64,000 bases of DNA from Hormiphora californensis (taxonomy: Eukaryota; Animalia; Ctenophora): positions 3,596,001-3,660,000 of the forward strand of contig CM035356.1 in assembly GCA_020137815.1 (NCBI GenBank), written 5' to 3'. Position numbers and translations under genes: made by a program. Shown piece after piece: positions 1-64,000 of this stretch (the stretch's first letter is position 1; every line of letters begins with the position of its first letter). The notes below the pieces were generated by a model. The model worked only from the letters and a program-made list of their open reading frames with translations, was not told the DNA's origin and searched no databases.

Positions 1-965
1 CTTACCTTCCCTACCTCCCATTTACTCCATCTCTCAGCTTCCCTACCTCCCATTTACTCCATCTCTTACCTTCCCTACCTCTCATTTACTCCATTTCTCA
101 GCTTCCGTACCCCTCATTTACTCCATCTCTCAGCTTCCCTACCTCCCATTTACTCCATCTCTCAGCTTCCTTACCTCCCATTTACTCCATCTCTCATTTA
201 TCCCCTGAGAGATGGAGTAAATGGGAGGTAGGGAAGCTGAGAGATGGAGTAAATGGGAGGTAGGAAAGCTGAGAGATGGAGTAAATGGGTGGTAGGGTAG
301 CTGAGAGATGGAGTAAATGGCAGGTAGGGAAGCTGAGGGATGGAGTAAATGGCAGGTAGGGAAGCTGAGAGATGGAGTAAATGGGAGGTAGGGTAGCTGA
401 GAAATGGAGTAAATGGGAGGTAGGGAAGCTGAGAGATGGAGTAAATGGGAGGTAGGGAAGCTGAGAGATGGAGTAAATGGGAAGTAGGGAAGCTGAGAGA
501 TGGAGTAAATGGGAGGTAGGGAAGCTGAGAGATGGAGTAAATGGGAGGTAGGGTAGCTGAGAGATGGAGTGAATGGGAGGTAGGGTAGCTGAGAGATGGA
601 GTAAATGGGAGGTAGGGAAGCTGAGAGATGGAGTAAATGGGAGGTAGGGTATCTGAGAGATGGAGTAAATGGCAGGTAGGGAAGCTGAGATATGGAGTAA
701 ATGGGAGGTAGGTAAGCTGAGAGATGGAGTAAATGGGAGGTAGGGAAGCTGAGAGATGGAAACGATTATGGATAGGGATTCCCCTAATCGTTTCCATCTC
801 TATGCTTCCCTAATAGGGAAGCTGAGAGATGGAGTAGATGAGGAGTAGGGTAGCTGAGAGATGGACTAGATAAGGGGTTGGGTAGCTGAAAGATGGAGTA
901 GATGAGGGGTAGGGTAGCTGAGAGATCGAGTTGATGAGGGGTAGGATAGCTGAGAGATGGAGTAG
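1..965. repeat. 32-bp tandem minisatellite with an orientation switch near 200
   Basis: Unit CTGAGAGATGGAGTAAATGGGAGGTAGGGAAG recurs at 205, 237 and onward. Positions 1-196 hold the reverse complement. Copies become degenerate after about 820. Confidence 0.95.
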
Positions 966-1006
966 ATCAAGATCAAGAAATATTTGATTCGGCACCGACC
1001 CTCTCT

Positions 1007-1896
1007 CTACTCCTCGATGTTTCCCGCATGTTCTGCAGCTGCTGTGTGAGAGTTGAACGCGAGCGCGTCAATAACATGACACGACATGCAACACGACATG
1101 CGAGATGCGAATTTCATTATTTTGAAGTTTTGTGGGGTTGCGATTTTTGTTTTAGGTCGGAGAGTGAAACGGCCGGTACAGTGGTAAACTAGATTAAAAA
1201 CTGTACGCCTCGTTAGACGGCGATTTTTCCTATCTTGTCTGGTTCCTGAGATATGGCCCCCTAAAGAGTTGGTGTCTCAAACTGCTGAATCGGGGTCACG
1301 CGAGGAAAATGGGCATCAGTTTGCGTGTACTGCTCCGTTTTTCACGGGACTTGAACGAGGGTGACGGCAAGAGTCTCACCTATTACATGGTATCCTTACA
1401 TTGTGTATTAAATCTAAAATGACTGAGCAGCATGCTTGTTAATGAACCTTGACGTGTTTGCTTGTCTCGCGAGCGCGCTCGCGACTAGCAAACACGACAT
1501 GCAGTTCACACCCTGAATATAAAAACTTTATTTCCCGATTCCCGTTCGATAAAACAATGTTTCTCTAACCTGTTCCAAAGATATCCGTGTTATCGGAGTT
1601 TGTAACAGATGCCTTAGTTGAGGTCGGGATGGCGGGCAGTGGATTGGCATCCCAAGTTTTAACGAAAGCCATTTCTCTTTCTTCCTCCTGCGAGTCTCCC
1701 ATTTCTGATCCATCAGAATTCTGACAGGGAGGGACAGAAATTGAGCGTTAAATATAATCTTGTAGACAAAATATTTTAACAAAGAACTAAAAGGGATCAT
1801 TGTATTTTAGACAAAAATTGAAATTAAACAGGTTACATCACTTACCAGTCTGATTGGTATAATAGCATCGGTGTTTTTAGAACTGTTACAACCCAT
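1007..1896 (-). CDS. Small orphan protein (about 78 aa) with N-terminal MGCNSSK acylation motif; exons 1896-1846, 1720-1570 and tentatively 1041-1007
   Basis: GT-AG boundaries with consistent phases give MGCNSSKNTDAIIPIRL|NSDGSEMGDSQEEEREMAFVKTW...DIFGT|AAAEHAGNIEE*. A polypyrimidine-AG lies 8 nt before the ATG. The last exon is uncertain. Confidence 0.55.
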
Positions 1897-2921
1897 GGTT
1901 CAATCTATAATAAAAGATAAGAAAAGTTGAGTTGTAGATCAATACCAAAAACGATCCTATGTAATGATCGAAATACGGATAAAGCATCACTAATATCTGA
2001 TTTCTGAATAAGTTCTAAAATACAAGGGATTACTCTGTTATATAATAGTCAGTTAGCTCGCATGACAACTTCCGCGAATGATTCGTTGTTACTTGTTGAG
2101 CATCATAATCGTATAAATAATATACAAGGCCAGGCACACCTAAGCTTACAGTTTAAAACTATTTAATCACTCATGATCAGTCATCACACGTGTCACGTAA
2201 TAATACGCAACTGCTACAAAGATGTCATAGCTAACAAAACGCCCATTTGCTGTTTATGCAAAATTTATTCCTTCAATCATTATAGGATGCGTATGGAGAG
2301 CTACTGAGCTGAGGTCAATCACTGACCAGTGACCACTAGTCAGTGGGGGGGGGGGGCAAGTCCCAGGGTTTTTGTGGGGATCTTACAGTTTAAAACTGTT
2401 GTTTTACGGTTAAATAGGGCCGAGAGGCCTCGCCAGCTCCACCGCTCCTGGTCTGAGGATGTCGGTTGACACTCCTCGCATCCTCCACTGAAATTGTCCG
2501 GCCCGATGCCGTGACAGAGTTTTGGAGCCGTAAGCCGCTGCACCACGTCAAGGCTCCTCCTCATGCGAGCGGTTTGTTGTTGATGTTATTGTTAGTGTTG
2601 TGATTCGGATTATGCAAAGCAAATCGCCTCAAACTTTCCAAGGAGTCTAACTCCCAGACTAACCAAGTGAAACTTGCGAGTTACTTAATATGAGTTTGGA
2701 ACAAGTTAACGTCGCGTTTTGCATTTAAGAGTGTCTTAAGATGGGTTGTTCTGTCTAAAGATAGCATTTTATCTCTAAGTGTGTCTTGGATTTGGGCTAG
2801 ATCTATGTAACTTGTTGCCTTTACGAGTACTGTCTATCGGTGTTGTTGTAAACAGTATAATCCCTTCCCGTCCCTTCCTATGCATGGGTGACAAGACACC
2901 ATTCTCAAGTGGAAACCAGTT

Positions 2922-3450
2922 TTGTTTCTTCAGACCTATGGTAATCACATCGTTTCTTACGAAAGTTCGATACTTTCAAATCCGTTACCCACTTCGCTGT
3001 ATCTCACAAAGGACTATTGGGAGAGATTAAAAGTTCTCGACCTGATGTCTCTTCAACGTAGGAGACAACGTTACATGTTGATACATGTGTGGAAGACGAT
3101 CCATGGGTTTGTTCCGAATTCTGCAAATCTTGTGTTCCAACACAGTGCAAGGCTGGGTATGAGGTTAGTCCCGCCAATGTTTCCACATCGGGCTGAGACC
3201 TGGAGAGCGAATCAGTACCATTCTTCTTTCGGACCGAGAGCTGCTCACCTGTGGAACAGGTTGCCAGCGGCCGTTAACTCTTGCGGAAGCTTAGGTCAAT
3301 TCAAATCATCCCTGGGCAATTACTTGACAGGCTTTTATGACCGTCCCCCTGTCAGAGGCTATCCATCACTTCCCAATGATATTTCCCCTCAATGTGCTGT
3401 TAATGTCTGAGAGTGGCTGAGAGGTGATACGTGTTTTAATTTATTTAGGT
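2922..3450 (+). pseudogene. 3' fragment of a CR1-like LINE ORF2 (post-RT region)
   Basis: YWERLKVLDLMSLQRRRQRY...WNRLP...FKSSL motifs are typical of the CR1-group ORF2 C-terminus. The copy is 5'-truncated and degenerate. Confidence 0.8.
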
Positions 3451-3658
3451 GGACCCACTAAGGGAAGGCCTGTTGTGTACACTAAAACTTTTATTGTAAA
3501 CTTGTAAACTTGTAAACTTGTAGTATTGACAACATTGTCGCTTATCCTTATGTTTTATGCTGTTATCGTTATTGTAGCATTTCATCTTTAGAGAGACGGT
3601 AATCTTGTTTACTACGTCTTGTTGCAAAGATGTGCACAGGTGGGCAGACCAGACTGAG

Positions 3659-3955
3659 AGTGGTCATCCGACATAATTACCATATCTCGACGTGAACTTC
3701 GACCTGGAATGCGACGAGAATTAGCAGGCGTTCAGTTATGAACGCCTGTTGAAATTTGACCAGATCAGAGAGACACGCCGCACTTAGCAAATGCTATCGC
3801 GCTTCAATTCTTCTCTCTCGTTAGTCTTTACGTCTCTCTCACTACGAATACGCGGCAAATTTCAACAGGCGTTCATAACTGAACGCCTGCTAATTCTCGC
3901 CGCATTCCAGGTCGAAGTTCACGTCAAGATATGGCAATTATGTCGGATGACCACT
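3659..3955. mobile_element. MITE with about 100-bp terminal inverted repeats
   Basis: AGTGGTCATCCGACATAATT...CCTGTTGAAATTT (from 3659) is mirrored by AAATTTCAACAGG...GTCGGATGACCACT (to 3955). No clear TSD. Confidence 0.85.
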
Positions 3956-4224
3956 GTCATGTGATGGTTTTGGTATAAGTCGCATTGACGCATTACTCAT
4001 CATTTTAAAATCGGGAGCTAGGGAAGTTGCTAAACACATTCAACGACTATACCTCATTAGGTGATACCTGGTACTCTCTTAGGATCTATCTCCGACATGT
4101 TTAATAACTTCGTAGGACGGTATTGGGTGGCGTTTTCAGTTCTGTTCAGTTCAAGAATTTGTGAAACAAAGGATACATTGAACTAATTAATCGCGAAGCT
4201 CCTTTTATTGTATAAAACTATGCA

Positions 4225-4267
4225 TTTCAAACACTTTTCAACACTACTTTAAACAAATTAATTTGAG
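4225..4267 (+). other. Spliced-leader (SL)-like sequence at the LINE 5' end
   Basis: TTTCAAACACTTTTCAACACTACTTTAAACAAATTAATTTGAG. The 3' 35 nt match the cydippid ctenophore trans-spliced leader as I recall it (not database-verified). It is followed by GTTCCG rather than a consensus GTAAG donor. Confidence 0.8.
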
Positions 4268-4455
4268 GTTCCGTTCAACTGCTCCTCGTTACTCTTCTAA
4301 GACTTCTGCTCAATCCCTCTTATCTCAAGACAAGACAAGCCTGGTGTTTCTGTCTCTTTCTAAGTTGAGCAGATCTTGGGAGACCTCGTTGAGCCAAATC
4401 CAGGAAGCCAAATCTTGGTGGATCGGATCCTCGCGCCACTGTTACAGGATATAGA

Positions 4456-5763
4456 ATGTCGGGATTGGCACCCCAGTATGAAAGTGGAACGAAGAAGGAC
4501 TTCGAAGGTAAGCTCCTTGTCACGAGCTTCTCTGACAAATGTAAAGGCAGTACAGTGTGGAAGAAATTGGAGGAGGATGCTGGTACCCCGGGTGAGCCTA
4601 TGGATGCTCCAGGTGGACCTACGAAGAAGGATCTTTGGCAGATGTTGATTATGTGTTACCGGATGCTTCCGGATAGTTCCCGGTGTCCTACACCATCGTC
4701 TGATTCTGGAGTCTCGATTTCGAGTGATGATCTGAAGGATGGTTTCTCAAAACTGAAGCAAGAGTTGATGGATAGCCTACCTGGACTCATGGCCCCAGTA
4801 GTTAATGAGATATTGAAGAAGAATCGAGAGGAGAGTGAAGTAGCGTGTAGTTCTGGTCAGCAAGAGAAGAAGCCTGCACCAGCTACCCCTGTGAAACGGT
4901 ATATGAGCATCAAAGACAGCAATGAGGAAGGAGTGACTCCGATGTGTGAGGAGAAGTGGAAAATGGTAGTGAAACCGAAGGTTGTGAAAGCTCTGAAGAA
5001 CATCCCCGTCTTGGACACGTCGGTGAACAGAAAGGGTACTCAGTTGTTTTTTGCAACTGATGATGACCTCAAAGAGGCAGAGAAAGTGCTGTCCCCGTTT
5101 CTGGATGTTACTCCGTTTGTTGAGAAGCAGAAGAAGATGGACCCTCGGCTAATGATTTCTGATCTGGATCATGACCTGCTGAACAAAGAAGTGCTACTGG
5201 ACGCTATCTTGAGTGATAAGAATGAAGTGGTGAAGAGGCTACATGAGTCTGGGCATGCTGTCAGTGTCATTCATGTTAACACTGCTGGGAGGTATGCGGT
5301 GCTCAAGGTTACACCTGAGGTTCGAGAAGCCATTGCGGATAATCGAGATAGGATTTTCCTGAAATTAAGACAGCACATTGTGAAAGACAGATTCTACGTT
5401 ACTCAGTGTTTCCACTGTCAGCGTTATGGACACGTAGCTGGATCTGTCTATTGTCCTAGTAAAGATAAAAGCGCCACATGCGCATTCTGTGCAGGAGATC
5501 ATGACACCAGACAGTGTAGGGCGAAGAGTGGGAACGAACTCAATCGGATGAAGTGTGTAAACTGTGATGTTGGGGGTAGTAAGGATGACAAGAAGTATGC
5601 GAAATCCCATCCAGCATCAAGTAACTTGTGTCCGCATTATGTTAATGCTCGAGGAAGACTGATGGAAAACACAAGTGGTGTCAGTAAGGAGAGAAAAAAC
5701 GCTTATCTGACGAGGGCGTGGGAGGAACTGAAGGTAAAGAGACGTGGCGTGTTGGCACACTAA
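4456..5763 (+). CDS. LINE ORF1p (gag-like, zinc knuckles), 435 aa
   Basis: QCFHCQRYGH...C, CAFCAGDHDTRQC and CVNC...H...C knuckles near the C-terminus, directly upstream of ORF2. Confidence 0.9.
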   Translation: MSGLAPQYESGTKKDFEGKLLVTSFSDKCKGSTVWKKLEEDAGTPGEPMDAPGGPTKKDLWQMLIMCYRMLPDSSRCPTPSSDSGVSISSDDLKDGFSKLKQELMDSLPGLMAPVVNEILKKNREESEVACSSGQQEKKPAPATPVKRYMSIKDSNEEGVTPMCEEKWKMVVKPKVVKALKNIPVLDTSVNRKGTQLFFATDDDLKEAEKVLSPFLDVTPFVEKQKKMDPRLMISDLDHDLLNKEVLLDAILSDKNEVVKRLHESGHAVSVIHVNTAGRYAVLKVTPEVREAIADNRDRIFLKLRQHIVKDRFYVTQCFHCQRYGHVAGSVYCPSKDKSATCAFCAGDHDTRQCRAKSGNELNRMKCVNCDVGGSKDDKKYAKSHPASSNLCPHYVNARGRLMENTSGVSKERKNAYLTRAWEELKVKRRGVLAH

Positions 5764-8677
5764 ATGTACACTCGATAATGAATAAAACGTCTGGGGTTAT
5801 AGCGCATCTTGAAGACATGGAATGTGATATCTGTCTGATTCAGGAAACCTACTTGAAGACTAGTGATACTGCTAAACTTCAGGAGATAAGAGACTATGGC
5901 TGGAATATTTTCTCATCCCCCAGAGCGGAGAGGGCAGGAGGGGGTATTGGGATACTCTACAGGGATGGAGTGAAGATGAAACTATCACCAGTGCGGAAAT
6001 TCGATCGTTCCAGATTCAGGAGATTTTAATTGGTAATGGAATGGACCTTACTCGGATATGTAATGTTTACAGACCGCCCTATACCGGTAAAGCTAGGTTC
6101 ACTGAAGCGAAGTTTCTAGAGGAATTTACAGACTATCTCTCAGAGCTAGTAGTGAATACTGGTCTTCCCCTTATTATGGGAGACTTTAACTTTCAATGGC
6201 AGGATAGGGACAACTTCTACACTAAAAAGCTTGCTGAACTCCTAGACTCTTATGAGTTTCCTCAGCTTGTCCCCAGGCAACCAACACACAATCGTGGAGG
6301 TACTCTTGACCTGGTTATATGTCCAAAGGAGGTAGAGGAGAAAGTTAAATCTGTGGAAATACATCCTGAGGGAACAGAGTCTGATCATTTTCTTGTCCTG
6401 AGTGAAGTCGTACTGGAGACTAAGGTTGGAAACCTACAGCAACGGGATCGAGTTAACACCTACAGAGACTTTAAATCAGTGGACCCGGTATTGTTCATGA
6501 AGGCCCTCAGAGGAAGAGGCCTTGAGGGGCGGTTTGATTTGGATTCCCCAGATGATTTATTTGAGATCTATGAAAGAGAACTGAAGGAGTTAGTGGATAG
6601 TTTTGTCCCTTTGAAGAGAAGAAAGAAAGTGAAAACGGTTCGCCCGTGGAGAGACAATGACGATGTCAGGGATGCACTAAGAAGACGTCGGGTTGCGGAG
6701 AGAGCTTGGAGAAGCAAGAAGACGCCTGTTACGAAGATGCAGTATAACGTGATGAAGAAGATGTTTAGTAGAGTAGATAAGGAAGCGAGGACTAACTATC
6801 TGAAAGAAGATCTTGAAGAATCAAAAGGGGATTCCAAGACGTTACAGAGGAAACTAAACCGCCTACTTGGAAACAGTGAGGTAGTGTTGCCAGATGTGGA
6901 TTGTGATCGTAAACTAGCCGAGGATTTTGCGGACTTCTTTGCTGGAAAAGTGGAAAAAATCAGGAACTCAGTGAAAGCAGATGTGGACTCTCCTGTGGAG
7001 GAAGTGGACTCTTGTGTGGACCTGAATAAGGATTGTATTCTTGAGGAATTTAGGGAAGTCTCTGAGGATGAGATGAAGAAGATCATTAAGAACATGTCTG
7101 ATAAAACATGTGATCTTGATCTTATACCGACATGGTTGATCAAAGAGTGTGTGGAAGTTTTTGCCCCACTCTTTACTAAGATTATCAATTCTTCTATCCG
7201 GCAAGGTATTGTTCCAGAATTGTTCCAGCAAGCACTGGTTTTTCCAACCATCAAGAACCCTTATGGTGATCGAGATAGCCTTTCCAACTACCGTCCTGTA
7301 TCTAACCTTCCCTTTGTCTCTAAGGTTCTAGAGAAAGTTGTCCTTGATCAACTGAATCAGGCTTTGAATGAAAATGACCTACTCAACTCTCACCAGTCAG
7401 GATATAGAGTTGGTCATTCCTGTGAAACTCTACTCATGGGGATGTTTGATGATCTACTGCAGGAGATGGATAAGGGAAACGTTGTAGCTCTACTCCTGTT
7501 GGACATGAGTGCAGCGTTTGACACGGTTGACCATGCTAAACTTGTGGATGTTTTGAGGAGGAGATTTGGAATAAGAGGAACAGCTCTCAAGTGGTTTACT
7601 AGCTATCTTGGATCGAGGAATTTCAGAGTCAACGTCAGAGGAGAACTTTCGAAGATTATCTACCTCATTTGTGGAGTGCCCCAAGGGTCCCTTCTTGGAC
7701 CGGTTTTGTTTCTTTTATATGTTGAGGAACTACAGGATCTGGTAAACAAATATGGACTCAAAATCAAGCTCTATGCAGATGACTCTCAAATTTATGTGAG
7801 TCTAGTCCCTCTTGATGAAAGTGGATGGAATATCACAAGGAGGAAAGTAGAAGAGTGTCTTGATCAGATCAAGATTTGGATGGTTCAGCATTGGCTGAAA
7901 TGTAATGAGTCGAAGACGGAGCTCCTTCTTCTAGGGAAGAGCAGTGCAATTGACAAGCTGGCTTTTGAGCCCTGTATTAGGTTTGGAGATGCAGATATCT
8001 ACCCAGTTGACTTCACAGGTACTACCGGAAAGACTCTGGGTATTTATATGGATGAGAACTTGACATTGGAACGTCAGGTGAACAGTGTCAAAAGAAACTG
8101 TGGAATGTTACTGAGGAATTTGTGGCAGGTCCACCGATGCTTAGACTTCTCTACCAGAATCCTTCTTGTTAAGCAGCTGGTTATATCCCGCTTGGATTAC
8201 TGCAATGTCCTCTACGGAGGTTTGCCAATGAAGCTCATCTCTCGGTTACAGAAAGTGATCAACTCTTGTATAAGGTTTATCTATGGACTCCACGGTCATC
8301 AAGAGGACTACCTCCCTTACATGAGAGAAACCCACATTCTTCCTGTGGAGCAACGAGTGATCTTTAAGGCCTGTCTCATGGCCTATAAGATTGTACATGG
8401 AAGTGCTCCAGATTACCTCATCGAGCAAATACCTACAGATATTGTTGATGTTACTTGCCGTACCAGATCGACTGCTGTTCCAGACCCTTATAAGCTCCAG
8501 TACCCGAAGCTGTCGAGCATTAATGCCAATTCTAAACTGAGGAAAAGGAGACCATCTGTTCTCCTGCCAGATCTGTGGAATGCACTCCCCCTTGAGTTGC
8601 GATCTCGGCCTACTGCGGAATCTTTCAAGACGGGTTTAAAGACAAGATTGTTTGTGGATGCCTTTGGATCAGGCTAG
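5688..8677 (+). CDS. LINE ORF2p (AP endonuclease + reverse transcriptase), broken by an apparent 1-nt deletion near 6003
   Basis: APE motifs TLNVHS, IQET, GGGIG, VYRPP, MGDFN, LDL and SDH. RT motifs YRPVSNL, QSGYR, LLDMSAAFDTV, GVPQGS and YADD. L2-like C-terminus SRLDYCN...WNALP. Shifting frame at 6003 restores ...KF(R)SFQIQEILIGNGMDL. Confidence 0.92.
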
Positions 8678-9854
8678 TTCCGGTTGTTTTCTCCTTTGTT
8701 CCAGCCTACTTCTTTTTCTCGGTACCTGTACTCCTCCCATCACGCTGTACTGTCTAGCGTAAGTATTGTACTTAGGTCTGTATCTTACCTCGTGACAAGT
8801 TTTTAACTTAGCTTTATTCTTTGAGTTTGCGGCATGAGTGAAGCACGAGTGTGTAATATTTTTCCGTTTTTCATTTTTCCCAGTTGTTTCAGAATCTGTT
8901 CTCTGAACATTTCATCTGTGTCTATATATATATGGAGTGATCAAGTGACAGTGGTGACAATTACCTGTGGCCTTTTTCGAGTTTTTTTTCTAATTTTGTC
9001 TGTTATGAGCCTAATCTGTTTTCCCACATATGTGAGCCGGATAATTTGGATTTTCCACCGTTTTTTTAGTAGTCTATTAAATTGGGTCAAGTGTTAGTTA
9101 ACTGCTCTGAGTTTCTTTCAGTGGCAGCATCTGTAAAGCTCTGCTGTCCCTGTAGAATATGGGCAGGATATAAGTTTGAGTATTATTATTATTATCATTT
9201 GTAAACCTTGGAAGACGTTCTCAGGGGGCCTAATCCGTGATGAGTGAGCTCAGAGCGAACAAATTGAAAATTGAAATTCAAGTTTTGAAAACCGAGAAAA
9301 TCTGAAAATCTGAATTTCAATTTACCGAAACTTCGAATAAATTTAGGTTTCGCGCCGCGCATTTGTGTAGCGCGCAAATAAATGACGCGCGGCAATTATT
9401 ATATTTTTGAGTATTTTTGGCAATTTTTATATCACCACTCACCAGTGATCGATATGGCTGGTGGTTCCGCCCTGATTTTGATTGACAGTGTGCTCATATT
9501 GGGCTGGCACCGCCAGACAGATATAGCTCCCAGTATGGGATTGTGGCGAATGAAGTCCCAATTCGAGTAAAAATTAAAAAGCCTCCAATAAACCCTCCAA
9601 TAGAAGTGAAAACAAGTTGGTTCATTGCAACAAATCAAATTTTGATTATGTACCACATACACACACAAAGAAGAAACAAATTAAACTCCTCGCTCAATCA
9701 ATATAACAGGCCATTTTATCTCAATATGAAGTTAGGATTCCCTTATATTCTCGATTCGTCAAAAACATATCATAATGTTAAATCTACATTCTACACAAGA
9801 AAGACTCTATCACATCCATCCCAGAAGCCCCAAAAATTATAGTTTCTGCTAATT

Positions 9855-14516
<4,662 letters not shown>

Positions 14517-15141
14517 TTATTATCAGGGGTGGCCCCAGCACGGATTTTGGGTGGTGTGGCCGAAGGCCACAGTTCAACAATCAACCCGCAACGGAGTCCA
14601 GGGGCCCGGGGCCGAGTCCTTGGTGGGGGGCTTGGGTCGAAGCCCCTGGCAAACTTTTGTTTTTGATGAATTTGAATCAATTTACAACAACTTTTTTAAC
14701 AATTTTCAGCCCTTAGTGTGGGTTAAGGGGGGGGGGAGCCCCCATAATATTGGTTGGTTGGTTGGTTGGTTGGTTGGTTGGTGATACTAAGCCGACGTTC
14801 TACCAAGCTCTTTGAGCGGTGTGACGCGGTGACTCCTAAACTGATTATCCCAATCACTTGTGTGAAAGAGAACATAATGGTGCCCCTTGGCTTCGTTAGC
14901 GTCTGTCGTCCCAGAATATTTTAGTTTTCATCAATTCTAAGCAATTGAGATTGAGATTACACTTTAAAGCTATTTACCACCCCCAACAACCCCTGTCATG
15001 AAAAGTTTGAGGGTACCACCCCAGGCTGGGGCCATCGCCCATCACTGGGTATTGTGTTAGGGCATGGAGATAAGAGAGGTAAAACGAAACTCGAAAGTTA
15101 AAACGAAAATTTAAAAAGTTTTTATTTTGGGTCGAGCAACG

Positions 15142-15672
15142 CGGCCAGCGTTAAAATCTGGGTGTTTGGTGAGTGCTGACAAACGGTTTTTTAGGGTTAG
15201 GGCTAAAGTAGGGTTAGGGTTAGGGCTGGGGTTTGGGTTGGGGTTAGGCCTTGACATTTCCTACCAGATAAACTTTGAATTAGCCAAAACGGTTGAGTGG
15301 TTTGGCGGTTAGAGCCATTTTAGTGAATCAACTTTTTTGGCAGCGCGCACCTGTAAACAGGCCACCAAACACCCAGATCGTAACGGCGGGGCGCGATTAT
15401 AAACTGGGTGCCTTGCAGCGTGTTTACAGGTGCGCGCTACCAAAAGAGTACAGTTAGACCGACTTTTTTCAAACGGCTATAGCCACGCAACCACATGGCC
15501 AATTTGAGTAAACTAAACGGTATCTGTTAGAGAATCGATAGCCCTAACCGATAACCCCAAACCAAACCCTAACCAGACCCTAACAGATAGCCCTAACCCG
15601 CCGCGCGCGCTAAAACTACGAATTGTTAGCAATGAAAGGCACCCAGATTTTAACGTTTTCCGTAACGGCGCC
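15142..15672. mobile_element. Composite non-autonomous TIR element (MULE-like) made of two inverted related units with TTAGGG-like tracts
   Basis: Inverted CGTTAAAATCTGGGTG / CACCCAGATTTTAACG near the ends. Internal (TTAGGG)-like and (CCCTAA)-like tracts. Flanking direct repeat CGAGCAACG at 15133 and 15673. Confidence 0.6.
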
Positions 15673-15935
15673 CGAGCAACGCGATCCGAGCTCGGCCGAG
15701 CTGAAGCTGGTGCGCGGCGCCTTTGCGCAACGTAAAATAAAATATTACCGCGCGTTACATCAAATTTAATAAATGCAGTGTGATGTTTTGCAAATTTTGA
15801 AAGCGATTTTTTTTGCTCGTTCTTTTGACTTTTTCTTAAAATCTACAGGGCTGCCCCTCCTGGTTCCCTTCATTTTCCCGTTTTCGTTTGGTCGAACTTC
15901 CTCAAGATAAATCTGTTTGGAAATCTGAATTCAGT

Positions 15936-17506
15936 ATGCAAAAAAGGGTCATAAGTCGACCTGCTAGACCGTTGTGCAAGAAAAGTGGATCCGTAGATTC
16001 CTCAGACAGGTAAGTTTCTTTACTAACTTGAAACTTGAAACTTGAAAAATAATTGAGGCTATCAAACAAATGACCACCTTTCAACTCAACTGTCCTTTCC
16101 TCGCTCATCACTTCTAAACTCAACAAATTGAATTTCAATTCTCAGTGGTCCCTGGTGCTTCCACCACCTCCTTCCCACGAATGAAGTAATGTTTTCCAGG
16201 AGACCTTTGCACCATTTTCTTCAGTCGATCAACAAGCTGTCTTCTCTCATTTCGTTCCTCCAAAGTCCTGTCAGGCGAAATGAAGACCTTATCGAATTTG
16301 CCGGTCCTTTTTAGTCGGGATTTTTTCGACAGGATCGACATCTGAGCGTCTCTGCTCTTCAGTACGACTTTCACTGGTCTGACAGTTAAAGACTGCCTTC
16401 CCAAGCGCTCCACTGATTTCACGTTCTGAGTCTCTCCTAGCTCAACAAGAAGAGACTCTACTTGAGTTTCAAGCTCCACACTACTATTTATTGACTCTTG
16501 CAGGCCATGGATGATGATGTTACACCCACGGTCCTCAGAGGCTGCCACAATAGCTGATTGAATTTTCTAAATCACGATATCAGGCGTCTACAGTTTAATA
16601 TCATTCTTTTTTTAGGTCGATAACACCAACAGAAAATGAAGTCAAGGAAAATCATCCTAAAACCCCCAACATAAAACCAGTTCGGACTGGTGTCATCAAG
16701 ACTCCAACGAAGCAGACTCCAACAAGGACACTCAAACCTGCCTCTCGACTAGCATCTCCTCGTGTTATCAAAGATAAAGTGTACGTATTTAAGGAATTTT
16801 CATTATTTGCACAGTGGCACTTATATTAATCCCATTGCAGATCTAAAACGGATAATCCCCGAACCCCAATAACTCGTTCTGCAACACCCAAGAAAGGAGG
16901 CACATCGCCACATTGGAAGGCACCTTCCAAACCACAGGAAGGCTTTGGGCACGTCAGACCATTGCCTGGTAGAGGTGGACCAAGAAAGCAGAAGAAGGTG
17001 TACAACCCTTCCTCACTATTTTCACTTTGTCAGGGAGCTGTAACAACCCTTGTTGTCCCAACCGAGGTAATTAATTCTCAAAGCATGGTTCTAGAATGCT
17101 TGTCTTCATCTGCACATTAATTATATCCCTCTCTCAGATTTCTGATATATCTTGTAGAACGTGTGTCGTGTAGCAGCAGTAGCAGTAGAGGTTACCATGT
17201 TTTTTGTCTATCCAATATCTTCTCTCTTCTCCATTCTCTTTCGTTTGCAGGTGTTAAAAATTCTATGCTTGTTTTCGTCATGTTGATCTCTTCGTTGTAC
17301 TGGAGAAAAATAACAATAGCTGATTGTAGTAATGATTCCTCTCTCTCTTTTCTCTCTCTCTCTCCCTCTCTCTTTAATTATATTCCATTTACCGCCCTAC
17401 TCCGGGCCGGGGCCAGGGGGTTGACATGCATAAGAAACCCCTTCATTTATCTAGCTACATAATGCATCTCTCGTTAGTGAATCCTCTCTCTCTTTCTCTC
17501 ACTCTC

Positions 17507-17560
<54 letters not shown>

Positions 17561-18255
17561 ACTCACACTCTCTCTTTCTCTCTAACAGGTGTCGGAGGAT
17601 GTGAAAGACGTAATCAAGAGACGTGTCTACAATCAGGCAGTTCTAGGAACAGTCTGGAGCACGGTGAGTTATGAGCCAAGCATGGGGGGGGGGTGTGGGG
17701 TCAACGTGAAGTTGAGTGGTACTTCAAGTGAGTAGATCTACAAATACCATGTGGACTCAAATGTGATTTCCAGATCTGTATCTATCCCCTTTCTCTCTCT
17801 ACTTCTCTGTAATTGAAATGTGATCATGTCGTTAGAGTGGCACACGATGATCATTACAAACACACATACTGGGGTAAGAAGAGCAAAGTTTATCCGAATA
17901 CAAAAAGGCAAACATATGCAATAAATTTAATTTCAAAACCCAAAGACGAACCCCACTCCCAGTACAACGGGGGCCAAAAAGGGGGGAAAAGGGTAAAGGA
18001 AAAAATGGATGGGGAGAGAAAGAAACCCATTTACTTTGACCCCGTGGGCCCTTGTTTTACATTTTTTGGGGGTTTTCCCGGGCCCTTTTTTTTGGGCCCT
18101 TTTTTCTAATCCATAATGTTATCAGGCAACACCCGCAGGTTTTTAAAATTTGGGCTGTAATAATCTCTTGATCTCTCAAAAACAAAATGGGGGTTATATT
18201 TTACCAAAATTTTTCCCCCCCCCTCCCCCCCCCCCAAATTAAAATTTTTGGGGGG

Positions 18256-18292
<37 letters not shown>

Positions 18293-18852
18293 AGGGTTTT
18301 TGGAGAAGCAGGGAGGGAATCCAAAAAACTTCTTTTCACTCCGGGGTTCCCCCTTCCCCTAATCCTTTCCTTTCCTCTCTCTCTCTCTCTCTCTCTCCTC
18401 TCCCTTTTTCTCTTTCTTCTCCTCTATCTTTCCTCTCTCTTTTCTCCTTTTCCCCCCCTATCTTTCTCTCCGCTCTCTTCTCTTATTTTCTCTCTCTCTC
18501 TCTCCCCCTTCCCCTCCTTCTCCCCCTCCTCTCCCCTCTCTCCATCTTTCTCTCTGGCAACAAGCTGTTTCCTCATGCACACCCTGCTGCCTCCCTGTCA
18601 TTCTGAGTGGGTAATTGTATCTGCTACCTGAGAGAGGGAGGGACAGAGAGGGAACAAGAGGGACAGAGAGAGAACAGGCTTTTGTTGTTAGTAACCACTT
18701 TGCCACTTTGCTCCTTGTTTGTTCCTTCTACGCAGCTCCCACAGGGTGGTGTCTCCAGCAGAACCAGTGACAACTTCTCCGTCACAGTAACAGCAGCCCT
18801 GCAGCAGTTCAATCAGAGTACCATTGTGCAGGAGTTGTCCTTTGATTTGTAA
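15936..18852 (+). CDS. Orphan basic, TP/SP-rich protein; exons 15936-16009, 16616-16780, 16841-16997, 17034-17066, 17589-17663, 18736-18852
   Basis: Six segments join in frame through GT-AG sites: MQKRVISRPARPLCKK...KTPTKQTPTRTLKPASRLASPR...VIKRRVYNQAVLGTVWST|LPQGG...QELSFDL*. No family recognised. An exon could be hidden in the noisy 17.9-18.5 kb tract. Confidence 0.7.
16135..16560 (-). pseudogene. LINE ORF1 (CR1-type RRM/CTD) fragment inside an intron
   Basis: NIIIHGLQES...RLGR...RPVKVVLKS...KVFISPDRTLEER motif set typical of CR1/L2 ORF1. No ORF2 follows. Confidence 0.75.
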
Positions 18853-20896
18853 CTGCACCCAGAATACTGCACCGGTATCTCAGTACATCTCTGTACCATC
18901 GTTCATATCTCTGTACTAGCTGAGTGGTGGGGATGGAGCATGTGGGTGCTACCATTCTTAGTGGTGCGGTTCTATCACTTCTCTACTACATTCAGGTAAT
19001 TATACCCACTATGCTACTACAAATTAAAAACAGCGGTGGTTTTACGATCTATACAATTGTTTCATGGTGTCTCACGAGGAGACATCAATCACTATACTAC
19101 TATGTTATAGTTAGCATGAATCAATATCAATAAAGGGCGGGAATAGTTTATCAGGGACCTCTCAAGAGAGTGACTGATTTAGCGAATCAAGTAAAGATCC
19201 AGGGGGCGAGAAGTGAGAACTTCCCTCGCGGACTCGTGAATGCAATTTTCTGGAATGTGATATTGGTGACTAATCGATCTCCAGTAATCTATTTCCCGGG
19301 GCAACCCTGTATTGCAACATTTTCCCTTCTCAGATCTGTTATTAAAGGGATCGGTGCGGTTATTAATTGACCGTGTGTGTATATCAATCATAATGAATAA
19401 TCTGGTTTTTCTCTTTCCGGCTGAAAAAGTAATTAGACGGTCTTCCGTGTATGCAGGAGTTGTGTTTTTAGCAATACTCTAGAATATTCTGATTGTATTT
19501 TTTGTAGGTATGCAATATTTCTGACCACCTTTCCACGCTGTGCTCTATTTCAGGCCCGCTCAGGGCCCCGTCTTTGGACCGTTGCATATTTTAGTTTTCG
19601 CACGTGTTTAGTTTTAGTTTTTAGATGAGGTCCCCCTACATAATATGCTAGTACTCATTGAGAAATCATCGTTGCTTGTGACTGAGTAGTTTCAGTACTT
19701 TTTATATTTCCAGGAACACAGAATCATTGTGGTAGTTGGGTAGTACCCTTCGTGGGGTAACTCAGTTGAACACAGGGAGGACACAGCTGGGAAGCAGAGT
19801 CACCCCATAAAGGGTACCATCCAGCTACCACAATGATTTTCCTGCTCTTCTCATTCTTCACTAACTTATCAGATTTCCCACAGTCAATAATATTAGCTGT
19901 GTAATAGTTTATCTGTCTGGATCTCACTAACCGAATAATTATTAACCTAACCGATATGTAGGCATCCGTTTAGCCTAATTTGATCAGATATATGCCCTAG
20001 ACTCACTACTTGCACAAGCTACTGCTGCACCTTTGAAAGATAAGAGTTAGATGGAAAGAGGATACCCTTGTTGCAAGGGACGAGAAAACTCTTGTTTTGC
20101 ACATATCGATTATCTTGGCTTCCCAGTTCAAACTCTTGTCTAGGGAGACCGGAAGCGTTTCTCTTCGTTTTGTACTCATAACCACATTTCGCCTCGCCCA
20201 CCTGTCTTTCTCAGTCGAATAGTGTTTGTCTTATGACTATGCTGTGTGTGTTTCAGGGCTCTCAGCTTGCTTGTATTCCCACGCCGTCCACAATATCACT
20301 TTCACTTGACATGGATTGAAAGCAATTGAGAGTGGAAAGAGAGAGACAAAGAAAGAAAGAGAGATTCCTTGACTATTCAGAGTTTTGTCTTGCACGTCGT
20401 GTCTACTGAAACGATCCTCCCCCACTCAATATTCTGACAGACCACAGTCCCACTCTTTGTTATTTGACCCTGTTTCATCTGATTGGATTTCTCTCTTGAT
20501 TGACTCCTAGCTTCATCGTAACATCTGGTTTTCAGTAATTGGGTACTTTGTTGTTGCCCTAATTGAGTACTTTGTTGTTGCCCTAATTGAGTCCCTATCT
20601 GAGGTAGTGTTGCGTGGCATGTTGCCCATGTCCCTAATTGGCCCAATCAAGTTCTCCCCCTCTCTCTCACATCCAATTGTAGCACAGGGTTGTTCATTTG
20701 ATTTGTGTGTGTTTTGAAGTGTGACAGTTGCTGCCCCATTGCACCTTTCCACCCAACTTCTATTGCACTTCTGTATTGCATCCTTCCACCCAACTTCTGC
20801 ACTTCTGTAGTGATACCATGGTCCTTCCCTTTCTGTCATGCTTCACCGCAGGAACAGCTGATTTTAAACATACCCGGGTGAGTACTTACCCATATA

Positions 20897-21799
20897 TTAG
20901 GTTGTTCCACAATGATCGGGACTGAGGCTATACACCACGCTATGCAGCCCCCTGAATCAAACTGACGGTACTACCGGGTTAATTGGTTAATTTGAAAGAG
21001 AAAAACTGGTATTAGTTTTGCCGCTACCTGTTTGGTTGCGGAATTAGGGCCAATTTTCAATATCTCGAAATACCCGCCGCCGAAAGGCCAATTATTGACC
21101 AATAAAGGTACCTTATTATGATCCAAATTTGGTTTAACGCTGGTTGGGATTACTCTTGGACTTAACCGAGCCGTTCGTGTGAAATTCGTTGGCAAATTCC
21201 GGTTTCATAGCTCAATATCGACAAAAGTTCACAAAAAATAGACGAAAAACGACCCAAAAAAGTTGCAATTTTTAAGCAATTTTTCTAAAACCCAAAAAAA
21301 AGTACAAAAAAGACCATTTAAAGGTTTAAAATGGATGGATTCGCAAAGAGAATCGTTTCAATTAAATTTTTAGCTATCAAGAACTTGTTTTGGAACCACT
21401 ATGCGCTGGCAAGGGCCACAGTTTCTTGGAAATTTCTGATTTTTAGCTCTAGTAGGAAATGACTTCTGCGCCGAGCAAAATTGAAATTTGAGGAAAAAAA
21501 TTCACTAAAGTTTAAGTTCAGACAATTCCTGAACGCCTAGTACTGTTTTCGTTATTGATTTTTGAAATTTTCTGTGACTCAGAGCTTCTTTAAGAAAGTC
21601 ACTTTTTTCATTTTCGGCAGCCAAAAAAGTGAGATTTTTAAAGTGGACTTCCTGGTTCTTACAAAAACGCAACAGGATCTTAACAAAGCTTCTTAGAACA
21701 GAAAAATGTCCCAAAAACACGATGGTGTTGGCAGAATTCCCCTAAGTTGGCTAGTTTTTGATTTATACCTACAGTCCCGATCATTGTGGAACAACCTAA
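20897..21799. mobile_element. Non-autonomous TIR DNA transposon, TA-flanked (Tc1/mariner-like)
   Basis: TA|TTAGGTTGTTCCACAATGATCGGGACTG ... CAGTCCCGATCATTGTGGAACAACCTAA|TA. No transposase ORF. Confidence 0.85.
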
Positions 21800-22901
21800 T
21801 ATTATGTCCAGTACATGGTAATGAAATTACCCCTCTGTTATTATTGCTCATTGCATTGTATGCAATAAAAGGGGCCAAGTCCAGTACACATGGTGGTAGT
21901 AACTTGTTATGTTCTAACCCTCCTTTACATTTGTTTCCCGTGCAGGGTGCGGTGAAACAGGGTCAAGCCAGGCAAGTAGTGCCCATATATTTTCCAGTAT
22001 ATAGAACTGAGTTGTTTCAGTGATAGGGAAATGAATAGTAGGATTAGGAGATATTACCCTCCCTTCGCATGGCATACAACATTAATTTTCTACCCAAATA
22101 TTATATGCTGATACATTCATTGTTCATGACCCCCCCTCTATCTCTATCTATCTCTATCTATCTATCTATCTCTCTCAAAACACCCTGCATCCCGTGTGTA
22201 TTGAGTATTCTCGCCGCAACATATCCAGCCTCTCCCGTGATTAGCTCTTGCTGCTGTACCCATCACTGGTACCGGAGCAGGAACTGACATAATTCAATCG
22301 GCATAATAATAATAGTATAATTATATGCTCCTATTATACCTGAAGTGCATACATGGTATTATAATTGGCCACGTGACAACAACTGATCCCCTTTATCATT
22401 TTATTTATAGTTGGCTTTCAGATATATCGCTATCTTGAGCTAGCGTGTGTGTGTGTGGATTTGTGCAGCTAACAAGGCGTAATAGCTCTTTTGTCAACAC
22501 AGTACTAGTAGTACCCTGCAAATATTATACCTCCTCACTGTCACTTGTCAACTGCCACTTTTGTACTTTTGTATACTTTTGTTCTGCATTCTACTGCTGC
22601 ACAAGTTCCTGCGGATCTCTGCAGTCACCAGACACTATATTGTACATACATATCAGACCTGATCTGAGCAGAGTTGAGGCGGTGTATAAACTGGTGTTGT
22701 CGGCATAGTAGTGTGGAGATACACGCTTGTGTGTTGCCCTGGTAATATCTTGGTACTATCTCTCTTGGCAATCTCTCGGTACTCTCTCTCGGTACTTTCT
22801 GATCGGTACTCTGGTACTCTCTCGGTACTTTCTGATCTGTACTCTGGTACTCTCTCGGTACTCCGAAGATAAAGTCCAAGCTAGACAACTGATGTGAGAT
22901 T

Positions 22902-44617
<21,716 letters not shown>

Positions 44618-45510
44618 TATATCAGCAGACATGATTTCAGACATCCATGATACCTGTAGGCATTGTTAAATTAAAACTGTTTCGGAAATATTGTTCTGTA
44701 CTTTTTTCCCTTATTGTTTTTAACATTCTCGCTTTTTTTCAGGTCGAAGACAAGCAAGAGACTATTTGAAGAAGCAGCAGCCGAAATTCTCCCTCTCCAT
44801 CAGTAGAGAGAGAGAAAGAATGTGAAAAAAAGAAAGCTGGAGCAGTCAGGTGTCATCTTTTGTCGGGCGAGAAAGTGAAACAGAGAAAGTGGGATGTGTC
44901 TTAGTATGAGATATGCCAATATGAACAATGCTACGAAGAGGCATATGTAACGAACAATAAAATGTTTATTTGTAGTTTTCCCCCTGAAACTTCTCTCTCT
45001 ATCGCGGTCTTGTGCAGAGCAGTGCCATGTCCCCACCCATATTATTTGTAACCCCCCTCTTTTTACTGATATGTCTATGCTTTTAAGATAAATCCTATTT
45101 GGAACTTTTCAAACCAACCAAAATCCGTGTTTTGTGCTGTGTTCCGGTGGGTAGTTGGGTGAGGTAATTACTGCTCACTTAAATCCACACCTAACAACAA
45201 CGACTGCTGGTGAACACTCTGTTTCTCTGTTCCGCTTAGCACGGCGTCTGGTTCCGCTCTGGTCACTATCCCCGATACTTCTTGGCTGGCCGGGGTAACT
45301 TTACGTTGCGCGCGAGCGACATGCTCTTGAAATGTGGAGGATTGCGCGCTGACATCGCATTGTTCCCGCTGTTGTACGCGCGCGCACTCTACAACATTTC
45401 CTGGTCCTTGTGGAATGGTCACAACCTATGGCTCCAATTGAATTGTTCATACCGGAGCACGGAAACAGTGTCAAGCGACTCAAAACTCCAAGACGATGAA
45501 TTGATTTATT

Positions 45511-47652
45511 GGTAAGTCGGAAGAACCTGTCCGTTCCTCTCATGAGCGCTCATGAGTGTATCATGAGTGTCATGAGTGTATCATGAGCGCTCATGAGTGC
45601 TCATGAGACCTTGCTCATGAGCGCTCATGAGACATATGTCTCATCCCATCTCTGTTTCAATGTCTCATGAGCGCTCATGAGACGTTTTGACCAGGAAGCG
45701 ACCGAATATTCGGTTCGGTTCGGTTCGGTTCGGAAATTCGGTGTTTTTTGGGCGGTTCGGTTCGGTTCGGTTCGGTAGGAAATTTTGGCCGAACCACCGA
45801 ATTTTTTGGTCAAAAAATGCCCAGAAATCGGGCTTTTTCATGCAAAATTTTTCAATTATTTCACGAAAATTGTATGGATTTCAATGTCAATTTCGCCGTA
45901 TTAACCCTATTTCGAATCGGTGGTGCTATGTGGAAATGATTTCGCTAGTTAGCGGGTTCGATATGGATTGATTTGATGCCTGACTTCCCGTTGAATCGTG
46001 TCCTCATGAGAGGGTCAACAAATTCAGAAACTTTTTTTTTCAAAAAATTCATGGAGAGCACCGATCAAGGTGTTAAGAATCATTCTCTGAAATTTTGTAA
46101 AAAAGTTTGGAAAATATTTCAAAGTCAATTTTATGGAAAATTTTCTATGTCAATTTTTGCGTACGAATCGTGTTTCGAATCGGTATTGCTAAGCGGGAGT
46201 GATGTTGCTAATTAGTGGGTCCGAGATGGATTATGCTGATACGTGATCCCCCATCAAATCTAATTAGAAAGTTTACGGGAAACGATTCATGTTTCAATAA
46301 ATCCTGCTAATTAGCGAGAGCACTGCCGCATAGCATCACCGATTCGCAACACGATTCGTACGGCAAAATTGACATATAATTTTTTTCCGAAATTGACTTT
46401 GAAATATTTTGCAAAGTTTTTTCACAAAATTAAATGTTTCTCTAAAAATTCATGGAGAGCATCGATCAAGGTATTGAGAATCATTACCTGAAATTTTGTG
46501 AAATTTTTTTTGTGAAAAATATTAGTAAATATAAAGTAAATTATGGTATACGAATCGTGTTTCTAATCGACAATGCTAAACGGGAGTGATATTGGTAATT
46601 AGTGGGTCCGAGATGGATTGTGCTGATACGTGATCCCCCATCAAATCTAATTAGGAAATTTAGAGAGACACGATTCATGGTTCGTTTAATCCTGCTAATT
46701 AGCAATACCATTCCCGTCCCATTCCCGTATAGCATTGCCGATTCGAAACACGATTCGTACGCAAAAATTGACATAGAAAATTTACGATAAAATTGACTTT
46801 GAAAATTTTTTCACAAAATTGACTTTGAAATTTTTTCAAACATTTTTTAACAAAATTTCAGAGAATGACTCTCAATACCTTGATCGGTGCTCTCCATGAC
46901 TTTTTAGAGAAACATTTATACAGAAAAAGTTTTGTATGGTTCGGTTCGGTTCGGTTACCGAAATTCGGTTCGGTTCGGTTCGGTAAAAAAGTTTTTCAAA
47001 TTCGGTTCGGTTCGGTTCGGTGGAAAAAAACCCGGTTCGGTCGTTTCCTGGTTTTGACCTACATGTGCTCATGAGTGTATCATGAGACATGTCTCATGAG
47101 ACATATGTCTCATGAGACGTTAGGGTTAGGGTTATGGTTGGGTTTAGGGTTGGGCTAGGGTTAGGGCTTTCCTTTAGGTCTAGGGACCCGTAGGGATAGG
47201 GTTAGGGTTGACCCATAGGCTTGGACCTAGCCCTACCCTCTACGGGTCCCTAGACCTAAAGGAAAGCCCTGACCCTAAACCCAACCCTAAACCCAACCAT
47301 AACCCTAACCCTAACGTCTCATGAGACATATGTCTCATGAGACATGTCTCATGATACACTCATGAGCACATGTAGGTCAAAACGTCTCATGAGCGCTCAT
47401 GAGACATTGAAACAGAGATGGGATGAGACATATGTCTCATGAGCGCTCATGAGCAAGGTCTCATGAGCACTCATGAGCGCTCATGATACACTCATGAAAC
47501 ACTCATGATACACTCATGAGCGCTCATGAGACGTTGAAACACCTAAAAACGTCTCATGAGCGCTCATGATACACTCATGATACACTCATGACACACTCAT
47601 GATACACTCATGAGCGCTCATGAGAGGAACGGACAGGTTCTTCCGACTTACC
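45511..47652. mobile_element. Second Merlin-like palindromic element built of CTCATGAG repeats
   Basis: TIR GGTAAGTCGGAAGAACCTGTCCGTTCC / GGAACGGACAGGTTCTTCCGACTTACC with 8-bp TSD GATTTATT. After removing the nested insert it is almost a perfect palindrome centred near 47215. Confidence 0.9.
45692..47050. mobile_element. Nested non-autonomous hAT-like element with (TTCGG)n subterminal repeats
   Basis: CAGGAAGCGACCGAA ... TTCGGTCGTTTCCTG with 8-bp TSD GTTTTGAC, plus internal direct and inverted duplications. Confidence 0.88.
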
Positions 47653-49149
47653 GATTTATTTATTTGTGTCACAACGTACTACTCCCAGTACGTTTCAGTA
47701 GACCACATTAAAAGAGCTGGGTTAGTTGAACAAGCAATACACAGTTGTTTTGGAATTTTATAACTTTGAAAAAAGAACACGGCATAATATGGAAGATTGA
47801 CAGAATAATAAACGGTGAAGAAATTACTTTGATTTATTTTTCAAAAGACTTGATCCGTCAACCTTCCATTCTTTGAGCCACTAAAAACAATCACGCTCAC
47901 TTTTCTCGGGACACTTTTGGATAATATAACGGAAGAAGCAAAAAAAAATATTCGGCCTGCTTGTTGGTGATTTATACATATACGTGAAAATAAACAGATC
48001 ACATGCAATTCGGAGAGCTATCACTCTCTTTTATACATAATCTTGTCACCCATGGGTGAATATGGCTGGATTATTGACGTTGGAAAACTCACATGTGATC
48101 TGAATAAAACACCATATATGGGTTTACAAGAAATCAAATCCTAATAAGGTATTAAAGTGTTGTATTAGGACAAAATCTATCTGCTGTGGTGATGTTAAAC
48201 GAACAATCAAATGAAACTAACTATAGGAACATTATCTATTCCTCTCTCATATTTTTCTCATTTTCTCTGTCTCCCTCAAGTCTTCCTCACTCTTTAATTC
48301 TCTTAATTCTCACTCTCTCTCTCTCTCCCTCTATCTCATTTAATCTCTCTTTCTCTACTATAATCGTATTCTGCATTCTGTAGCAATGGTTATACACAAA
48401 AAACATTAATCTATTACGCATTCCAATTTGGGCTGCAAACACGCTGGGTAGTGGTTAGTCCCTAAATATATATATTGAAACCTTACCAGGTAAATACACA
48501 ACGAAGAACAGGGTTTTTTTTTGTACCGCGGGATACCCAAATTTCCTGGCCCTCATCTCGTATAGATCGAGGGATAGGAAACTGTTGAATCAATGCTATT
48601 GCACTGTTTTGAGTTGGGTCTAATCGCAGTGACAAAATTACCTGGACTTTTATTCAAGCAGGATATATTTATACTAAATCATAACACAGAAAACTTAATT
48701 ACTCTCTCTTTCTCTTTCTCTTTCTCTCATTCTTTCTCCCTACAGAGAAAAATACAGGTAGACAAAATACACAGAATATATATAACTAGATATATAGGAT
48801 GTCGTTACAAACACACGCCTTTTTGGCTCATACTTGCCAATCCTGAATAAAGATTTGTCAAAATCGTCCAGGAGTAGGAGACACTAGCGTGGTGTGCGCT
48901 AAAAAAGCGCCCCACCGATATGTGTAATGACATGTGTGTGGCACGCATTTTTTGTGCGTACTACCGCTTGTGCCTCCCTAATACTGGAGATTTTGGCAAA
49001 TTCATCCAGGATACATCAGATAAAAGACATGAAGATAACATGAAAACAAGTTATATAATATAATCAATACGTTAAACATATGATACGCCTAAATAGCGAA
49101 AATAGAAGAGGGACACTCTCTTGAAAATAATCTCTCTTACTCTCACTCA

Positions 49150-49228
<79 letters not shown>

Positions 49229-51679
49229 TCTCTCTCTCTCTCTCTCTCCCTCTCTCTCTCTCTCTCTCCCTATGTTGTGCTCGGACAGCTCGGGGTGAGG
49301 GAGGGAACTAGAACGTGCCACCCTAATAACAACAAACAACACACTCTGATACCACCTCGTGCAGCACTGCATGGTTATGAAGGGGTGGAAGAGGGGAGAG
49401 ATTTCTAATACCCCTCCACCTTACACCACCCACACACCCACAGATGCATCACATGTTAAGGAGTTTAGAGATATGTTAGGAGTTGTCACGGGCGGAACAC
49501 TGTGTGCACCCTCTCGCCCCTGCCGATTTAGTATACACACACAACTTTCAAAAAATTAAGCGCCCCGAATTGTTATATAATGTATCATGTTTGGACAAAA
49601 AAGAAACAATAAGAAGGAGCGGCTTAGTTAATACGTGTCGTCACGTGATATATTATATATAATTATATATATACGAAGCAACACACACACACACAAGTGC
49701 TGATATATATACCTCTACATGATCCCTACATGATGAAGTGGGCAACTGGGTGGTAATGTGAAATTCCCAAGAATATTATATATAAAGGTCTAATGTTTCC
49801 TAGTTGTACTTGAGACGTGATTAATTAGATATATTACCAAAGATATAATTAATATATCATATTATATTGTATAAGACTTTTGCAAAAAAGTATAAACATT
49901 AGCCGATGACCAATTACAAATAATTGGGCATTATAAGCAAGACTGTAGATCTAGATATAATCAGCAGACTCTCTCTCTCTCTCTTTCTGTAGCTCTTTAG
50001 GTCACGGGGTTGGTTGCTAATAACAAGCTTTATACTTCAGTAAAGACGACAGATAAAACTGCAAATTGATGTGAATTATCCCTCTTTTTCTCACTTTGTC
50101 ACTCATCACCGGTGCGTGCTTAATTCGAACTAATTTAGAACATAATTCGAACATAATATTTAATAAATGTTTTTGTACTGTTTGCGTTTCACTAACCGGT
50201 GATAATTAAACTGAATAATATACTTCTGGGTCTCACAACTTAGCCAGTTTTCCTATTCATGTGCTAATTGCTAACTAATCTACTGATCTTTAACAGTACC
50301 CACTGCATTTTTCACTCTAAAGGATCAGTCACACACAAACAAACACACCGACACACACACACACACAAACTGCCTCATTTGATACACTACTGATCTCTCT
50401 AACCTTCTCTCCATCCATCTCTCTCTCTATCCATCCATCTCTTTGTCCCTCTCTCTCTCTCTCTCTCCCTAACTACTTCTCTCGCCTCCTGCTAGTGACA
50501 ACAGCTAAATTTACCAGGAGTAAAAACTGCTATAATAGCAAAAATTATCTCAATACATTTCTTCTCTCCCCTCTCAGCATAAGAGAGAAACAAAGCGGGG
50601 TAATTTATATCAGGAGAGAAAACTCAATTTATATTGTCTTTTTTTCTAATTTTTCTAGTTTCTAGGCCAGTTGATAAGTTAATATATAACTATTGTATCA
50701 ACATTGTGTATGTTTGGTAAAAAGAGAAAGATTGTGGAACTACCGAACAAGTCACTTATTATCTTTCCCTTCTCTTTCTGAATGTTTTTACATAATATAT
50801 ACCAATCAACTGACCCTTGCAGTTTATTAAAAAAGGCTCCCTTTCTCCAAGGGAGCTAATAGGAGAAGTAACATATGGTTGAGTAAGGTAGATAGCCTTA
50901 TTAGTGTAAAAGGAGCACAGATAATACATAATGCACATTCCCACCGATATTTCTTCAACAAAGCTGGAAGTTGTAGGTTGGAAGGAACACTATTCTAGTA
51001 CTCGGTCGCGACACTGTTAGCCTAACACTGTTAGGGCCCGCTTTCTCTCTTTCTCCCTTCGTCCTCTATTTCTCCAAATAGATCTCAAAAACAGACACAC
51101 GCACACACTCCCAGGTAAGGCAAACATATAGATACCTTTAATAGATATATTTCAACACACAATATATAGTACTCATATATTGCTGGTGTGGAAAAAACGA
51201 AACGCCAACTTTTAGGAGAGATCGTATCATGTTTTACGACGTTCCAAAACTGTTGAAGAACGGTTGAACACGCAGACAATATAATAATAAACAGGGGCTA
51301 AAGATGTAAAATTGCAAAATTGCAACTATCCCAATGTATTACGACCAGCTATACTTTTATTTCGCATGGAAACAAATCGTGTAGTGATCTCCTTTCTAGT
51401 CATATATAACCACTCTCTCTCACAAACAAACAAACGGTGACAAATGTAACAAGTGATACACTAGGGCACTCGTTCTTACTACTGCACAGTGTGCACTTCA
51501 TCAGGCTTTACTGCAGGGGTAACAGACCACTAATGTAAAATGTACTACAGTATACATTAAGTATACAATAACTGTATACAATAAGTATACATTATACACT
51601 GTTTCCATAAAGGTGTCATACAGCAGAAAATGTAAAACACCGTCACACAAAGTAACAATGTTGTACATCATATTTTAGC

Positions 51680-51766
51680 CAGGAACCGACCGGACCAAGT
51701 AAACAACCAATCAGAGCTCGTTATTTAGGTCACGTGACTGGTTATCAGCCAATCGGTCGATTCCTG
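51680..51766. mobile_element. 87-bp hAT-type MITE
   Basis: ATTTTAGC|CAGGAACCGACC...GGTCGATTCCTG|ATTTTAGC (8-bp TSD). The TIR is related to that of the 45692 element. It resembles a very abundant Pleurobrachia repeat (from memory). Confidence 0.88.
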
Positions 51767-52327
51767 ATTTTAGCTATAAATTTATATATGAACCGTGGTC
51801 CGTTGTCCCATTGTTTAAAGCTGGGTAATATATTGTGCAGGTAGGGAGATATGACGTCATGTGGAACAGCAATATTAACTGCACAGTAATTATATATATA
51901 TTTATATATATATATATATAAGGAGGCTGAAGAGTGAGTGCTATAACTGCAATTCACTATTCAGCGATACTCTCTCTATCTCTCTCTCTCTCACTGTACT
52001 GGGGTGGAATTGTACACAGAAACTGTCTAAAACTCCAACCCAGTTAGTGTATATTATTCAAAACTGTGGTATTTAATCAAACAAGGGGCACCTCTAAGGT
52101 AAGGCGCTAATTATAACGTTTTATTGGGCTCCACAAAATGTAGCTGGAGGGAAAAAGGAGTTGACACGTGACTCGCTCAATATAATTATTATGTATGCCT
52201 ATCTAGTACAGAAAAAACGAATAATCCCTGCTGTTAAAATACAGACTCTTTCTCATTTTCTCCTACCAATGGTATTAAGAATTGCCCCACTTCAGAACTT
52301 TGAAACTGTTATATCTGATGTATTCAT

Positions 52328-61531
<9,204 letters not shown>

Positions 61532-61845
61532 AACGCACTCACAATCTCTCTCTCTCTCTTTCTCTCAGTTGTGGCTGATATTGGTACAGGGGTTTATCAC
61601 GAACTGCATTTACCAATCGCTCGTCTGTGTGACATCGGCAGAGGGGAGGAGAAATGGGTTAGAAAATTCAGTGAGATTATCAGCATTTCAAATGAGTTAT
61701 TATCGATTATCATGGTTTACACAATTTACATCAATATTTACATTTATGTACATGGAATGCTTTCGAATGCCTAGCTAGACAGTATAAAATTCTTTTTCTG
61801 GGATCTAAAAATATAAACACATGAAAGCGTTTATGACGCTGAAAG

Positions 61846-62868
61846 TTAGGCCAGGCTTGGCAGTTCGCTATTTGGTACAGGTAGGTTTTGCAAAGCCTCG
61901 TTTGGAGGCTCATTACTTCGGATATCGTCGCTTTGAGGCTCTGGAATTTCCTGGTTATTCAATTGTGACCCTGTTTGCAGTTCAGGTTCCACCCTTGGTG
62001 GCAGGACAGCCACACTCCGAGGTTGTGTTGCTGAGGGCTGCTGCAGCTCCTCAGTTGGAGCCCCTCGTTCCCTGGCCCTCCGGACCCTGTCATACTCCCG
62101 TGCCCGCTCTCTCCGGGGGCAGGGAGGGGGACGGGGCCTCCGGACCCTCCTGTCCCGCTCAGGCGGAGCCCGAACCTGCTGGCGACACTTTGGACACGTA
62201 GTTCTCTGTCTCAGCCAGGGATCAACACACGACACATGATAATCGTGTTTACAATTCAAAACCTTCGCTTTGTCCCCCTTTTTGAAATCCTCCAAACAAA
62301 TATCACAACTACCCCCGCCATCATCCTTGACTTTTCGAACAGGTATTCGCTGGATTTGAGCCAGAGTAAGGATGCGTGGAGCAATATGGGGGAGTCTATC
62401 CTCTGGAATTTGTTCCCCCGGTTCAAACCACACCTCTCTGTTTCGTTGTGGTGCTGGAAACACATGGCTGTTAATATCGATATCTCCACCTCCAGCCTGT
62501 CGCGGAGGGACCTGTGACGAATCTCTAAAACCCAAGTTTTCAGAGCTGTTTAGCGGAATGCCACCTCTACGGGGTGGTCGGAACGAATGACGTGATTGTC
62601 TCTGGCCGTTACGGTCACGTCTCCGGGGTTGCCGAGGCACCACTGGTAATAGAGACATGAGATTGAGCGAGTTGTCGATCACCCTGTTTAGCTCTTCGTC
62701 AACCGAAAACAACTCTTCGGCATCTGGAACCATCGATCGCGTGCCAATGTCAGAACTGCTGTTGAATCCAGATCTCACAGAGTCTCGAAATGTGCTCATC
62801 TGCGACTCAATTTCATTGAAAATGTTGTCTGTCATTCCACTTCTTCCCGACCAAGAAACGTGAAGCAT
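61846..62868 (-). CDS. Intronless RING-H2 (C3H2C3) E3-ligase-like ORF, 340 aa
   Basis: LTLAQIQRIP...CDICLEDFKKGDKAKVLNCKHDYHVSCVDPWLRQRTTCPKCR is a canonical RING-H2 with low-complexity flanks. Confidence 0.85.
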   Translation of the reverse strand: MLHVSWSGRSGMTDNIFNEIESQMSTFRDSVRSGFNSSSDIGTRSMVPDAEELFSVDEELNRVIDNSLNLMSLLPVVPRQPRRRDRNGQRQSRHSFRPPRRGGIPLNSSENLGFRDSSQVPPRQAGGGDIDINSHVFPAPQRNREVWFEPGEQIPEDRLPHIAPRILTLAQIQRIPVRKVKDDGGGSCDICLEDFKKGDKAKVLNCKHDYHVSCVDPWLRQRTTCPKCRQQVRAPPERDRRVRRPRPPPCPRRERAREYDRVRRARERGAPTEELQQPSATQPRSVAVLPPRVEPELQTGSQLNNQEIPEPQSDDIRSNEPPNEALQNLPVPNSELPSLA

Positions 62869-63196
62869 GGCCTACTGCGACAGGAATTTCGACCGTTCAG
62901 GATTTGAAATGTAGGACCTAAAAAATAAAATGTACAACAAAGGACAGTCAATTAATAGTAAAAAGACATGGGGATCGAGCCAAGGCCTAAGAAAAACAAA
63001 AATGGTCAACGCCGTCCGCAGAACAGGAAAAGAAAAAAGCGCGAGTGGATTTTTTTTGTGGAGCTTCATTTTTTTTTTTTTGGGGGGAGAGCGCTCCCGT
63101 ATTAAAACCTTGGTTCCGAGAGTACTCGGATGTACATGATGCATGCGCTCTCTGGCGCCAAAGGAACTCTGTGCTATAAGGCACTACAACAATCAA

Positions 63197-64000
63197 TTAC
63201 ATCAGATATAAATCTTCAGTAGTGTCCTCTCTCAGTCTTCCTCTGAACCCTCGAAGTGAAAGAGTGACACTCCTCACCATCGAGAAGGACAATCTTAGGC
63301 GAATATATCTCACACACTCTTCGTATCTGTTGCCACTCTTGTCTGATTTCTTTTCTGCAAGATGCTTTACGAAGCGGGAGAACTCACGCCCGAGACCGCC
63401 AGTTGTTGCCATAACCAGGGGAGTAAACGCTCCACCATCCACTTCTAACACCCTATGGTTGTATCCCGTCTTCTTTTCTTTCTCGTGTTTGATGAATGTC
63501 TGGGGGATCGACTGGACAGCATTGGATGTGGCTTGGGAGTTTAATACTCTTACGTCGAAGAATGCCTTGTCCATTGGTGTCCAGAAGTCCCGTGTAGAAA
63601 TGTCCAGTCGAGCGTGATCGTCCGTTATTGTTCCTTCAGGAAGATCCCGCCCGTTGGTGGAAAGAAGGCGAGGTTCAATCTGAGTGTTGTAACATACTCT
63701 GTCCAGTTCCCCTGCAATGTAGTCTCGAACACGGTTGTGTCGGAGAGAAACATATCCACCTTTCTTACATGATAATGCATGTTCGATAGTGTTTTTCTCC
63801 CCACAGCAGCATGTTTCAGGCCTCGGATCCCCAACTATCGGCATGTTATACCTAACAGACATTGCATCGTGAAACTCTTGTCTCGTAAGATGAAATCGGA
63901 GTTTCTCAAGTGGCAAGCACGTGAGAAATGAAGAGGCCCCTTTCTCGCTAATCCAGTCGAGGTTTCTCTGTTCTTTGGGACTTAGCTTCTGTTTTATCTT
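63197..64000 (-). mobile_element. 3' part of a CRE-like non-LTR retrotransposon ORF (CCHC finger + restriction-like endonuclease); continues beyond the window
   Basis: CCCG...EHALSCKKGG...RHN...ARLDI...AFFDVRV...HEKEKK.GY...FTPLVMATTGGLG is the signature of CRE-clade RLE domains. Confidence 0.88.

Follow-up and report, generated by a model that had tools for sequence, protein, structure and literature searches.

A LINE retrotransposon of Hormiphora californensis that starts with the host spliced leader, and a possible life cycle dependent on trans-splicing

Introduction

LINEs of the L2/CR1 group have two open reading frames, of which ORF1 carries knuckle motifs and ORF2 encodes an AP endonuclease (APE) and a reverse transcriptase (RT), and they end with a tandem-repeat tail next to a short target-site duplication. 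A basic problem of LINEs is that the promoter and the 5′ end must be regenerated after each passage through RNA. The known solutions are internal promoters and self-cleaving ribozymes that act on read-through transcripts.

Retroelements have been found in contact with the spliced leader (SL) of their hosts in several ways. NeSL and CRE1/SLACS/CZAR elements, which possess a restriction-like endonuclease, use leader genes as insertion sites (PMC4640811). In dinoflagellates, trans-spliced host mRNAs were reverse-transcribed and integrated with their leader, and re-splicing at an internal AG of such a relic generates tandem relics (PMC3229502, citing Slamovits and Keeling 2008). In flatworms, genomic leaders without an SL RNA intron lie beside LINE or LTR elements at 6 and 597 loci (Boroni 2018, PMC5832876; Calvelo 2025, PMC12582326). 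As far as the accessible text of these two papers goes, the loci were treated as discarded loci, Boroni 2018 left a chimeric assembly possible, and the integration of trans-spliced retrotransposon RNA was suggested in passing, which means that the idea of a trans-spliced LINE, raised in an initial annotation of the DNA analyzed here, had already been proposed for flatworm retroelements. In Hydra, about 30% of the Iso-Seq reads of transposable elements (TEs) carry the SL (PMC12220107), and a further study linked trans-spliced genes to a LINE/CR1 repeat (PMC6362198). In Hormiphora, 56% of the Iso-Seq reads carry the SL (PMC8527503). We found no ctenophore report of SL-headed LINEs, and Derelle et al. 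2010 or the supplements of PMC8527503 might mention leader-headed repeats.

Results

The window, which is the whole 64-kb stretch of DNA analyzed, contains an SL-headed APE-RT LINE of 4.97 kb between CATTT duplications; all features described below are on the plus strand. The assumption that the 5′ end of this LINE is the spliced leader of a cydippid ctenophore was borne out by alignment, as window 4233–4267 agrees at 35 of 35 positions with the 3′-terminal 35 nt of the 44-nt H. californensis leader in PMC8527503. The same 35 nt end the 43-nt SL exon in an SL RNA gene array (L068). The chance expectation of a 35-nt leader match within the window is about 1e-15, and 4233–4267 is the only SL-like site in it, the runner-up having 14 mismatches in 35 positions.

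The leader match is prolonged upstream through 4225–4232 with two extra bases. Comparison with the L068 leader showed that 4228–4232, at the 5′ junction, consists of leader bases plus a 2-nt duplication, which is likely due to slippage as reverse transcription ended. The left 5-bp CATTT copy is at 4223–4227, and as its last three letters fit the leader as well, the 5′ boundary is either 4225 or 4228. Contig 1 of DNA run X1, which is possibly the window's own source sample, had no differences over 4205–4258, including the 5′ junction, and the join of flank and leader is bridged in X1.

At the other end of the leader, it meets the LINE precisely at the SL donor site, with no SL RNA intron in between. 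True SL RNA genes continue with GTAAGC after the leader (L068 and 25 X1 contigs), whereas the window runs into the LINE 5′ UTR. SL RNA genes fold as three stem-loops, and we rejected the possibility that leader plus UTR constitute an SL RNA gene, as there was no such fold (z 0.4–0.8). A TTTGAG ahead of the tail of the window LINE looks like the end of the leader, but the related full-length locus L049 has not retained it, and we regard the likeness as chance.

The empty allele was found in a second individual (DNA run X5, contig 17). It has one CATTT and no SL, skips 4224–9196, and joins 4223 to 9197, with four letters fitting either side. Leader, LINE, and tail were thus inserted as one unit between the CATTT duplications, the right copy of which is at 9196–9200, in agreement with the initial annotation, which had noted CATTT on both sides. 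The window LINE was recently inserted.

The 5′ UTR (4268–4455), which is not the SL RNA intron, measures 188 nt, close to the 190 nt initially estimated, and is 87% identical to the UTR of L049. A long hairpin is predicted at 4281–4394 (z −3.8), and L049 has the same outer helix (z −2.65), but this hairpin is not general (z −3.7 in L066, −0.7 in L020, −1.5 in L032, and +1.5 in L029). A candidate acceptor-like pyrimidine-AG motif just before the ORF1 start (4440–4447) was recognized by eye in 7 of 8 aligned sequences. ORF1 (4456–5763) encodes a gag-like protein of 435 amino acids with 31 homologues and, as judged by eye, Cys/His knuckle-type motifs. No Pfam family matched it; its Atlas leads were zf-CCHC and gag-like clusters, all under 0.9, and the zf-CCHC matches in L020 and L066 were weak, below the cut-off. 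A slippery-type heptamer (5694–5700) lies in the overlap with ORF2, which is in the −1 frame. As a heptamer of the same slippery type is present in all six L2-like members, a programmed frameshift is possible, judging from the sequence.

ORF2 (5688–8677) encodes the APE and the RT (Pfam PF03372, PF14529, and PF00078) and is followed by the 3′ UTR (8678–9180), the last 175 nt of which are 75% identical to L049, and by a (TAT)5 tail (9181–9195); TAT-type repeats likewise end L049 and L032. The LINE had been described as full-length, and all parts are indeed present. The copy is nevertheless not intact, as one frameshift breaks ORF2 near 5999–6000, where contigs of X1, X5, and X7 have one base more. 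APE and RT in ORF2, the simple-repeat tail, the target-site duplication, and the dispersed multi-copy family together identify an APE-type two-ORF LINE. The summed contig depth over the LINE body was far above that of the flank in X1, X5, and X7, although depth does not equal copy number. The element likely belongs to the L2 group, within an RT tree that holds proteins without clade labels, and its C-terminal motifs presumably resemble those of L2. An Rfam gathering scan of the window gave no matches, and an Rfam E-value scan of 13 loci detected 5S rRNA in L068 only and no ribozyme. There is no evident sense gene upstream of the window copy.

We scanned metagenomes for exact matches to 25 nt of the leader, and LINEs with a diverged leader or none could therefore not appear among the 106 SL-bearing loci found. 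LINEs account for eight of these loci. At nine of the 106, the SL is preceded by non-leader DNA longer than 15 nt; these nine are one SL gene array, six LINEs (by domain or ORF1 match), one probable ORF1-only element, and one unassigned locus, and none of them was a recognizable host retrogene. Two of the loci, L049 and L032, are further full-length LINEs, and L049 has an SL–LINE join like that of the window. Every element locus is joined at the donor position, and the LINE-side position of the join is constant within a family. No match to the leader pattern was found in viral or prokaryotic contigs.

The SL–LINE join recurs in three DNA runs (X1, X5, and X7), of which X7 has a second species label, and sister subfamilies under the two species labels have an identical SL join. 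In X5, at least three junction contigs had depths of 788–4980, as compared to 321 for the single-copy flank. In X7, at least five junction contigs above depth 250 reached 252–1108, as compared to 21–32 for the flank, and one X7 contig runs unbroken from leader through UTR into ORF1 (4251–4758). No Logan contig had 31 letters on each side of the join. The RNA runs X13 and X15 each hold small shares of the element, and no SL–LINE junction contig was among the matches listed for them; both consist of assembled contigs, from which neither the start of an RNA nor a connection between flank and leader can be read. X13 also showed no cis- or trans-spliced join between the leader and an acceptor further inside the element, which carries no weight given the lack of coverage in that run.

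Comparison of 5′ junctions, as proposed at the outset, thus revealed the SL at the head of many copies, from many families, whose flanks are unrelated. Between the family groups (the window/L049 group, the L020 group or L029, and L066), ORF1 identity is 31–47% and 5′ UTR identity only 0.42–0.53, which is about the shuffled level. The leader is unchanged across families, also beyond the search pattern, up to the cut of each copy (28–43 nt kept). Where the 5′ cut of an element locus is visible, 1–15 leader bases are lost in 10 of 11 cases. The SL-headed L2-like members span a whole RT clade (41 of 122 proteins). In L063, ORF1 is unrelated and the APE is distant, and L096 and L101, which show a shared short UTR motif but no Pfam or BLAST match, could not be assigned to a type of element.

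None of 107 matches had a leader 12-mer within 150 nt downstream, and this absence of tandem relics is in keeping with splicing at the terminal AG, but just as much with a lack of any re-splicing. Immediately after the leader, a T was found in 5 of 9 element lineages, which were counted by hand, versus 11 of 93 mRNA-like contigs (p 0.004), indicating that the element joins differ from ordinary acceptors. One X5 contig of depth 4527 has its start right at the AG (4266), and the zero-difference junction contig listed has a depth of 1944, in a listing beyond which lie a further 29 loose ends and 1970 pieces; copies with another 5′ neighbor, i.e., SL-less source copies, may therefore exist.

Discussion

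We estimate a probability of roughly 70% that this LINE is copied from SL trans-spliced RNA and that these LINE lineages have renewed the leader repeatedly instead of inheriting it from a single capture long ago. The reverse transcription of a trans-spliced LINE RNA, which the initial annotation had inferred, draws support from the insertion of the SL with the LINE, the donor-site join, and the recurrence in families. Repeated trans-splicing is favored over one ancient capture by the UTRs, which have diverged to shuffled-level identity next to an unchanged SL.

In the proposed cycle, transcription would begin at or upstream of the AU-rich (77% AT) relic leader of a genomic copy, and this relic would serve as a discarded outron. 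A fresh capped leader would then be joined at the relic's terminal AG, the only AG left in 5′-shortened relics. Such re-splicing would restore a capped, full-length 5′ end, leave no tandem relics behind, and make good the usual loss of 1–15 nt on insertion. Promoter-less transcription by host read-through is a more tentative part, to which we give a little less than an even chance. We are somewhat more doubtful about the complete model, in which LINEs of more than one clade in pleurobrachiids, together with the non-autonomous ORF1-only elements that accompany them, are all promoter-less, use the relic as outron and acceptor, and have their capped template rebuilt by trans-splicing in each cycle. 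Against re-splicing, GAG makes a poor acceptor, and the relic seems to offer only a short distance to a branch point.

The alternative that deserves most attention, although we consider it unlikely, is a single ancestral trans-splicing event, after which the leader was inherited in cis and kept by selection, for example as part of an internal promoter or for translation. LINEs with internal promoters retain their 5′ ends, and the leader of nematodes functions as a promoter element in Ascaris. An old capture would account for the absent tandem relics, the T-rich first base, and the short conserved UTR motifs beside the leader and before ORF1, and one capture could serve all L2-like SL-headed members, as these form one clade. 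However, the leader would have had to stay identical to that of today's host during the decay of the UTRs next to it, although the leaders of Mnemiopsis and Hormiphora have mainly the last 8 nt in common (PMC8527503). Moreover, L063 and the ORF1-only elements would need separate captures, and the repeated loss of leader bases on insertion should erode the end over cycles. Less probable still are master copies, one or a few per family, with a normal upstream promoter, outron, and acceptor, of which the SL-headed copies would be dead-end offspring. The deep X5 contig starting at the AG is in line with such sources, as are the frameshift of the window copy and its lack of an evident upstream sense gene. 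Yet a LINE moves only through RNA and would lose its outron at the first move, so that new families must descend from SL-headed parents. In addition, the unbroken X7 contig shows no break at 4266–4268, the place at which a copy with an outron would diverge, although contigs can drop rare variants, and no loose end before 4266–4268 was seen among those listed.

Two further explanations were judged far less probable. A single template switch to SL RNA or to an mRNA capped with the SL could be invoked, and so could a chimeric assembly, because highly repeated leader copies invite mis-joins and because the 5′ junction has a 2-nt duplication. U6/L1-type snRNA–LINE chimeras contain the whole small RNA including its 3′ part and have variable LINE positions; here, in contrast, only the SL exon is present, and the LINE-side position is constant within a family. 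No SL RNA intron or mRNA remnant lies between leader and LINE, X1 bridges the flank-to-leader junction, and the recurrence at the exact splice position, in sister subfamilies, L049, and three DNA runs, largely refutes a one-off event. The other explanation, also raised initially, is that the LINE inserts specifically into SL exons or SL RNA genes, in the manner of NeSL and CRE/SLACS. Potential targets would be abundant, with 718 leader copies in the genome (PMC8527503). However, the empty X5 allele has no leader, which means that the SL arrived with the LINE and excludes SL-site targeting at this locus. The target-site duplication lies outside the leader, the flanks of other copies are unrelated to one another and to the SL-5S repeat unit, and the ORF2 endonuclease is of the APE type and not restriction-like, with no other endonuclease family matched. 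We therefore give targeting hardly any weight, even less than a template switch or chimera.

A spliced leader that renews itself would give LINEs a third way to regenerate the promoter and the 5′ end, and under the complete model many of the 718 unexplained Hormiphora leader copies would be LINE heads. SL-headed LINEs offer an explanation of why leader copies are dispersed by the hundreds in ctenophore genomes; these copies should not be counted as SL RNA genes, and the leader provides an exact marker for full-length LINE 5′ ends. With its chromosome-scale genome, long-read RNA data, and laboratory culture, Hormiphora makes direct testing feasible.

Compared with the described systems, the window LINE resembles NeSL and CRE1/SLACS/CZAR in being a non-LTR element that adjoins leader sequence, but it encodes an APE and carries the leader into unrelated sites. 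As at the flatworm loci, a genomic leader without the SL RNA intron adjoins the element; the empty allele, the junction position, the family comparison, the life-cycle model, and the other phylum go beyond the accessible text of those reports. The dinoflagellate relics likewise have a genomic leader that heads a retroposed RNA and is joined at the donor position, whereas in Hormiphora the retrotransposon itself is the cargo, the AG available for splicing is the terminal one, and no tandem relics were found. As described for Hydra in the accessible text, TE RNAs appear to use the host trans-splicing machinery, but there the finding concerns the RNA level only, while in Hormiphora genomic LINE copies begin with the leader. 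With L2/CR1-group LINEs, finally, the window LINE shares apparent knuckle-type ORF1 motifs, an APE-RT ORF2, a tandem-repeat tail, and a short duplication, and it differs from them in that its 5′ end is a host trans-spliced exon and not an element-specific sequence.

Anatomy and insertion of the LINE

Positions 4233-4267, at the 5' end of the LINE at 4225-9195, are identical to the last 35 nt of the published H. californensis spliced leader (PMC8527503) and to the exon of the SL RNA genes in the metagenome locus L068, a tandem array linked to 5S rRNA. This is the only leader-like site in the window (chance expectation about 1e-15), and the match points to a pleurobrachiid ctenophore as the likely host. 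The leader is followed by a 188-nt UTR, a 435-aa ORF1, an ORF2 encoding AP endonuclease and reverse transcriptase, a 3' UTR, (TAT)5 and a second CATTT, and the initial annotation's description of leader, LINE parts and CATTT was thus borne out. By its motifs, the element is a probable member of the L2 group. Near 5999-6000, ORF2 of the window copy alone is frameshifted; contigs from the DNA runs X1, X5 and X7 (the last under a second organism label) have one more base there.

ORF2 starts within the last part of ORF1, in the -1 frame (5688-5763), and in the window copy no ATG precedes the first endonuclease motif. Within this overlap, six of six elements (the window copy and loci L049, L020, L032, L029 and L066) have a slippery-type heptamer made up of six A followed by C or T. 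A programmed -1 frameshift is possible from this arrangement, conserved Lys-Asn could also account for the heptamer, and no strong downstream structure was predicted. An acceptor-like pyrimidine-AG motif just 5' of ORF1 (4440-4447), retained in otherwise diverged UTRs in our alignment, could serve in splicing to give an additional, short mRNA of leader plus ORF1.

Four of the 22 listed runs were aligned to window positions 3960-9460. In X5, which has the same organism label but comes from another sample and study, one 1282-nt contig runs from 4223 straight into 9197 and lacks the 4973 nt between them; its flanks show about 5% differences plus gaps, and this empty allele has a single CATTT and no leader. 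The filled allele was found in X1, with flank running into leader (3960-4258), although X1 is possibly the window's own source and counts as non-independent. As the empty allele has one CATTT and no leader, leader, LINE and tail entered as one unit, the LINE bringing the leader along, and the polymorphic insertion is likely young. The targeting alternative of the initial annotation, insertion at an SL exon, is thereby ruled out at this locus, where no pre-existing leader was available.

Upstream of the LINE lie a long inverted repeat that looks MITE-like by eye (3660-3960), a 3' fragment of another LINE with CR1-like motifs, ending in an 8-nt tandem tail (2892-3530), and a repeat resembling, by eye, the flank 5' of the leader in locus L101 (2450-2560). 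An inverted pair (32856-33054 and 33414-33615) with an 81% match to the 3' end of the mRNA-like locus L055 is probably a MITE.

The leader is joined at the splice donor position

After the exon, true SL RNA genes read GTAAGC (25 X1 contigs and L068), and their predicted RNA forms three stem-loops, the first of which contains the donor. The LINE departs from the SL RNA gene directly after the last G of the exon. The exon is therefore joined at the donor position without intron, as splicing would leave it; a template jump to the complete SL RNA would not be expected to give this product. The 778-bp unit of L068 (263-1159), repeated in tandem, combines a 5S rRNA gene with one for SL RNA, and Rfam had no match for the predicted SL RNA.

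Recurrence within the family and across families

A search with window 4205-4312 in X1, X5, X7 and the RNA run X15 found, among the matches listed, contigs crossing from leader to UTR in all three DNA runs (at least seven in X1, three in X5 and six in X7). Their depths, which are rough and not copy numbers, were 4980, 1944 and 788 in X5 (single-copy flank 321), and 252-1108 for five contigs and 3.7 for one in X7 (flank 21-32). Several are 2-6 letters away from the window sequence and continue into other UTR variants, indicating that sister subfamilies share the join. No junction contig among the matches listed had 31 letters on each side, as expected when contigs built from short words are broken by a 43-nt repeat. 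In one X5 contig, a leader shortened to 18 nt follows at least 255 unrelated letters. Another of the X5 contigs listed, of depth 4527, begins at the AG itself and may represent copies whose leader is much shorter or whose upstream neighbour differs; it tells against our reading. No leader-LINE junction contig was among the matches listed in the RNA runs X13 and X15, where element shares are small.

Scanning metagenome contigs for an exact 25-nt leader gave 107 matches at 106 loci, all of them leader-bearing by the design of the scan. Judged by eye as a group, 93 loci are mRNA-like, their leader lying at the first bases of the contig or close to them; one, with two matches, is the SL-5S array, and 12 are element-like. 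Eight of these are LINEs, by APE and RT (L049, L032, L029), APE in Pfam (L066, L063), ORF1 and part of APE in BLAST (L020) or an ORF1 match (L098, L105). L054 and L009, which match each other, are probable ORF1-only elements, and L101 and L096 were placed in neither group. Short contigs carry many L009 relatives, and the clusters of these are mostly assigned to Ctenophora. At nine loci (eight element-like and the array), the leader is preceded by more than 15 nt of other DNA, and such flanks suggest that the element-like contigs are genomic; in the source assembly of L009 and L063, the other leader matches look like mRNAs. Every element-like locus is joined at the donor position. The 11 with a visible cut retain 43, 42, 42, 42, 41, 41, 41, 40, 38, 35 and 28 nt, L049 and L096 having only 5 and 1 flank letters.

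In L063, L101, L054, L096 and L009, the first 60 nt after the leader reveal very short UTRs; a small GC hairpin motif immediately precedes the start codon in four and is partly present in L063, and four of the five open with a pyrimidine-AG no more than 6 nt from the leader. On the minus strand, 16026-16568 is an L054 copy (88% over 542 nt) that is truncated at its 5' end and has a 6-nt tandem tail; its longer L054 and L009 relatives start with the leader. The leader-headed 5.7-kb contig L004, with two intronless G-alpha-like ORFs in tandem, is possibly an operon transcript.

ORF1 identity between L2-like groups is 31-47%, and UTR identity among the window/L049 group, the L020 group or L029, and L066 is 0.42-0.53 (shuffled means 0.44-0.50); between L029 and the L020 group, UTR identity is somewhat higher (0.59-0.63). 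In the midpoint-rooted RT tree (122 of 124 proteins; L066 and L020 represented by P0103 and P0077, respectively), the SL-headed members are spread over a single clade of 41 (support 0.995). The leader is identical across all these groups, its last 25 nt being set by the search and the unselected evidence lying in its upstream part and the run contigs. Leader-headed LINEs are real and family-wide.

Origin and maintenance of the leader

Leader and LINE inserted together, the join is exactly at the donor, and it recurs. We infer, with a probability of about 0.7, that these LINEs are routinely copied from trans-spliced RNA and that their leader is renewed. The leader follows the present host leader while adjoining UTRs have decayed, and most insertions clip it, so that erosion would be expected without restoration. 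Ctenophore lineages moreover have differing leaders (PMC8527503). The main rival, in which one or a few captures long ago have since been maintained by selection, appears unlikely to us. The source-copy model seems more doubtful still; an X7 contig runs continuously from 4251 to 4758 and shows no branch at the point expected for a copy with an outron.

As leader AGs occur only at positions 1-2 and 42-43, clipped relics offer the terminal AG only. Resplicing there would leave no tandem relic, and tandem relics numbered 0 of 107. A pyrimidine-AG within 6 nt after the leader in 23 of the 93 mRNA-like contigs indicates that an AG close by on the downstream side is not necessarily preferred. The window LINE lies about 660 nt beyond the stop of an opposite-strand gene with a gelsolin repeat, which we take to be Sec23-like, and no long sense ORF was found upstream; the window copy therefore has no evident read-through source. 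A promoter-less, self-renewing cycle is plausible, albeit unproven.

Comparison with known systems

Among the papers listed by full-text literature searches and the passages covered, none reported a ctenophore leader-headed LINE. For Hormiphora, 718 genomic leader copies are given, in the passages covered without a link to LINEs (PMC8527503). Leaders occur on TE reads in Hydra (PMC12220107), relic leaders are described in dinoflagellates (PMC3229502), and SL-targeting elements have been described as well (PMC4640811). In flatworms, leader sequence adjoins retroelements, and integration of trans-spliced RNA has been proposed as the source (Boroni 2018, PMC5832876; Calvelo 2025, PMC12582326).
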